In this document: positions 1 to 64,000 of the stretch, piece after piece
How the letters are laid out: every line of letters begins with the position of its first letter
Position numbering within the stretch: position 1 is the stretch's first letter
Virus record (IMG/VR): IMGVR_UViG_3300026255_000001
Coordinates: 17,853 to 81,852 of that record
Direction: 5' to 3' (one strand)
Source of the DNA: a virus
Lineage: Duplodnaviria > Caudoviricetes
Length of the DNA stretch: 64,000 bases
Notes under the pieces: generated by a model
The model's database searches: none
Told to the model about the DNA's origin: nothing
Seen by the model: only the letters and a program-made list of their open reading frames with translations
Program-made: the position numbers and the translations under genes

Positions 1-1104
1 CTCGGCGTGACCAGCGGCATCACCTGGGGCTCCGAGGGTATGCGGCGCAACCGCGAGGGCGCCGAGAGCGTGCTGGGGGACGACGCAGCCACGGTCCAGG
101 GGGTCGGGCAGGCCGTGGTCGGCACGGCGCTGTCATTTGTGCCTGGTGTTGGCTGGGCCTTGGCGGCCGGGCTCAGCGCCCTTAATCAGGCCAACCGGGC
201 GGCGGCCGGCACGCAGAGCTGGGGGGATGCGTTCATCACTGCCGGGATTTCCACGGTAGCCAGCCGCATCGGGGCCGGGCTGACGGCTGGCGTAGAGCCC
301 GGCATTGCGACGGCGTTCACGAACGCGGCGGTGCAGGGCACCTCCACCACGCTGCAGACCGGCTTGACCGGCAGAGACCCCGTGACCGGTGAACGGCTCG
401 GATGGGACGACGCGCTCGAGCGGGGCGGAATATCCGCCCTGTCGTCCTTTGCCACGGCCGGATTTCAGAATGCCATGGGTACCCAGGGCAACTGGGCCGG
501 TGCGTTCCAGGGCGCGGCGGTCGGCGGCGGCACGTCCTACCTGTCGGGGCTGGCGCTCGGGCTGGAGGACGACGCTTTGGAGCAAAGTGTGTATAGCGGC
601 GCGGCGTCTGGCGCCCTCACCGGGTATGACGCGGCTGGGAAGCGGCACGATTTTTACAACAAGCCGAAGTACGACAGCATCTACGGAGGAGTCGACATTC
701 TTGGCCGGCCTATCGCGAGAGAGCAGCTCACCGGCTACGACGCGGCGCTCGAGCGCGGGATGGCCTTTGGGCCCGCGCAACCAGGGGATTTGCCAATTCC
801 ACAGGACGCCAGCGCCTGGGACCGCACCGTCCGCTGGGGCACGAACTGGAACGTCGGGTTCAAGCCGACCCCGGAGATGTCCGCCATCGGCCGCGGCGCG
901 CAGAACGCCTGGGATTTCGTGACGCCTTGGGAGACGCGGCACGAGACGGGCCAGCGCGTGCGCGGATGGTCCGATTCGCCTTGGGGAGGCCCGCTGAACT
1001 GGGTGGAGAACACGCATCGGCTGTCCGCTTTTTTGCGCAATCCGACGCAGTTTGGTGTTGCCGGACAGGCAGAAGGAGTTCGTCCGCCACGATTGGTTCA
1101 TTAA
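1..1104 (+). CDS. Gly/Ala-rich internal virion (ejection-type) protein, 5'-partial
   Basis: Frame is open to the left edge (GTG at 7). Gly/Ala/Thr-rich amphipathic segments; first of a co-oriented run leading to the giant virion protein. Function inferred from context. Confidence 0.6.
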   Translation, partial: LGVTSGITWGSEGMRRNREGAESVLGDDAATVQGVGQAVVGTALSFVPGVGWALAAGLSALNQANRAAAGTQSWGDAFITAGISTVASRIGAGLTAGVEPGIATAFTNAAVQGTSTTLQTGLTGRDPVTGERLGWDDALERGGISALSSFATAGFQNAMGTQGNWAGAFQGAAVGGGTSYLSGLALGLEDDALEQSVYSGAASGALTGYDAAGKRHDFYNKPKYDSIYGGVDILGRPIAREQLTGYDAALERGMAFGPAQPGDLPIPQDASAWDRTVRWGTNWNVGFKPTPEMSAIGRGAQNAWDFVTPWETRHETGQRVRGWSDSPWGGPLNWVENTHRLSAFLRNPTQFGVAGQAEGVRPPRLVH

Positions 1105-1137
1105 GGTAGCCGAAGAAGAAAAAAAGGAACGACGACC

Positions 1138-3711
1138 ATGTCAACTTTCATCGGAAACATTGGGGTACCGCGAATCGACCGCCACATCAGGTATGACTAC
1201 AATGACGTGGGTGCGGCGCTGGACAGTTTCTTTGGCTCCAGCAACCCGGTCCCGGCGGCGGTTTCACAGCAGAACTTCATTCCTCCGCCCGCGCCGACCG
1301 TCGGGCCGTTGGTTAGCAATGCGCCGCCCCCTGTTGCCGCCACGCCCCAGCAATTCCAGCAGCCGTTCATAGCTCCCGCCGTCAGCCAGCCTTGGAGCCA
1401 GCCCGTTCTGCAGTTCCAGCAGCCGTTCATAGCTCCCGCCGTCAGCCAGTCTTGGAGCCAGCCCGTTCTGCCGGCGCAGTTCTTCTTGCAGACGCCGGTC
1501 CCGGGCTACGCGACGCCGCAGCAAATGGGCATGGACATCTTCGGCGAGGCGCCGCAGGCTCCGGCCGAGCAAGCCCCCGCCCCGACGATCGCCGAGACGG
1601 CGTCGTTCGTGCCTTCGGCGGAGATCATGGCGCCGGAGGCCCCTATCACCGAGCGGTTCGTGGCCCGCGGCCTGCCTACGGCGGGCGAGCTAGTTTCCCC
1701 GCCCCCCAGTTTTGACGGCGGTACGGCCAATGTCCTTGGGCGGGTGGAGGCCGACGCCTACGCCCCTCCTCCTTGGTGGCCGGAAGGCGCCGTCGTGAGG
1801 CGTGACCCGATGGCACCGGGAGGTTTTAGCGTAACGGTACCTGGACCAAAGTCGGCTTCGATGAAGGTTTACCCGGAAGATTCTCCGGCGCTGACCGACG
1901 TCAGAATAAGCCCTCCGACTGAGCCCGACCCGCTCGCGGAGGCGCTTCCTCCGCCGGCGGATGCCCTCGCGGCAACGGTAGGGACGGCGAGTGCGGACGA
2001 CGCCATGCGAGCCGTACCATCCACGCCTGGCGGGCTTTCCGCCGCCCCCAAGGATGACCCAGCGGTCCGGCGTGTTGAGGAGCTGTATATCGCTGGGGTA
2101 GAAGCTGCCGGCACTCCTTTGTCAGACGAGGCGAAGAAAGATTTGTACACGCACATCGTCGATCGTGTTAAGGTGGACGAGGTGTATAAGCCGCGGCTGG
2201 CCGTGGTTGAGGGGCGACTAGGCGGGTTGGATAAAGAAGACCCGTCGTACGATGTGCTGGCCAAAGAGAAAGAGCGGCTTGAAACCAGAATCGGTGCCAT
2301 TGAGGAAAAATATAAAACCACTGTTGCACCAGTCGACAAAGAAGCCGAGCACGCGGCTGAGTTTCTGACTGATGGAGAAAAATACATTGCGGCCAGGACC
2401 GGCACGCTGACCGGTTCCGATGCGACGCAGTGGAATTATTACCAGGACAAAGTCAAGGACTTGGAGTTGTGGCGGGAGGCCGATGCTTGGTCGAGAAGCA
2501 AAGACGCTAGTGAAGGCAAAGACCCGCCGACAAGGCTGGCATCGCAATTCCGATATGGGCAGCTTATAAAGCAGCCGGAGCTCCCGGCTACAGAAACCAC
2601 GGTTGTTGGGCGCATAGAAATCGAGCGGCGTATTTTCGAGAGCCTTCATGAAACCACGCGCGCAGATTTACTGCGCCGCCCCGGGGATATGAATCTCGAC
2701 TCGTTGGTTCAGGCGCGACAGGAACAGCAGCTCGAGCCGTTCAAACTGGCTTTTGAAGGGGCATCCGACCCAGTCATGTCGGGAGGGCTATCCGACGTGC
2801 TTGACGACGCTGGGTTGGAATCGCTGCAAAACGCCGACGGTCTGTTGCGTGAAGGGAAGTTTGCTGCGGCTGACCGGGCATATCAGCAAACTGGCCGGTT
2901 GGCGATCCGTTCGCAATTCGAGCGGGCCGCCTCCGGCAAGGGCGTAATCGTTGGCGGCGACGGCTCGCTGACTGTGGACCCGAGGATGCTCAGCGAGGCG
3001 CAGCAGCTGCAAGCCACCCTCAGAGAGATGTTTGACGCGGCCCCGGAAGGATCTCCTGCGCGAGTTGCCATCCGGTCCCAGATGCTGAGACTGGACCGCG
3101 GCATCGACGGAGCCACCGGCAAGTCGGAGCACATCACCGGCCTGAAACTGTCCGATCTTTACGCCGGGTTGCGGGCGGACATGGACGTCAACACCCCCAA
3201 GGGCGCCACAAAAGAATATGCCGGGCACCTTGGAGAAGTCGGAGAAACCATAAACGACAGGACCCAGCTCACCATCAAGGGGGCGATCGCTACGTTTGAG
3301 CGGTCGCAGGGCCTGGAGCGGGATAAGCAGACTTTGCAGGAGACCATCGACGGTGCGATCAATCTCGGCAGGCGGGAGTTCAAGAACTACGTGAATTCCA
3401 CTCGGCACGGCTCGGAGTTCGGTCGCGAGGGGGTGCTCCGCAAAATACGAAATGACGGAAGCGTCGAATGGAACACGGCCAACATGCTGGCGGTCGGCAA
3501 TCTCGCCCTGCTGGCGCTGGCGCCGCTCGAACGCGCCTACTGGCAGCGCCGGCAGGAGGAGCGCGAGGACGAGCGCTACGACGAAGACTGGGAGCGCCAG
3601 AAAGAAGCCTGGGCGATCCAGAACGGGTACCGGCTCCAGCAGATTGGCGCCGCCGGAAAAGCGTCCCGCGGCGGGGGCAGCGTGGCGGCAGTCCGTCCGG
3701 CAAGATTCTAG
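1138..3711 (+). CDS. Putative internal virion/ejection protein, 857 aa, with Pro/Gln-rich N-terminus and helical C-terminus
   Basis: ATG with AAGGA RBS. N-terminal 20 aa shared with the next gene. C-terminal hydrophobic helix followed by a charged coiled coil. Confidence 0.65.
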   Translation: MSTFIGNIGVPRIDRHIRYDYNDVGAALDSFFGSSNPVPAAVSQQNFIPPPAPTVGPLVSNAPPPVAATPQQFQQPFIAPAVSQPWSQPVLQFQQPFIAPAVSQSWSQPVLPAQFFLQTPVPGYATPQQMGMDIFGEAPQAPAEQAPAPTIAETASFVPSAEIMAPEAPITERFVARGLPTAGELVSPPPSFDGGTANVLGRVEADAYAPPPWWPEGAVVRRDPMAPGGFSVTVPGPKSASMKVYPEDSPALTDVRISPPTEPDPLAEALPPPADALAATVGTASADDAMRAVPSTPGGLSAAPKDDPAVRRVEELYIAGVEAAGTPLSDEAKKDLYTHIVDRVKVDEVYKPRLAVVEGRLGGLDKEDPSYDVLAKEKERLETRIGAIEEKYKTTVAPVDKEAEHAAEFLTDGEKYIAARTGTLTGSDATQWNYYQDKVKDLELWREADAWSRSKDASEGKDPPTRLASQFRYGQLIKQPELPATETTVVGRIEIERRIFESLHETTRADLLRRPGDMNLDSLVQARQEQQLEPFKLAFEGASDPVMSGGLSDVLDDAGLESLQNADGLLREGKFAAADRAYQQTGRLAIRSQFERAASGKGVIVGGDGSLTVDPRMLSEAQQLQATLREMFDAAPEGSPARVAIRSQMLRLDRGIDGATGKSEHITGLKLSDLYAGLRADMDVNTPKGATKEYAGHLGEVGETINDRTQLTIKGAIATFERSQGLERDKQTLQETIDGAINLGRREFKNYVNSTRHGSEFGREGVLRKIRNDGSVEWNTANMLAVGNLALLALAPLERAYWQRRQEEREDERYDEDWERQKEAWAIQNGYRLQQIGAAGKASRGGGSVAAVRPARF
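1351..1470 (+). repeat. 60-bp tandem duplication encoding QFQQPFIAPAVSQ(P/S)WSQPVL x2
   Basis: 1351-1410 vs 1411-1470, two mismatches. Confidence 0.95.
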
Positions 3712-3723
3712 GGAGATACGACC

Positions 3724-4770
3724 ATGGCAACTTTCATCGGAAACATCGGAGTCCCGCGGATCGACCGGCACATCAAGTTCGACTCTTCCAGAGACAAGCC
3801 GGCCTCGACCCCGTCAGCATTAGATTTGTGGCGTGACGCGAATATCAACCGGGCGGAAGGGCTGAAGGTCACCAACCGCGAAACCGGCGTACAAAGCACA
3901 GTCCCTCATTTTGACTCCTCCCTCCGGACCGGCGGCACAAGCTCCGGCAGATCGTCCGGCGGATCGTCCGGCGGATCGTCCGGCGGATCGTCCGGCGGCA
4001 GCTCCGGCGACACCGGCAACGCAAGGGTAACGACCGACCTCGACATGTCGATCCCCGACATCCCGGAATACGAGCCGCTCGACCTGTCCGGCATCGAGTA
4101 CGACCCCGCGTCCCCGGACCTGCAGGATCTGTCGAAGGCCGACACCGCGCTCGGCGCCATGGAGGACATGATCGGCGGCCTCCGGGAGAAGAACAAAGAC
4201 TGGATGGCCGGCAAGGTGTCCGGGGATACGGCGGATCAGTTGAGGTCGCAGGCGGCCCTTAGTGCCCGCATGGGCGGGGCCGGCGTCGACTCCCAGATGT
4301 CCCGCAACCTGCAGGCTCGCGACTTCGGGCTGACCTCGATGCAGATCCAGGAAGCCGGCATGCAGCGCGAGAGCCAGCTGACTCAGCTGCAGCAGAGCCT
4401 GGCCGGGATTCGCGAACAGCGGATGCAGTTTATGACCCAGCTGCGGGAGCAGCAGTCCCAGTTCGGTTCGGCCTTCGAGATGGACAAGGCCAAGGTCGGC
4501 GAGGCGTCCCGGCAGTTCGGGGCCAACCTCCAGGACCAGATGTACCGGACCCAGCTCGCCCACAAGGAGCTGATGCTCAAGCAGGAGGCGTTCAACGCCG
4601 AGCAGAACATGCGCCTGGTCGAGCTGATCACCCAGTCTACCCTCGGGTTCTTGCAGTTGCAGGTCCAGGCGGCTGGGCAGGAGACGGACTTCGGCGGCGG
4701 CGTGAAGACGTATGAAACCCTGCAGAAACAGCTCGAAGAGCTTTGGTCCCGCAGCAATCCGAAGACGTAG
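3724..4770 (+). CDS. Putative internal virion/ejection (pilot-type) protein, 348 aa, Gln-rich coiled coil
   Basis: GGGAG RBS, shared N-terminal tag, GGSS linker and Q/M-rich helical body. Confidence 0.65.
   Translation: MATFIGNIGVPRIDRHIKFDSSRDKPASTPSALDLWRDANINRAEGLKVTNRETGVQSTVPHFDSSLRTGGTSSGRSSGGSSGGSSGGSSGGSSGDTGNARVTTDLDMSIPDIPEYEPLDLSGIEYDPASPDLQDLSKADTALGAMEDMIGGLREKNKDWMAGKVSGDTADQLRSQAALSARMGGAGVDSQMSRNLQARDFGLTSMQIQEAGMQRESQLTQLQQSLAGIREQRMQFMTQLREQQSQFGSAFEMDKAKVGEASRQFGANLQDQMYRTQLAHKELMLKQEAFNAEQNMRLVELITQSTLGFLQLQVQAAGQETDFGGGVKTYETLQKQLEELWSRSNPKT
3946..4005 (+). repeat. 12-bp tandem repeat (GGCGGATCGTCC) encoding a GGSS linker
   Basis: Three exact units at 3958-3993 plus two degenerate flanking units. 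Confidence 0.95.
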
Positions 4771-4779
4771 GAGACTACC

Positions 4780-7134
4780 ATGAGCGACCCATTCAACAGC
4801 TTGATGACGACCGGCGCCGCGAACGCGGTTGGCGGCATGGCCAATCTTTTCGCCGGATCGCAGGCGATGCAACTGCAGGCGAACGCCGGCGCGCAGAACG
4901 CGAACGCCGGGCTCATGCAGTATATGATGTACCAGGACGCCCTGTCCGCCAAGAACCGCGAACAGTCCAGGCAGTTCGACATCCAGACGCGCGAGCGGTC
5001 CGATCTGATCGCGGCGAAGCGCGAGGAGTCCGCGTTTGCGCGGCTCAATGCGACGCTGGATTCGCAGCTCAAGCGCGCCGAGATTGAATCCCGCGACCGC
5101 CAGCTGGCATTCGAGAACACACTCAAGCTGCAGCAGAACGACCTGCAGATGAAGATTCAGACCATGCAGGTCGAGCGGATGGAGGGCGTCATGGACGCCG
5201 AGGCGCTGCGCGGCGAGCTGGCCAGCATATCCGTAGACGCGGCCGAACTCAACGGGCTTGATTTGGCCGACCGGTTGGTGAGCGTGAAGAACAAGCACAA
5301 ACGCGGCATGGCCCACCTGGAGAGTTCAGGAACCCCGATCGGGCAGACCATCGCCGGTATGGTCACGGCGGCCAAGCAGATGAAGCTCGATATTCCCGTG
5401 CTCGACGACGATCTGCTCGGCGACTCGTTTACTGTCGAGGCCGCGCAGAAAGCGATTGAAGACATGGATCTTGCGGCGGGCAGGGTGAAGGCGGACGACA
5501 AGCAGGTGCTCGGGTACGTCAAAAACCAAATGCTGAGCAAGTACGCCGACGACGACGCCATGTCTGCGCGGATTGGCGATTATATCGCGGCGCACGGGAT
5601 CAAAGGGTCCAAGTTGGCGACCCTGGATGCGGCCGGCAAGACGCGACTCGGGATGCTGGCCGCCCTGGAGGACATGGAGGCCAAGGAGGGCGCTCTCCAG
5701 CCGCACTACGCCAAGATCAAGGAGCAGCTGTCCGATCCAGTCGGCGCCGCGCACTTCGATACGCTGTATCGAGCGGGCGTGCTCGAGCCCATCAAGGACA
5801 AGGCCACGCTGTCCAAGCTGCAGATGCTCCACCAGCACAATTTCCAGACGCAGGTCGCCAACATGCAGGCGGCCGCGGACCGCGGGTTCAACTATTTCGG
5901 GCCTGAGCTGAAAGAAGCCCGGGAGCGCGCCGAGGAACAGTTCCAGGAAGCGCGGATGGAGATCATGGCCGGCGGGCGCCCCGACGCCGTGTGGGCGTTG
6001 TCCGGGGGCGTCGACTCGTTCGACTCCTTCCGCGAAGGCGTGCTGACCGACATCAAGAAGACCGACGAGTTCAAGCGCGTGACCGGCGGGGACATCATGG
6101 ACTTTGCGCTTGAGGTGTCCGGTTTGGCCGGCGCCGGGCGTACGGTGGCCAACGTATTCACTGGACGCTGGGACAAGCTGTCGGTTGGCGATGCCGTTGA
6201 CCTGGCGCTAACCTCCGCTGCTTTGTTTTCTGGCGGCGCAACTTTGTGGGGCCGGGGGTTACTCGGCGCCTCTAAGGGGGTGAAAGCGACGATGCTCGGG
6301 GCCAAGGTGGCTAAAGGCGGAGGGGTTCTTGGTGGGCTTGGCAGAGGGGCTATCTATGTCCCAAAAGCTATTGTAAGGAAGACGGGTCTCGGTACTCGCG
6401 GGATGCAGTTGTGGGCCGCCAAGGGATCTACCGGAGCCGATGCTGTTCGGCGGGCCTCTAATGCTATCGCACCGGCTAAACGGTGGTTGGCTAAACAGAC
6501 AGTTGCGGCAGGGTCCGCTGGGATGCAAGTTCCAGGGAGAGTGTCCGCTGCGTTGTCGAATTTGGCTGGTAAAGAGGCGGCTCTCTCCGCCGCTAGGACG
6601 CTTCGCGGCGGAGAAGTTGCGGCGAACATCGCTGCCGCCGGTTGGGCTGGCGGCAGAGCCGCGGATATGGCTATTGGACGGGCGAGCGAAGGCTACGAGC
6701 GCGGGCAGTCAGGCCCGCGACTTAGCTTCGGCCAGTTCCACGAAGCCGCGGACGACTTAGAGGAGAAGTTCCAGACGCTGCGGATGATGGGCGACAAGAT
6801 GCGCGGCAAGCAGCTCGAGGCCATGACGACTGAGTTCGTCAGCTCCTTCGAGAATTTCAAGCGCGTGGCGGGCAACTACTACAGCGACGGGCGGGTTCCC
6901 TTCCAAATCGAGGAGCGCTACCTGCAGCTCAGTCGGCTGCTCCCGCCTTTGGTGGCGAACAAGATCAACCGCCGCATCCGCGACGGGGAGTCCGGAGTCC
7001 AGCCTCAGAGCTTCTCGTCGTTCGAGGAGATGATGGCGCTGCCTGCGCGCGGCGGAGGCATGTCCATGCCTGTCGCTGCGCCTGCCGGCGGAGCCAGCGG
7101 ACTCCCAGGTTTCGAAGCCGACGAGACTCCTTGA
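4780..7134 (+). CDS. Putative internal virion/ejection protein, 784 aa, with a Gly/Ala-rich membrane-active segment
   Basis: GGAG RBS, N-terminal coiled coil, hydrophobic Gly/Ala stretch (about 6100-6700), directly upstream of the giant protein. Confidence 0.65.
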   Translation: MSDPFNSLMTTGAANAVGGMANLFAGSQAMQLQANAGAQNANAGLMQYMMYQDALSAKNREQSRQFDIQTRERSDLIAAKREESAFARLNATLDSQLKRAEIESRDRQLAFENTLKLQQNDLQMKIQTMQVERMEGVMDAEALRGELASISVDAAELNGLDLADRLVSVKNKHKRGMAHLESSGTPIGQTIAGMVTAAKQMKLDIPVLDDDLLGDSFTVEAAQKAIEDMDLAAGRVKADDKQVLGYVKNQMLSKYADDDAMSARIGDYIAAHGIKGSKLATLDAAGKTRLGMLAALEDMEAKEGALQPHYAKIKEQLSDPVGAAHFDTLYRAGVLEPIKDKATLSKLQMLHQHNFQTQVANMQAAADRGFNYFGPELKEARERAEEQFQEARMEIMAGGRPDAVWALSGGVDSFDSFREGVLTDIKKTDEFKRVTGGDIMDFALEVSGLAGAGRTVANVFTGRWDKLSVGDAVDLALTSAALFSGGATLWGRGLLGASKGVKATMLGAKVAKGGGVLGGLGRGAIYVPKAIVRKTGLGTRGMQLWAAKGSTGADAVRRASNAIAPAKRWLAKQTVAAGSAGMQVPGRVSAALSNLAGKEAALSAARTLRGGEVAANIAAAGWAGGRAADMAIGRASEGYERGQSGPRLSFGQFHEAADDLEEKFQTLRMMGDKMRGKQLEAMTTEFVSSFENFKRVAGNYYSDGRVPFQIEERYLQLSRLLPPLVANKINRRIRDGESGVQPQSFSSFEEMMALPARGGGMSMPVAAPAGGASGLPGFEADETP

Positions 7135-7160
7135 CCCCAAGCCTCCCGAAGTGCTAGTCT
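7131..7160 (+). promoter_or_regulatory. Sigma70-like promoter for the giant gene
   Basis: TTGACC (7131-36), 18 nt, TAGTCT (7155-60) with an extended -10 TG. Confidence 0.5.
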
Positions 7161-7189
7161 CAGCTCCACCTTAGGAAGGGAATCGGAGA

Positions 7190-10100
7190 ATGAACGAGTT
7201 CAGGTTTTTGGCGCCCGACGGGCGGTACGGCACGGTGAGCGCCGAGAACTTCTCGAGCGTTTATTCCGCCGGCGGCATCCCCGTGGAGGCCATGCCCGAA
7301 GTCGACGTCATGTCCCCCGACGGCATGCTGTCCACGATCCGCCACGAGAAGGCGTCCGAACTCATCAAGACCCAGGGGTACAAGCTCGCCACGACCCCGC
7401 GCCCCCTGCGCTTCGCGTCCCCCGACGGCCGCACCGGCACGGTCAAGGTCGGCCTGGAATCCGCGGCTCTGAGGCAGGGCGGGACTTTGCTTTTGAAGGA
7501 GCTTGACGTCAACAAGCCGTTGAAGCCGGACCTCCCCCGCGACCCGAAGATCGCCTCCGAGCCCCCGGAGTCCGTGCTCGGCAACTGGTTCGGGCCGGTG
7601 CCGAAGGATCCGACGACCCTCAAGGGTTGGGATTCCTACCAGGCGCTGGTTACCAAGAACAAGAAGGGGAAGGCCGGATTCTGGGAGGGCATTACCCCGA
7701 ACATGACGAACGTGCCATTCCTCGGCACCGCGCTCGCCGCGGTCGACGCCGGCAAGGCGGCCTTGACCGCGCAGCGGCTCAAGGAGGGCAAGCCGACTTC
7801 CGACCAGGATGTTCTGGACCTCAACATGTTCATTGCCAAGCAGGAGCGCGAATCCAACGCCACGATGCTCGGCAAGGCCGGCAACGTCGTGATCGACATG
7901 ACGACTTTCATGGCCGAAATCGCGGGGTCGATCAAGGGATTTCTGGTGCCGTTGAAGCCCTGGTTGGCCGCCAAGGCTTCGGCCAAGGCCGGCGGCGCCG
8001 CCGTAGGCAAGCTGTCCGTCGGATTGTCCAGAAAGATTTTGAAGGAGAGCGGCGAAGAGTGGGCCAAGAACCTCGTGGCCAAGAAGGTTGCCGCCGAGGC
8101 CGGCGAAGAGGTCGCCGAATATCTGGCGAAGCACGGGGGCCGGCGCGTCGCTGCGAAACTGCTCGGGCAGCTCCCCGAGATCGGCGTCGCCACGATCGCC
8201 CCGACAATCGGCCAGATCGTCCCCCAGTTGGCAGCCACGAAGATGTCTGGGCAGGACGCCGGAACCTACCGTGGCAACGTCGACAAGACCTTCGCTGCGC
8301 TCATGGGCGAGGACATGGAGAATTCCGCGGCCATCTGGCGCTCAGTCGCCGACACCACGATCGAGAACTGGTCGGAGGCCATGGGTGAAACCATAATGGC
8401 AGGCATGTCCAAGCTCCCCATCGTCGGCGGCCTCGGGCAGGCCATCCGGCGCAACGCCAATGCGTTCGTGGAGAAGCTCGGCAAGGCCGGAACGGCGGAA
8501 GGCTTCCAGGCCGTGGACCGCATAGCGGGCATGGCGGCGTTGTCCAGGTGGTTGTATGGGCGCGCCAAGAAGGGCGGCTCGTTTCGGATGATGATGGACG
8601 ACCTGCACGCCGTGGGTTACGATGGGGTCTTCGGCGAAATGATGGAGGAGCGCGCGGGCGACTGGATGCGTGGCCTGTTCGGGCTCGAAGGCGATGCCGA
8701 CGAGAACGCCATCAAGCGCGCCTTCAAGAACTCCTTGCCCGACCCCGAGCAGCTCGGCGTCGAACTGATCGCCTTCTCCATCCCCGCGTTGGCGGTCGGC
8801 GGGTTGCGGTTCGCGGCGGTCTCGCCGAACATGGACGGGTATTTCCGTCGTCGTGAGGCGCTCGAGGGCCTGGCGACCCTGCACAAGAACCGCAAGCCGT
8901 GGGAAGACGGCAGCTTTACTTCCGGCGACGCCGAGGCCAGCAAACCCATCGTCAAGGACATCATTCGCGAGCATGAAGCCTATCAGCGCGACTCCACTGG
9001 CTGGATGAAGTATTTCAACTCTATGTTTGACGGGCTTCTGAGCATGAAGGTCGTCGACGGCGCCGTGGTTGTCAACCCGGACGTCAAGTACAAGAACACG
9101 ATGTCCATGATGATCGGTACCTACGGCGGCCTGGCGCGTACCGCGTACCTGGATAACCTCGGGCGCAAGCCGACCGAGGAAGACCTGGACAAGGCCCTGG
9201 ACATTGGCGCCGAGCACGCTATGCGCCAGATGGCCCGCCAGGGCGGTTTCATTTGGCTGTACGACAGCACGCTCAGGACGACCGATGGCGTGCCTTCCGC
9301 CGAGGCAGGCGTCACGACGGAGCAGGAGGCGCTCAAGTATCTGTCCAAGGCGCAGCTGCAGGCGCTGCGCGACGCCGACTTGCTGACCATCGACGACTTC
9401 GGCAAGATTTTCATGCTGGATCCACGCAGCTACGACACGGACCAGCACGAGCTCTTGGCCCATGCGTTCGAGCTCGGCACGGCGCGTCAGGTTCTGGAGG
9501 ACAAGAAGTCGAGCGAGAAAGATCGCGAGGAGGCCAGGAAGCAAGAGGCGGAGGCCCTGGAGAAGATCGGCAAGATCGCGCCGGGCGTCGGGCCGCTGAG
9601 CGTCGCGGGGGCCCACAGGCGCGCCGCCGAAGCCGTCGCCCGCCTGATGACGCTGACCCCCGAGGAGGCCCGGGACGTCACGCTGCAACAAAACATCCGC
9701 TTCGAAAGCGCCCTGGACCTTGATGAGCCGGCGGACGAGGCCGCTCTGGCCGAAGCCGAGGCCAAGGGAGAATATGCCCTGCTGTTTGAACTGTACCGCA
9801 AGCACCAGCGTTTCAATGCCTATGTGAATCTGGAGCTGGACGCCGATCCGCTCCCCGGGTCCCTGAACGAGTTGCTGCTGCGCGCCACGGTGTCCCCGGA
9901 TTCCATGTCTCCCGAGGAGAAGGTCCGCGCAGCTTCGTTCCTAACCGGCTACCCCGACGCCACTCGCCTCGACGAGGCGACGTCCGTCGCGCGCCGGGTC
10001 CACAAGATGGTACAGGAGGGCGAAATCGCTTTCCGGGGAGACAGGATCGTGCGCTCCGGCGACGGGCAGAAGTTCGTCGTGCTCTCGCCCTTCCGGGACG

Positions 10101-13100
10101 AGAAGACCAGGAAGTCGATGTACCGAGTGGCCCCGCTGTCGGAGACCGGCACGCCGCTGGAGTCGGAGGCCACGTTCATTTCCGCCGAGGAGCTCAAGGC
10201 CAAGTACCAAAACGAGACGAAGACCGGCGTGTCAATCTCCAAGTTCTCCCGGGTCCAGGGCTCGCTGGAATCCATGGTGCCGTTTCTCCACAAGGCGGGT
10301 TACCTCGGCTCCTGGGTGCGGAGCAACCGGCGAGACGGCGAGTCGGTCGAGCAGACGCTCGCCCGCATGACGAGCCGGGACCTGACCGGCCTTGGGCTGG
10401 TGAAAGCGATGAAGGGCGCCTCCGGGAAAGAGTTTTTCTACTACGACGTCGGCGCCCGTTCGCTGTTTTATGGGGCCCTGGGCAAGCGCACCCGCGGCGT
10501 GGCCTACAATCCCATGCAGATGGCGGACATGGCCGGGGCGCATTTCTCGGAGGACTTCACCGAGGTGCCGATGCTGCAGCTGGCGGCGGATGCGCTCGGG
10601 CAGAACCAGACGGCGGACCGGCTGCGCGCGGCGCTGCCCGTCCTGGCCGCCGCGATTTCCAGGGCCCAGAAGGAAGCCGAGCACGTCCTTGTGCAGGCGG
10701 CCAAGAACTCCAAGACGTCCTCTGAGCGCGCCAAGGCGGTCGAGGACCTGGCCACCCTGCGCAAGCTGCCGAGCGTGGACTCGTCCGACGTGCTCAACGT
10801 CGTCGAGGCTATGAGCAAAACCGTGAGGCACTATGTCCACGGGTACAAGGATTTCCCCCGCCTGCGGCAGCTGGTTCTCGGGGACGCCGTGGAGGCGCTG
10901 TACGACAATTCCAGCCTATCGCATGACCTCCCCGCCATCCGCGCAGAGCTTGAGACGGTGGCGTCGAAGGAATACTGGGACGCACTGCGCTACGACGGGG
11001 CGATTGAGTCGGCCGACGAGGGTCCGGCGGACGGGGAAGCCGGAAAGACCGGCGACAAACCCCCGCCCCTGCCCCCTCCGGCCGACGGCGGCGCGGAAGA
11101 GGGTGCGCCCCCGGCCGAAGACGGGCCGGCCGGCCCTTCCGTTCCCGCTGACTCGTTGCTCGACGACCTGACCGCGCAGGAAGTAAACGACGCCTTGTTC
11201 GGAGAGTCCGCCGCCGTGCCACGGCCCGACCCGGCCCCCGGGGACGCTCCGGAATCCATCAAACTCTCCGGTGATGCGGACGACGACGCCCGCGCGCTCG
11301 ACCCTGATCTCGTCAAGAACCCCGACGCCCTGGCGGACCGCCTCGTGCGCTTCCGTCCCGGCATGGTGCGGCGCATCGGCGCGCTGAAGGCGATCGGCAA
11401 GGACCTGATGGACAGCGGCTTGCTGTCCCTGCAGGCGGCGAACGACATGCTGCTGGGCTACATGGCCTCCTCGCTGCGGCTGTCCAAACCCGAAGCGTTC
11501 GACGTGCTGCTCGCGCTGCGCTGGAATCCCGGCGCCAAGGCGCTCGCCGAAACCGCTCCCACGGAAGCCGAGATGGAGGCCGAGCTGACGGGCTCCCTCG
11601 CGGAAGCCCTCGGGCTGTCCAGTGACGCCGAAGTGCCGATGTCGTCGGACAAGCTAGCGGGGTCGGGCAACGCGGACATGATGGACTCCAAGCTGAAGGA
11701 GGTGACGGACGTCGTGCGCGTCGTCCTCGACGCCGCCATGGGCTACGCCCCCGTCGCCGAGATCGGCCGGGCGATCCGCAAGTCGGCGCCTGGCGGCAGG
11801 CCGCTTGGGACCCGCAACCTGCCCGCCTGGCTCATGTCCAAGGAGGCGTTCGGCGAATGGGCCGCCGAGCGCAAGGCCAACATGCGCCGGTACTCGGACA
11901 ACTTCGCCGAGCTGCGTCTCTCCCGGCCGCTGGACGCTGCCGAGATCATGTTCAACAGCGTGGTCGCCAGCCTGCCGTGGGAGCACGCGCTGCAGATCTA
12001 CAAGGCCGCCCAGAACACCTTCCCCCGCGAAGTCCGCGAGGTCAGGCCCAATGACGGCTACGGCACATACTTCGAGGCGTTGCTGCCTCCGGACGAGGCG
12101 GGCGTCCAGCACGACGCGGTCCGGGGAGCGACTGTCGCGGAGGTCGAGCAGAACGTCGCGGCGCTGATCAAGCTGGGGATGTACCGGGGCCAGGTCTCCG
12201 CCGAGGAGCTGGCCGAGCTGGTTCACGAAACCGGCAACGGGTCAACGATGGCGACCCTGAACGACGCGGCTCCCCGCATGGCGGCGGAGCAGGCCAGCCA
12301 GCTGCGCCGGCGGCTGAGGCCCGAAGAGTATTTCAGCGACGCCAATGCGGAGCTCCGCGCCGCCGTTGAGCGCGTGGCCTCCATGATCGACTCCAAGCGC
12401 GGGACTTTCGGCCGAGCCGGGGCTTTCTACAAGGACCAAGGCGGAAACACGGTAAGCCGGTTCGGGTACCTGTTGAACGAAGGCGCCGACGCCAGCAGTA
12501 AATGGCATAGTCCGTGGAAGAAGCAGTTGCTGGAGGACGTGCTCGAGGTTGTCTCCCGTCTGCTGACTGGCTCCAATAGTCCGGCGCTCGTCGCGCAACT
12601 GAAGAAGGACCTGGTCCTGAACGAAGGCAAAGCGGTCCGGAAGTCCCTGCAGAACCTCTGGGAACAGCTGATCGAGCCGCTGGCGGCCCTGGAGCGCGAG
12701 CGCACGTCGTCCTCTGGCGCGGAGGCCCAACGGCAGACCCTGGCGGCGAGGGGGCTCAACGCGCTGGTGGAGGGCACGGCCGAAAACCCCGGAGTCTTCT
12801 ACAAGGCGTTCGGACTGGCCTACGGCGGCAACGAGCTGGAGGCGTTCGCCTACATGCGCGACCGCAAGGACTTCTTCCAGACCAATGACAAGTACCTGTC
12901 CAAGCTGCTCGGCCAGTTCGCCGTCCGCAACGTCGTGACGCCCGTTGGGCGCGCCACGGGGGGCAAGGCGTTCTCGGGGTACCGGGCGAGGAGCCCGCAA
13001 GCCGAGGCCGCCGAGCGCCTGGCGGACCGCCGCGGCGACCTGCGCCCGGCCGTGCTGGTATCCGAGGCGGCGGGGATGGATTCCATCGAAGGCTCCGAGA

Positions 13101-16100
13101 TGTCTTCGGCCCAGATGTACGATGCGCTCCGTGGAGTCGCGCGGGGAGCGTTCGCGCGGTTGCGCAAGGGCGAGCCCGGCGAAGTGTTCCTGCCGATGAC
13201 GCTGTCCGGCGACAAGCTGGAGCTCAATGGCGTCGTGTGGACGATCAGCGGCGAGACCCGGATTCTCGGGGGCAAGCGGTTCGAGGACTACGGGGAGAAG
13301 GATTTCGACGCGTTCTACAACGACATCTACTTCGGGGACAAAGACAATATCGGTGCCCACGAGCAGTTCACGATCGACTTGATCCATGAGATTGCCCCCG
13401 GCATCCTGGATCCCGGCGGGCAGTTCAGCCTGTATCGCAAGGCGAAGGACGGGAAGCTGGAGAGCAAGAGCCCGGCGGAGATCGGCAAGATCATCCAGGA
13501 CGTACTGAAGAGGTTCTCGCAGATCGGGACCCCGATCGTCGACGGCATCTTCGGGCCTCCGGGCTACCTGCAGACCGCCGAGGACGGCGCGGTCGAATAC
13601 GTCGTCGCGCTCAAGGCGGACGGCAACCCGTACAAGGGCCCCGGCGACGGGTTGCTCTGGGTCATGCCCTGGCTCCGCGACGCCGCGAAGAAGACCTACG
13701 GCGGCGCCGAGAAGCAGGCATCCTACAAGCTGGGCAACTGGGGGCCCACGGACCGCGGCGTCCTGAGCCAGACGAAGGGCGCCGTCGCCATTGACCCCAA
13801 CCGGTTCGAGCGCCTCGACCAGTCCGAGCCGGGCGCCCTGACGCCGGCCGAGCTCGAGGACGTGCTGTCCGACGAGTCTTTCCGCAGGCAGCTGCCGGAA
13901 GCCGTGTTTCTCGCCACCGGCAACGCCCAGAAGATGGGCCCCGGCAGGTTCGATCGTGTCGTGGAAGTCGTCCGCGGCAGCAAGACCTACAAGTTTGGCG
14001 TCTTCCGCGCCGCCCCGCTGGGCATCACTTCCACCATGCCCACGGACACCACGCTCCAGGAGCGCTGGGTCGGCATGCAGCCGGTCGCCGGCGGGGCCGG
14101 AATCCTGAACGTCCCCGGGGGCACCCTGGATGCCCGCGCCGACTTCTACCGCGTGTTCATGGACGAACTGTATTCCGGGGCGGAGTCCCGCATCCGCAAA
14201 GCGCTGGAACGCCCCGACGCGGTCCTGTTCGAGGGGGACAACCGGCGGCCGATGCTGAACGCCCTGGCCAAGGAGGGCGGGTGGCTTGGCGGCTCGCTGG
14301 CCGCCATGCAGACCCTGTTTGCCAAGCTGCGCGGGGCGGTCAACGCCGCCAAGAAGAAAGGCCACGCCAAGCTGGTGTCGCCGATCCAGAGCACCGGAGC
14401 CGCCCGCGAGGACGGAACCCTGGCGCCCGCCACGGATGGTCCGCTGGAATACGACGACTCCGCCCGGCTGCATCCGTCCGGGGGCCAGATCGTGCGTGGC
14501 ATGGCCAAGCCCTCCTCGTTGTCCGACCACCATCGGCTGGCGAACGGCGGATTGACGATGCCCGGCATGGGGCTCGGGCTGGAGGACATAGGCGAGGCCG
14601 ACCTGAAGCGCGCGGCGAAGCATTACGAGAAGCTGTTCGGGCGCCGGAACATCCCGGCGAACGAAAAGGAGCTCGGAGCCGCTGCCCACGAGCTCATGAC
14701 CGAGCTCGTCGGAATGGCTCCCGGGACCTCCGATTTCAACAAGACCCGCGCGATCCTCCGGGCCCTGCTGGCGCCGGTGCGATCGCGGTCGGAGTTCATC
14801 CCGCTGGATGGCAGCACGGTGTTCGGGCGCTCGCTGGAGGATGCCAAGAAGGTTGTCGCCCACCTGCAGGCGAAACACCACCTGTTGTACGATCTCGCCA
14901 GGATCAAATTGGAAGGCGGCAAGGGCCAGTTCGACGTCGAATACGAGCAGGGTCGCCTGTCTGGATACACCGGAGAAGGCGTGAACCTCGACGACTTCGT
15001 CGTCCACTCCTCCGAGGACGGGCAAACCGTAATTGGGTTCCGCATCCCCGGCATCCCGCTGCTGGTCCACCGTTCTCCGGCGCTCGGCCATCTGCAGTCC
15101 ATGCGCGTGATCCGGCTGACGGAGCTCACGAAGGACGCGGCGGCGATCTTCTACCACCAGGACACCCTGACGAAGGAAGGCGCGGACGAAGATGGCGACC
15201 AGTCCCATGTGTTCCCCCTGCCACCGATGTCCCTGCTCGCCCTGCACAAGAGCTTCGAGTTCCTGCGCGACAACGAATTCGAAGTCGGGGCCAGCGCCAG
15301 GCCGGATAGGTTCAGCGACGCCTATCCGAAGGATCTCCGGGATTCCTGGCTCGCCTCGCTCGTGCCCGAGAATCTCGAGCGGATCACGGACCCCCGCGTC
15401 ATGGCCCTCTCTCGGGACGCCAACCTGGCCGGATCCACGGCCATCGGCACCGCGGCGTCCATGCTGACGGCGGCGGAACTGATGTTCGCAGACATGGTGC
15501 TGGACAAGGATGTCCCAGGGCTGCGCGACACCTCTGCCGCAGACCCGTACGTCGCCGTCCGGTTCGCCGTCCTCCACGACATGGTCAACCGCATCGTGGA
15601 CGCGGGCAAGGTCCCACACATGATGAAGGGGATGATGCTCTACCAGCAGTTTGTCCCGGTATTCGTGGCAGCCGCCGTCGGCAGTGAAGTCCCGTTCGTC
15701 GAAGGGCTGGAAGGACAGGAGCTCTACGATCACGTCCACAAGCACACCGTGCAGGAAGTGACGGAGTGGCTCACGGACTCCGAGCGGGGACGGCGCCTTG
15801 CGGACAACGTCCTGGTTGGCGGGATGACTCTCGGCAAGGCGTTCCGGGCCACGTACGGCAAGAAGGCGAAAGAAATGCAGCCCAAGATCGCCGCCCTGCT
15901 GGCGCTGAGCGACGACATGACGACGCTCTCGACGGTTGTTCGCGCGATCCACAAGTTCAAGCCGACGAGTTTCGGCGACATGGTTTCCCTGCTCGAGAAG
16001 ATCGACTCCGTCCTGGACGGCCGGCTCAAGACCCTTCCCGCACCTACCAATCTCCCGGCCAACCGGCCGCTCCGCGTCGTGCTGGATTCCATCATCTCCC

Positions 16101-19100
16101 CGTTCCGCCCCGTCCTGGAGGAGCTGATCGGGAAGGTGAAGCAGGACGTTCTGGCCCATCCAACGGGGGCGCTGGAGGCCGCGCGGGCCGAGCAGCTGCT
16201 GGCAAACCCGCGCACGAAGGCCCTGGTCCGGAAGCAGCCCAGCGTGGACGGAGAATCGTTTGACTACGAGTGGACGGCGGCGGGGCTGTCAAAGCTCTGG
16301 GATCTGCAGCTCGACCTGCACCAGCGGCTGGCGACGGCCACGCTCAGGGCCAGGGAACTGGCCATGCACGCCGAATTCGCCGACATGCCGGTAGAGGAAC
16401 TCGCGGAAGAGGGGTTGCGCGGAACCGTGGACCCCGGGGCCGCGCCGCAGTATCATGTCTTCGACAGCGTCGTGCGGCAGCGCGCCGAGTTGCGGGCTAC
16501 GCCGGAGTACGCGGACAACGTCGTGCTGTCCGCTCTGGAGCTGTCGGTTACGATGCCGGAAGCCGTGGGCGAGGCGCAGGAACGGGCCGCCAAGCAAGCC
16601 CGTGCGCCAAGAATCCGTGTCGGAGTGACGGACAGCTTCAGCGTCGCCGAGGCCCGCCGCGACTGGGCCAAACTGCCCCCCGCGCTGCAGATCGACATCT
16701 TCGACCTGATCGCGCGATTCAACGGGCTGCACCGCTCGGAGAGCCGCCTGTACGATCTCGTTCCCCCGGCGTTTATGAAAGAGGTCTTCGCTCTCGAGCG
16801 CCAGATCGCCGCCGGCTTCCGGGACGGTTCGATCAACATCGACGCCGTGCGCCCGCTCAAGAGCGGAATAACGCTGCGGGGCATGCTCGACTTCGCCCGC
16901 GAGTCCTATCTGACAGGGGCCGCCGGGGCCACGATCGAGGTGCCGGCAGGCAAGCGCGTTCCTTATGACGGCGCGGGCAGCTACCTGCGCTTCGCGCCGT
17001 TCGTCTCGGGCTGGGAAGCCGCGCCGTATTACGGTGCGCCGGCTATCCCCGAGCTGCTCGGCGAAAACGCCGGCGAGGTCGGCCTTCCGGCTCCGGCGCC
17101 CATCCGCCCCGCTCCGGCGCCGGCGCCTGCCGCGCCTAAGTCGGTCAAGGACGTTGCCGTCAAGGCCCAGTCTCCAAGCAAGTACCGCACGAAGGAGCTG
17201 GCCAAGGCGGCTGCCTCAAACAAGGTGGCGGCACTGACCGATGCCGCGATCACGGATGAGTCCTACGCCAAGCGCCTTGGCCTCGCTGCGCAGGCCGCGG
17301 GCATCCTGGTGTCCGACGCGTCCCAGGTCAAAGAAGGCGACGTCGTCTACGTCTCCATGCCGGGCCGCGGGCGAGGAGCCAGCGTCGCGCAGATCAACGG
17401 CTTCATCGACTCCGTTGTCGGGATGGTGAACGCCGGTGCAGCCGTCGTCACGGACAACGGAGAGAACGCCAAGCGCATGCACAACATCGGCGCGGAAGGC
17501 GTCCTGCGCGAGCGTCTCCTGAAGGAGGGGTTTCAGGAGACCGAGAACAAGAAGTTTGGCTACAGCCTTTGGCGCAAGGGCGCCGTTACTCTGGAGACGC
17601 CATCCCTCCTCGGCGAGGCGAAGCCGCGGCAGCTGGAGTTGCAGCTGGGGCAGTCGATCGCCCCCGACAGCGACGCCGGCGCGCCCTACGACCTGAACGA
17701 GCGCGAAGCCGCCGACCTGCGCAAGGCGTACGGACTCGTCCAGGGAGAGATCGTCCGGGCGGAGGCCATCATGGAAGCCGCGATCGCGCGGGCCCACGAA
17801 GCCAAGATGGAGGGCTCCGCCGAGGCGCTCAAGGCCCTGCGTGAAATGACGGCTTCCGGGCTCGGCCTCGTCGTGTCCTCCGTCGTGCCGTACGCCGCGG
17901 ACGAGAACCTCGGAACCAAGAAGTCGATCTGGGGCGGGTACGACCCGGACAACAACCTGGTCACCCTGTCCCCGAAGCTGGTGCGCCACCTGGAAAACCC
18001 GGCCGGCGGCCTGAACTGGTTCGACAAGACCCTGTTCCACGAGCTCGCCCACGCCGGCATGTACCATCTCGTCGGGAAGAACGACCTGCGCTTCCGGCTC
18101 CTGCTGGACCAGGCGCGCAACGAGGCGGCGCGGCGCGGGATCGACAAGAAAGAATGGGACAACGACTACTACGGGCTGACGAACACGCAGGAGTTCGCGG
18201 CAGAGGCGCTGTCCAATCCCGCCTTCCGCTCGTTCCTGGCGTCCATTCCGGCCGTCGGCATCCTGACCGCGCCGGAGAAGTCCGCCAGCCTCTGGGACGC
18301 CGTGCGCCGCCAGATCGCCCGCGTCCTGGCGTCCTTCGCGAAGCGGTTCCCCGGCATCAAGCACTCCCTGCTGGAGCAGGCGTTCGACGAGATCATGCAG
18401 TGGGACGCGGAGGACGCCTTGTCGGCCCGCGCGGACGCGTATGCCAGGCGCGCAGCCGAAAGCCTGCCGCCGGAGGAAAGCCCGACGGAGTTCGAGAGCT
18501 GGGAAGCGGCGGCCGCGGACGCCGCCGCCCGGTTCAAGCTGGAGTGGAACGGGTCCTTCGAGGCGTCCAAGAACTGGAACGTGGTCGGATCGGAGAAGGA
18601 CCCGCTGGCCTACAATGCGGTCAACGCGGACAACTCGCTGCTGGTGGAGGTCTCCGGAACGAGAGGCGGGGCGAAGTGGACCGCGTACGCCGGACCCGGA
18701 TACTCCGTCGCGCAGTCGGAGAAGCCGGAGGGGCGCAAATGGCCCGAAAGCGTAGATCTGTCTTATGCCCGCAAAGCGAGGCAGGGCGAGCTGGACTTCG
18801 GGCAGTCGATCGCGACACCGGAGTTGAATCCGGTAGTTCGCGGGCTCGAGTCGGCGTTCAACAAGCTCGGCTTCTCGTTCAAGGACGCGCGGGATTCGGA
18901 CGTGTACGGCGCGCTTCAAGTTGCGAGCCGCGTAATAGCGGACCCGAAGAACGAGGTCGCCCATATCTCGCAGGCCGCGACGGCGCTGTCGTACCTGGCG
19001 TTCCCCAGAATCGTCGGGGTCGAGAGGGACGTCAGATCGCGCGCGGATCTGGAAAACATCCTCCGCTCCGAGCTGTTCGACAGGTATGAAGAGGCTGGAG

Positions 19101-22100
19101 GAACCGTCCCGGCGTCCACGTTCGCCCGCGTATGGTCGGAGATGAAACGGATCGTAAGGGACTTGGCGCACTGGTTCCAGGCGAAGCAGGCGGACATCGA
19201 ATCCATGCTCGACTCGGTTCTGTCCGGCGATCTGGAGACCGCGTTCGGGAAAGACGTTCTTGTCCCTCCCGCAGGAATGGAACAGGTAAACCTGCAAGAA
19301 CAGCTGGACAGGTCTCCGGAGGCGAAATCTATCTTGGCCTCGCTGCTGGATTCCGAAATCGCGTTCGAGCTGTCCGGAAGCGTAGCCTACGCCCCGCAGA
19401 TTCCGGTGTTCCGAAACAAGGGCACAACGGCCCACGACCTGGACCTTATTTTCCATCCAGACAATTCCTACGGGGCCTTCGCCTACCTGTTGCAGGAGTT
19501 CCCGAACGCGGAGATGATCTACGCGTTTCCGTCGGGTCGCGGGGGCTATGCGGCCGGATTGGCCATTCCTCCGGCGGGCAGAAAAATATCTGGCGTAATC
19601 GACAGGACGGGCCGCCGGAAAGACGGGCCGGACTCCGCGAGAGTGGAGCGCGGATTCGACGTCTTGGACGAAACCGGGTCCGTTGTAGGGAGTTTCAGGT
19701 TGACTTCGCTGTTTTCCGGAAAGACGACGGAGACCTGGGAGGGCGAGAAGGCGGTTATCGTCGACATCATTCCTGATTTCAGGGTGCGAAAGGAAGGGGC
19801 CGCAGAGCGTACAACTCCGCTCCGGGTCGGCGACTCCGTTCTCGACCTTCCGATCAGCGCCCACGAAGCCGGCATGGAAAAGAAGCTGGAACTTCTGCGC
19901 ATCAAGGATTTGAAGGATCTGGGCCGCAGCGCGTGGGCGCTCGGAAAGCAGCAGGCTGTCGGCCAATCCGCGGACGCCCCGGTGGAAGTTCTAGCGCTGA
20001 ATGCTGTGGGGCAGTCCATCGCGGCAGAAGCCGAAGCCGCCCTCGACCCCCTGGCCCGCTCGATGAAGCGCGCCGAGGAGCTGAAGAAGCTGCACGCCAA
20101 GCGCGTGTCAAAGCCGATGCCAGATAGCTGGGTTTCATATGAGGCATCCGCCGTTTTCACCCGACAACCGGACGGGTCATGGCTGATGGAAAATGAGGAC
20201 GAGGGGCTTAAACAGGTCGTGTCTGCAGCAGCCGTTCAAATGGCTTGGGGCGAACAGGAGGAGTTTGACATTTCCGGGTCTTTAGATTTTGTTGCCGTCG
20301 CCCAGTCTGTGGAGCGCTGGAAGCAGGAGCAGGGCATCGTCTATGACCCGAAGGAAGCGCACGCCGTCGGCGAAGCCTTCTACCACGACGTCGGGGCGTT
20401 CAACCACGAGGCCCCGGGCCTCCTCGGAAAGATCGCCTCCGTCCTCCTCGCCCAGCAGCGCAAGCTCCGCCGGGGCGAGCGCGACTGGTGGAAGGACACC
20501 GAGAACCAGCTGGTGGTGAGCGGGTACACGGCCAAGACCGACCCGTCCTTCGGAAGGCATAACGGAATTCCGACTTCGTTCTTCACGACGGAGGGACCCG
20601 AAGGACCTCTCTCCGGAGAGGTACGCTACAACAAAGATTTGGCCCGCTGGGAGAAGCGCGCCGGCGGAGCCTGGGCCGCCATATCGGAAGCGGAAGCCAA
20701 GAGCGACTATGAAACCGGCACCGCCGGCATCGACATGGCTCCGACGTCCGGGGCGTCCGTCCGTCCCGGCCGCGGCATGCGCTTCGTCATCAACCCGTCC
20801 CCCCGCGACATCGTCTGGGCGGCCGTAGGCGACGTGTACTCAGGGACCGTCAGAAAATGGGTCGCATACCCTGCCAGAAAGATAGCCGTCGACCCCAAGG
20901 CCCCAAGCGCCGACAAGCTCGGGCTGCTGGCCGACTCGGTCGCCACGGCCATCCAGGGCCGCCGGCCGCAGAACTACAACGAGATCGGGGTCAGGCTGAG
21001 ACTTGGGAACTTCTATATCGAGTCCGAGACCGAAGCCCTCCCCGCCGAGCTCCGCCGCCTCAACGAGCTGCTGAAGAAGGCATACACGATCGTCCACGGG
21101 TCCCTGGATCCGATGGCGGAGAAGCGGCGGGACATGAGCGGGCAGTCTATCTCCGCAGAAGAAGCCTTCCCCGCAGCACCCGAAGGCATGCGCTCGACCC
21201 GCATGGCCCCCGACGGCAAGCCCGACCCGGACTACGATCTCGCCGATCCGGCGTCGAAGGTGAACCGTTCGGCCGTCCAGATTCCGGCCGTTGAACAAAC
21301 CGAGGCCCCGGCAGAAGACAGGAAGATTGCGTCTGTCATTGACAAGGTCGGCCGCCGCGCAGACGGGCCAAACGCCCCTCGCGTCACCCGCGGATTCGAC
21401 GTGGTCGACGAGACCGGCAGCGTCGTCGGAAGTTTCCGCCTGGAGTCACTGTTCTCCGGCAAGACGACGGAGACCTGGGAAGGCGAGAAGGCCGTCATCG
21501 TCGACATCATCCCGGACTTCCGGGTGCGCATAGACGGCGCGCCAGCGCTCACGGCCCCGTTAAAAATAGGGGACCAGACGCTTGCCCTCCCGATCTCCTC
21601 CCACGAAGCCGGGATGGAAAAGAAACTCGAGCTCCTTCGCATCAAGGATCTGAAGGACCTCGGTCGCAGCGCGTGGGCCATGGGACAACGGAGGATCGAA
21701 GGCGAGTCCGCCGCTGTCTCCCTCGACAACCCGCCAGAAGTCCAGACCGAAGCCTGGCGCATGGCGGTCGCGTACCCCAAGACAGGCAAGACCAAGGAGT
21801 CCTTTGCGCTGCGCATGGGCGTCGACGGCAATCCTGATCCGGCCTGGGATCTTGGAGACCCCGAGTCCGAGGTCAACCGGACCCGGCGCACCATTCTCCC
21901 CGAAGAACTGTCCGAGGCCCCGCTGCCCTCCGACGTCGAAGCCGCGCTGGACGACGCCCTCGGACTCATGAACGTACTGCTTTACCGCCGCCCGTTGCCG
22001 GACGGCAGTGGCGCCCCGGCGGCCGTGTTTGAAGACGGAGTTGTGTTCGCCGAGAAGCCCGAAGCCATTGGTCCGGCTGTCGCCGCGCTCACCACGAAGA

Positions 22101-25100
22101 TCGTCGGCGAAAACCTGCCGGCGCTCAATGCCGTTCTTGACCCCGCCATCGCCCAAGCGCTACACCAAACAGCACGCAAGTATGCGGGGCGGCGCGCCTC
22201 GGCCTCGGTCGAAGCCGAAATCGTCCTGCGGCTGGCGGGGTCATCTTCTTCCTTGTTCACGTCGCCACACGTCTGGCCGGCGGCGCTGGCCGCGGACATG
22301 GCGGACATGCTGATCCACCATCCGACGGAGCTGCTGAAGCGCAGCCGCGTCGAGATGGTCGACGGCGTGCCGCAGCTGGTCTCCGCGGGGTCCGACCGCG
22401 AGCTGGTCTCCCGTGGACGCGAGCTGTCGCCGAACGACTCCGCGAGCTGGGAACGGATGATCGAGTCCGACCGCGTGCCGGAGAAGCTCCGCGCCAAGCT
22501 CGGCGGGCTTACAGACGCCCACGAGGCGATCGAAGCCGTCGTCGAGGCCGTCGACGCCGGCCGCATCAAGGATCCCGACTACGACAAGGTGGAAAGCGCG
22601 CTCGTTCGTTCCGCCGCCGAGAATCTGCGGGTCCGTCCTGTTTCCGGCGAGCCCGGCGAAATGGCCCGACGTGAGCTGGCCTCCGGCATGTCCATGTCGT
22701 CGATCTACTACCACGACCCGGGTACCCGGATCGCGGCGCTGCAGGGCATGGGGATCCCGGGGCAGCACCTGGCCTTCTACGAGATGATGAACCAACACAC
22801 GGCGTCATGGAACAACGGCGCGCACTGGCTAAACACCAAGGCCAAGGTCTTGCCTTACGAAACCGCCACGCTGTACCGCTTGTTCACGGACAAGGAAGGC
22901 TACCGGAGGGAAGACGCGAAGGTCCATACCCACCTGACCCTGTCCCAGCGGCAGGCCGAGAAGCGGTTCGAAGCCGCCGTCACGGCGATCATGGAACACG
23001 CCCACAAGTTCGACCTGTCGAACCCGGCCATGCGCGAGGCCTTGCTCGATCTTCCCGGGACGGTAGTGTACGGGAAGAACCAGGCAGCCTACCGACGAGG
23101 CTCCGACGAGCGGGCCGGCACTTTGCCGGAGCGGGAGACCATCCGGGAGGCGCTGTCCCACTTCAACGCCGAGCTGCGCGGGCTGCTGCTGGACCCCGAA
23201 AAGGGAGGGCGCACGGAGGCCGAGATCGACCCGTTCCTTCTGGCGGAAGAGGCGAAGGCGCAATACGAAAAGGACTTCAAGGCTCTCAACGACGCCGCGT
23301 TCGAGTCCCTGGACGGCCGGGAATACCTGCGGTTCCGAGAAGGATACGCCGGAATGCACCTATACTCCTACGGACGCGGGGCCGGAATGGATCCAGCCGG
23401 CGACCAGGCGCTCGCCGACATCTTCGACCATGTGAAGCACGCAGATACCTCTCTGTCCTTCATGAAGCGCCCGGACGGCCGGGAAGATCCGTCCCTGAAG
23501 CTCTCGCATAAGGACGGAATTCCGGCATGGACCGAACTGCAGCAAAAGATCCTGGGCGAGCAGAGCCCGGAGCGGCTGCGCCGCGCGCTGAAGCGCGGTC
23601 GCGCGCCGAACGTCGTTGAGGCCAACCGCCTGATCGTGGACGCCATCCAGGAGAATCTCTACGCCGTTGCGGCCGAGTATCACGCGAAGCACGGGGCGCA
23701 AGCCGGCGCATGGAAGCCGAGCGAAGCGGAGAAGAAGCAGATCGCCACGGTCAAGCAGCTGCGCGACGTCCTGGCCAGGTTCAAGTTCGTCGAGACGGCC
23801 CCGGCCGAGTTCTCCCGCGAGCTGGAGACGTTCGCCGAAGCGTACGAGAAGAAAGGACTTGTCCCGAAGTCGATGAGTTTCCTGACCCTGCGAGGCGAAT
23901 ACATCGACCGCGTCCACACGGCGGCATCGCACAAGTCCATCCTAAATTCGTACCTGCTGATCACGAACCCAGACGGCGCTCCGACCATCATGGCGAAGCC
24001 CGCCGCAGACGCGTCCCTGGAGCGCGGAGCCATCACGCGGGATACGTGGATAAAGTACGGGGACAATCTCGCCCGCCACTTCAAGGACAAGTTCAACCGC
24101 CACGCGGCCGACGTTCCCGTGATCGACCCCGTCACCAAGAAGGTGCTGTTCACGACTCCCGGAATCATCGCCGAGATCCGCCGCCTGTACGACGCCCACG
24201 CCGACAAGGACGGGCAGTTCACCAGCCCGCGCATGTCGAGCGTGGAAGCCTGGAGCGCAACGGACAAGGACGCCGGGCGACTGGTCAAAATGCTGGTGCA
24301 GGTGTCCCCGACGGAAGTCTATCCGTGGGCGTCGGCCATCCAGAGGATGCTGGCGTGGACGAAAACCATGTCGTTCGGGTGGTCGTTCTTCTTTCAGACG
24401 GCGCTCGGCGAATCCAGCATTGGCATGAGCGGACCGTTCAAGGGCAACCTTGCTCTGACGTTCCTTACACGGCCTTTCCTTAAATCCAGCCGGGAAAACT
24501 GGGCGAAGTTCTGGGGGAACGTCCGGGCGTTCCGCGAGCACCGCCGCTACTACAATCCGGCGGTTGCCGACAGGCTAGACTTCATGCTCCGCATGGGGTT
24601 GACCACCGGGCGCACGGCCGCCCTGGAGCCGTACGCTGACGTGTTTAGGAAAGACGTCCATAAAATCGGAGCCGGGTTCAGGGAAAAGCATGGCGACCAT
24701 GTGGCGCGCCTGTGGGAAACGTTCTGGTTCGGCGCCGACAAGACGGACCAGAGCTGGGCGCGGTTCTGGCCTGGCGTCACTGGCCGGAAAATGTCCGACT
24801 GGATGTTCGACTGGTTCTCCGCAGTCAAGGAGGCCCAGATGGATTTGGCCGTCAAGAAGCTCGCGCTCGACCACGGCCTGAATCCGGATGGCCGGGCTTC
24901 GTGGAGCCAGGCCCGATTCCTAGCCAAATACTTCGATGACGGGATGGGCGGCCAAAATTGGTATCGGTACCTTTGGGCCACGCCGAAGTGGATGTTCGGG
25001 CTGACCTTGGGGCTGTTGGCCCCCAACTGGACCTTGTCAAGCTGGAACACGTCGGGCCTCGCGCCCATCACGCAAGCGCTGTTCAAAAACTATCCGGCGC

Positions 25101-26101
25101 CTGGGCAGCAGCGGTTTATCTGGACTCACTACATGCCCTCCATGCTGCTGTGGGTCATGACGATCATTCCGTCTGCGTTGCAGGCGGCGGCTTATCTGGC
25201 TGGGCTAGCCGGCGGTGGCGACGACGACGACGTTCCGCTGCCGATCATGAACGAGCCCGGGCGTAAGCAGTACATCGACGTGACTCCGCTCATGAGGCTC
25301 TTGCCGTGGTACAAGGGAGACCCGACCGGCAAGCGCCGGATGTACCTGCAATTTGGCAAGCAGGTCCATGAAACCGGGCTGTCCAACCCGCTCGGTACGC
25401 GCGGCTGGATCAACGAGCCGTGGGACCAGCTGATGCGCAAGCTCCCGATGCCCGTGCGCGCACTGTACGAGCAGTTGACGGGAATCTCCCCGGGGTCCGA
25501 TTGGCAGCTCGAGTTCAGCGGCAAGGGGATTCTCGGAATCTTCAACTCCGGGGAACCGGGACTCAAGGGATTCATGACGAGCCGCCTCGGCTACATCGCC
25601 CAGAAGCTGATGCCGATGTCCACCTCCCAGTTCCTGCAGAACCCGGAAGTGTTCCCCTTGAACCATTTCGCCCCGACATCTAAGGGGACCTCGCGGTCGA
25701 AGATCGTGAAGAACATCGCCTCCGTCCTTGCCACCTATGCGTCCGCGAAGGACTGGCACAGGATCCGTCAGGTCCCGCGCGCCCGCGCCGCCTTGGACAG
25801 CCTGGTGCCGGAGTTCCTGCGCGCCGCAGAGGCCAACGGGTACAACCCGGACAAGGTGCTGTCCACCGCCAAGGGCATGGTCCTGGGCGACCTGTACGCC
25901 CGCATGTGGAAGGCGCTCGACACGATGGACGAGCCCCTGATGCGCGAGACAGCCGCCTCAATCTGGCGCGTCGGTGGGGCGCTCAAGGGACTCCGGTCCT
26001 CCATGGCGAACAAGCAGCGGTCATTCGGGATCGAGCTGACGCCGGAGCAGATGCAGGCGGCCGAGGACGCCATGAACTGGGCGATGTACGGATATAACTA
26101 A
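7190..26101 (+). CDS. Giant 6303-aa polyvalent virion protein containing a two-barrel (beta/beta'-like) RNA polymerase, a zincin motif and an NTase-like module
   Basis: Single uninterrupted ORF with GGAG RBS. LLVHRSPAL...AIFYH...GADEDGDQSHVFPL aligns by eye to the beta' catalytic region. Also HELAH, and LSGS...DLD. Confidence 0.85.
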   Translation: MNEFRFLAPDGRYGTVSAENFSSVYSAGGIPVEAMPEVDVMSPDGMLSTIRHEKASELIKTQGYKLATTPRPLRFASPDGRTGTVKVGLESAALRQGGTLLLKELDVNKPLKPDLPRDPKIASEPPESVLGNWFGPVPKDPTTLKGWDSYQALVTKNKKGKAGFWEGITPNMTNVPFLGTALAAVDAGKAALTAQRLKEGKPTSDQDVLDLNMFIAKQERESNATMLGKAGNVVIDMTTFMAEIAGSIKGFLVPLKPWLAAKASAKAGGAAVGKLSVGLSRKILKESGEEWAKNLVAKKVAAEAGEEVAEYLAKHGGRRVAAKLLGQLPEIGVATIAPTIGQIVPQLAATKMSGQDAGTYRGNVDKTFAALMGEDMENSAAIWRSVADTTIENWSEAMGETIMAGMSKLPIVGGLGQAIRRNANAFVEKLGKAGTAEGFQAVDRIAGMAALSRWLYGRAKKGGSFRMMMDDLHAVGYDGVFGEMMEERAGDWMRGLFGLEGDADENAIKRAFKNSLPDPEQLGVELIAFSIPALAVGGLRFAAVSPNMDGYFRRREALEGLATLHKNRKPWEDGSFTSGDAEASKPIVKDIIREHEAYQRDSTGWMKYFNSMFDGLLSMKVVDGAVVVNPDVKYKNTMSMMIGTYGGLARTAYLDNLGRKPTEEDLDKALDIGAEHAMRQMARQGGFIWLYDSTLRTTDGVPSAEAGVTTEQEALKYLSKAQLQALRDADLLTIDDFGKIFMLDPRSYDTDQHELLAHAFELGTARQVLEDKKSSEKDREEARKQEAEALEKIGKIAPGVGPLSVAGAHRRAAEAVARLMTLTPEEARDVTLQQNIRFESALDLDEPADEAALAEAEAKGEYALLFELYRKHQRFNAYVNLELDADPLPGSLNELLLRATVSPDSMSPEEKVRAASFLTGYPDATRLDEATSVARRVHKMVQEGEIAFRGDRIVRSGDGQKFVVLSPFRDEKTRKSMYRVAPLSETGTPLESEATFISAEELKAKYQNETKTGVSISKFSRVQGSLESMVPFLHKAGYLGSWVRSNRRDGESVEQTLARMTSRDLTGLGLVKAMKGASGKEFFYYDVGARSLFYGALGKRTRGVAYNPMQMADMAGAHFSEDFTEVPMLQLAADALGQNQTADRLRAALPVLAAAISRAQKEAEHVLVQAAKNSKTSSERAKAVEDLATLRKLPSVDSSDVLNVVEAMSKTVRHYVHGYKDFPRLRQLVLGDAVEALYDNSSLSHDLPAIRAELETVASKEYWDALRYDGAIESADEGPADGEAGKTGDKPPPLPPPADGGAEEGAPPAEDGPAGPSVPADSLLDDLTAQEVNDALFGESAAVPRPDPAPGDAPESIKLSGDADDDARALDPDLVKNPDALADRLVRFRPGMVRRIGALKAIGKDLMDSGLLSLQAANDMLLGYMASSLRLSKPEAFDVLLALRWNPGAKALAETAPTEAEMEAELTGSLAEALGLSSDAEVPMSSDKLAGSGNADMMDSKLKEVTDVVRVVLDAAMGYAPVAEIGRAIRKSAPGGRPLGTRNLPAWLMSKEAFGEWAAERKANMRRYSDNFAELRLSRPLDAAEIMFNSVVASLPWEHALQIYKAAQNTFPREVREVRPNDGYGTYFEALLPPDEAGVQHDAVRGATVAEVEQNVAALIKLGMYRGQVSAEELAELVHETGNGSTMATLNDAAPRMAAEQASQLRRRLRPEEYFSDANAELRAAVERVASMIDSKRGTFGRAGAFYKDQGGNTVSRFGYLLNEGADASSKWHSPWKKQLLEDVLEVVSRLLTGSNSPALVAQLKKDLVLNEGKAVRKSLQNLWEQLIEPLAALERERTSSSGAEAQRQTLAARGLNALVEGTAENPGVFYKAFGLAYGGNELEAFAYMRDRKDFFQTNDKYLSKLLGQFAVRNVVTPVGRATGGKAFSGYRARSPQAEAAERLADRRGDLRPAVLVSEAAGMDSIEGSEMSSAQMYDALRGVARGAFARLRKGEPGEVFLPMTLSGDKLELNGVVWTISGETRILGGKRFEDYGEKDFDAFYNDIYFGDKDNIGAHEQFTIDLIHEIAPGILDPGGQFSLYRKAKDGKLESKSPAEIGKIIQDVLKRFSQIGTPIVDGIFGPPGYLQTAEDGAVEYVVALKADGNPYKGPGDGLLWVMPWLRDAAKKTYGGAEKQASYKLGNWGPTDRGVLSQTKGAVAIDPNRFERLDQSEPGALTPAELEDVLSDESFRRQLPEAVFLATGNAQKMGPGRFDRVVEVVRGSKTYKFGVFRAAPLGITSTMPTDTTLQERWVGMQPVAGGAGILNVPGGTLDARADFYRVFMDELYSGAESRIRKALERPDAVLFEGDNRRPMLNALAKEGGWLGGSLAAMQTLFAKLRGAVNAAKKKGHAKLVSPIQSTGAAREDGTLAPATDGPLEYDDSARLHPSGGQIVRGMAKPSSLSDHHRLANGGLTMPGMGLGLEDIGEADLKRAAKHYEKLFGRRNIPANEKELGAAAHELMTELVGMAPGTSDFNKTRAILRALLAPVRSRSEFIPLDGSTVFGRSLEDAKKVVAHLQAKHHLLYDLARIKLEGGKGQFDVEYEQGRLSGYTGEGVNLDDFVVHSSEDGQTVIGFRIPGIPLLVHRSPALGHLQSMRVIRLTELTKDAAAIFYHQDTLTKEGADEDGDQSHVFPLPPMSLLALHKSFEFLRDNEFEVGASARPDRFSDAYPKDLRDSWLASLVPENLERITDPRVMALSRDANLAGSTAIGTAASMLTAAELMFADMVLDKDVPGLRDTSAADPYVAVRFAVLHDMVNRIVDAGKVPHMMKGMMLYQQFVPVFVAAAVGSEVPFVEGLEGQELYDHVHKHTVQEVTEWLTDSERGRRLADNVLVGGMTLGKAFRATYGKKAKEMQPKIAALLALSDDMTTLSTVVRAIHKFKPTSFGDMVSLLEKIDSVLDGRLKTLPAPTNLPANRPLRVVLDSIISPFRPVLEELIGKVKQDVLAHPTGALEAARAEQLLANPRTKALVRKQPSVDGESFDYEWTAAGLSKLWDLQLDLHQRLATATLRARELAMHAEFADMPVEELAEEGLRGTVDPGAAPQYHVFDSVVRQRAELRATPEYADNVVLSALELSVTMPEAVGEAQERAAKQARAPRIRVGVTDSFSVAEARRDWAKLPPALQIDIFDLIARFNGLHRSESRLYDLVPPAFMKEVFALERQIAAGFRDGSINIDAVRPLKSGITLRGMLDFARESYLTGAAGATIEVPAGKRVPYDGAGSYLRFAPFVSGWEAAPYYGAPAIPELLGENAGEVGLPAPAPIRPAPAPAPAAPKSVKDVAVKAQSPSKYRTKELAKAAASNKVAALTDAAITDESYAKRLGLAAQAAGILVSDASQVKEGDVVYVSMPGRGRGASVAQINGFIDSVVGMVNAGAAVVTDNGENAKRMHNIGAEGVLRERLLKEGFQETENKKFGYSLWRKGAVTLETPSLLGEAKPRQLELQLGQSIAPDSDAGAPYDLNEREAADLRKAYGLVQGEIVRAEAIMEAAIARAHEAKMEGSAEALKALREMTASGLGLVVSSVVPYAADENLGTKKSIWGGYDPDNNLVTLSPKLVRHLENPAGGLNWFDKTLFHELAHAGMYHLVGKNDLRFRLLLDQARNEAARRGIDKKEWDNDYYGLTNTQEFAAEALSNPAFRSFLASIPAVGILTAPEKSASLWDAVRRQIARVLASFAKRFPGIKHSLLEQAFDEIMQWDAEDALSARADAYARRAAESLPPEESPTEFESWEAAAADAAARFKLEWNGSFEASKNWNVVGSEKDPLAYNAVNADNSLLVEVSGTRGGAKWTAYAGPGYSVAQSEKPEGRKWPESVDLSYARKARQGELDFGQSIATPELNPVVRGLESAFNKLGFSFKDARDSDVYGALQVASRVIADPKNEVAHISQAATALSYLAFPRIVGVERDVRSRADLENILRSELFDRYEEAGGTVPASTFARVWSEMKRIVRDLAHWFQAKQADIESMLDSVLSGDLETAFGKDVLVPPAGMEQVNLQEQLDRSPEAKSILASLLDSEIAFELSGSVAYAPQIPVFRNKGTTAHDLDLIFHPDNSYGAFAYLLQEFPNAEMIYAFPSGRGGYAAGLAIPPAGRKISGVIDRTGRRKDGPDSARVERGFDVLDETGSVVGSFRLTSLFSGKTTETWEGEKAVIVDIIPDFRVRKEGAAERTTPLRVGDSVLDLPISAHEAGMEKKLELLRIKDLKDLGRSAWALGKQQAVGQSADAPVEVLALNAVGQSIAAEAEAALDPLARSMKRAEELKKLHAKRVSKPMPDSWVSYEASAVFTRQPDGSWLMENEDEGLKQVVSAAAVQMAWGEQEEFDISGSLDFVAVAQSVERWKQEQGIVYDPKEAHAVGEAFYHDVGAFNHEAPGLLGKIASVLLAQQRKLRRGERDWWKDTENQLVVSGYTAKTDPSFGRHNGIPTSFFTTEGPEGPLSGEVRYNKDLARWEKRAGGAWAAISEAEAKSDYETGTAGIDMAPTSGASVRPGRGMRFVINPSPRDIVWAAVGDVYSGTVRKWVAYPARKIAVDPKAPSADKLGLLADSVATAIQGRRPQNYNEIGVRLRLGNFYIESETEALPAELRRLNELLKKAYTIVHGSLDPMAEKRRDMSGQSISAEEAFPAAPEGMRSTRMAPDGKPDPDYDLADPASKVNRSAVQIPAVEQTEAPAEDRKIASVIDKVGRRADGPNAPRVTRGFDVVDETGSVVGSFRLESLFSGKTTETWEGEKAVIVDIIPDFRVRIDGAPALTAPLKIGDQTLALPISSHEAGMEKKLELLRIKDLKDLGRSAWAMGQRRIEGESAAVSLDNPPEVQTEAWRMAVAYPKTGKTKESFALRMGVDGNPDPAWDLGDPESEVNRTRRTILPEELSEAPLPSDVEAALDDALGLMNVLLYRRPLPDGSGAPAAVFEDGVVFAEKPEAIGPAVAALTTKIVGENLPALNAVLDPAIAQALHQTARKYAGRRASASVEAEIVLRLAGSSSSLFTSPHVWPAALAADMADMLIHHPTELLKRSRVEMVDGVPQLVSAGSDRELVSRGRELSPNDSASWERMIESDRVPEKLRAKLGGLTDAHEAIEAVVEAVDAGRIKDPDYDKVESALVRSAAENLRVRPVSGEPGEMARRELASGMSMSSIYYHDPGTRIAALQGMGIPGQHLAFYEMMNQHTASWNNGAHWLNTKAKVLPYETATLYRLFTDKEGYRREDAKVHTHLTLSQRQAEKRFEAAVTAIMEHAHKFDLSNPAMREALLDLPGTVVYGKNQAAYRRGSDERAGTLPERETIREALSHFNAELRGLLLDPEKGGRTEAEIDPFLLAEEAKAQYEKDFKALNDAAFESLDGREYLRFREGYAGMHLYSYGRGAGMDPAGDQALADIFDHVKHADTSLSFMKRPDGREDPSLKLSHKDGIPAWTELQQKILGEQSPERLRRALKRGRAPNVVEANRLIVDAIQENLYAVAAEYHAKHGAQAGAWKPSEAEKKQIATVKQLRDVLARFKFVETAPAEFSRELETFAEAYEKKGLVPKSMSFLTLRGEYIDRVHTAASHKSILNSYLLITNPDGAPTIMAKPAADASLERGAITRDTWIKYGDNLARHFKDKFNRHAADVPVIDPVTKKVLFTTPGIIAEIRRLYDAHADKDGQFTSPRMSSVEAWSATDKDAGRLVKMLVQVSPTEVYPWASAIQRMLAWTKTMSFGWSFFFQTALGESSIGMSGPFKGNLALTFLTRPFLKSSRENWAKFWGNVRAFREHRRYYNPAVADRLDFMLRMGLTTGRTAALEPYADVFRKDVHKIGAGFREKHGDHVARLWETFWFGADKTDQSWARFWPGVTGRKMSDWMFDWFSAVKEAQMDLAVKKLALDHGLNPDGRASWSQARFLAKYFDDGMGGQNWYRYLWATPKWMFGLTLGLLAPNWTLSSWNTSGLAPITQALFKNYPAPGQQRFIWTHYMPSMLLWVMTIIPSALQAAAYLAGLAGGGDDDDVPLPIMNEPGRKQYIDVTPLMRLLPWYKGDPTGKRRMYLQFGKQVHETGLSNPLGTRGWINEPWDQLMRKLPMPVRALYEQLTGISPGSDWQLEFSGKGILGIFNSGEPGLKGFMTSRLGYIAQKLMPMSTSQFLQNPEVFPLNHFAPTSKGTSRSKIVKNIASVLATYASAKDWHRIRQVPRARAALDSLVPEFLRAAEANGYNPDKVLSTAKGMVLGDLYARMWKALDTMDEPLMRETAASIWRVGGALKGLRSSMANKQRSFGIELTPEQMQAAEDAMNWAMYGYN
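13620..15220 (+). other. Domain: double-psi beta-barrel RNA polymerase core within the giant protein
   Basis: DG at 13646 (D2153), TKG (K2196), NAQK (K2248), R2628 in HRSP (15071), DEDGD at 15185-15199 (D2666/D2668/D2670). Confidence 0.75.
17170..17580 (+). other. Domain: possible SLOG-like Rossmannoid domain in the giant protein
   Basis: GDVVYVSMPGRGRG...GAAVVTD...HNIGAEG pattern, recalled from phage polyvalent proteins. Not verified. Confidence 0.3.
17900..18260 (+). other. Domain: zincin-like metallopeptidase
   Basis: LFHELAHA (H3617 at 18038) plus downstream QEFAAEALSN third-ligand motif; upstream GGYDP beta-strand. Confidence 0.75.
19330..19940 (+). other. Domain: Pol-beta-superfamily nucleotidyltransferase-like
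   Basis: LSGS (19376) ... HDLDLIF (D4083/D4085) ... VIVDII candidate third Asp. Confidence 0.55.
21320..21678 (+). repeat. Internal duplication of about 120 aa (copy of 19580-19938)
   Basis: SLFSGKTTETWEGEKAVIVDIIPDFRVR and HEAGMEKKLELLRIKDLKDLGRSAW are identical at protein level, 1740 bp apart. Confidence 0.95.
24300..26000 (+). other. Domain: C-terminal hydrophobic/helical ejection-protein region (LPD38-like)
   Basis: GMGGQNW...LLAPNWT, Trp-rich hydrophobic helices and RKLPMPVRALYEQLTG resemble C-termini of phage ejection proteins. Recognised from memory. Confidence 0.4.
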
Positions 26102-26133
26102 ACAAAAGAAAGAAACAAAAGAAAGGATACACG

Positions 26134-26481
26134 ATGAGCCGTAAAAACAGATTAGCCACCATGGCGGAGGCCATGGCGGAGATGAGCCGAAAAGACCGCC
26201 CTAAGGCGTCGGGCAGGAGCCTGAAAACCCTGTCGCCGGAGGAGCTGAAGGAGCTCGCCGCTAAAGGTAGAGGTAAAGTTAAAGGTAAAGGTTTGGCTAA
26301 TGCGGCGCGAGAGGCACTGCTCCGCTCCGACGATTGGCAGGCCGTCGGCCAACGCAGGCAGGACCTGATCGAAGGGCTGAGACGGTTCAACGAGTCGGAG
26401 ACGGCCGCGCAACTCAAAACGCGTCCCTACCGCGACCGCGCATACTCCGAGCTTACGTCGAGGCTGCGCAAGGGCCGCTAG
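26134..26481 (+). CDS. Basic hypothetical protein, 115 aa
   Basis: AAGGA RBS, ATG, ends just before the convergent terminator. Confidence 0.7.
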   Translation: MSRKNRLATMAEAMAEMSRKDRPKASGRSLKTLSPEELKELAAKGRGKVKGKGLANAAREALLRSDDWQAVGQRRQDLIEGLRRFNESETAAQLKTRPYRDRAYSELTSRLRKGR

Positions 26482-26486
26482 GAAAA

Positions 26487-26523
26487 AGAAGAACCCCGGC
26501 CGCCGAAGCGACCGGGGTCTTCT
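26487..26523. terminator. Hairpin between convergent operons (likely bidirectional terminator)
   Basis: CCCCGG-C-CGC-CGAA-GCG-A-CCGGGG, flanked by A-rich and T-rich tracts. Confidence 0.75.
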
Positions 26524-26537
26524 CGTCTCGCGGAAGG

Positions 26538-26606
26538 CTACTTGGCCTTCTTGGCGGGAACCTTGGCAGGCTTTTTGACGGCCTTCTTGGCGGTTTTCTT
26601 AGCCAT
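26538..26606 (-). CDS. Possible separately initiated 22-aa Lys/Ala peptide MAKKTAKKAVKKPAKVPAKKAK
   Basis: AGGAGA 7 nt upstream of the in-frame ATG at 26606. Confidence 0.5.
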   Translation of the reverse strand: MAKKTAKKAVKKPAKVPAKKAK

Positions 26607-26945
26607 TGGATTTCTCCTGTTGTACCGGGGCCGGCGCCTCCGGGGTTTCTCCTCTGGGCCTCGCCGGGGGCCCGCAATCATTTCCGGAGACAGCGACAGC
26701 ATCTTGCGGAGCGCCTCTTCCTTCAAGGCCTCCCGCAACTCTTCGCCCTCCGACTTCAATCCCGCCACCTTGTCCGCCAGATCCCGCAGCGCGGCCGCCG
26801 CATCGTCCGCCGACAAGTCCTTCGCCAGCCGCAGGGACATCGACGCCAGTTCGCACGGGTGCGACCCGAACCCGAGGCTCAGGTAGAACCCGCCGGACAG
26901 CATCTTGCCGGCCGAGACTCCGATCAGCTTCATGTCGTCGCTCAT
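26538..26945 (-). CDS. Hypothetical protein, 135 aa, with a Lys-rich tail
   Basis: GGAG RBS, ATGA overlap with the upstream gene (start corrected from 27098). Confidence 0.7.
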   Translation of the reverse strand: MSDDMKLIGVSAGKMLSGGFYLSLGFGSHPCELASMSLRLAKDLSADDAAAALRDLADKVAGLKSEGEELREALKEEALRKMLSLSPEMIAGPRRGPEEKPRRRRPRYNRRNPMAKKTAKKAVKKPAKVPAKKAK

Positions 26946-27133
26946 TCGTTCTCCTTCCTGGATTTCAACAGCTTGTCCAGTTTTCGTACGATGCGCTCCT
27001 CGCGGATGACTACCTGCCATTCTCCGCCGACTTCCTCCCAGCTCTCCCCTTTCGACAGACGGAAAGGCGGAGTCTTGTCCGCATGGTATTTGGCACACGC
27101 CTCGCAGAACTCAGGGCGCCCGTCCGGCTTCAC
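26942..27133 (-). CDS. Hypothetical protein, 63 aa (CxxC)
   Basis: 4-nt overlaps with both neighbours. Confidence 0.7.
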   Translation of the reverse strand: MKPDGRPEFCEACAKYHADKTPPFRLSKGESWEEVGGEWQVVIREERIVRKLDKLLKSRKENE

Positions 27134-27507
27134 CGGGGCTTTCGCCCTGTTGTCAGGCGCCCAGCTCCCGCCTCGAAATGGCCGATGAGCGGGAGATCGG
27201 ATATAAGGACGTCCCCAAACAGGATGGCATTTTCAATTCTGGCCGGCGGAGTCGGCTGATAGAACAGGTCTAGATATTCATTCCGCCTGCGGACGCAGTC
27301 CTGGTACTTCAGGACGTCGATGGCGCAAACCCGCATCTGGTGCTTGAACTGCAGTGGGTGCCGCAGCGTCCGCCGGAGGCCGAGTTGACGGAAGAAACGC
27401 CAACGGGACTTCCACCGAGCCTTGAACGGCAGCGTATAGTCCGCCCGCAGCACCCGGCCGTGCGTCGGCCACATGCGCTCCAGTTTCTCCGTGAAACTCT
27501 CGCTCAT
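27130..27507 (-). CDS. Hypothetical protein, 125 aa
   Basis: ATGA coupling at 27504-27507 (start corrected). Confidence 0.65.
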   Translation of the reverse strand: MSESFTEKLERMWPTHGRVLRADYTLPFKARWKSRWRFFRQLGLRRTLRHPLQFKHQMRVCAIDVLKYQDCVRRRNEYLDLFYQPTPPARIENAILFGDVLISDLPLIGHFEAGAGRLTTGRKPR

Positions 27508-27803
27508 TTCTTCATCTCCTTCGTTGCTTCCGCGATCGCCAGTGCGTGTCGGCGCCGCAGTTCCTTGAACGTGCAGACGCACGGGCTCACGGAGCCGTCG
27601 GCGTAGCGCCCCGTGAAGCCGCGCCCGAAGCACTTGTCGCACTTGGGGTCCACGAGCATCATCGGCACGGCGTCGGCCTCGATGCCTTGCAGCTTCTGCT
27701 GCACAGGCTCCGGCGGCACGGGCTCAACCGGAGACTGGGACAGGGCCTGCGGTTGCTCGGGATTGATGGGTTGCAGCAGATCTGATTTTTCGTTGGTGCT
27801 CAT
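27504..27803 (-). CDS. Zn-finger protein, 99 aa (CDKCFGRG...CVC)
   Basis: CxxCxGxG plus CxC; GAGGAG RBS. Confidence 0.7.
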   Translation of the reverse strand: MSTNEKSDLLQPINPEQPQALSQSPVEPVPPEPVQQKLQGIEADAVPMMLVDPKCDKCFGRGFTGRYADGSVSPCVCTFKELRRRHALAIAEATKEMKK

Positions 27804-27844
27804 TTCCGGCCGTACTCCTCGCTCAGTTGTTCTCTCAATGTCAT
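27800..27844 (-). CDS. 14-aa coupling mini-ORF MTLREQLSEEYGRK
   Basis: ATGA overlap at both ends; contains the RBS of the next gene. Confidence 0.5.
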   Translation of the reverse strand: MTLREQLSEEYGRK

Positions 27845-28230
27845 TTTCTCTCCTCTATCACCAGGTCTCCGTTCTCCAGCAACCGCACGTCTCCGACGCG
27901 CGGCGTCCACCGCATGGCCTTGCCTCCGCGCTTCAGCTTGACCTTGCGCCAGGCCCACAGCTCGATCGGGGCGTGCTTGATCCAGGCGAACATGTTCTCG
28001 TTGCGCTCGCCCAGCATCTTGGCCACGTGCCCGCTCCAGTCCTGGCCACAGGACTGGACGGCGACGATGCCTTGCGCCGGGTCTACACAGATAATATCTA
28101 TGAAGCCCAGGAAATCTTGTCTTATACCAAATGGACCTACATGGGCGTTGAATTTTTCAACAATGCCGCAAACACGGCCTTGCTCGCGCATGGCGGCTAG
28201 GGTTCTTTGTGTAGGGCTCAATCCGGCCAT
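27841..28230 (-). CDS. PD-(D/E)XK-like nuclease, possible Holliday junction resolvase, 129 aa
   Basis: SPTQRTL...RQDFLGFIDIICVD...VAVQSC restriction-endonuclease-like pattern. Confidence 0.55.
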   Translation of the reverse strand: MAGLSPTQRTLAAMREQGRVCGIVEKFNAHVGPFGIRQDFLGFIDIICVDPAQGIVAVQSCGQDWSGHVAKMLGERNENMFAWIKHAPIELWAWRKVKLKRGGKAMRWTPRVGDVRLLENGDLVIEERK

Positions 28231-28318
28231 AGTTATGCCTCATATATTTTTGGGTGCTCGGTTGCTTTAGAAAAAACCCACGAGCTCGCGGATGAATGCG
28301 TCATAGTAGTATTCCATT

Positions 28319-28711
28319 TTATTTTTCCTTCTTCCATTTCTTCCAGGCCTTCTCCATGTCCGGAAGCGCGCAGGCCAGCGCATCCCCGGCTTCGTTGATA
28401 ACTTGCGAGAACTGCGGGTGGGACATCACCAGAAAATACGAATCCGTTGGGCGCCCGAGCTGCCAGGTTGGCGCCAGGTGGACCCTCTCCCGTACAGCCG
28501 ACGCCTCAACGAACTCATGCAACATCCCCTGCACGACCTCGCTCCATACCTTGTTTTTGACGCCCACTTCGACCCTGCAAACAAGACCGGCCTTCCCGGC
28601 CTGCTTTTCGTGCCAAGCCGCGGAGTCGCCTGTGGACGGGTCCAGCCACAGCATAACGTTTCCTGAGTTCATGCCGTACTGGCCAACAAAGATTTTCTTG
28701 GACTTGGTCAC
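28319..28711 (-). CDS. Hypothetical protein, 130 aa
   Basis: GTGA coupling at 28708-28711 (start corrected). Confidence 0.7.
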   Translation of the reverse strand: MTKSKKIFVGQYGMNSGNVMLWLDPSTGDSAAWHEKQAGKAGLVCRVEVGVKNKVWSEVVQGMLHEFVEASAVRERVHLAPTWQLGRPTDSYFLVMSHPQFSQVINEAGDALACALPDMEKAWKKWKKEK

Positions 28712-29133
28712 TTGGTCTCCTCGTTCTCGTTCGTTTCTTCGCACAGCTTCCGGTATCCGCCGCCCTTCAGAGCCGACAGGACCTCGTGCAGCTTGTCGAC
28801 GAGCTGATCCACGACGGCGTCCATCCCGTCCGGCTTGAAGAACGGGCTGATCCACATCGTCTGCGCCCCTCGATGCTCTTCGCTCCAGCCCTGCTCCTTG
28901 AACAGGTCGGCGGGAAGGACGCCGTCGTAGACCTCCGCCCGGGCGCCCAGCTTCATCTCTCCGCGTTCCCGCATCTCCATCAGGTTGCGGTTGTATTCGT
29001 CGACGCGCTCCTCCGTCCAGCCGTCCCACCCGTCCGTCTTGCCCATCCACTCCTGAACCTGTTCCCAGTCCAGCATCGACATGCTCGGGTCGAGCGGGAA
29101 AATCGTCACTTGGATCGTTCCTAGCTTTGTCAC
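28708..29133 (-). CDS. Hypothetical acidic protein, 141 aa
   Basis: GTGA coupling; GGAGGAG RBS. Confidence 0.7.
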   Translation of the reverse strand: MTKLGTIQVTIFPLDPSMSMLDWEQVQEWMGKTDGWDGWTEERVDEYNRNLMEMRERGEMKLGARAEVYDGVLPADLFKEQGWSEEHRGAQTMWISPFFKPDGMDAVVDQLVDKLHEVLSALKGGGYRKLCEETNENEETK

Positions 29134-29396
29134 TTGATCTCCTCCACCCACGTCCGGACCAGCTCTCCGTTCTTGCCAGCCTCGTTCAGCACCTGGTAGC
29201 TCGGAATCGTCTCTCCTTCTGACAGCTCCCTGAACGACTCCGAGTACCCGGCGTATTCGACCGTGTCCGCGATCATGTCATGTTTCACGCGCATTGGCAG
29301 AAACCCGATCTCAACGAACAACTTCAGCACGACGTCCGGATGCTCGTCTAGAAACCGGTAGTCGACGACAATCAATCCTCTTTTATTCTTGTTCAC
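29130..29396 (-). CDS. Hypothetical protein, 88 aa
   Basis: GTGA coupling; GAGGAG RBS. Confidence 0.7.
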   Translation of the reverse strand: MNKNKRGLIVVDYRFLDEHPDVVLKLFVEIGFLPMRVKHDMIADTVEYAGYSESFRELSEGETIPSYQVLNEAGKNGELVRTWVEEIK

Positions 29397-29902
29397 TCGG
29401 TCTCCTCGTCGCTTGGGGGCTTGGTCTTGTACGCGATCTGGTACGAGTCCTTGCACATCACGATCCCGACGCCGATCGGAGCGTCGCGGTACTCCTGCCG
29501 CTGGACAACCCGGTCGCCGATCTTCTCGAGCGGCCGGATCGCGCGCTTCCGCGTCCCTTCCTTCATGTCCGCGATCGCTTCGTCCAGCGAGTTGTACCGG
29601 GCCGGCATCGGGTCGTGGAGGACAAAGGACTCCGGCTCGAACACGACGTCGGACAGGTGCCCCGGCGCGTTGCGGCAGTCGATCGCCCTCCACCCCGCCA
29701 GCGCCGGCTGCGGCTTCGCCATGTTCCGAGCCAGCTTGCGCCACTTCCACCGGGCGATCCATCTCCACCAGGGCGGCTTGGACATGCCGACGATGAACTT
29801 CTGGATGTTCTCCATCGACCAGTTCCCCGCGCGGTCTTTCCAGAAGTCGCGCAGGATGCTTTGGGACAGGGGTCCCAGGAGCTGTTGGGGTTCGTCGCTC
29901 AT
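29393..29902 (-). CDS. Hypothetical protein, 169 aa
   Basis: ATGA coupling at 29899-29902; GGGAG RBS. Confidence 0.7.
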   Translation of the reverse strand: MSDEPQQLLGPLSQSILRDFWKDRAGNWSMENIQKFIVGMSKPPWWRWIARWKWRKLARNMAKPQPALAGWRAIDCRNAPGHLSDVVFEPESFVLHDPMPARYNSLDEAIADMKEGTRKRAIRPLEKIGDRVVQRQEYRDAPIGVGIVMCKDSYQIAYKTKPPSDEETE

Positions 29903-30141
29903 ATCCCGCTCCCTTCGGCCTCGTAGTCCAGCAGCTTCGAGAGCTCCGCCTTCAACATCGCCTTCGCGGCGTCGGTGAATTGGAGGTCCAGCAGGCAGAT
30001 GTCGTTCGACCGGACGCCGTCCTTGCGGAGGAAGTGGCCGATCTCTCCGCAGGGGTTCTCGGAATTTACGACGTTGACCCACTCCAGGCCGTAATGTTCC
30101 GCCACCCAGGCCATGCGGCGGTCTGCATCTTGCACGTTCAC
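29899..30141 (-). CDS. Hypothetical protein, 80 aa
   Basis: GTG start with AGGAG RBS. Confidence 0.65.
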   Translation of the reverse strand: MNVQDADRRMAWVAEHYGLEWVNVVNSENPCGEIGHFLRKDGVRSNDICLLDLQFTDAAKAMLKAELSKLLDYEAEGSGI

Positions 30142-30163
30142 TTCAGTTCTCCTTGACGCGGGC

Positions 30164-30186
30164 GCCCGGGCCTTACTGGCCCGGGC
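30164..30186 (-). other. Intergenic 9-bp hairpin without a U-tract
   Basis: GCCCGGGCC-AGTAA-GGCCCGGGC. Confidence 0.6.
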
Positions 30187-30198
30187 ATCCTTTTGGCA

Positions 30199-30468
30199 TC
30201 AGACCAGCGTGCCCTTGATGGTGCGCTGCTCGACGATCTGGAGCGTGCGCGGATCGCGCTGCACGAAGTTGTACTGGTCCGGCTGGCCCTTGAGGGTCTC
30301 CACGGCCCAGCGCACGATCTCGTCGAACTGCGTGATGGACTGTGCGGGCTGCACGTCGCAGGGCTTGAACTTGCCGTCGGGCAGCCACTGGCCCACAACG
30401 TAGGGCAGCTCGGTCTTGGGCTTGCGGGTCTTGGGGGCCGCGGCGGTCTGGGTATCATCGTCATTCAT
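30199..30468 (-). CDS. Hypothetical protein, 89 aa
   Basis: AGGAGAACGACG-ATG. Confidence 0.75.
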   Translation of the reverse strand: MNDDDTQTAAAPKTRKPKTELPYVVGQWLPDGKFKPCDVQPAQSITQFDEIVRWAVETLKGQPDQYNFVQRDPRTLQIVEQRTIKGTLV

Positions 30469-31108
30469 CGTCGTTCTCCTGTTGGTTTTCGTCCCCGGCA
30501 CCTTGCCGGGACAAATCTTTCTTGTCGTCGCCCTGGGCGATGGTCACGGGGCCGGCCGCGTTGATCGTCATCCAGGGCTGTTTGCCCCTGGACTTGCCGT
30601 CAGGCAGCGCGGACTCCGACAGCGCGGGCACCGTGCCGTCGATGCCGGCGGCCTTCATCAGCTTGTCGGCGATCTGCGCCACGGCCTCCGCGAGGCGGCG
30701 CGCGTCCATGGTGCGGTACTTCGAGTCGGCGTCGCCCAGGCTGTTGCCGATCTCGTCGGACAACAGTTTGACCACAGGGCTCAACTGATCCACCAGGTCC
30801 TTGGCTACTTTCCGCCGGGCGTCCCGGACATAATCGGCGAAGTCGACGGCGGCGGCGACCTGCAGATCCTCGAGCCGCTCGATCCGCGTGGACCTCCAGC
30901 CGTAGACCGACACCATCTTCTGGCAGACCTCGTAGGGCAGCTTCGGAAACAGGGTGGACAGTTCCTTTGGGCCGGCCGCCTTGCCGTTGACGTAGGCTTC
31001 CTTGGCGGCGACCATGATGTCCATGAGCTCGTTGACGTCCTTGACGTCGGGGCACATCGACATCAGGTCGTCGATGCGGCTTTTGCGGACGGGGGCGTTC
31101 TCACTCAT
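30461..31108 (-). CDS. Helical DNA-binding protein, possible terminase small subunit, 215 aa
   Basis: HTH-like N-half (LFPKLPYEVCQKMVSVYGW), long helices and C-terminal beta-strand (WMTINA). Architecture only. Confidence 0.4.
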   Translation of the reverse strand: MSENAPVRKSRIDDLMSMCPDVKDVNELMDIMVAAKEAYVNGKAAGPKELSTLFPKLPYEVCQKMVSVYGWRSTRIERLEDLQVAAAVDFADYVRDARRKVAKDLVDQLSPVVKLLSDEIGNSLGDADSKYRTMDARRLAEAVAQIADKLMKAAGIDGTVPALSESALPDGKSRGKQPWMTINAAGPVTIAQGDDKKDLSRQGAGDENQQENDDE

Positions 31109-31355
31109 TCTCGTTCTCCTTGCCCACATATACAGGGATGTCGGGGTTCAAGTCAACCAGGGTGCGGGCCGGGACCCTGGCCGTCACGAGGAACTCCGGA
31201 ATGTCGACCCCGGCGAGCCGTAGATCGGCCAGCGCGGCGTCCTCGGCCCTCGACAGCGAGGCCGCCACGGGGCGCAGGTCGCCGTTCTTCAGGGGCTTCA
31301 GCAGCAGCCAGACCTTGGAGGACAGCCGGGCGTCGAAATCGAGGGGGCGGGGCAT
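31101..31355 (-). CDS. Hypothetical protein, 84 aa
   Basis: TGATG overlap with the upstream gene. Confidence 0.65.
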   Translation of the reverse strand: MPRPLDFDARLSSKVWLLLKPLKNGDLRPVAASLSRAEDAALADLRLAGVDIPEFLVTARVPARTLVDLNPDIPVYVGKENENE

Positions 31356-31558
31356 CAGGCTTCCCATCCCGCCAGCGCCGCCAGGCGCGTGTTGACTTCT
31401 TCGACCAAGGCTTCAACTACGGCCTTCACCTGGTCGCTTTGGATTCTTGGCATGGCTTCCGGCGCCGCGTAGCGCAGGTCCACGCCCTTGTCCATCTTGG
31501 CCTGGGCGTACTTCACGTTTGCTTTTTCGATGACTTCGTCTGTGCTGATCAGTTTCAT
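31355..31558 (-). CDS. Hypothetical protein, 67 aa
   Basis: AGGAGAACGACC-ATG. Confidence 0.75.
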   Translation of the reverse strand: MKLISTDEVIEKANVKYAQAKMDKGVDLRYAAPEAMPRIQSDQVKAVVEALVEEVNTRLAALAGWEA

Positions 31559-31568
31559 GGTCGTTCTC

Positions 31569-33896
31569 CTAGCTCTGGTATTCGGTGTTCACGGTGGGAT
31601 CGAAGGGGCTAAGCATAGCGTCGTCGAAGACGACCTTCCATTTGCCGTTGGGCAGCTTCTCGATGCCGAAGCCGCGGGACGCCAGGGTCGCCAGGGCTCC
31701 GGTGAACTGCGTGTTGCTGAGGCGCGCGATGATCTGGGGCGCGAAGACGGCGAGCTCGCGGTACAGCCTTGACGAGCGTCCCTCCCACACCCAGGCCCTG
31801 CCGCCCTCCTGGGCGGGCATTTCCCGGACGCCGGAGAGCGTGGCCGACACGGCGTCGGGGGATTCGCGCCACTCCTCGATCAGGTCGCAGAGCACGTCGA
31901 GCAGCGTGTGAGGCACGCCGGACGACGACGCGGCCTCGCGAAGGTCCTCGTGGTGGTAGGCCCGGATGCCGTAGCGCCCTCGGTAGGACTCTGGAGCCCA
32001 GACCCAGTCGGGCGGGACCCAATGCAGCAGGAACCTGGCGAAGAAGGGCAGCTCCTTTGCCAGGATGGCGCTCTGTTCATCCTCGCCGGGCAGGTGGATC
32101 CCGGCCTGGACCTGATACATCGAGGTCTTGTCGAGGTTCGACTGGTCCAGCGACGGCAGGCTGCGCTGGCTCTCGGGGTCCACGTTGAGCGCAAGGATCG
32201 TGCTCCCGGCCCACTCGACCTCCCCGTTGGCGCCGTACTTCTTGTTATAGTGCATCGACTTGTTGGCCGCCATCTTCTTCATCAGCGACGTGAACCGCCG
32301 GTGGAACTCCGGGCTCGTCGCCGGCGTGGCGTCGTCGATGAAATTGATTGGCTTCTCGGCGACGACCGAGGTGAAGTCCTTGCCCTCGACCATCATGGGG
32401 GTGCCGTCGGCGACGCCGCCCAGCAGGGCGCCCAGGATGCCCCGGACGTAGAAGGTCTTGCCGACGCCCGGGGGTCCGGCGATGATGAGAGCCTGCCGCT
32501 TCGGGGGGTTCTTTCGCCAGGCTCCCTGGTACACGCGCGACACCCACGCCAGGTTCAGAATCATCGGGACGTCGGCGAGCTCGACCTCCTCGGGCACCCA
32601 GAACGGGCGGCGGCGGGGCGGCACGAACCATTGCTTGTAGAACAGACGGACCCACGGGAAATACTTGGGCCCCCACAGGTCGAGCTCGTAGGGCGTGGCG
32701 TCGTCGATCTCGGGGGCCGGGGGCATGACGTGGTAGGTCGCCGTGTTGAGGTGGCGCTCGCCATTGTAGTAGATCACCCCGCTGTCCCGGTGGATGAATG
32801 GCAGCGCCGCCACGACTTCGTTACTCTTGATGATGGCCTCCTCGAGCTTATCCATCTCGCTGGAGCCGTTGACCCGCTTCGCCGAGATGCCTTCGACCCG
32901 CAGGGTGCGCCGGAGCTCCTCGATGGTGCTCGACCTCCAGCGCCCGGTGACTTCGCTGAATCGCCAGAACTTGGCTGGGTCCGGCGTGAAGAACACGGAG
33001 TCCATGAACTTGCCCCAGCTGTCGCCGCGCAGCTCGTCGACGAACTGCACCCCGAAGATGTCCTCCCAGGACACGAAGGGCTTGGGGCCCGTGAAGCAGA
33101 TCATGCCATGGGTTCCCACGATGCACCCGCGCGGATTGTCCGCGGACGGATCCCAGAAGCGGACCCCCTGGCTCCCTTCAGCGAAGTTGCCTTCCCAGCG
33201 GCCGGGGAACTGTTCGGCGACTGCGGCGGCTATGTCCTCGATGTTGGGAGCAGGGCGGTCCTTGAAATCAGAAATGCGCAGATCCCGGGCGGCCTCGGCG
33301 GCCCAGCCCAGTAGGATATTATAAGGTATAGGGTCCGCGCCCGTAGGCTTCCAGTCCCGGCCTATCTCGAAGTACATGGTGTGCTTGTGGCCGGACTCGT
33401 CGTAGCCCCCGATCCATTTGCTGGGCATCAGGCGGTTGGCGAGCACCTTGTAGAACTGCTTGGCGTGCTGGGCCCCGATCAGACGGATCGGCCGCTCGAA
33501 GACCCACACCAGACGGCGCTTGAACCTGCCGCTGTCGCCCTCCTGCGAGAACGACTTGACCGTGTAGGTCGGCACGTAGGGCGAGGGCGCGTCGGCCAGG
33601 CAGACCTCCAGCCGCTCGTCGGAGATCGCGGCGTCGCAGTCCGCGATGTAGGCCGACATCGAGGCCGGGGGATTGTCCTCGTCGTTGCGCGCGCCCTTGT
33701 CGGTGACCCTGCGCTTGGGGTCCAGTCCAACGACGCCGGAGATGAAGGCATGCTTCGTCGTCGCCGACGTGCGCCACGCCTCCATCTTGGCCTTGTCCGT
33801 AATTTCGGCGGGGATGGGGTACTCGGCCCATTGGTCCCACGGTTTCGGTATGGCGAACGTGGCGCTCGCCCTTGTGTTCGGAATAGCTCTCATCAT
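31569..33896 (-). CDS. Primase-helicase (AEP/PrimPol-like N-terminus plus D5-like SF3 P-loop domain), 775 aa
   Basis: IADCD (DxD) and KSFS...RRLVWVF primase-like motifs; Walker A GPPGVGKT, Walker B INFIDD; adjacent to PolA. Confidence 0.8.
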   Translation of the reverse strand: MMRAIPNTRASATFAIPKPWDQWAEYPIPAEITDKAKMEAWRTSATTKHAFISGVVGLDPKRRVTDKGARNDEDNPPASMSAYIADCDAAISDERLEVCLADAPSPYVPTYTVKSFSQEGDSGRFKRRLVWVFERPIRLIGAQHAKQFYKVLANRLMPSKWIGGYDESGHKHTMYFEIGRDWKPTGADPIPYNILLGWAAEAARDLRISDFKDRPAPNIEDIAAAVAEQFPGRWEGNFAEGSQGVRFWDPSADNPRGCIVGTHGMICFTGPKPFVSWEDIFGVQFVDELRGDSWGKFMDSVFFTPDPAKFWRFSEVTGRWRSSTIEELRRTLRVEGISAKRVNGSSEMDKLEEAIIKSNEVVAALPFIHRDSGVIYYNGERHLNTATYHVMPPAPEIDDATPYELDLWGPKYFPWVRLFYKQWFVPPRRRPFWVPEEVELADVPMILNLAWVSRVYQGAWRKNPPKRQALIIAGPPGVGKTFYVRGILGALLGGVADGTPMMVEGKDFTSVVAEKPINFIDDATPATSPEFHRRFTSLMKKMAANKSMHYNKKYGANGEVEWAGSTILALNVDPESQRSLPSLDQSNLDKTSMYQVQAGIHLPGEDEQSAILAKELPFFARFLLHWVPPDWVWAPESYRGRYGIRAYHHEDLREAASSSGVPHTLLDVLCDLIEEWRESPDAVSATLSGVREMPAQEGGRAWVWEGRSSRLYRELAVFAPQIIARLSNTQFTGALATLASRGFGIEKLPNGKWKVVFDDAMLSPFDPTVNTEYQS

Positions 33897-33916
33897 CAGT
33901 TCCCTTGAGTCCGAGA

Positions 33917-36028
33917 TTATTTGGTGTAGAAGTCTACCAGGTGCCCGTCCAGCCCCAGCGGGATGAACGCCGCCCAGGAATTGTTCCCCGTCTCAAGCAG
34001 CAGCTTGTCGACGTCTTCGCCCGTCTGCCCTGGCTTCAGCTCGACAACGTACTCGTCGTGCGCGGTGAACGCCACGTCGTATCCGGCCTCGTGCAGGGCT
34101 ACCCAGCCGTCGCGGAGCACGTCGCGGCACATGGCCTGGACCACATTTTCCGTGAGCAATCCGCCGTACAGCTTCCGGTAGGACGAGGGGTCGCCTTTGG
34201 CGTTCTGCGAGAAAATCTCCGTGCGCTCGACCAGCTTGTCCCCTTCGTCCGTCTTTCGGATGACCTTGACCGTCCTCTTGCGGACGTTCCAATAGTACAT
34301 GGGCCGCCCGGACGGGAGCCGAATAATCATCAGTTCTTTGCGCGCCGAGGCCGCTTTTTCGGCCGTGCGCTGCAGCTTGCTCCAGAGCCTACAGATATAA
34401 TCCCGCGTATGATTCCGGAACCCATCAACCACGACCTGCGCTTCGGCCTCGGTCCAGCGAATCACGGCTTCGGGGCGGGGATCGTCCTTCGTCATGAGAT
34501 ACGCCGCACGGGCCAGTCTGGCCGCACCGCCGCCGAACCCCAGCAACAGAACTTCCATCTTCTTCTGCTGGTAAAGCGGGACATCTTCCGTCTTCAAATC
34601 TTCCCAAGTCCGCCCCATCGTGGTCTCGGCGTGGGCCTGGTAGACACTCATGCCCTCGCGCAACTTCGGCAAGATGCGCTCGTCCTTGACCAGCGCCAAC
34701 AGCCCGCGCGCCTCAACCTGGTTATAGTCCGTGACGTAGAACGGCCCCTTGAGACAGCGGCGCAGGTCGAACCCGGTTCCCTTGATCGGTTTTTTGTTCT
34801 CGTCCAGGAGGCAGAACATCTCATACTTCGGAAGGTTCTGCACATTGAAGAAACCTGCTCCGCTCCACCGCCCTGTGTGTCCACCGAAGTATTTCAGCTG
34901 GACGCGGTACTTGCCATCGGCAGAAGTGAACTTCTGCAGGTGCTGAAACTTCTGGAGCAGCATGTTGTACCGCCGCCAGTCGCGCACGGCCCCGATCCAA
35001 CCGTAGGTGTCGCCGTATTCGTCCTCCCATTCCTCACAATCTTCGTCGTCTTTGGCGAAGCTCGACGGGTACCACATGAACTTTGTCAACATCCAGCAGC
35101 CAGTCTCCTCGTCAATGTCGATCCGGCAGGGGAACACGCGCTTCGGGTCTTCACCAAACCACAGCTCGTTGAGCGCCGCCGTGACCGACTCGCTGTCGGA
35201 CGGGTCGAGTTGGCTTATGGCCTGAAATTCCTCGGGCTCCAATTCACGCCACTCGACTACCTCCTGCTGGGCCTGCTCGATCATCTTCTTGCGGGCCAGC
35301 GGGGTCTTCTGCGGATCCCACTCCCACGGGATCGACTTGGCGGCGGCGAACATGCGTTCGTGGAGGCGCGCCACACAGTCGTCCACATAGTCCATGTCGA
35401 TCTTGACGCCGCGCCACCCGCCCTCCCGGGCGATCCGGGACACCTTGCGCTCGATCTCAGGCCAGTTCTCGCTCCACTCCATCCACAGCTTGCGGCAAAG
35501 GATGGCGTCGTTGGCTGCATAGGTGCGAATCTCGGGGTCGTCCATCATCCTTTCGACAGGGAGCCCCTTCATCCGGTCGCGGACTTCGCGGCCCTTTTTA
35601 GCGACATCGGGCATCTTGAACACGAACTGCGCGATGTCCTTCAGGGCGCGGGGCAGCTTGAAATAGGCCGCCATGTCGGCCGTGCAGTGCAGCTCCGCAT
35701 AATTGATCTTCGGGATGACCCCCTCCTCTTCGAGGCGGCGCAGGACGAGCCCGTCAAATCCCATGTTGTGCGCGAGAACGATTTTGCCCTCGAGCATGGC
35801 CCAGTCGAAGTCTTGGGGCCTCCCCACCCAGACGAAGTTGTCGGGGCCGGCTACAGACAAAAGATAGATCTCGGTTTCGGGGTCGTAGACGTAAGCCCAG
35901 GTAGGTTTGACTTTGAGGGAGCTTGTTTTCGAGTACGTAGACTCGAAGTCGATGCTCCAGGTGTTCGCATCGTCGGGTGGAAGCGTAGCAATCGTCATCG
36001 GCAGTTCCCTTTCGCCATCGCGTGGCAT
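33917..36028 (-). CDS. polA: Family A DNA polymerase with 3'-5' exonuclease
   Basis: Exo I IDFEST, Exo II HNMGFD, Exo III YAANDA; TGRWSG..NVQNLP; motif A DYNQVEAR; motif C AHDE. Confidence 0.95.
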   Translation of the reverse strand: MPRDGERELPMTIATLPPDDANTWSIDFESTYSKTSSLKVKPTWAYVYDPETEIYLLSVAGPDNFVWVGRPQDFDWAMLEGKIVLAHNMGFDGLVLRRLEEEGVIPKINYAELHCTADMAAYFKLPRALKDIAQFVFKMPDVAKKGREVRDRMKGLPVERMMDDPEIRTYAANDAILCRKLWMEWSENWPEIERKVSRIAREGGWRGVKIDMDYVDDCVARLHERMFAAAKSIPWEWDPQKTPLARKKMIEQAQQEVVEWRELEPEEFQAISQLDPSDSESVTAALNELWFGEDPKRVFPCRIDIDEETGCWMLTKFMWYPSSFAKDDEDCEEWEDEYGDTYGWIGAVRDWRRYNMLLQKFQHLQKFTSADGKYRVQLKYFGGHTGRWSGAGFFNVQNLPKYEMFCLLDENKKPIKGTGFDLRRCLKGPFYVTDYNQVEARGLLALVKDERILPKLREGMSVYQAHAETTMGRTWEDLKTEDVPLYQQKKMEVLLLGFGGGAARLARAAYLMTKDDPRPEAVIRWTEAEAQVVVDGFRNHTRDYICRLWSKLQRTAEKAASARKELMIIRLPSGRPMYYWNVRKRTVKVIRKTDEGDKLVERTEIFSQNAKGDPSSYRKLYGGLLTENVVQAMCRDVLRDGWVALHEAGYDVAFTAHDEYVVELKPGQTGEDVDKLLLETGNNSWAAFIPLGLDGHLVDFYTK

Positions 36029-36067
36029 TCATTCTTCTCCTTGATGGACCGCGTCCATCTGATGCCC

Positions 36068-36096
36068 ATGAAACCATAGTCCTCCGCCCTTGTCAA
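36068..36096 (-). promoter_or_regulatory. Candidate promoter for the polA-primase operon
   Basis: TTGACA, 12 nt, TATG, G, TTTCAT. Perfect -35 and TRTG, weak -10. Confidence 0.45.
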
Positions 36097-36106
36097 GAGG
36101 CTGAAT

Positions 36107-36145
36107 AAAAAAAATCCCCGCCCCTGCTTTCGCAGAGACGGGGAT
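36107..36145 (-). terminator. Rho-independent terminator after the SSB gene
   Basis: ATCCCCGTCTCTGC-GAAA-GCAGGGGCGGGGAT followed by a long T run. Confidence 0.9.
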
Positions 36146-36171
36146 GTTCACTTATTCAGTGGTGGCCGGGG

Positions 36172-37005
36172 TTACGGGAACTCGTCGGCGTCGTCGTCGT
36201 TCACGGACACCGGTACGCTCATGGCGCTCTTGATGTTCTCGACGACATACGGATCCAGGATTCCCTTGAACCGGGCGCGGATCACGAACGGACGGTTGAC
36301 GGACTTCTTGCCCGGAGCCGCCAGCTCAGTGTTCAGCTCCCAGAGCCCGGAGTACAACCCCGTGCTCTTGAGCTTGTTGTTCACCGTGATGGCGATGTCG
36401 TTGATGAACGCTTTGTAGCCTGTCTTGTCCAAGGAGAGCAGAGCAAACCCCCATTCCGTGGGCTTGCCTCCATCCTCGATGCCGAGATCCACGCCGAACA
36501 GGGCGTCAGAGACCCCCTCATTGCGGCGCAGCAGCAGCACGATGTCCATGGCGGGGCCGACGTCGGGGCCGATGTCGCCCTCCCATTCCGTGCGCAAGCC
36601 GGCCGCGGCGGCCTCCTGCTTGTTCTTGAACGTGCGGGGCCTGCGGCCTTCGGTCCAGGCGGCCTGGTCCAGGCGCTCCTTCTGGTACTGGTCGATGGCG
36701 ATCAGAATGGCCTGCACCCGCTCGCCTTTCTTGCAGACGCAGTGCTCCTTCTTGAGCACGAGGTCGCCCGCGTTGAATTTTTCGATCAGTTCCTTCGAGG
36801 TGCCGTGCACCAGCGAGAGGAAGGGAGGCCGGACTCCGTCCATGTCCAGCACCACGGCGTCTTCGGGATTCATCATCCCCATGCCCTGCCGGGTCGCCGG
36901 GACATAGTTGTGGTCGGCTTCCTCCTGGCCCCCGAGCTCCTCCGGCACGCCCTCGGTGAGGTCCATGTCGGCGGGTTCTTCGGCGGGTTTGTTTTTGGGA
37001 GCCAT
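36172..37005 (-). CDS. Single-stranded DNA-binding protein (phage type), 277 aa
   Basis: Acidic-aromatic tail DDDADEFP; PFLSLVHGTS motif; next to polA. Confidence 0.6.
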   Translation of the reverse strand: MAPKNKPAEEPADMDLTEGVPEELGGQEEADHNYVPATRQGMGMMNPEDAVVLDMDGVRPPFLSLVHGTSKELIEKFNAGDLVLKKEHCVCKKGERVQAILIAIDQYQKERLDQAAWTEGRRPRTFKNKQEAAAAGLRTEWEGDIGPDVGPAMDIVLLLRRNEGVSDALFGVDLGIEDGGKPTEWGFALLSLDKTGYKAFINDIAITVNNKLKSTGLYSGLWELNTELAAPGKKSVNRPFVIRARFKGILDPYVVENIKSAMSVPVSVNDDDADEFP

Positions 37006-37136
37006 TATGTTTTCCTTTTCGTTATGTTTTTATGGCTTCTATGTTTCTTTGGATTCCAATGATTCTTGGTTTTCAGTATTGCATTAGGGTGTCAGTCTGC
37101 GTTCTGCCGCGGTTGCACCTCCTTCCAAAGATTCAT

Positions 37137-37166
37137 AGTATACACATAACCCGGGGAAGCGGTCAA
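37137..37166 (-). promoter_or_regulatory. Sigma70-like promoter for the SSB gene
   Basis: TTGACC, 18 nt, TATACT. Confidence 0.65.
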
Positions 37167-37585
37167 TCCCCGAAGTAAAACAACCCGGCATACCACAGCA
37201 GGGCCTCCTCTTCCGCTTGGCTGGCCGGGACATACGGTTCCCACGGCGTGAACCAGTCCTGGAATTCCAGCACGGCGGTCTCGGGTTCCAAGTGTTCATC
37301 GAGCCTTCCGACGATGCGAAACGCCGGGCCCCCGGTGCCCAGGAGAATGCTGTATTCTTCCGGAGCTGGCGTCTCCCGGCCCGGCTGATACCACCCGCTT
37401 CGGACGCCGACGGACAGCGGCTCCTGGTGGATGCGGTCCACGATGTCGTCGTACGTCAGTTGCTCGCCGTCGTACTCCACCGGGTTGTCCAGGTCCTGGG
37501 CCTCTTGCCATTTGGTTTGTTGCTCCAAGATGCCGGCGGCGATAGACGCCGCCTGCGACTTGACTCCGTCTTGGTCTGTGCTCAT
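37163..37585 (-). CDS. Conserved-looking acidic phage protein, 140 aa
   Basis: EYSILLGTGGPAFRIVG...QDWFTPW; ATGA coupling. Confidence 0.75.
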   Translation of the reverse strand: MSTDQDGVKSQAASIAAGILEQQTKWQEAQDLDNPVEYDGEQLTYDDIVDRIHQEPLSVGVRSGWYQPGRETPAPEEYSILLGTGGPAFRIVGRLDEHLEPETAVLEFQDWFTPWEPYVPASQAEEEALLWYAGLFYFGD

Positions 37586-37869
37586 GTTCCACAATCTCCA
37601 CTGTCGTATTTGTACGTGAACCCACACTCGACGCAGGTCACCTGATGCACACAGGATCCCAGCGATAAGTCGGCCTGTTTGTGTTTGCAGTCCCGGACAA
37701 GCGGAGGTGTTTTTCTCCATCCGTTCGCCCAGCCCAGATCAACCAGCGGCGGACGCCGCCTTTCGGCTTTGTCCGCCATCTCGATCTCGGTCATTTCCTG
37801 GAGGTCAGTCTTCATCGGCCACGCCCCGTTTGTTGCCGAAGCCGGCCCGCCGTTTTGTTCTTTGCTCAT
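37582..37869 (-). CDS. Zn-ribbon protein, 95 aa
   Basis: CKH...CVHQVTCVEC; ATGA coupling. Confidence 0.65.
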   Translation of the reverse strand: MSKEQNGGPASATNGAWPMKTDLQEMTEIEMADKAERRRPPLVDLGWANGWRKTPPLVRDCKHKQADLSLGSCVHQVTCVECGFTYKYDSGDCGT

Positions 37870-38165
37870 TTCTTCCTCCGAGGCCTGTCCAAACTGACCG
37901 TCGCCTTGTTGTCGACGATCTTCAGCTCGAATCCGGGTACTGCTTTCAGGACGTTCATCGCCGTGGCCCACATTCGCGGCTGCGGGATCTCGCAGGACAT
38001 GAAGCTCGCGCCGGATATGCCGCTTTTGTGCCGTTTGACAAAGCTGATCTCCGCCATCCACCCTCCGCCGCAGTACATTTGTACTTCGATTCCTTCTTCC
38101 AGTTCTTTCCGTATCGCGGCGGGCGACATCATCGCCCGGACGTTTGTACTTTTCTTTTTGCTCAT
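37866..38165 (-). CDS. Hypothetical protein, 99 aa
   Basis: ATGA coupling; GAGGA RBS. Confidence 0.7.
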   Translation of the reverse strand: MSKKKSTNVRAMMSPAAIRKELEEGIEVQMYCGGGWMAEISFVKRHKSGISGASFMSCEIPQPRMWATAMNVLKAVPGFELKIVDNKATVSLDRPRRKK

Positions 38166-38518
38166 TTCCTCTGCTCCTTCCACTTCTCGAAGCTCAGTTT
38201 CGTCGCACCGGAGCGTACGGCCAGTTGCCAATCTTCCCGGGGGCCCCACGCCGGGGCCCCCGGGTCTTGTGCCAGTTCGACGCCAGCTGCGGCAGCCTGG
38301 TCCTGAGGCTTTGTGATGTGCCTGGCCATCAAGCCGCAATCCAGCTTCGGCGCCATCAGCCGGCCGCTCGGAGTCCTGCGGCCCGACGCAGCCAGTTGGC
38401 GGGCCGTGTGTTCCGCGACCGAAATCACCCAGTCTACGGCTTCGCTTGAGACCGACTTTACTCCCTCGCCCTTGGACAGGATGCCCTGGATCAGGGCGCG
38501 GTTAATCTTCTTTGGCAT
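38162..38518 (-). CDS. Small protein with a candidate histone-fold N-terminus, 118 aa
   Basis: GGAGG RBS. Helix, SVSSEAV, long helix, GRRT pattern. Confidence 0.4.
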   Translation of the reverse strand: MPKKINRALIQGILSKGEGVKSVSSEAVDWVISVAEHTARQLAASGRRTPSGRLMAPKLDCGLMARHITKPQDQAAAAGVELAQDPGAPAWGPREDWQLAVRSGATKLSFEKWKEQRK

Positions 38519-38563
38519 TTGATTCCTCCGCTATCTGTTCGATTTGTTTGATTGCTTCTCCCT

Positions 38564-38803
38564 CTAACTCACGCGGTGCGTTTCGATCTTGGTCTCCGAC
38601 GAGAACGCCCCGTCGACGATCAGCGTCTGGCTGTAGCCCGCTTGAAGGGCCGCCTCGCCTGCGCGGTCGACGGCCTCGTTCGCAAACACGAACCCCTTGA
38701 ACAGGGCGAACGCCTGCTTGCGCGTCTTCGGCTTTTCGGTCGCCCAGAAGTAGTTTTCTCCCTCGGGGATGCGTCCTACGAAGGCCCAGTATTTCTTTTT
38801 CAT
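38564..38803 (-). CDS. Hypothetical protein, 79 aa
   Basis: ATGA coupling; GGAGG RBS. Confidence 0.7.
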   Translation of the reverse strand: MKKKYWAFVGRIPEGENYFWATEKPKTRKQAFALFKGFVFANEAVDRAGEAALQAGYSQTLIVDGAFSSETKIETHRVS

Positions 38804-39081
38804 GGTGTCAGTACCTCCTCCAGCTCCCCTAATTGTTGCTCCAATAAACCGGGGTCTAATATTCCGTCAACCTCGTCAAGCATGCAGTCGATGCGGATCG
38901 TTCCCAAAAGGCGAGCGGCGTGCCGGAGCCGGCGCTCCAGGTCGCGGGGAACCTCCGGCGGCATGAATTTTTCCAGCTTGCCGGGAGATCCCTGGACGTA
39001 TGATCCGTTGGCGCGAAGCTCCAGGTCGATTCGCGGTGTGGGCTCATCGTCCCACGCGGCTTTGGGTTTCTTATCGCTCAC
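38800..39081 (-). CDS. Hypothetical protein, 93 aa
   Basis: GTGA coupling. Confidence 0.7.
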   Translation of the reverse strand: MSDKKPKAAWDDEPTPRIDLELRANGSYVQGSPGKLEKFMPPEVPRDLERRLRHAARLLGTIRIDCMLDEVDGILDPGLLEQQLGELEEVLTP

Positions 39082-39371
39082 TTTTTCTTCCTCCGTATAT
39101 ACTGGATCACGTTCTCCGGGCCGAACGAGACCTTGTCCATGACGCGCATGTCCACGACGACCGGACAGTTATCCAGTTCGCCGTGATAGCGCACGCGGCC
39201 ATTCTTGCGGACGACGCGCTTGATCAGCACCCACATCCGCTCCTTGTCGTCGAACACGCATTTTGCGTGGTCGCCGACTCGCAGGGAGCGGCGCACCCGG
39301 CGCGACGGGATCCAGAACGTGTCCGGGCATTTGCGGTGGCGCTCTTCGCCGTTCAGCAGTTTGCACTTCAT
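39078..39371 (-). CDS. DUF2314/YegJ-like beta-barrel protein, 97 aa
   Basis: ERMWV...YHGELDNCP...VSFGPENV pattern. Confidence 0.5.
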   Translation of the reverse strand: MKCKLLNGEERHRKCPDTFWIPSRRVRRSLRVGDHAKCVFDDKERMWVLIKRVVRKNGRVRYHGELDNCPVVVDMRVMDKVSFGPENVIQYIRRKKK

Positions 39372-39397
39372 TTTTGTTCTCCTTCTAAAATGGACGC

Positions 39398-39428
39398 GGC
39401 CCCGCCCTCCTTCATGGAGAACGGGGCC
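39398..39428 (-). terminator. Intergenic hairpin
   Basis: GGCCCCG..CTCC-ATGAA-GGAG..CGGGGCC, then CCATTTT. Confidence 0.5.
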
Positions 39429-39441
39429 GGTCGTTGCCGGA

Positions 39442-40620
39442 CTATTCGTCCGAGTGTTTCTTTTTGAATGGATTTTCCAGCATTGGAATATCCAGCAGCT
39501 CCTCCGCCGCCTTGACCTGCTTCTTGCCCCCGCGCCTGAAGACGCTCACGGGAGGCCGGGGAACACCGAGGCGCTCTTCCAGTTTCTTCACGATCGGCGC
39601 GACATCCCGGTCCGGACCGGACAGGCCCTCGATCAGCGCGGTCTTACGCAGCGCCACGAAGTCCAGGATCTGGTCCGGGTTCTCCAGTACACCCTCTTCG
39701 ACGAGGGCGTCCGCAAGCCCGCGCATGTCCTGTATCTCCGTACCATTTGACCTGGTGGTTATGTTGTACACTCCACCAATGGTGCCTCCGTTTTGAATGG
39801 CGTACTCTTTGTTTCGCTCCTTCACCTGGTCGGCCCAGGCCGAGAGGATCGCTCCGAGGTCCTGCGCAATAATCCTGTCTCTGTCCGACACCAGGGACCC
39901 GGGATCGAAGTTCTCCGGCATCGGCAGCCCGAAGGCGTGCGTCGCCAAAGCCACCCCCTTGGTCACTGCGGGACACTGGTGCAGGTACTCGCACCGCCGA
40001 CAAACGTCGGGGTTCGAGGCGTCTGGCAGCTTCACGGGGTTGACCACGCGGTCGTTGATCTCACGTATTTCGGATTCGATGGCGGGCAGCTCGGACATCG
40101 GCAGCTCCACGAGTTCAGAGGAACCCAGGGCCGGCTGCACAATGCCAACCGTAATGGATTTGATTTCCGGCAGGGCTGGCAGGTCGCCGCGCAGACGCCC
40201 GTACTCCAAATACACCATGAGGGCATAGCATCGCAGCTGTTCATTGTTCTCTGCTGGCACGGGTTGCTGGCCGTATTTCCAGTCTATGACATAGCACGCC
40301 CCGTCCCGCGTTACGAACACCCAGTCCGCGGTTCCGCTGGGGTGTCTGTTCGTGGCCGGAATTTTGAACTCGTGCTTCTCAAACTGGATGTCTACGGCGG
40401 CTCGAGTGGCGTCTTCAAAATCGCGGCAGAATTGTACCAGGGCTTGGGCGTCGGGGCTCAAGTCGTCCAGCGGCTTAGCGCGGTCCGCCGAATACTCGTG
40501 CAGGTTTGTGCCCGCGTTTTTGTACTCGGCTCCCCAGGACTCGGACTCCTTGAAACAGGGGCACGAATTTTTGCTGGTAGCCAGTTTGCTTGGGCTCAAG
40601 GCCCATCTGTAATCACTCAT
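39442..40620 (-). CDS. DUF2800/Cas4-like PD-(D/E)XK exonuclease, 392 aa
   Basis: LSPS...CPC, GTNLH, GTADWV, VIDWKYG, NEQLRCYAL, CRRCEYLHQCP. Confidence 0.85.
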   Translation of the reverse strand: MSDYRWALSPSKLATSKNSCPCFKESESWGAEYKNAGTNLHEYSADRAKPLDDLSPDAQALVQFCRDFEDATRAAVDIQFEKHEFKIPATNRHPSGTADWVFVTRDGACYVIDWKYGQQPVPAENNEQLRCYALMVYLEYGRLRGDLPALPEIKSITVGIVQPALGSSELVELPMSELPAIESEIREINDRVVNPVKLPDASNPDVCRRCEYLHQCPAVTKGVALATHAFGLPMPENFDPGSLVSDRDRIIAQDLGAILSAWADQVKERNKEYAIQNGGTIGGVYNITTRSNGTEIQDMRGLADALVEEGVLENPDQILDFVALRKTALIEGLSGPDRDVAPIVKKLEERLGVPRPPVSVFRRGGKKQVKAAEELLDIPMLENPFKKKHSDE

Positions 40621-40864
40621 TTTCTTTCTCCTCTATTGTCCAGCCGATGGCGGCCAGCACTTCTTCCGTTGCTTTATCCCCTTCGCCCTCGACGCGAACA
40701 ACCGTTTTGCGGCTGCCCTCGATGCGATAGATTGAACCTGCCCGAGGGATCCCCCAAACCCCGCCTTCCTTGAAGCGGGGCAGGAAGTTCTCCATCCATT
40801 CTTTGGCTTGCGCCATGGTCATGGGCACCTGGCCCAACGGTTTCTGCCGCACGAAGTCAACCAT
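40613..40864 (-). CDS. Hypothetical protein, 83 aa
   Basis: Overlaps the upstream stop; GAGG RBS. Confidence 0.65.
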   Translation of the reverse strand: MVDFVRQKPLGQVPMTMAQAKEWMENFLPRFKEGGVWGIPRAGSIYRIEGSRKTVVRVEGEGDKATEEVLAAIGWTIEEKENE

Positions 40865-41165
40865 CGCGGGCCGCCTCGTGCTCCAGGGCTTCGACGACGC
40901 GGTCGAGCTCGGCCGCCGCATTGCCGATGACGCGGATGGCCTCATAGAGCCCCTCCTTGTAGTCAAGCCCGCCGCAGCACTCGCCCACTTCGTGGGCGAT
41001 GAACAGCGCCAACGTGTCGCCGGACTGGGAGTCCACGGGTTCGCTCTTGGCGTTGTTCCAGTACAAAGACACCAGCCCGTCGGGGTAGGCGTCGTTGACG
41101 ACCTTCATGATCTTATTCAGGACAGGGTCCCTGCCCTTGAATTCGGGGTTTTTATTGCTTCCCAT
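40857..41165 (-). CDS. Hypothetical protein, 102 aa
   Basis: AAGGA RBS; tightly packed. Confidence 0.7.
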   Translation of the reverse strand: MGSNKNPEFKGRDPVLNKIMKVVNDAYPDGLVSLYWNNAKSEPVDSQSGDTLALFIAHEVGECCGGLDYKEGLYEAIRVIGNAAAELDRVVEALEHEAARDG

Positions 41166-41319
41166 TGGGTATGATCCTTTCCAGTTTGAGGTTGATCTCC
41201 GTGGCCAGCGCCTCGGAGAACTGTTGCTCGGCCTCCAGGCGCCGTCGGAGATCCTGCTGCCGCTCTCCGGACAGCAGGATCAGCACGGCGATGGCGGCTA
41301 TATATATGATGTCCTTCAT
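41152..41319 (-). CDS. Small membrane-anchored coiled-coil protein, 55 aa
   Basis: AGGAG RBS; N-terminal hydrophobic helix. Confidence 0.6.
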   Translation of the reverse strand: MKDIIYIAAIAVLILLSGERQQDLRRRLEAEQQFSEALATEINLKLERIIPNGKQ

Positions 41320-41326
41320 TCTTCTC

Positions 41327-42649
41327 CTATGCGAGATCGTCATCCGTAAGGGTGGCGATGTTGTTTATCTTGAATTGCAGCCTGCGATATACCCGTTCTT
41401 CCACGGTTTGGGCAACCAAAACGATGCGTTGAACTACGCTGCCCAGTCCGCCAGCCCGGTAGATGCGGCCCAGACATTGGATCAATTCGTCCGCTTTGTA
41501 GGTCGGCCGCACAATGGACGTCCTCGGCCTTTGTTCCTCCCGCGTACGATGCAGCGAGATCGACAGACCGCCGGCGCCCATGGTCGCCAGGAACACCTGG
41601 TGCTTGTCCAGCTGGAACAGCTTGACCGCGGCTTCGCGCTCGGCCGGGGATGAGTCTCCCGTGAGAACACTGATGCCGAGTACACCCTGCCTGAGTAGCT
41701 CGAGCCGGATGCGCGCCAGAGTATCTTTGAACGAACACGCCACGAACACCGAGTTGCCCTCCGCCAGCGAGTCGACCACCATGTCGGCAATCGCAGGGGC
41801 GGAAAGGTACTCCGCCCTTTGCCGGGCCCGGAGCATCTCCACCAGGGGGTTGGGGTTCTTGGTCTCCCTGACCTCCTTGGACATCTCGGCGTACAGCTCG
41901 TCGATCTCTCTGGCCTCCCTGTCCTGCAGGCTGATCAGCGTAGGCTCCACAATCTGCTCGGGGAAGAATTCCTTCAGGTCCTCCACGGTCAACCGCACGG
42001 TGCGGTCGTCCAGGAACTCCCGGATTCGGGAGAGATGGACCTTGGCCAACCGGGATTCGGGGTTGAAGTCGAGTCCCCGGTGGAAGGGGCTGTTGCGACA
42101 GCCGTGCGCCCGGCAGAACCGCCAATAGTCCGCCGAGGCGTACTTGTGCAAGCCCATCAGATACCCACTGTTTCTCATGTCCAGCGGGGACGTGAAGGGT
42201 GTGGCGCTCATCAGGAGAACGGGGACGCCCTGGGGCCGGAGCATGGCGGCCATGCGCCCGGTCTGGGAGTCCTGCCCGAGCATGCCTCGGTGGATCTCGT
42301 CCCACAAAACGACGTGCCCGTTGCCTCCGGTCTTCAGGTTCCACCTGAACTGCATGGCCTTGCCCTTGCCGGTGGACGTCACCCAGGGCAGCTTGCCGGT
42401 CTTGAGCCGCTCGGGGTTGGCGATCCCCACGACAGGGATGCCGAGGTCCCTGGACCAGGCCGACCAGGTGCCGTGCGCCGCCAGGGGCGCCACGACCAGG
42501 GGCTGCAGGCCGAGTTCCTTGGCTGTAACCAGACCGACAAGCGTCTTACCGGTACCCGTTACGCTCCAGTTGCCAGCGACACGCAGCCTGCGCAGCGCCC
42601 CGACCAGCTTTTCAACGGCCGCCTTTTGCGGCGGGTATAATTCTGTCAT
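41327..42649 (-). CDS. SF2 (SNF2/DEAD-like) helicase, 440 aa
   Basis: TGTGKT, WDEIH, MSATP, GGLSISLH, QCLGRIYR; ATGA coupling (start corrected). Confidence 0.9.
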   Translation of the reverse strand: MTELYPPQKAAVEKLVGALRRLRVAGNWSVTGTGKTLVGLVTAKELGLQPLVVAPLAAHGTWSAWSRDLGIPVVGIANPERLKTGKLPWVTSTGKGKAMQFRWNLKTGGNGHVVLWDEIHRGMLGQDSQTGRMAAMLRPQGVPVLLMSATPFTSPLDMRNSGYLMGLHKYASADYWRFCRAHGCRNSPFHRGLDFNPESRLAKVHLSRIREFLDDRTVRLTVEDLKEFFPEQIVEPTLISLQDREAREIDELYAEMSKEVRETKNPNPLVEMLRARQRAEYLSAPAIADMVVDSLAEGNSVFVACSFKDTLARIRLELLRQGVLGISVLTGDSSPAEREAAVKLFQLDKHQVFLATMGAGGLSISLHRTREEQRPRTSIVRPTYKADELIQCLGRIYRAGGLGSVVQRIVLVAQTVEERVYRRLQFKINNIATLTDDDLA

Positions 42650-42975
42650 GCTTCCTCCGTCCATAGCCTCAGTGTCTTCAGTAAGGCCTCTGCTCTCTGT
42701 TCGGCAGTAGCCTGTATGCAGTTCATTACGCTCCCGCAGATGTCCAGCAGATGCTTCTGGAAATCGAACCACTCGAAGCCGTCTCTGTAGCGTAGTGTCT
42801 CGACCGCCTCGTGCATGGCATCGAGGCTGTTCAGGTAGTCGGGGCAGTCGTCGGTGATCGTGCCGTCCGGCCAATGCCAGCGGTGGGCCTCGCCGTCACA
42901 GAAGCCGCAGGTGCACGGCTTGAACACGCCGCCTACTGCCTCGGCGATCGCGATTCTTTGTTTCTCTTGGTTCAT
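42646..42975 (-). CDS. Phage ABA-sandwich-like protein, 109 aa
   Basis: PDYLNSLDAMHEA...ATAEQRAEALL pattern. Confidence 0.55.
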   Translation of the reverse strand: MNQEKQRIAIAEAVGGVFKPCTCGFCDGEAHRWHWPDGTITDDCPDYLNSLDAMHEAVETLRYRDGFEWFDFQKHLLDICGSVMNCIQATAEQRAEALLKTLRLWTEEA

Positions 42976-43043
42976 GGGTTCTCCTTTTGGATTTTCCGCG
43001 CTCTCTGCGACTGGGTCGCCCGGGGATTTGGGTTCATTTTGTT

Positions 43044-43084
43044 AAAAGGGGTTGACGCCCTCCCCGTTGTGCAGGGAGGGCGTC
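43044..43084 (-). terminator. Hairpin plus AACCCCTTTT ending the ubiquitin-like operon
   Basis: Perfect 11-bp stem GACGCCCTCCC/GGGAGGGCGTC, 15 nt after the JAB stop. Confidence 0.75.
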
Positions 43085-43098
43085 GGGAAACCGTGACG

Positions 43099-44544
43099 TC
43101 AGTCGTAGCTTCCGAAGCCGTTGCCGAAGATTTCATCTTCGAAAACGGCGGAGGCCGGCTCGGGGGTGACCGGCGCTTTCTTCTTTTTCTTGTCGGCCTT
43201 CGGGGCCTTGTAGTCGTCCGTCAGGACTTCCTCCACGGCCGCCGCGATGCACTCCGGCGAGAAGCCGTGGAATCCCACGAGTTCCTGCAGGCGCTCCATG
43301 CCTTCGGCAAAGCAGTCCGTGATGTCGCGGACCAGCTCGTCCATGCGCTCGACCTCGAAGTTCGCACCGTCCTGGGTGCGCATGGCGTCGACGGCGGCAT
43401 AAACCTCGTCGCTGAGCACGCCCGAATGGGTGTGCCGCAGCAGGTAGGCCAAGGCGCCCTCGACTTCGTCGTCGACCTCGTCGTAGGTCAGCGGCCGGCC
43501 CGCGGCGTCGATCCCGAAGACCTCGCGGTTCTCGAGTTCGGCGTCCGCTTCGGCGTCGTTGTTGTCCGTCAGCGGCTCGTCGCCGATGACAGCGGCGTTC
43601 GGAAACCGCTTGTCGAACTCCTGGCTGGACGGCGAATGCACCCAGCATTTCAGCCGGGCGCTCCAGACGGCAGTGGGAAACGGCTTGTGATTGATGTTCG
43701 TCCACAAGGTCCGCTGCTCGGCGCCCTGGTTGCGGTAGTCGAAGCCGTATCCCGTCGTGCCCTTGTGCGCCGGGTGGGTATAGACCTTGGGCGGGGGTGG
43801 CGGGAAGCAGCATTTCAGCCAGTCCTGGGGGAACTCGAGCTTGGTTTCGGGGGGCACCACGTAGGTGAACTCCGGATCCCGGGCGTCGAGGTCGGTGGAC
43901 CAGCCGGGGAACCAGTCGTTCCAATCCAGGTTGTACAGCACGCCGCGGAACGAAACCCGTCCGTGGATGTGCATGTTGTCCGACGACACTCTCCCGAACG
44001 TGATGTGCAATCCCGTCTGGGTCAGCTCGTCCTTATGGTCAGTGCCGGACTGGAACGCCGAGCAATCGCAGTGCGAGTGTGCGGTGCCGCAAGGTTCGAA
44101 GCCTTCGACAGCGTTGAACACCTGCGTGCGCAGCTCCTCCTGCTCGACGGTCAGCGAGACCGGCTTGATCTCGCCCGAGAACATGCCGGTGTTCACGGTC
44201 TGGGGTACCACGACGACACGCCACTCCCGGGTCTCGGCTCTGTAGAACAGCCGGGCCTGGGCTTCCGAACGCCAGGTTTCGTTGGCGTGCCGGAAGAACC
44301 CGGCGAGCTGCGACCAGATCTCGGCCGGCAGGGGCGCGCCCTTCCAGCGAAGCACCGGTTTGTCGGCGACCTGCAGGTCCAGGGCGATGGGCCCCGACCA
44401 CAGCTCGAGGTCCTGGGGAGCCAGGACCTTGCCGTAGGACGTCGAGAGCTGCGAGAAGTCGGGCCGGACCGCCGGCGCCTCCTGCTCGAGGATCTCTTGT
44501 TCGGGGGCCTCCTGTTCGGGGGCCTCCAGCAGTGCGGTTGTCAT
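43099..44544 (-). CDS. JAB/JAMM metallo-isopeptidase (prokaryotic DUB) with a long C-terminal extension, 481 aa
   Basis: HSH-x7-S-x2-D (HSHCDCSAFQSGTD, 44079-44038) plus upstream Glu (RSEAQ); ATGA coupling (start corrected). Confidence 0.9.
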   Translation of the reverse strand: MTTALLEAPEQEAPEQEILEQEAPAVRPDFSQLSTSYGKVLAPQDLELWSGPIALDLQVADKPVLRWKGAPLPAEIWSQLAGFFRHANETWRSEAQARLFYRAETREWRVVVVPQTVNTGMFSGEIKPVSLTVEQEELRTQVFNAVEGFEPCGTAHSHCDCSAFQSGTDHKDELTQTGLHITFGRVSSDNMHIHGRVSFRGVLYNLDWNDWFPGWSTDLDARDPEFTYVVPPETKLEFPQDWLKCCFPPPPPKVYTHPAHKGTTGYGFDYRNQGAEQRTLWTNINHKPFPTAVWSARLKCWVHSPSSQEFDKRFPNAAVIGDEPLTDNNDAEADAELENREVFGIDAAGRPLTYDEVDDEVEGALAYLLRHTHSGVLSDEVYAAVDAMRTQDGANFEVERMDELVRDITDCFAEGMERLQELVGFHGFSPECIAAAVEEVLTDDYKAPKADKKKKKAPVTPEPASAVFEDEIFGNGFGSYD

Positions 44545-45350
44545 ATTTGAATCTCCTCGGGTTCTTCCTCTTCGTCCTCTTCGTCGTTCTCGGCGTCGCG
44601 CTCGGCCCGGAGCCGTTCGATGTCGTCGGCCAGCTCCTCGCGCAGGCGCGAGATCAAGATTCCGGCGCGACTGTGGCGTGTCAACTCCCACCCTCCGTCG
44701 CCGGTGCCACAATCGGTTTCCTCGTAGTTGCGTTCCGAACCGTCCACGATGTCGGGGCTCCAGTCCATGTAGTCTTCATCAATGGCGTCGTTGATCATTT
44801 CCAGCACTTCGTCTTCGTCGTCGTCCAGCAGGAGCTGCGCAACGGCTTCGCGGTCGAGTTCGATGTCGCCGCAACGGCGCTCGTCGAACTCCTCGTACAT
44901 ACGCCGCCAGGCGTCGGTCTGCACTTCGACTTCAAGTTCCACGGTCGTTGGCCGGGCAGGCTCCGTCTGTCCGTTCGGCGTCCAGGCCACCCCCCTGCAC
45001 CAACGGCTGTCGTTGTTGCAGGCGGTGTTGTACAACTTCTGCCGAAGCCAGTTCCAGGCACCGGATTTCCAGTTGTCGACCTGATTGGTCTCCAGGTGGC
45101 GGACGTACAGCGGATAGTAGGCCGCCACCAGCGCCGGTATGAAGGCCGTCAAGTTAAGTCCGCTCGGCAGGTCGGCAGGCGCCAGCTCGAACTCCGGCTT
45201 CCAGGACACGCCGAGCCGGGCCTTACACAGCAAGGGCCTCAAGGCGTTGCGCGCCCGCAGGAACGCGAAGCCGGACTGAGCCAGGAGGATCGACAGCTTC
45301 TCCTTCGTTGTCTCCTGGAATTCCTCCAGGCTAGGTATTGTAATCGGCAT
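44541..45350 (-). CDS. Acidic protein in the Ubl operon, 269 aa, function unknown
   Basis: Overlaps both E1 and JAB; D/E-rich C-terminal half. Confidence 0.75.
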   Translation of the reverse strand: MPITIPSLEEFQETTKEKLSILLAQSGFAFLRARNALRPLLCKARLGVSWKPEFELAPADLPSGLNLTAFIPALVAAYYPLYVRHLETNQVDNWKSGAWNWLRQKLYNTACNNDSRWCRGVAWTPNGQTEPARPTTVELEVEVQTDAWRRMYEEFDERRCGDIELDREAVAQLLLDDDEDEVLEMINDAIDEDYMDWSPDIVDGSERNYEETDCGTGDGGWELTRHSRAGILISRLREELADDIERLRAERDAENDEEDEEEEPEEIQI

Positions 45351-46080
45351 TGCACACCTCGTTGTAGCTGAGTGTTTTCTGCCCGGTCGCCGTCCATTGG
45401 ACGCTGACCGGCAGCTTGTTCAGAATGGTCTCGTGGAGTTCGTCCCCGCGAAACTTCGGTTCCTCCTGCGCCCAAACATCCATGAGCCAGAGGCCCGAGA
45501 TGCCGGAGAGGGAGTTGTAGAGCGCCAGCTGCGGGCTGGATGCCAGGGCTTCCCCGGTGCAGGGCGGCCGCAGGGGGTCGCCTTCCACGGACTTCAGGAT
45601 CTCGGGATACCGGACGCGGGGGTCCAGGGGGCCGTTGATCCATCGCGGCAGGTAAACGTCGACGCCGGCCGTCACGTATTCGTTGCCCGTCAGGACGACG
45701 ACCGTGGGGCGCTTGGCGGCGTGCCGTGCATCGGCGAGCCTGAGGCAGGTTACCCTGGCCGGATGGTTATCCACGCAAACCAGGATTCGCAACGGGTCGG
45801 GAAGCTCCAGCATCTTCGTCCAGTCGTCGGTGCCCGGCGCCAGGTAGCGCGGCACGGGCGTGACGTTGGCCCAGCCAGCCTTTGTCAACAGGTCAAAGGC
45901 GGTTATCGCCTTGGGCCGGCCAACGTCCCGGCGGGACATCAGGCAGCGGTCCATGTTCCGGCGTTCCCACTTGTCGCCGTCCACGAGGACGATGTTCAGG
46001 TCGGCTCGCGGGGATTTGGCGAGGAGCTGGACTACCCAGCCCCCCGATCCCCCGCAACCAATGATTGCAAGCGTTTCCAT
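45331..46080 (-). CDS. ThiF/E1-like ubiquitin-activating enzyme, 249 aa
   Basis: IIGCGGSGG, VDGDKWERRNMDR, CVDNHPAR, candidate catalytic Cys in PPCTG (45559-61). Confidence 0.92.
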   Translation of the reverse strand: METLAIIGCGGSGGWVVQLLAKSPRADLNIVLVDGDKWERRNMDRCLMSRRDVGRPKAITAFDLLTKAGWANVTPVPRYLAPGTDDWTKMLELPDPLRILVCVDNHPARVTCLRLADARHAAKRPTVVVLTGNEYVTAGVDVYLPRWINGPLDPRVRYPEILKSVEGDPLRPPCTGEALASSPQLALYNSLSGISGLWLMDVWAQEEPKFRGDELHETILNKLPVSVQWTATGQKTLSYNEVCNADYNT

Positions 46081-46081
46081 G

Positions 46082-46372
46082 TCAGATGTTCTCCAGGAGT
46101 TTAAGGTTGTTCTTGCAGCGGGCTTCGGCTTGCAGGAGCGCCGTTACGGCAGGCGTCAGGCGCCCCACCATGGCGGCCCCCATGCCATGCTCGGCCGTCA
46201 AGCCAGGCAGCAGGATGGGGATCATCCAGCGCGCCAGCGCCGCGGCGTCAAGGTGAGAGCATGCCGCCTTGCCGTGGTGCACCAGCGGTGTCAACATCGA
46301 GCGTTCGTTCTCCCCAATATCCGACAGGCCGAGCTCCGGGGCGGTCTGGATAAGTTCGTGCAGGTTCATCAT
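46082..46372 (-). CDS. Small helical protein between E2 and E1, 96 aa
   Basis: ATGA coupling to E2; ends 1 nt before E1. Confidence 0.7.
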   Translation of the reverse strand: MMNLHELIQTAPELGLSDIGENERSMLTPLVHHGKAACSHLDAAALARWMIPILLPGLTAEHGMGAAMVGRLTPAVTALLQAEARCKNNLKLLENI

Positions 46373-47181
46373 GCGTTCCTCTCTTCAATCCGCTTGGCGG
46401 CGAACAGCTTGGCGCCTTCGTGGTGGTCCAGGTCGGCGGCTCTGCAGTGCTCCCACCAGCTTTGATGGTTTGCCGGAGTGAACTGGCCTTCAACGTTCCA
46501 TTTGAACAACGCGTGGAACCGCGCCGCCATGGAGTCAAACAGATCGCGGTTCCACGGTGCGTGGACCCAGCGGTCGTAGAGCCAGGTCACCTTGGCGGGC
46601 AGCGACACGTGTGCGGGTTCGCCGGTACTCAGATCACCCGTACAGATCTTGGCGTTGCTGTAGGTATTGGGCAACGGCAGTACGACGGTGCGGCGCGGCG
46701 GAAGCTCCGGGTTCTCCAGACGATTCTCAGCCGGGCAGTCCAGGATGCCGAACATTGTGGTCTCGCCGTAGCCGCGCTGCGAGGGGTCCTGGGGCACGTC
46801 GATGAGCCACCAGAGTTCCATGAACTCCGGGATGTCGCAGCGCAGGGTGCGCGCGGTTTCCGGGTCGATCAGCACGCCGTCCCGGGCGAACGTCGGTCGC
46901 AACAGATTGTCCTGCGCCTCCCACACCGTGTGGAAGTTGAGCCGCGGGATGCGGATGGCCGCAGTCTGCCAGGGCGCGCCTTCGGGGTGCATGACGAAGC
47001 GCAGGTCCGCGACGATAGGGTCAGCGGGGTCGCCAAAGGCGCCCAGCGACGGGGTTACGAAGTGCAGCCCGGCTTCGGCCTGGCGCTTGAAGAAGTCGTG
47101 CAGGTCAAGGTCGACCCGGACACTGTTGTACGATTCCTTGTAGATCGCCCCTTCGGGCGTCATGATCAGTCTGGTTCGCAT
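46369..47181 (-). CDS. Prokaryotic E2-like ubiquitin-conjugating enzyme, 270 aa
   Basis: LPNTYSNAKIC has the PN-x7-C spacing of UBC active sites (Cys at 46642-44); AGGAG RBS (start corrected). Confidence 0.75.
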   Translation of the reverse strand: MRTRLIMTPEGAIYKESYNSVRVDLDLHDFFKRQAEAGLHFVTPSLGAFGDPADPIVADLRFVMHPEGAPWQTAAIRIPRLNFHTVWEAQDNLLRPTFARDGVLIDPETARTLRCDIPEFMELWWLIDVPQDPSQRGYGETTMFGILDCPAENRLENPELPPRRTVVLPLPNTYSNAKICTGDLSTGEPAHVSLPAKVTWLYDRWVHAPWNRDLFDSMAARFHALFKWNVEGQFTPANHQSWWEHCRAADLDHHEGAKLFAAKRIEERNA

Positions 47182-47295
47182 TATGGATGTTCTCCTGGGT
47201 TGGTTTTTTTGAAACGGGTTTAGGGACACGATGGAAAAGGGGTTGCCCGGCTTTTCACCGGGCTGGGTAGCCATAAGCTACTCTGTCAAAGGGAT

Positions 47296-47508
47296 TTAGC
47301 CCTTCGAATTCGCCCTCTGGCGAATGAGCACGACGTCGCCGTCGCTGAGCGGCCCTTCATAGGGCTGCCCGTTGACGATGAGCTCCGAGTTGTCGGAGCT
47401 CGCGCCGAGCGCCGCGAAGATCGCGGGCCCGATGTCGTCCGTGGAACGGATGGAAGCGGCCGGGCGCTCGATCTGGTTGCCGCAACCGGCCTTGATGGTG
47501 ATGGCCAT
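47296..47508 (-). CDS. Ubiquitin-like beta-grasp protein ending in ...RANSKG, 70 aa
   Basis: LIVNG...LSDGDVVLI beta-grasp signature; free C-terminal Gly; AGGAG RBS. Confidence 0.88.
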   Translation of the reverse strand: MAITIKAGCGNQIERPAASIRSTDDIGPAIFAALGASSDNSELIVNGQPYEGPLSDGDVVLIRQRANSKG

Positions 47509-47681
47509 GGGTATGGTCTCCTGATTTTTGTCGGCTGCGCGAGCCGACGGTTTTCGTTTGCAAACGCGTTGCCGCCAACAGGGCGGGACGCAACGGCATG
47601 CCCTGCGCAGGGACGTGCCGAATTCGAAAGAGGCCCTGCAGCCTTAAAACAGCTGCAGGGCCCGCCGTGGAAACCCGGGGC

Positions 47682-47921
47682 TTACGCCTCGGGCTTGTCG
47701 CCGGGGCCGCGGGTGTCAATCGCTTCGACCAGGGCGGCGATGCCGGCCTGGATCGCGGCGATCTTCGCCTCGAGGGCCTTGGGACGATTCGCAATCGCCT
47801 CGTACTTCTTGATCGCCGCTTCCTGTTCCGAAATGATCGAAAAGAGCGAGTCGTCACTGAATTCCTTCAGCGGCGAGCCGTCGATCAGAAGCTGGGTTTC
47901 GATCTTGATGGGGTTGGCCAT
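47682..47921 (-). CDS. Coiled-coil hypothetical protein, 79 aa
   Basis: AGGAG RBS (start corrected). Confidence 0.75.
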   Translation of the reverse strand: MANPIKIETQLLIDGSPLKEFSDDSLFSIISEQEAAIKKYEAIANRPKALEAKIAAIQAGIAALVEAIDTRGPGDKPEA

Positions 47922-48090
47922 GATGGTCTCCTTGTTTTGTGGTTTCTTTGCCTGCCTCCGCGCCGTGCGGAGGCTGGGCGTGCACGCCCTTTCCCACAAC
48001 AGGCGGGGAGGGCACATCGTCGTCTATTTGGGGGTGCATCCCCGGAGGCTTTGGCCCGGCTCCTTGCGGGGCCGCGAAGCGCGTTGAAAA

Positions 48091-48204
48091 GGGTTGCCTG
48101 ACGGGAATTGAACCCGTACGCCCGGAGCGTGTCGTGGGTAGTCCAACCGAATCGCCGAATCGAACGGCAAGCACGGGTCCGGGGCCTCGCCGAGAGCAGG
48201 CAAC
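48091..48204 (-). ncRNA. tRNA/tmRNA-TLD-like small RNA, about 114 nt
   Basis: 8-bp terminal stem GTTGCCTG/CAGGCAAC, canonical T-arm ACGGG-TTCAATT-CCCGT, second T-loop hairpin, no canonical anticodon arm. Confidence 0.6.
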
Positions 48205-48238
48205 GAAAAGGGTGGCCCGGGGATCAACGTCCCCGGGC
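48205..48238 (-). terminator. Hairpin plus CACCCTTTTC
   Basis: 9-bp stem GCCCGGGGA/TCCCCGGGC. Confidence 0.65.
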
Positions 48239-48420
48239 GCTCCTGGTTGTGTTTGGTCAGCCCGGGAGAAACCAACTCCGGGCCCAAGCATACGGCACAC
48301 CATCCAACTTGGGACACACCGGCCGTTTGCATCGGTGATCCTGGCGGCCCCCGCGTTGACGGAGGACTTTGCCTACCCGCGTCACGCGCCCGGTTTGGGC
48401 TCGGCGGGTTCGGCTTCTTT

Positions 48421-48450
48421 GAAAAGGGTGGCCTCCCCTTATGGGGAGGC
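48421..48450 (-). terminator. Hairpin plus CACCCTTTTC
   Basis: 8-bp stem GCCTCCCC/GGGGAGGC; same tail as at 48205. Confidence 0.65.
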
Positions 48451-48457
48451 GGTTGGA

Positions 48458-48673
48458 TCATTGAATCAGATAGCGCCAGTCCACCAGCATGGTGGCCAGC
48501 AGCCAGAAGTACAGCCAGAAGTACAGCCAGGGCATCCAGAGCGAAAGCTCGGTCGGGCGTTTCGGCGGCTTGCGCGGGGCTCCCCACAACTGGAGCATGC
48601 CGAACGCGATGTTGAGGACGGCGGCTACGGCGCCCCAGAAGAGCATCCAGCCCAGGGCCTGGGGCGCGGTCAC
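48458..48673 (-). CDS. Two-TM Trp-rich membrane protein, 71 aa
   Basis: GTGA coupling, AGGAG RBS; 12-bp repeat encoding WLYF x2. Confidence 0.65.
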   Translation of the reverse strand: MTAPQALGWMLFWGAVAAVLNIAFGMLQLWGAPRKPPKRPTELSLWMPWLYFWLYFWLLATMLVDWRYLIQ

Positions 48674-48906
48674 GCCCAGCTCCTGGGCACCCAAGTTCCG
48701 CGCATCAAAATTCCGATCACCGCGTAGGTCTGGCTCTTGCGGAGCGCGGGGCCCAGGGCGCCGGGGATTCCGGCGACGAAGCGGCGCAACTGATACGCGG
48801 TGCGGATTCTTTTCCTTTGGAAGGCGTCGAACAGCTTGTTCTCGGCCTCGTGCAACACCATGTCCGGGGTGACCGGCAGGTCCTGCAGTGAATGCAATGT
48901 CTTCAT
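48670..48906 (-). CDS. Hypothetical protein, 78 aa
   Basis: ATGA coupling. Confidence 0.65.
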   Translation of the reverse strand: MKTLHSLQDLPVTPDMVLHEAENKLFDAFQRKRIRTAYQLRRFVAGIPGALGPALRKSQTYAVIGILMRGTWVPRSWA

Positions 48907-49034
48907 CTTGTCTCCCACCAGCGCTCGTGGCGCCTGTTGAACTTGCGCCACAAGGCGCGGTCCGTCAGTTCGTGCGCGATCCAGCCCGCGGCAAAGCCGC
49001 CGAGCAGGATCGCGGTTCCGATTGCCCAGGTCAT
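48903..49034 (-). CDS. Single-TM protein, 43 aa
   Basis: ATGA coupling; hydrophobic N-terminus. Confidence 0.6.
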   Translation of the reverse strand: MTWAIGTAILLGGFAAGWIAHELTDRALWRKFNRRHERWWETR

Positions 49035-49426
49035 TTCAGGGACTCCAGCACCCGGTGGAGGGGCAGTGCCCATTCCTGGGCCTTGTTCAGAGCCTCGGAC
49101 GCCGTTTCCAGGCATTTCAGCGTGTTGCCGGTGTGACTCATTAGGAACTCCAGCTGCTCGGCCCGGACCTTATGGACCTTGGTTCTGCGCTGGCAGGCGC
49201 CCTGCCCGGGGTTGAGCCCCAGCTGCGTCCTCATCCCGGCGATGTTTCCCGCGCTGACGGTGAACGAGAGCGACTCCGTTGCCAGCGTCGCTAGCTCGCC
49301 GGCCGACTTGGCTCGCGCGGTTTCACCGATTGATTTCAACCAGTCGGCGAGTTTGTTTTTCTGGACGAAAGACAGAAAGTTCTTCTTGCCCGATTTCAGG
49401 GGCAGGATTGTCTGGGTTGCGGTCAT
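49031..49426 (-). CDS. Hypothetical protein, possibly HTH, 131 aa
   Basis: AAGGAG RBS (start corrected). Confidence 0.7.
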   Translation of the reverse strand: MTATQTILPLKSGKKNFLSFVQKNKLADWLKSIGETARAKSAGELATLATESLSFTVSAGNIAGMRTQLGLNPGQGACQRRTKVHKVRAEQLEFLMSHTGNTLKCLETASEALNKAQEWALPLHRVLESLK

Positions 49427-49451
49427 GTTGATCTCCTTTGTTTCGTTATTC

Positions 49452-49481
49452 AAAAATGGGGGGCTCCCCCTCGGGAGCCCC
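49452..49481 (-). terminator. Hairpin plus CCATTTTT
   Basis: 9-bp stem GGGGCTCCC/GGGAGCCCC. Confidence 0.65.
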
Positions 49482-49533
49482 AACAACCGGGTCCAGGGTA
49501 TTGCTTCGCAAACCCTGACCCCTAGGGTTCTGC

Positions 49534-49833
49534 CTATAAAAGCTCATTAACGCCTCCGTATGGGTTTCCGTATGTCTCGATCTGCCAGCGCATGATCTGG
49601 CGCATACACTCGCCGTCGGCCTTAACTTCGCGCCCAGCCAGTCCCATGGCAGACAGCATTTTCGAAACTTCCTCTGCGGCGGCTTCATCTGTTTCCGTGC
49701 TGGCGATCAGTTGCATGGGCCATTCGTCGTTATGTCCAAGGTTTTCCCCAAGCCACTTATCGAGCATGATGGCGTGGTGTGCTAGGGCAAGTAGCTTCTG
49801 GACGGATTCAGATGGCAGAACAACAGTTTCCAT
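49534..49833 (-). CDS. Hypothetical protein, 99 aa
   Basis: AAGGAG RBS (start corrected). Confidence 0.7.
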   Translation of the reverse strand: METVVLPSESVQKLLALAHHAIMLDKWLGENLGHNDEWPMQLIASTETDEAAAEEVSKMLSAMGLAGREVKADGECMRQIMRWQIETYGNPYGGVNELL

Positions 49834-50089
49834 GTTTTCTCCTTCGGGTTGAGCCGCGAAGCGGCGGGGCTGGTTTTCAAAAAGCAAAAGGCCGGGAACA
49901 AGCGCGGACAGGATGATTTCACCCAAAGAAGTACCTGTCCGCTTCGCCGCGGCATCGCAAAGAACAAGGAGAGGGAACAAGCGGTTCAGGGTGGGACTTT
50001 TAACAGAAGTAACCCTGGCCTTCGCCACTCTCCAAAAGGCATGTATCAAAGTCGGCCGGTTCCGGTCAAGAAGAGCCGGCGGCGCAGGC

Positions 50090-50470
50090 TCATTGTGTTT
50101 CCTGCGACCGTCCGTGCAGCTCGTTGAACATTGGGGCTTGGGACAACATTTCGTTCAGATGTTTGTTCCAATGCTGCAGGGCAGCATCGGTAGCCTCGAA
50201 TTCCGGGATGTCGAGGTGCTCGATGTGCATCTCGACTTCCTTTGCGAACAATTCCGCGGTCACGACAGCCCAAGGCTTCGTGCACCGTTCCGGGTGCGCG
50301 ATCGCCGAGACTACCGTGGCCAGGAACAGCCGCGTTTGCGCGCAGCAGGTCGGCCGGATCAACCCGACTAGTTGCAGGCTCATCAGGTGCATCTTCCAGT
50401 CGCGCTGCCAGGTTGGCTCGGCAGCGAGCGACTCGAGCCGCTCGGTCAGGACAGACAGGTCTGCGTTCAT
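50090..50470 (-). CDS. Hypothetical protein, 126 aa
   Basis: AAGGAG RBS. Confidence 0.7.
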   Translation of the reverse strand: MNADLSVLTERLESLAAEPTWQRDWKMHLMSLQLVGLIRPTCCAQTRLFLATVVSAIAHPERCTKPWAVVTAELFAKEVEMHIEHLDIPEFEATDAALQHWNKHLNEMLSQAPMFNELHGRSQETQ

Positions 50471-50479
50471 GGTTACTCC

Positions 50480-50821
50480 TTATTTGCAGTTGCAGGCTGC
50501 GCAGCGGCCCGTTTTCAAAATCAGACCGGTGCGCACACACTTCGTCGGCCCGGCTTCAGGCAGAGCCAGTTCGAATCTGTCCTTGCACGTGGGGATGTCG
50601 GTTCCCAGGGCATGGAGGCGATCCAGCCATTCCTTTGTGCCAACGAGCGTGGGGTGCCTCGGCTCCTCGGGGAGCGGGTTGATTTCCGGCCGGAGGGGCA
50701 GCACCTCAGCGGCCTTGCGGCCGAGGAGCTCCAGCCAGTCAGGCTGATGCGCTTTGAGGAGAGCCCGGACAAGCCGGTGTTCCGGGGTTGTGCGGGGGCG
50801 GGGAAGGTGGATGAATTTCAT
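50480..50821 (-). CDS. Hypothetical protein with a C-terminal Cys cluster, 113 aa
   Basis: GGAG upstream; C...C...CAACNC. Confidence 0.55.
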   Translation of the reverse strand: MKFIHLPRPRTTPEHRLVRALLKAHQPDWLELLGRKAAEVLPLRPEINPLPEEPRHPTLVGTKEWLDRLHALGTDIPTCKDRFELALPEAGPTKCVRTGLILKTGRCAACNCK

Positions 50822-50859
50822 CTCTTGACACTCCTGATGGTTTGATACACATTGAGGGC

Positions 50860-51096
50860 ATGTTTACGGCAGAAGAGAAAAAGATAAGGCACCGCAAGGC
50901 GGCGCTCGAACACTACCGGCGTAACGCGGGGGCCATCAAGGCCCGCAAGCGGGAAGCCTATCGGGCCCGGATGACCGATGCTGAGTATGAAGACCATCTC
51001 GACGCTGGACGCGAGGCCAGCCTGCGGTATTACTGGAAGCACCGGGATAAAATCCTGGTTTCCCGGATGGAGGCGAGGCGCCGTGCCCGCAAATAG
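50860..51096 (+). CDS. Arg-rich helical repeat protein, 78 aa
   Basis: GAGGG RBS; YY-x-x-H-R-D-x-I repeats. Confidence 0.6.
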   Translation: MFTAEEKKIRHRKAALEHYRRNAGAIKARKREAYRARMTDAEYEDHLDAGREASLRYYWKHRDKILVSRMEARRRARK

Positions 51097-51601
51097 AAAA
51101 GAATACATGGCGGCCTATCGGGCGGCCAATAGAGAACGACTGGCCGCAAAGGCGCGGGAGCGGCGGATCGCTAAAGGGCCGATGTCGTCGTCCGAACGGG
51201 AGCGGCGCAGGGTCGACGCGTGGTTCTACTATAAGACCCACAAGGCCGAGCTTAAGGAGAAACGCTGGTGGCGGGAGCGCAAGCGGGTGCTGACTCCGGA
51301 ACAGAAGGAACGTCGGCGCGAGATCAATCGGGCCGCAAAGGCGCGGTACTATGAACGCCATAAGGACGAGATTCTCAAGGCGGCCAAGGCGCGCAGGGCC
51401 GAGGACGCCGCCGCGCGGGAGGCGGAGTTCGCTCGTCGCCAGAGTCGGGTCGCGGCAGGTATCCGCCGCGCCGCCCAGTTGGCCGTGGAGAAAAGAGAAG
51501 CCCGGGCCCGGTCCATTGAAGCCATCAAGATCGCTGGGATGCGGGGATTCAATCGTCTCGCTGACGCCATGGCCGAAGCGCACAACGAGATCTGGGGGTA
51601 A
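51083..51601 (+). CDS. Arg/Lys-rich helical repeat protein, about 172 aa
   Basis: GTG 51083 (or ATG 51107) with GGAGG; same repeat motif as the previous gene. Confidence 0.65.
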   Translation: MPANRKEYMAAYRAANRERLAAKARERRIAKGPMSSSERERRRVDAWFYYKTHKAELKEKRWWRERKRVLTPEQKERRREINRAAKARYYERHKDEILKAAKARRAEDAAAREAEFARRQSRVAAGIRRAAQLAVEKREARARSIEAIKIAGMRGFNRLADAMAEAHNEIWG

Positions 51602-51899
51602 AAGGCGGCGCCGAGCGGGAGTCTGTGCCCGCTCCCCTGCTACAGATATACAAGGGCTTGTGGGCGGCGCCGATACGCGGATAAAAGGTCCTCTGTCCCC
51701 GGGCGGGGGAGCAGAGGAAGGACACCGTGTTGTGCGGTGCCAGGGTCTCCGGGGCTGCTCTGGAGAGTTACTCCCGTTGACTCCTTGTTTCAGGCAGTTC
51801 GGGAGACAGGGATTCGGGGGCGGGAGCCCCTCTTGAATGTTTGAGTCATCAAACAATTATCAAGAGATGGTGACATTTTGAGGGAAAACTTTTCCGGCG

Positions 51900-52240
51900 C
51901 GCCGTGGTCATTTTTTAACGTCGAACACCCCCTGTTTTATTACTAAGAAATGACCATGGATATGAAGTAAGTAAAAGTAATAATAATAATATAATTTAAT
52001 ATATTTATTGATTACCAACTACTTACAGCTAAAATAATAGTTTCAATGTGCATTTTGGTTTAGGGTCGTGCCCGTGGGCATTGTCCATAAAATGCGAAAG
52101 TACACAAATGACAATCCCTGTCCTCAAATGACAATCCTTGTCCAAGGATGACACTCAATGTCCAAAGATGTCAATCTATTGTGAATTCGTCACAATAAAT
52201 GTGATTTATTCACAATAAATGTGATTTCGTTCACAATAAA
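51900..52240. repeat. AT-rich core plus 10-bp-phased TGACA/TGTCC/TCACA/TGTGA array (origin- or terminus-like)
   Basis: Near-pure AT stretch at about 51960-52050, then 13 half-sites from 52109 to 52235. Confidence 0.7.
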
Positions 52241-52263
52241 GTCTGCTGGTTTGATCTGGCTCA

Positions 52264-52755
52264 GGGTGCCCCCAAGGCCCATACGTCCTTGGGGGCACCC
52301 AGCCCTTGAATCCGCCGATTCAAGGAGCCCGCTCATGCCCTGTGTCCCCGGCACAAAGCGGCCATCCTGCCCGGATGACCTGGGTCCACTGAACCCCGGA
52401 GGCGTAGGGTTCATGGAAAGAGGAGCCCCGACCTGCCATGAGGCCGGGGAAAAGGGTGTCCCCGAATCCAGGACGCAAGGTCGCATGGATTCGGGGGTGA
52501 GAGGCGGGAGCTATTCGCTCATTGCCTCTAAGGCATCGTGCAGCGAGCTGTACACGATTCCGTGTGCGCTGAATAGCACGACGCCATTCGACAAAACGAT
52601 TATGGACATGGTTGTCCCCTCGCATCTCTGTTTCAATGACTCCTTGAACCCGGGATGCGGGGATTCAAGGAGCCCGGCCCTCATGGGGTACCGGGCAGGA
52701 AAGGAACCCTGCAGCCGTGTTACGGGCTGCAGGGCGCTGTAGCGCAGGGCTACAG
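52264..52755. other. Cluster of GC-rich hairpins
   Basis: Stems at 52264-300 (14 bp), 52304-325, 52390-413, 52460-496, 52640-672, 52708-734, 52737-755. Confidence 0.75.
52511..52609 (-). CDS. Possible 32-aa peptide MSIIVLSNGVVLFSAHGIVYSSLHDALEAMSE
   Basis: GAGGGG RBS; lies between hairpins. Confidence 0.45.
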   Translation of the reverse strand: MSIIVLSNGVVLFSAHGIVYSSLHDALEAMSE

Positions 52756-53094
52756 AAGGGCGTCGGCTTCGACGGCGGCCCTATCCAGATGTGGCTGCAC
52801 GTACAGCGACTTGCCGTCGCTGGACTTGTAGCCTTCCACGAACGCCGCGCTGGCGAACTGGAACTGTCGCAGGGTGCCGACGACGGGCACCTTGGCGGTC
52901 TTGCCGTTCGCCGGGTTGCGGACTTCCGCAACCCGTTGATATTTTGCCTCGGGCAGGCGGTCCCCGTGGCCGCGGCTGGTCATGGCCGTGGGTTTCGGGG
53001 CATCGTCGACCCAGGAGATGATCTCCAGGACGACGTCGGGTTCGCGGCTGATCGGGGCTTCGGAAGCGGCGGGGGCGTTATTTTCAAGGGCCAT
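52750..53094 (-). CDS. Early protein A, 114 aa (paralog of 53589-53903)
   Basis: AAGGAG RBS (start corrected from 53247). Confidence 0.75.
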   Translation of the reverse strand: MALENNAPAASEAPISREPDVVLEIISWVDDAPKPTAMTSRGHGDRLPEAKYQRVAEVRNPANGKTAKVPVVGTLRQFQFASAAFVEGYKSSDGKSLYVQPHLDRAAVEADALL

Positions 53095-53322
53095 GGTATT
53101 TCTCCTTTGGGGGTTTGGTTGTTTCAAACAGACAATCTTGCCAGTCTCCCTGCGACTGTGTCGCAGGTGCTCCGGCTCTTCGAGGCAGTCCCAGTCTTTG
53201 ATGAACGAGGACACAATCTTTCCAGTCTCCCTGCGACTTGGATTCAATGTGCCCCGGCCCCTTGAGGCAGGGAAGCGTTGCGCCCCTGCCTCCGTGTTTC
53301 GGGGAGGCGGGGGCTGTTGGGT

Positions 53323-53436
53323 TCAGTGCAGCAGCTTGCGCACCGTCCTGGCGGCGGCCAGGGCCAGACCCGCGAGCCAGTACAGGGCAAACAGCCAGAA
53401 CAACGATAGCACGGCGGCGTCGATGAGTGCGGGCAT
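53323..53436 (-). CDS. Single-TM early peptide, 37 aa
   Basis: AAAGGAG RBS; hydrophobic core; followed by a hairpin at 53283-313. Confidence 0.7.
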   Translation of the reverse strand: MPALIDAAVLSLFWLFALYWLAGLALAAARTVRKLLH

Positions 53437-53549
53437 GTCGGTGGCTCCTTTCAACCACAATCTTTCCAGTCTCCCTGGGTGCTCCGGCTCTTCGAGGCAT
53501 TCCGGTTCCGGGTAGAAAAGAAACGCGTGCCAGTCTCGGTTCGAAGATT

Positions 53550-53581
53550 CCCCGCACACACGGGTTTCCGTGTGTGCGGGG
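53550..53581 (-). terminator. 14-bp hairpin after early protein B
   Basis: CCCCGCACACACGG/CCGTGTGTGCGGGG; no U-tract. Confidence 0.6.
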
Positions 53582-53588
53582 TTCGAGC

Positions 53589-53903
53589 CTAGAAGGCGTC
53601 GGCGGGCGCGACAGCGTCCTTGCGCATGCAAGGCTGCGCGCCCCAGCCGCCGTCGCTCGTGCGGTACAGCTCGACTTCGTCGGGGTCGTGCACGGCCCAC
53701 TGGGCCTGCACGCCGACGACGCGGAGCATCACGGGCGCGGACTTGCCCTGCAGTTCGGCGAGGCGGCCGAGCTTCTGGTTGCCCGTTTGCGACTTCCAGT
53801 CGCCTATGGGAGTGGGCGAGTCCTCGAGCCAGCGGATGACCTTGGCGCGGGGCTTCGGCGCGTTGGCGGCGGGGGCGGGGGTTGCATCTGATTCCATGCT
53901 CAT
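53589..53903 (-). CDS. Early protein B, 104 aa (paralog of 52750-53094)
   Basis: AAAGGA RBS; first gene of the leftward block. Confidence 0.75.
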   Translation of the reverse strand: MSMESDATPAPAANAPKPRAKVIRWLEDSPTPIGDWKSQTGNQKLGRLAELQGKSAPVMLRVVGVQAQWAVHDPDEVELYRTSDGGWGAQPCMRKDAVAPADAF

Positions 53904-54147
53904 GGTATATTCCTTTCTTTACTGTGAGCTTTGGGTATGCACTGCTGTCACTGTGTGTGATAGCATCGAACTTTCCAGTCTCGGCTGTTGTTGTTTTGCG
54001 TTTGAGTTTTGGAAAAAGGATTCTTGCTCAAGCTGTCGCAGAGGTTTTTCTTTCGCAGTGAACATGGGTACCGGGGTACCCTGTTGCTCCTTTCTAATAC
54101 GCTGTCCAAAAGATATGTCCCCCGGAAACAATCGCCAATTTTCGCCC

Positions 54148-54176
54148 TTGACACTCCGCCCCCTTTATGCTCTGCT
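54148..54176 (+). promoter_or_regulatory. Candidate promoter for the fibre operon
   Basis: TTGACA, 12 nt, TATG, C, TCTGCT. Confidence 0.45.
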
Positions 54177-54216
54177 CCTATCAAAGATAGAAGCCCGTCC
54201 ATCCCGGAGGCCCCGA

Positions 54217-56283
54217 ATGCCTAAACCCATTGTATTTATCGCCGCCCTGCTTCTGGCGCTCCCCGCTTTCGCGCAGACGCGGATGCCGGCGCGCCAGGTC
54301 GAAGCCGACACCAACATGGTGAACATCGCGATCTCCCTGCCGTTCACGGTGCAGGCCGCCCTGGACTGGATCGACGCCAACTGGCCGGCGCTCAGCTCCG
54401 AGAGCTGGTCCAATCTCGACCCCGCCGAGGACACTGTCCAATCCGTCTTTGACTGGGTCGACGCCAACTGGCAGGCCGAGCTGGATGACAGCGGCTGGCT
54501 TTTTCTCGACCCTGAGTCCCCCACGACGCAGTCCGTGTTCGACTGGATAGACCTGAACTGGCGCGGCTCCGGGGAGTTCCTGGCTTCATACTCCACAGCG
54601 GCCTCGACGGCTTTCGACCTCGAGAATCTCCATGCCTATCTGCTGGGCGGCACGTACTACACCAATTATTTCATGACCGTGGTGACCAACGACAGCGGTA
54701 CCAACTACGTGTTCCGGCGAGACGAGAACTCCGGGGTCGAGATGTCGACGGACGGCGGCGGGGAGAACCCGGCCCTGGTGCCGGCGCTGCAATATAATCA
54801 GGGCATTTACGCGGACAATTTCGATAAGATCAACACGAACACGTACCTGACGACCAATCTGTTTCTGTCCCTGGCCTTGGACCTGCTCGATTTGTCTTCG
54901 TACGCGGACCCTCCGGAAGACGACGATTTGGCGCAGATGAGCCGGCACGAAGCCTATACGAATTTTGTGCACCTGGCTTCTTTGTTCGAACAGATGGGCA
55001 CGAACATCACGGAGCTTCCGGAGGGGCTAGACTTCTCGTTCCCCAGTTTGTTTGACAGCATAGACGACTCCCTGGAACAGCTCTCGGACCTGGTAGCTTC
55101 TCCGGATTTCCCGGATACGTTTTTTAAAGTGCCCTCTACCGGCGGAGTGTTCCAGATAGACTGGACAAATGGGTTGGCGCAACTTGTCATCGTGACGAAC
55201 GACAACATGGAGCTGTCGTTCGAGGAAGCGCCACTCGGCCTTTCGGCCCGGTTTGAAATCTGGCTTAAGAATTCTGGCTATACCAACGTGCAATACACCG
55301 GGTACCTGGATCCGTGTACCAACGCCGTAGATCCTGGCGGGAAGACGCTGGTGACGTTGAACAGGTACTACGCAAACCCGTTTTCAACGGATTGGATGGA
55401 GGAGCGGGTTTTCCCGACAGAATATGTGGCCCCGGAGGCGCCGAACACCTCGACCGTGGCGACGGTTTCCTTTACGAGCGTGTCCAACGTGACGATAACG
55501 ACGAACACCTACACGAATTCCGGCGTCATCTATGAGGCGTACACCATCGCGCCGTCGGCTGCCGTGGGAACGACGGGCTCCGCGATCATGACTACGGATG
55601 CGGATAACACGTTCGACTATTTAGTGGTCGGAGGCGGTGGCGGGGGCGGCCGCTCTTGCGGTGGCGGCGGTGGCGGCGGGGTTGTGAGACATGGGACGAT
55701 GACGCTTCTTGCCGGCACGCACGCCATAACGGTTGGTGCCGGCGGGGCCCGCGCTGTAGGCGCACATATAATGGTGGCGGGCGGCACGTCTTCATTCAAG
55801 GGAACGATTGTGGCGGAAGGAGGGGCAGCTGGCGGGAGCGCTTGGACGTGGGGGGACCCAGGCGGCGCCGGCGGCGCTTCTGGGTCTGCGGCCGGCGGTG
55901 TCGCTGCCTTCTATGGCGGCGGAGGCGGAGCGGCTGCTGGCACCAGCCCCGGCGGGAACGGATACACCGGGGACCCGTCGTCCGCGAAAGATGACCGCGG
56001 CGGAAACGGAGCCAACGGATATTTTTCCGATATTAGTGGTTCTGGGAACACCTATGGGTCTGGAGGCGGCGGCGGCTGCTGGAGGAACAGTTCGTCCCAG
56101 GCCGGAAATCCGGGGGCAGGCGCAGGTCATGGCGGTTACAATGGGCATACTGGTTACGACGCAACCTACTACGGGTGCGGTGGAGGCGGTGGTGGGCCGG
56201 CACCGGATGGTGTTGACTCCCCCGGCGGGAGTGGCTATTCCGGCGTCGTGATCCTGCGCCAGGCCGTCGGGGTTGTGGAGTAA
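54217..56283 (+). CDS. Tail fibre/adhesin 1 with a signal peptide and C-terminal polyglycine domain, 688 aa
   Basis: GGAGG RBS; MPKPIVFIAALLLALPAFA-Q; three TVQ..(L/F)DW(I/V)D.NW repeats; DYLVVGGGGGGG...GSGYSGVVILR Gly-rich domain (start corrected from 53620). Confidence 0.75.
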   Translation: MPKPIVFIAALLLALPAFAQTRMPARQVEADTNMVNIAISLPFTVQAALDWIDANWPALSSESWSNLDPAEDTVQSVFDWVDANWQAELDDSGWLFLDPESPTTQSVFDWIDLNWRGSGEFLASYSTAASTAFDLENLHAYLLGGTYYTNYFMTVVTNDSGTNYVFRRDENSGVEMSTDGGGENPALVPALQYNQGIYADNFDKINTNTYLTTNLFLSLALDLLDLSSYADPPEDDDLAQMSRHEAYTNFVHLASLFEQMGTNITELPEGLDFSFPSLFDSIDDSLEQLSDLVASPDFPDTFFKVPSTGGVFQIDWTNGLAQLVIVTNDNMELSFEEAPLGLSARFEIWLKNSGYTNVQYTGYLDPCTNAVDPGGKTLVTLNRYYANPFSTDWMEERVFPTEYVAPEAPNTSTVATVSFTSVSNVTITTNTYTNSGVIYEAYTIAPSAAVGTTGSAIMTTDADNTFDYLVVGGGGGGGRSCGGGGGGGVVRHGTMTLLAGTHAITVGAGGARAVGAHIMVAGGTSSFKGTIVAEGGAAGGSAWTWGDPGGAGGASGSAAGGVAAFYGGGGGAAAGTSPGGNGYTGDPSSAKDDRGGNGANGYFSDISGSGNTYGSGGGGGCWRNSSSQAGNPGAGAGHGGYNGHTGYDATYYGCGGGGGGPAPDGVDSPGGSGYSGVVILRQAVGVVE

Positions 56284-56294
56284 GGGAGACAAAG

Positions 56295-57467
56295 ATGAAA
56301 AGAGCGTTGTTTGCTGTAGTATCGTTTTTGGCGGCGTCCGTCTTTGCCGGGCCTGTCGAGCTTGGAGTTCAGGCGTACATGGCGCAGAACGGGCTGGACC
56401 CCGCCGGGCTGAACCGGCGCGGAGGCCCTGCCCAGGTTCTCATTCGTGACGGGGAGCCTGAGCTGCGCTGGCTTCGGCACAAGCTCCGGAACGTGCCGGC
56501 CCCCAGTCTCGACGCCCTCCCTGGCCCGGAGGAAGCGCAGGCGATCCTGGACGCCTGGGAGGCGTCGCTGGACGCCGGCGCCCAGGCCGCCAAGTCCCCA
56601 AGGCTCAAAGTGCTGGAGAACGAATACTTTGCTCTGCTCGATGCGCTACCCGGTGACCCAGTCCCCCAGACTCCAAGCCTCGAAGAGGCCAAGGCCCTGG
56701 TGGACGAGCGGCTCGGAGTGGCGCTGGCTGCGAAGTACCGTGAGCTGCTCTCGGGGCTGGATCTCGAGTTGTCTCGGTATTCGACAACTTGGTGGGACGA
56801 CGCGGCGAGACACGACGAGACCGACGTGCCCGCGGAGTTCCTGGAAGCGTTGGCAATGACGGACGGAGAGGCCCGGCAGGCCCAGGCGTTGTCCAGCTCC
56901 ATAGCGCTCGTGGTGGACGACACCGGAGAGGTGGTGGGGACTGCTCGCGTGCTGGTCAGCACCGACGGGGTGCCCGTCGTGGTGTCCGACTCGGCCAGTC
57001 CGGTCGTTCCGATCGAAGACCAGATCGCCGCGTTCCTTCAGCGGCTGCCGGTGGAGCGCGCCCGCACTCGTGCGTTGCAGCGTTCCTTGGCGGCGTCTAT
57101 TCCCACGAACGCGGTGCTTGAGGACATTGAAGATTTGGCTGCAGCGTTCCCCCGGTGGGAGGACAACGTTGGGCGGCAGGTCCATCCCGGCGAGTTCTAC
57201 ACCTACGACGGCACGGATGTCTATCGGGTCGTCCAAGGGCACGTGACGCAGGCCGATTGGTCGCCCCCGCTTGCCCCCGCGCTGTTCCTGCATCTCCCGC
57301 CCGCCGGCCCGAGCGGGTGCCCTCCGTTCGTGCAGCCTACCGGCGCGCACGACGCCTACGCAATCGGGGACTGTGTGGAGTTCGAAGGCGCGAACTACGT
57401 GAGTTTGATCGACGCCAACACTTACAGCCCGTCGGCGTACCCCGCCGGATGGGAATTGCAGGAGTAA
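56295..57467 (+). CDS. Fibre-associated protein with a signal peptide and two C-terminal CBM5/12-like modules, 390 aa
   Basis: YRVVQGHVTQADWSPPLAPALF; QPTGAHDAYAIGD.V...G..Y.S.IDAN. Confidence 0.75.
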   Translation: MKRALFAVVSFLAASVFAGPVELGVQAYMAQNGLDPAGLNRRGGPAQVLIRDGEPELRWLRHKLRNVPAPSLDALPGPEEAQAILDAWEASLDAGAQAAKSPRLKVLENEYFALLDALPGDPVPQTPSLEEAKALVDERLGVALAAKYRELLSGLDLELSRYSTTWWDDAARHDETDVPAEFLEALAMTDGEARQAQALSSSIALVVDDTGEVVGTARVLVSTDGVPVVVSDSASPVVPIEDQIAAFLQRLPVERARTRALQRSLAASIPTNAVLEDIEDLAAAFPRWEDNVGRQVHPGEFYTYDGTDVYRVVQGHVTQADWSPPLAPALFLHLPPAGPSGCPPFVQPTGAHDAYAIGDCVEFEGANYVSLIDANTYSPSAYPAGWELQE

Positions 57468-57472
57468 CCGAA

Positions 57473-57763
57473 ATGAAACGCCTTGTCGCCCTCGTCCTCT
57501 GCCTCCTGCCCTCCCTGGCGCTCGCCATCCCGCCCTATCCGACGGTCTGGTACCGCGAGCAGACCGTGCGTAACACGGCCGACATTCGCGCCCTGGAGGA
57601 GTCCACGGTCGCCCGCGAGAGCGCTGCCGAGGCGTCCGAGGGGCTGGCCGGCACCCTGCGCTACCGGGTTGCCGGGGACGCGTCCTACCTTGAAGCCGTG
57701 ATGCAGACCGGCGCCGAGACCTGGGAGTGGGTTGTTTTGAAAACAAACAGCTGGGCCGAATAG
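57473..57763 (+). CDS. Small exported fibre-type protein, 96 aa
   Basis: MKRLVALVLCLLPSLALA-I signal; GTLRYR...MQTGAETWEWV. Confidence 0.7.
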   Translation: MKRLVALVLCLLPSLALAIPPYPTVWYREQTVRNTADIRALEESTVARESAAEASEGLAGTLRYRVAGDASYLEAVMQTGAETWEWVVLKTNSWAE

Positions 57764-57786
57764 GCACTTGAGAAGGAGCCCCTGAA

Positions 57787-58173
57787 ATGAAGAAGATCCT
57801 GGTTACCCTGGCGATCCTGTCGATCCTGTCGATCGCCGCCGCGTCCTACGCCCAGATGGCCGGGGCCCGCAGCCCGACCGCCGTCCGCGACCCCGAAGCC
57901 TCGAAGGCCGTGGTCGCCCTGGAGGCACGGGCGACGGCGCTCGAGGCCAAGGACGCCGCCCTGCAGGCTGAAGTCGACGCGATCGAGCTCGTGGCGAACG
58001 CCGCGATCCCCGCCGCCTCCTTCGCCCAGGTGGACACCAACGAGGTCGCCGACGCCACGCTGTTTACGCCCGATTTCGTCGGGCAGCTGCTGCTCGGCTC
58101 CGAGTCCAATCTGGTATGGGTCGCCGGCGGCGTAACCACCAACGACTGGCTTCTGTTGACTGTGACTGAATGA
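57787..58173 (+). CDS. Small exported coiled-coil fibre-type protein, 128 aa
   Basis: Signal ...AAASYA-Q; heptads VVALEARATALEAKDAALQAEV; TPDFVGQLL...VW.AGG.TTNDW. Confidence 0.7.
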   Translation: MKKILVTLAILSILSIAAASYAQMAGARSPTAVRDPEASKAVVALEARATALEAKDAALQAEVDAIELVANAAIPAASFAQVDTNEVADATLFTPDFVGQLLLGSESNLVWVAGGVTTNDWLLLTVTE

Positions 58174-58197
58174 GGGCCGGCTCCCGGGGAGAACACG

Positions 58198-61100
58198 ATG
58201 AGAAATCAACTGTGCGCGGCGTTCGCCGCATTTACCGTTTTGACGGCGGGCGCCGCCGCCCAGTTGACTCCGCTCGTCGACTACTACCAGCGGTTCGACC
58301 GCGGCATCACGATCGGTACGAACGTGACGACCCTGGTGCCGGGGACGATTCGCTGGAACGCTCTGCTGTCCCAGCTTCAGTATTACCATACCGGCGGGTA
58401 CTGGACCTCGATCGGCAGCGGCAGCGGCGGCGGCGGGGGCGGGCTCGTGGTGCGCAACGTCGGGGAGGACGGGACCAACAGCTGGACGCCGACCGGGATC
58501 GACTTCGACCGGGACACCGGCCTCAACGTGGAACTGGCGCCCGGCGGCGCGGTCAAGGTGTCTTTGGGGTCGCATTGGTACTATCTGGTGGACGGGGCCG
58601 GGGTATCCAACAAACCCAGCGGGCAGCAGGACCTGCGGATCGTGTCGACCGCGGGCGTCTCGCAGGTGCTGTGGGATACCAACACTAGCCCCTGGACGCT
58701 ATATTTCCCGCAGTCCACGGGTCCCCAGGGCGACCCGGGCGTCTCGTTCGGTGTTTACAGGGGGGCTTGGTCCAACGGGGCGTCCTATGAAGCGGGGGAC
58801 TGGACGCTCCACGGCGGGTCGGGGTACGGGGCCTTGACCAACTTCACGGCCGACAACTCGACCCCGACCAACGCCACGGGGTACGGCACGGACTTCATCC
58901 GGCTATGGTACTCCGGTACCGACGGCTCCCCGGGCGTGCCCGGCGTGGGTCTCCGGGTTCGCGGCAACTGGGAGCTCGGTGCCGTCTACGACGCCAACGA
59001 CCTGGTCCGCGACGAGAACAAGCTGTGGTACACCCCCGTCGGCAGCAGCGGAAGGCCGAGCGACAACACCAACCAATGGACGGTGCTGCTGCGGGACGGC
59101 GCGGACGGCATGGAAGGCGTGGTGTTCTCGAATGCGGTCTGGGCCGGACGGTTCAACGCCGACGCCCTGTACCCGTCGAACACGATCGTCTACGCCAACT
59201 CGTACCCATACGGTGGTTATTACGTGCACACGGAGTACGACGGCGCAGCGTACGTCGGCGACCCCGGCGACACGCGGCTCGCGGACACGGGTTACTTTAC
59301 GAAGTTGTGGCACTATGCCCGGGACGGCGAACGGGGCAGCCCCGGCGCCCCCGGCGCCCACGGCGCCGACGGAGCGGGGAACCTGTGGTTCGACCGCGAA
59401 GGGTACCAGAATCTCAAGACCTACACCAACGGCACCGTGGTTATTCACAACGGAGGCACTTATATCTACACGAAGATCGAGGCTGGGACGGCGCCAGCTC
59501 CCGGCGCTCCTGGCTGGGAGACCTATTGGCAGCAGGCCGCCGCGCCGGGGGTGTCCGGTGGCGACTGGGCGTTTTCTCTCGGCTACAGCAACACCGGATA
59601 CACCTACGACAGCGGCGACGTCCTGGTTACGGACGATACCGGCATCGAGGGCTGGTTCTATCTGTGCAAGAGCGATGGAACGACGACGCATCCGACGAAC
59701 TCGGCTCCCGGCACCTGGGAGCTCCTGACCAAGCCTGGGTTCCGCACCTTCCCGATATTGGATCCCGCGCCGGAATACCTCAGCACGACGGCCTACGCCG
59801 TCAGCAACCTCGTTCGGTATAAGGATGAGTCGGACGGCAACTCGTGGGGGACCTACGTCTGCATTGCGGACACCATGGGCAACGCGCCTCTGAATACCAA
59901 TTATTGGGCCCCCATTGCCGTCGGGAAGCGCGGGCCCCAGGGTCCCGCCGGGGCCGTGAAGACCTACTACGTCCACACGAACTCGGTGTATTATTACGAG
60001 ACCAACATCGTGGAGAACAATGTCTTCACCAACAACTATTTTTACAGTGTTGAGCCGTTGGAGCTCGTGGAAACCAATTACTGGGATTTGTTCTTCGCTC
60101 CGGGCGGCGCCCTGACTTTGTACGTTGACGCCACGCCGGCAGGCACCACGAACATCCTCGAGATGGTGGCCGGCACGAACGATACGAACCTCGTGTTGCG
60201 CCCCGACGGTGCCAAGGGGGTGAAGTGGGGCGAAGAGACGGCTGAATCCGATCCCATCTACTCCGCATGGGCCACCAACGGTCCCGGCGCGACGAACGCC
60301 ATCTTGGCGGATGGCAGCCTAGTCAGCATCGACGGGTGGGGGAGCGGCGGGGGTGGCGGCAACCTCACCGCCACCAACACGCCCACGAGCGGGCAGATGC
60401 TCTACGCTTCCGGGACAGACAACGACACGCTGTATTGGGGCAACGCACCCGAGGGCGGCGGCACCGGCACCGGCTGGACGAACCTAGCCTTTTCCGGCAC
60501 CGGCAACGCCATCACGGGCGCGACGGCGGCGGCGGACACTCTTACGCTGCAGCGCGGGGAAATTGAGGGCGGCACCGGCGGCGAGGCGGCGTGCATGGTT
60601 ATTACGCAGATGCCCTATCTGGCGCAGGCGCTTGTGACCGGGACGGTGGTGGCCGTGTACGACAACGCCAACGTCGGGTTCACCGAAACCCTGCTTTTCG
60701 GAAATGCAAATTCAAACTCATTTGTTTTCGAGGAACTGAATGCCGGAACCGTCACGGGTCTGACGACGCTTGCGAATTCCACGACGCAGGGCATTTTGAG
60801 CGCGACGACCGCCGGAACAAAAATCACAAATGGATGCGTTCTGCGGATTGGCGGGGCCAGTTACGGAATTCAAGCCCTTACGGGAGGGACCAACGTCACG
60901 TTTCTTCCGGCGCTGAATAGCAACACGAGTTATGCCGTCGATAGCGTTCGAGGCATATCCCATACGTCCGTTGCGCTGCACCAAGGAGCGGCTGGAACTA
61001 CGAATGGGCCTTTTGTCGCTCTCCCGTCCGGGAATAAAGCCTGGTACGGAATCTCGGTCGCCCCCGACGGCACGACGATCTACGCGACGATGCAAAACGG

Positions 61101-62361
61101 CTCGATCTGGAAGTCGACGGACTCAGGAGCAACGTGGGTCGATCTCGTGGCCGGGAATAAAACCTGGCGTGGCATCTCGGTCGCCCCCGACGGCACGACG
61201 ATCTACGCGGCGGTGCAATACGGCTCGATCTGGAAGTCGACGGACTCAGGAGCAACGTGGGTCGATCTCGCGACCGGGAATAAAGGCTGGACTGGCATCT
61301 CGGTCGCCCCCGACGGCACGACGATCTACGCGACGGTTTATAAGGGCTCGATCTGGAAGTCGACTGACGCCGGAGCGACGTGGGTCGATCTCGCGGCCGG
61401 GACTAAATACTGGTACGGAATCTCGGTCGCCCCCGACGGCACGACGATCTACGCGACGATGCAAAACGGCTCGATCTGGAAGTCGACGGACTCAGGAGCA
61501 ACGTGGGTCGATCTCGTGGCCGGGAATAAAGCCTGGATTGGCATCTCGGTCGCCCCCGACGGCACGACGATCTACGCGACGGTTAATAACGGCTCGATCT
61601 GGAAGTCGGTCGACGCCGGGGCAACGTGGGTCGATCTCGTGGCCGGGGATAAATACTGGCGCGAAATCTCGGTCGCCCCCGACGGCACGACGATCTACGC
61701 GGCGGTGTATGGCGGCTCATACGGCTCGATCTGGCGCTCCGAATGGTCGGCATACGCGCCTGTCCTGGGCGTAGGCCATACCGTAGCCACGATTCCGATG
61801 GCCACGACGACGAATTGGCGGTATTTCAACGATCTCTACTTTCGGGACAACTCCGACTTCGCCGGAACGTTTTATTCCATCTCATGGCAAACGAATTGCT
61901 GGAGCATCTGGAGCACGGATTCCAGCTCGTGGCGCGTGGTCGCGTCCAACGACTCCGGCGCATGGAAATGGAATTCCAACGGGACTTTCGTGGCGCAAGC
62001 GGGGTTGACGAACAACGAGCTTGGAACCTTGTCCTACGCGGTCCAGACGTCGGTATCCAACCGCATGAGCCGCGCCGACATCGACGGGCTGAACGACGGC
62101 ACCTACAAGTCCGCCGGAGGATTTCTGGCCGGGTATTCCCCGAGAACTGCCGTGACGTTTCTGAATCAAACCACCAACCTTCCGCCTCGCGTGTATGAAC
62201 GCCGGGTTCTGGTGGACGACTTGCGGTATGAGCAGAAGATGGCAAGCACGAACGACTACAACCTGTATCTGCCGACGACGAACTCTCCGATCACCGTCGT
62301 TACGAAGAAGGTGGCGCGGACCTGCGACGTCGTGATCAAGTACCTGAAGGATCAACCATGA
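58198..62361 (+). CDS. Tail fibre/adhesin 2 with a signal peptide, CBM-like and collagen-like repeats and a 6-blade Asp-box propeller, 1387 aa
   Basis: RG.W...(Y)..GD.V repeats, GPQGDPG/GSPGAPG triplets, six 41-aa SxDxGxTW repeats. Confidence 0.8.
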   Translation: MRNQLCAAFAAFTVLTAGAAAQLTPLVDYYQRFDRGITIGTNVTTLVPGTIRWNALLSQLQYYHTGGYWTSIGSGSGGGGGGLVVRNVGEDGTNSWTPTGIDFDRDTGLNVELAPGGAVKVSLGSHWYYLVDGAGVSNKPSGQQDLRIVSTAGVSQVLWDTNTSPWTLYFPQSTGPQGDPGVSFGVYRGAWSNGASYEAGDWTLHGGSGYGALTNFTADNSTPTNATGYGTDFIRLWYSGTDGSPGVPGVGLRVRGNWELGAVYDANDLVRDENKLWYTPVGSSGRPSDNTNQWTVLLRDGADGMEGVVFSNAVWAGRFNADALYPSNTIVYANSYPYGGYYVHTEYDGAAYVGDPGDTRLADTGYFTKLWHYARDGERGSPGAPGAHGADGAGNLWFDREGYQNLKTYTNGTVVIHNGGTYIYTKIEAGTAPAPGAPGWETYWQQAAAPGVSGGDWAFSLGYSNTGYTYDSGDVLVTDDTGIEGWFYLCKSDGTTTHPTNSAPGTWELLTKPGFRTFPILDPAPEYLSTTAYAVSNLVRYKDESDGNSWGTYVCIADTMGNAPLNTNYWAPIAVGKRGPQGPAGAVKTYYVHTNSVYYYETNIVENNVFTNNYFYSVEPLELVETNYWDLFFAPGGALTLYVDATPAGTTNILEMVAGTNDTNLVLRPDGAKGVKWGEETAESDPIYSAWATNGPGATNAILADGSLVSIDGWGSGGGGGNLTATNTPTSGQMLYASGTDNDTLYWGNAPEGGGTGTGWTNLAFSGTGNAITGATAAADTLTLQRGEIEGGTGGEAACMVITQMPYLAQALVTGTVVAVYDNANVGFTETLLFGNANSNSFVFEELNAGTVTGLTTLANSTTQGILSATTAGTKITNGCVLRIGGASYGIQALTGGTNVTFLPALNSNTSYAVDSVRGISHTSVALHQGAAGTTNGPFVALPSGNKAWYGISVAPDGTTIYATMQNGSIWKSTDSGATWVDLVAGNKTWRGISVAPDGTTIYAAVQYGSIWKSTDSGATWVDLATGNKGWTGISVAPDGTTIYATVYKGSIWKSTDAGATWVDLAAGTKYWYGISVAPDGTTIYATMQNGSIWKSTDSGATWVDLVAGNKAWIGISVAPDGTTIYATVNNGSIWKSVDAGATWVDLVAGDKYWREISVAPDGTTIYAAVYGGSYGSIWRSEWSAYAPVLGVGHTVATIPMATTTNWRYFNDLYFRDNSDFAGTFYSISWQTNCWSIWSTDSSSWRVVASNDSGAWKWNSNGTFVAQAGLTNNELGTLSYAVQTSVSNRMSRADIDGLNDGTYKSAGGFLAGYSPRTAVTFLNQTTNLPPRVYERRVLVDDLRYEQKMASTNDYNLYLPTTNSPITVVTKKVARTCDVVIKYLKDQP
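61030..61740 (+). repeat. Six 123-bp tandem repeats (beta-propeller blades)
   Basis: Units start at 61030, 61153, 61276, 61399, 61522, 61645; 61041-61161 is identical to 61410-61530. Confidence 0.95.
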
Positions 62362-63176
62362 AAACAGCGACCGGAATTTTGATTGTTTCGCTTTTGGCTA
62401 TCGAGTCGTTTGCCGTAGATTTCCTGCTGGTCCGCGACGGACGCAACGTATGGGTGCGGGACTCCGATCCGTTTGCCTACGAAAGCCGGGTTGCGCGGCT
62501 GAACGGAGCCGAGTCAATCGCGGATGAAACCGGAACCTATTGTCTATACGAAGGCGTAAAGTATTACGATATTGATGCCGAGGCCGAGGCACTTCGGGGC
62601 CCGGCGCCCGAGGTCTTCGTGCCCATGCTCAATAGCGACGGGGAGCTGGTGGGGACTGCGCGGCTCGTGGTGATCGCGGGGAGCTTGTCCGTTCTGGCGA
62701 GCACCAACTCTGCGTCGCCGCAGAAGCCTTGGGCCGAGCAGCTGGACCAGATTCTTGCCCAGCTCGGAAGCATAGCCGAGTCGAAGGCGACCGCTGCCGC
62801 CGCGAGGCTTGCGATCAAGCAGACGGTGCTGGCCGGTGACTTGGCGGAGGAAGACCTCGGGCTGATTGTTGATCTGTGGCCCGCGTGGGCCGCCGGGGTC
62901 TCGTACGCGCTAGACGAGCTCGTGAAACACGACGGCTCTTTGTACAAGGTCGTGCAGGCCCATGCGAGCCAGTCGGATTGGGCACCGCCGGACGTGCCGG
63001 CGCTCTTTGCCAAGATCACCCCGCCCGGCCTGATTGCCGAGTGGGTACAACCAACGGGTGCACAAGACACCTACTCCCTCGGAGACCTTGTAACGCACGT
63101 CGGGCAGGTATGGGAGAGCACAGTAGACAATAACTCATGGGAACCCGGCGTGTACGGCTGGGTGGAGGTGGAATAA
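62358..63176 (+). CDS. Fibre-associated protein with a signal peptide and CBM5/12-like modules (paralog of 56295-57467), 272 aa
   Basis: ATGA coupling; GELVGTARLV...SASP; YKVVQAHASQSDWAPPDVPALF; QPTGAQDTY. Confidence 0.75.
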   Translation: MKTATGILIVSLLAIESFAVDFLLVRDGRNVWVRDSDPFAYESRVARLNGAESIADETGTYCLYEGVKYYDIDAEAEALRGPAPEVFVPMLNSDGELVGTARLVVIAGSLSVLASTNSASPQKPWAEQLDQILAQLGSIAESKATAAAARLAIKQTVLAGDLAEEDLGLIVDLWPAWAAGVSYALDELVKHDGSLYKVVQAHASQSDWAPPDVPALFAKITPPGLIAEWVQPTGAQDTYSLGDLVTHVGQVWESTVDNNSWEPGVYGWVEVE

Positions 63177-63625
63177 TGAAATACGCTCAAATCTTCGCCA
63201 TCGGAACGATCCTCGCCATGCTCTCCCTGCTGGTGGGCGGGGGGTGCTCAACCACCGGAAACGGGCGTCTCGATATTGACGCGGGGGCTGCCATCGAAGC
63301 CGCCGCCGCTGGCGCGTCGGGGGACTATGCCACTGCGTTTGCAAAGATTCAGAAGCTGCTCGACAAGCGCAAGGCTATTGGACAGGACATTTCCGTCACA
63401 ATGAAAGCACTCGGCTACACAGAGCAGCTGACGCTGTACTTTGACGGCATGGCCATCGAGGATCACCAGCGGTTCGGGTACAAGCAGGAATGGTTCAAAG
63501 CAGGCGGCGGCGTAGATGCCGTCATGCTGGCCACCGGAACAAAGACGAACACCGCCGCCTCCGCCGCAGAGTTTGACGATCTCATCTCGCAATTCGTGGA
63601 CGTGCTATCGGAGGTGGAGAAGTGA
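63176..63625 (+). CDS. Lipoprotein, 149 aa
   Basis: TAATG overlap; MKYAQIFAIGTILAMLSLLVGGG-C lipobox-like cleavage. Confidence 0.65.
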   Translation: MKYAQIFAIGTILAMLSLLVGGGCSTTGNGRLDIDAGAAIEAAAAGASGDYATAFAKIQKLLDKRKAIGQDISVTMKALGYTEQLTLYFDGMAIEDHQRFGYKQEWFKAGGGVDAVMLATGTKTNTAASAAEFDDLISQFVDVLSEVEK

Positions 63626-64000
63626 TCCCTGCCCTCACCAAAACCGAAAAGACCAAGCTCGCCGGAATTATACTTGGCGAGATCAGCCCGTCGGCGGTCC
63701 TGTTTATCGTCCTGTCTAGGCCGCAGAATACAAAGGAACTCATCGCCCTACTTGGCCCGTTCATTCCCGGCGACACCCTGCGGGAGAAGATTGCCTACGC
63801 CTTCACCGTGACGCGGCCAGCGTTTGACTCCGATGCCCGCTTCCGCGAGGTTGCCGAAGGCGTCCTCGACAAACTACGCGGCGTCACCGACGATGAGGGT
63901 GAGCCGGTTTCACCATCCGACCGGCTGCGGTGTGCGTTTGTTACGCCGATGCTTGCGTATTCGGATACGGGGCTTGTTAGGAGGCAGGCGGATGCGTTGC
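63622..64000 (+). CDS. Hypothetical protein, 3'-partial (MIPALTKTEKTKLAGIILG...)
   Basis: GTGA coupling; frame is open to the window end. Confidence 0.6.
   Translation, partial: MIPALTKTEKTKLAGIILGEISPSAVLFIVLSRPQNTKELIALLGPFIPGDTLREKIAYAFTVTRPAFDSDARFREVAEGVLDKLRGVTDDEGEPVSPSDRLRCAFVTPMLAYSDTGLVRRQADAL

Follow-up and report, generated by a model that had tools for sequence, protein, structure and literature searches.

According to the textbook, the assembly of tailed phages is wholly cytoplasmic. Can this hold for a phage whose fibre-like proteins begin with what look like bacterial export signals? The question is raised by a signal-bearing cluster of seven neighbouring late genes (p1 to p7; positions 54217–63625, + strand) in the complete, 81,852 bp genome of an uncultured phage. 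The window, i.e. the whole stretch of DNA that was analyzed, comprises 64,000 nucleotides, and all positions refer to it unless stated otherwise. The genes of the cluster and the gene that follows it are:

54217..56283, + strand: p1, 688 aa; signal in residues 1–19 (nt 54217–54273), predicted cleavage at AFA/Q
56295..57467, + strand: p2, 390 aa; signal in residues 1–18 (nt 56295–56348), predicted cleavage at VFA/G
57473..57763, + strand: p3, 96 aa; signal in residues 1–18 (nt 57473–57526), predicted cleavage at ALA/I
57787..58173, + strand: p4, 128 aa; signal in residues 1–22 (nt 57787–57852), predicted cleavage at SYA/Q
58198..62361, + strand: p5, 1387 aa; signal in residues 1–21 (nt 58198–58260), predicted cleavage at AAA/Q
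62358..63176, + strand: p6, 272 aa; signal in residues 1–19 (nt 62358–62414), predicted cleavage at SFA/V
63176..63625, + strand: p7, 149 aa; lipoprotein-type signal in residues 1–23 (nt 63176–63244), predicted cleavage at GGG/C, with the predicted lipid-modified Cys as residue 24
63622..64000 (part within the window), + strand: gene following p7 in the operon, ~470 aa, which continues through the terminal repeat (127 bp) as far as genome position 1158

All seven N-termini consist of a basic tip, a hydrophobic core of 13–19 residues and a small-x-small cleavage site, and six are of the Sec type and one of the lipoprotein type. The starts and cleavage motifs were located where an earlier note on this DNA had placed them, from p1 at 54217 to p7 at 63176. 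Signals were called by a fixed heuristic rule, which demands a net positive charge, then an uncharged hydrophobic stretch of 9–15 residues and then a small-residue site at −3/−1. Run on all genes called in the complete genome (81,852 bp), the rule identified 7 of 7 genes in the cluster versus 2 of 56 elsewhere (Fisher p = 6.5e-8), the latter being those of a 63-aa membrane protein and of a 188-aa protein encoded directly behind the capsid. Applied to a sample of a bacterial genome, it called 54 of 641 ORFs, which indicates that the heuristic does not over-call. Judged by sequence and the fixed rule, p1–p6 have the charged n-region, the h-region and the small residues at −3/−1 of signal peptidase I substrates, for which a positive n-region, an uncharged hydrophobic h-region of ~7–15 residues and a c-region small at −3/−1 are the usual criteria. 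As the cores span 13–19 residues and close with Pro, Gly or another small residue, they are signal-like rather than membrane-span-like.

Four of the seven type-I signals of the genome (the six Sec signals of the cluster and that of the 188-aa post-capsid protein) have Gln at +1. The same residue occupies this position in 10–16 of 45 distinct signals in the clade versus 1 of 52 in a Kiritimatiellia genome sample. This pattern is reminiscent of the Q-rule that applies to substrates of signal peptidase I in Bacteroidetes and some of their relatives (PMC5837995). The two available bin labels for the host are in conflict (Kiritimatiellia versus Zixibacteria).

The N-terminal signals are widely retained. 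They are present in all 27 complete full-length p2 relatives, where about ten different signal sequences occur, in 27 of 30 p1 relatives, in 6 of 6 p5 relatives and, based on the databases’ own gene models, in 111 of 137 representative clusters of the p4 family. In orthologues that are 74–98% identical in the mature part, the N-terminal 18–23 residues are the most divergent region and have the same layout, and divergent signals keep their charge, core length and −3/−1 site. This conserved layout despite sequence drift argues against chance resemblance, and a region that is least conserved in sequence yet kept in kind evolves in the manner of a signal peptide, unlike a docking helix. The rule calls and the kind kept in relatives thus suggest that the N-termini behave as real export signals, as had been proposed, and the survey of related phages extended the pattern to related and more distant phages. 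Among the relatives, L009 and L010 have the homologues between terminase and portal, and L013 and L014 have them within the head-tail module, where they are placed between head-completion and tail genes.

The genes p1–p7 are separated by gaps of 5–24 nt or overlap by 1–4 nt, and they form one tight late operon that is shared with lysis-type and packaging (terminase) genes; the cluster thus has the position in a late structural operon that is expected of virion fibres. With ~9.4 kb, the cluster takes up 11% of the genome. A GGAG-type ribosome-binding site is clearly present at five of the six upstream starts, and p6 (62358) has a weak one only. These sites confirm the starts, although weakly for p6, which may be translationally coupled because its weak site coincides with an overlap with the p5 stop. 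The ~470-aa gene at 63622 has no Sec-type signal and is context, outside the seven; it is followed by genes for a 117-aa single-pass membrane protein, a 219-aa protein and the large terminase, all of which overlap or abut. The other large structural proteins (605, 642, 857, 348 and 784 aa), which were not assigned to families, are all without a signal, and those of 857 and 348 aa have an N-terminal tag in common. In this phage, a signal was found on no tail-hub or nozzle protein, and the capsid/head, portal and giant internal proteins never carry one.

The mature part of p1 looks fibre-like. Its conserved N-terminal module of ~110 aa contains three DW(I/V)DANW-type repeats and is carried on bodies of 378–744 aa in relatives. 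The C-terminal part (residues 411–688, nt 55447–56280), which is the only region modelled confidently by AF2, comprises a TNF-like and a glycine-rich domain. It matches Pfam Gly_rich_2 (PF21722; 54.4 bits versus a cut-off of 24.3, residues 453–681) and also phrog_2295. In the fold search, the modelled tip matched 9d93_Qa, the tail tip of Bxb1 (Z 15.2; 179 aa aligned at rmsd 3.2 with 31% identity), and 7ypx_A, the fibre of Pam3 (Z 14.5; 212 aa aligned at rmsd 9.7), and the next unrelated rows followed at Z ~7. According to the model, the p1 C-terminus is the glycine-rich receptor-binding fold of solved virion fibres.

The largest protein, p5, matches phrog_5073 ‘tail fiber protein’ (E 4.8e-11). 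Its N-module is conserved, and five short runs of collagen-like G-X-Y triplets are located between repeated modules in residues 175–587 (nt 58720–59958). An Asp-box repeat region (residues 936–1180, nt 61003–61737) contains five S-x-D-x-G-x-T-W boxes with a 41-aa period in residues 973–1144. This region, for which the Pfam BNR models reported no match, is read as a beta-propeller from its repeats, and p5 shows similarity to the repetitive propeller 2ymu (E 4.7e-17). Six p5 relatives share the signal and the N-terminal region and have five different C-termini; the shared N-terminal length is approximately the first 420 aa in five of them and only about the first 45 in the sixth. One relative has a different signal sequence, again with Q at +1. 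The phage L003 shares the C-terminal 590 aa of p5 with 92% identity. No match to p1, to p4 or to the N-terminal part of p5 was found among 50,697 GenBank phage records.

Both p2 and p6 contain carbohydrate-binding modules. In p2 (AF2 mean pLDDT 72), a helical N-domain (residues 20–190) was confidently modelled and has no known fold match, and tandem CBM5/12 modules occupy residues 281–390 (nt 57135–57464; Pfam CBM_5_12 28.9 bits versus a cut-off of 26.2). The p2 model matched chitin-binding modules at Z 7.1–7.8, with the CBM of a Vibrio chitin deacetylase at Z 7.8, and its CBM part matched small modules of solved phage fibres and tailspikes at Z 5.7–6.9. A 255-aa p2 entry that begins mid-protein lacks the signal, as do CBM-only relatives of 215–222 aa in other phages. 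The existence in other phages of signal-less relatives of the same domains indicates that the N-terminal extension is an add-on. The CBM5/12 modules of p6 (residues 176–270, nt 62883–63167) scored 56.2 bits versus the cut-off of 26.2, and p6 matches phrog_18593; the CBM pair is also known from Gram-positive phages, in minor-tail or pre-endolysin genes. The p6 counterpart in L003 keeps the first 77 aa including the signal and has a different C-terminus, and that in L010 has 302 aa and a signal.

The mature part of p4 is composed of a heptad coiled coil and a conserved C-terminal knob of ~45 aa. Its homotrimer model scored 0.74 versus 0.00 for the best control, with at least 87% contact agreement among runs and a partner pLDDT of at least 86; in calibration, 20 of 30 proteins solved as one-chain pairs passed the mark, compared with 1 of 23 solved single-chain. 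Thus p4 models as a coiled-coil trimer. Since members of the p4 family adjoin capsid, portal or adaptor genes in other phages, some being located between capsid and adaptor, the family looks more like a head fibre than a tail fibre. For the mature part of p3 there was no Pfam or PHROG match; a database protein of 430 aa (P0159) consists of the p3 N-terminus fused to the p4 C-terminal domain.

The mature part of p7 likewise had no match in Pfam or PHROGs. Its candidate lipobox, V-G-G-G/C, is non-canonical at −3 with respect to the pattern [LVI][ASTVI][GAS]C, and the positional counterparts keep a lipobox (G-A-G/C in L003 and the canonical L-A-G/C in L010). An identity of p7 as o-spanin, i.e. 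a small lipoprotein encoded within or beside the i-spanin gene, was rejected, because mature p7 has ~125 aa, the 470-aa gene separates p7 from the 117-aa membrane protein, and L010 has a separate 77-aa lipoprotein beside that membrane protein.

The description of the large proteins as fibre- or adhesin-like in the earlier note therefore stands, given the receptor-binding fold of p1, the collagen triplets and Asp-boxes of p5, and the modular exchange in p1, p5 and p6. In these three proteins the signal and the N-module are kept among near-identical phages and the distal parts are exchanged, as is the case in receptor-binding proteins that have a conserved anchor. To call the cluster an entire tail-fibre module goes too far, as p7 is a lipoprotein beside lysis-type genes, p3 is uncharacterized and the p4 family is found beside capsid genes. 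Scattered cysteines, which had also been pointed out, do exist (4, 2, 0, 0, 6, 1 and 0 in the mature parts of p1–p7, respectively), but they are a weak feature; being so few, they lend little support to the idea of disulfide bonds and make oxidative folding no obvious reason for export.

If the N-termini are working export signals, with six signal peptidase I substrates of the Sec pathway and one lipoprotein, then appendage-type proteins would cross the inner membrane of a two-membrane host late in infection and enter the periplasm. The exported set would comprise the modular fibres p1 and p5, the CBM proteins p2 and p6, the trimeric mini-fibre p4, the small partner p3 and the lipoprotein p7. 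Cleavage would follow, possibly with formation of pyroglutamate where the new N-terminus is Q. The fibre-type members would most likely be the outer appendages of the virion, and DNA-filled particles would lack fibres until the inner membrane is breached by the holin and the contents of the two compartments come together, or would acquire them in the lysate. In vitro, T4 particles that lack fibres and P22 heads that lack spikes can be completed, which shows that the last assembly step need not be cytoplasmic. That the proteins are really exported and become virion appendages added after the inner membrane opens is the reading we favor, at slightly less than an even chance. We are more hesitant about the broader version of this reading, according to which every outer appendage (fibres, CBM proteins and trimeric head-type mini-fibres) is Sec-exported, processed in the periplasm and added after the breach, in this phage and a broad uncultured set, so that assembly is split between two compartments. 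Some points weigh against export followed by joining. Heads and fibres would be kept in separate compartments until lysis, and dilution afterwards would oppose their joining; moreover, the signal-less proteins of 605, 642, 857, 348 and 784 aa could be the real receptor-binding proteins.

In another explanation, which takes up the alternative of display at the infected cell in the earlier note, the proteins are exported but are not part of the virion. Recruited from fibre genes by signal addition, they would have the envelope of the host cell itself as their site of action, with possible roles in masking or degrading receptors or glycans (superinfection exclusion, no sticking to debris), in binding peptidoglycan for lysis or in changing adhesion. 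We regard this as rather unlikely, but it accounts for several observations. The CBM5/12 modules (p2, p6 and repeats in p5) are binders of GlcNAc polymers and could also attach to peptidoglycan, signal-less CBM relatives in Gram-positive phages directly precede the endolysin, and the p6–p7 block always adjoins lysis-type genes. A lipoprotein such as p7 is typical of exclusion or lysis functions, for which T5 Llp, lambda Bor and the spanins are examples, and signal-bearing non-virion genes are well known in late operons (lambda lom and bor, T5 llp). The main structural module also holds signal-less candidates for true fibres, and signal-bearing genes of Porphyromonas phages were read as envelope modifiers by Matrishin et al. 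(PMC10367356). However, ~9.4 kb is a large share of the genome to be spent on accessory proteins, and the conserved anchors with swapped tips and the virion-fibre fold of p1 best fit receptor-binding proteins. The placement of homologues between head-completion and tail genes (L013, L014) and of p4 relatives between capsid and adaptor also speaks for virion components. Furthermore, for p1–p7 Pfam reported no family of T9SS C-terminal sorting domains at E up to 0.01, although a divergent domain could escape Pfam; as no outer-membrane translocation signal was thus detected, the route from the periplasm to surface receptors is left unexplained.

Export itself could also be an illusion, with the N-termini serving as trimerization or docking helices, as membrane tethers in cytoplasmic assembly or as pro-peptides removed by a protease. 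All tailed phages studied assemble their fibres in the cytoplasm, heuristic signal calls are fallible, AF2 gives the N-termini as helices (with low confidence), and capsid proteins of Porphyromonas phages with signal-like N-termini were interpreted as protease-cleaved (PMC10367356). A docking or trimerization helix should, however, co-evolve with its partner and be conserved, whereas here the N-terminal 18–23 residues are the most divergent. The lipobox of p7 and its counterparts, the enrichment of Q at +1 and the signal-like length and ends of the cores are likewise difficult to reconcile with purely structural N-termini, which we consider improbable.

Virion appendages that leave the cytoplasm would set this phage apart from known systems. 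The p1 C-terminus has the same TNF-like and glycine-rich fold (PF21722) as Pam3 gp24, the Bxb1 tail tip and gp38 of the Salmonella phage S16. We know of no export signal in these solved glycine-rich fibres, and p1 and 27 of its 30 relatives differ from them, as described, in beginning with a signal peptide. In Pam3 gp24, the glycine-rich domain recognizes the receptor and is distal to an N-terminal part of a different kind, as in p1; the N-terminal part of gp24 is a helical baseplate-docking domain, and a separate fibre chaperone exists (PMC9608196). Because all candidates carry signals, unlike the studied cases, we did not file p1–p7 as ordinary tail fibres. The absence of a signal peptide has even been used as an argument for the phage origin of a fibre-like gene (PMC6199706).

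An architectural parallel is provided by the MAT fibres of Bdellovibrio bacteriovorus, which are Sec-exported and combine a signal peptide, a conserved N-domain (~130 aa after the signal) and a variable, phage-like trimeric fibre (Caulton et al. 2024; PMC10769870). They demonstrate that phage-like fibres can be exported by Sec and fold outside the cytoplasm of a two-membrane cell. The MAT genes are located on the chromosome of a predatory bacterium, which displays the fibres on its own surface or vesicle (PMC10769870), whereas p1–p7 belong to the late operon of a complete phage genome, and no sequence relation between the two sets was found. Lambda Lom and Bor, T5 Llp, spanins, SAR endolysins and T4 RI (PMC8385771) are Sec or lipoprotein substrates from late regions of phages, and p7 and the lysis-type genes beside it fit this class. 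Its members are small envelope-acting proteins, not large modular receptor-binding fibres, and no similarity to p1–p7 was found in Pfam or PHROGs. Phages of Porphyromonas gingivalis likewise have genes with Sec signals that would leave Gln at the new N-terminus after the predicted cleavage, which Matrishin et al. (2023) took as an adaptation to the host export machinery (PMC10367356). Those genes are of unknown function or encode capsid or spanin proteins, with no tail or fibre parts named (PMC10367356); here, in contrast, whole sets of fibre type carry signals. Our literature search found no published tailed phage with appendages that leave the cytoplasm before joining the particle.

If the fibres are exported, the last assembly step would be extracytoplasmic, and lysis timing and particle maturation would be coupled. 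Host Sec, signal peptidase and possibly glutaminyl cyclase would then be phage dependency factors, and the envelope of the infected cell could be a target of the receptor-binding proteins prior to release. Annotation pipelines would mistake such genes for those of bacterial surface proteins, and the signal-peptide style, for example Q at +1, could aid host prediction. If the proteins are not part of the virion, the cluster would mean that a lytic phage invests unusually heavily in altering the envelope of a cell that is soon killed, which would also be worth knowing.

Seven consecutive plus-strand genes (p1 to p7) each encode a predicted N-terminal export signal, which is of the Sec type (signal peptidase I) in p1 to p6 and of the lipoprotein type in p7. 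The seven starts and cleavage motifs claimed for them in the earlier note are all present in the sequence exactly as described. A fixed heuristic rule, which asks for a positive net charge, a run of 9-15 hydrophobic residues without charge and then small residues at -3/-1, was run on all 63 called genes of the genome and identified signals in 7/7 genes of the cluster versus 2/56 elsewhere (Fisher p = 6.5e-8). On a 400-kb sample from a bacterial genome, this rule called 54/641 ORFs, a proportion normal for a secretome. The two calls outside the cluster were a 63-aa membrane protein and a 188-aa protein without family match, the latter carrying the only clear signal beyond p1-p7. Membership of this 188-aa protein in the p4 family was rejected, as the alignment was limited to the signal. 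Twin-arginine export of p1-p7 was dismissed because the RR motif is absent from every n-region. Pfam gave no match to a T9SS sorting domain, although a divergent one may be present.

Conservation of the signals is a stronger argument than the fixed-rule calls. A survey of related phages, which the earlier note had proposed, showed that signals recur in the relatives of p1, p2, p4, p5 and p7. For p2, all 27 complete full-length relatives (74-98% identical) possess a signal, in about ten quite different sequences; it was missing from a 255-aa relative whose database entry begins mid-protein and from more distant relatives of 215-222 aa in other phages, which have only the CBM5/12 part in common with p2. 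Signals were also found in 27/30 relatives of p1 and 6/6 of p5, and the p7 counterparts from the related phages L003 and L010 have a lipobox. The p4 family comprises 137 clusters at 50% identity, and the databases' gene models show a signal for 111 of them; a DNA-motif scan gave 15/15, a weaker result than 111/137 in that the choice of start codon favoured signal-like starts. As the sequence drifts while charge, core length and cleavage site stay, these N-termini behave like signal peptides and unlike a docking helix. No signal was seen on any capsid, portal, connector or giant internal protein in this genome, in the relatives L009 and L010, in the more distant phages L013 and L014, or in the p4-family contigs.

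The IMG/VR record of the phage (L002, the whole genome) is complete, with 81,852 bp and a direct terminal repeat of 127 bp. The window corresponds to positions 17853-81852 of this record. Its main features are as follows.

L002:2166-5000, plus strand: large terminase, 944 aa, with a LAGLIDADG homing-endonuclease or intein-like insert (Pfam LAGLIDADG_3, residues 300-347)
After the terminase, plus strand: probable portal gene
Plus strand: 556-aa protein without family match, presumed capsid by position and size
L002:12361-12927, upstream of the window, directly after the capsid gene: 188-aa protein, textbook predicted signal with ASA-Q cleavage end
Window 1138-3711: 857-aa protein without signal
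Window 3724-4770: 348-aa protein without signal
Plus strand: further structural genes, then a giant protein of 6303 aa
After the giant protein, minus strand: replication block (PolA, primase-helicase, exonuclease, helicase)
Window 54217-63625, plus strand: p1-p7 cluster, where plus-strand coding picks up again after the replication block
Window 63622-64000, on to L002:1-1158, plus strand: 470-aa gene after p7, without Sec-type signal

The terminase insert is absent from the L009 and L010 terminases (599-621 aa). From p7, coding runs on unbroken over the terminal repeat through the 470-aa gene, a 117-aa single-pass membrane protein and a 219-aa protein into the terminase, which places the seven genes in the late operon. 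They are spaced by 5-24 nt or overlap, and a clear GGAG-type ribosome-binding site precedes 5/6 of the upstream starts; p6, which overlaps the p5 stop, has only a weak site. Promoter and terminator scans within the cluster gave hits at chance level only. The 470-aa gene, the 117-aa membrane protein and the 219-aa protein may form a lysis cassette. In the L003 and L010 counterparts of the 470-aa gene, the N-terminus contains a weakly hydrophobic Gly/Ala-rich stretch resembling a signal-arrest-release segment. An assignment of p7 as o-spanin was rejected on size and position.

In the relatives, signal-bearing genes lie among structural genes. L009 and L010 have p1- and p2-like genes with signals between terminase and portal, and their p5/p6/p7-like block precedes lysis-type genes. 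L013 (84.7 kb) has a p4-family gene with signal behind its capsid gene; its p1-like gene, also with signal, belongs to the structural module and lies upstream of the genes for a 1255-aa and a giant 5049-aa protein. In L014, which belongs to another lineage, three consecutive signal-bearing genes are located between the head-completion genes and the tail/giant genes. The p4-family genes in IMG/VR contigs adjoin major-head, portal or adaptor genes, and the family loci considered were the following.

L013:8950-9375
L038:1415-1765
L043, about 2470-2800
L053
L061

Several unrelated phage lineages have the p4-family gene flanked by the capsid (or portal) gene on one side and by the head-tail adaptor gene on the other, a position usual for genes of head fibres or decoration proteins.

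The proteins are modular. Among near-identical phages, p1 has a constant signal and about 110 further residues followed by bodies of 378-744 aa; relatives of p5 retain the signal and N-terminal region, which extends over approximately 420 residues from the start in five cases but over only about 45 in the sixth, and carry five different C-termini; and the first 77 residues of p6 are kept on a different C-terminus. A constant N-terminus with exchanged distal parts is the arrangement classically seen in receptor-binding proteins that have a conserved anchor. The small proteins are modular too, since the 430-aa database protein P0159 combines the N-terminus of p3, with its signal and the start of the mature part, with the C-terminal knob of p4 (91% identity). 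Paralogy of p3 and p4 was rejected in the absence of BLASTP similarity.

The mature parts of several proteins resemble fibres. p1 carries Pfam Gly_rich_2, and its AF2 model is confident only at residues 411-688; residues 1-410, with low confidence, were excluded from interpretation. The confident region matched a tail-tip chain of mycobacteriophage Bxb1 (Z 15.2; 31% identity; rmsd 3.2 across 179 residues) and the fibre of cyanophage Pam3 (Z 14.5; rmsd 9.7 across 212 residues), both well above the following rows of the fold search. In Pam3 gp24, the corresponding domain (TNF-like plus glycine-rich) recognises the receptor (PMC9608196). p5 matches a tail-fibre PHROG and contains five short collagen-like G-X-Y runs separating repeated modules, as well as five Asp-boxes with a period of 41 residues, a region that we read as a putative propeller. 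CBM5/12 modules occur at the C-terminal end of p2 and p6, and the pair is also found in minor-tail or pre-endolysin genes of Gram-positive phages. In members of the p4 family, the signal is followed by a stalk that varies and by a conserved knob of about 45 aa at the C-terminus, in which a TTNDW motif occurs. The conserved C-terminal motif of p4 may resemble the T4 fibritin foldon. p4 was modelled as a parallel three-stranded coiled coil with C-terminal knob (contact agreement at least 87%, pLDDT at least 86). Its score was 0.74 versus 0.00 for the best control. In calibration, the mark was reached by 20/30 proteins whose solved structures are pairs of one chain and by 1/23 solved as single chains; this calibration was made with two copies, whereas the p4 model has three. 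The suggestion that disulfides contribute to folding of p1-p7 is weak, because cysteines are few.

PDB sequence searches gave no match for the capsid, the portal, the 605-, 642-, 857- and 784-aa proteins, p1, or the p1 tip alone. Likewise, p1, p4 and the p5 N-terminus had no match in GenBank phage records, p5 had none in the ESM Atlas, and an IMG/VR scan with p1 found no relative. Five large structural proteins of this genome lack both a signal and a recognisable family, and signal-less fibres could be among them. The 857-aa and 348-aa proteins have the first ~20 residues in common and differ in the remainder. Such an arrangement fits a capsid-targeting tag and also a shared fibre anchor, which makes the two proteins possible signal-less receptor-binding proteins.

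Gln follows the predicted cut in 4/7 type-I signals of the genome (the six of Sec type in the cluster and that of the 188-aa protein) and in 10-16 of 45 distinct signals of the phage clade versus 1/52 in a Kiritimatiellia sample, counts that are only indicative as many cases are co-inherited. The enrichment recalls the Q-rule of signal peptidase cleavage, which applies to Bacteroidetes and some relatives (PMC5837995). Host labels conflict: a capsid relative (77%) is on contig L015 of a Kiritimatiellia MAG, and a p2 relative (94%; P0005) is labelled Zixibacteria. Given these conflicting phyla and the near-absence of Gln at +1 in the Kiritimatiellia genome sample (GC 67%), in contrast to the phage clade, we trust neither label. 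Judging only from lipoprotein and spanin-like genes, the host probably has two membranes.

Taken alone, genuine export of p1-p7 is very probable; the way in which the N-termini have evolved argues against a complete lack of export, which we regard as quite improbable. What the exported proteins do is less certain. Action on the envelope, outside the virion, would agree with the predicted lipoprotein p7, possible peptidoglycan binding by CBM5/12 and the nearby lysis genes, and we consider it unlikely, though clearly less so than a lack of export. Our preferred reading, to which we give somewhat less than an even chance, is that the exported proteins are outer appendages of the particle; that they belong to the virion, are cleaved and join at a late stage is inferred. 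The appendages would be added in the lysate or as soon as the holin has opened the inner membrane. T4 particles without fibres and P22 particles without spikes can be completed in vitro. Phage-like trimeric fibres of Bdellovibrio are Sec-exported (PMC10769870). Together, these precedents make late joining biochemically plausible. A dual role, as virion appendage and in the envelope, is possible as well.

Full-text searches of the literature turned up no description of tail fibres with signal peptides. The nearest paper describes Porphyromonas phage genes with signals and the Q-rule, interpreted as envelope modifiers (PMC10367356), and elsewhere the absence of signals was taken as a mark of phage origin (PMC6199706). 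Phage-encoded Sec substrates as such are known already; in this genome, predicted signals extend to whole sets of fibre-type proteins.
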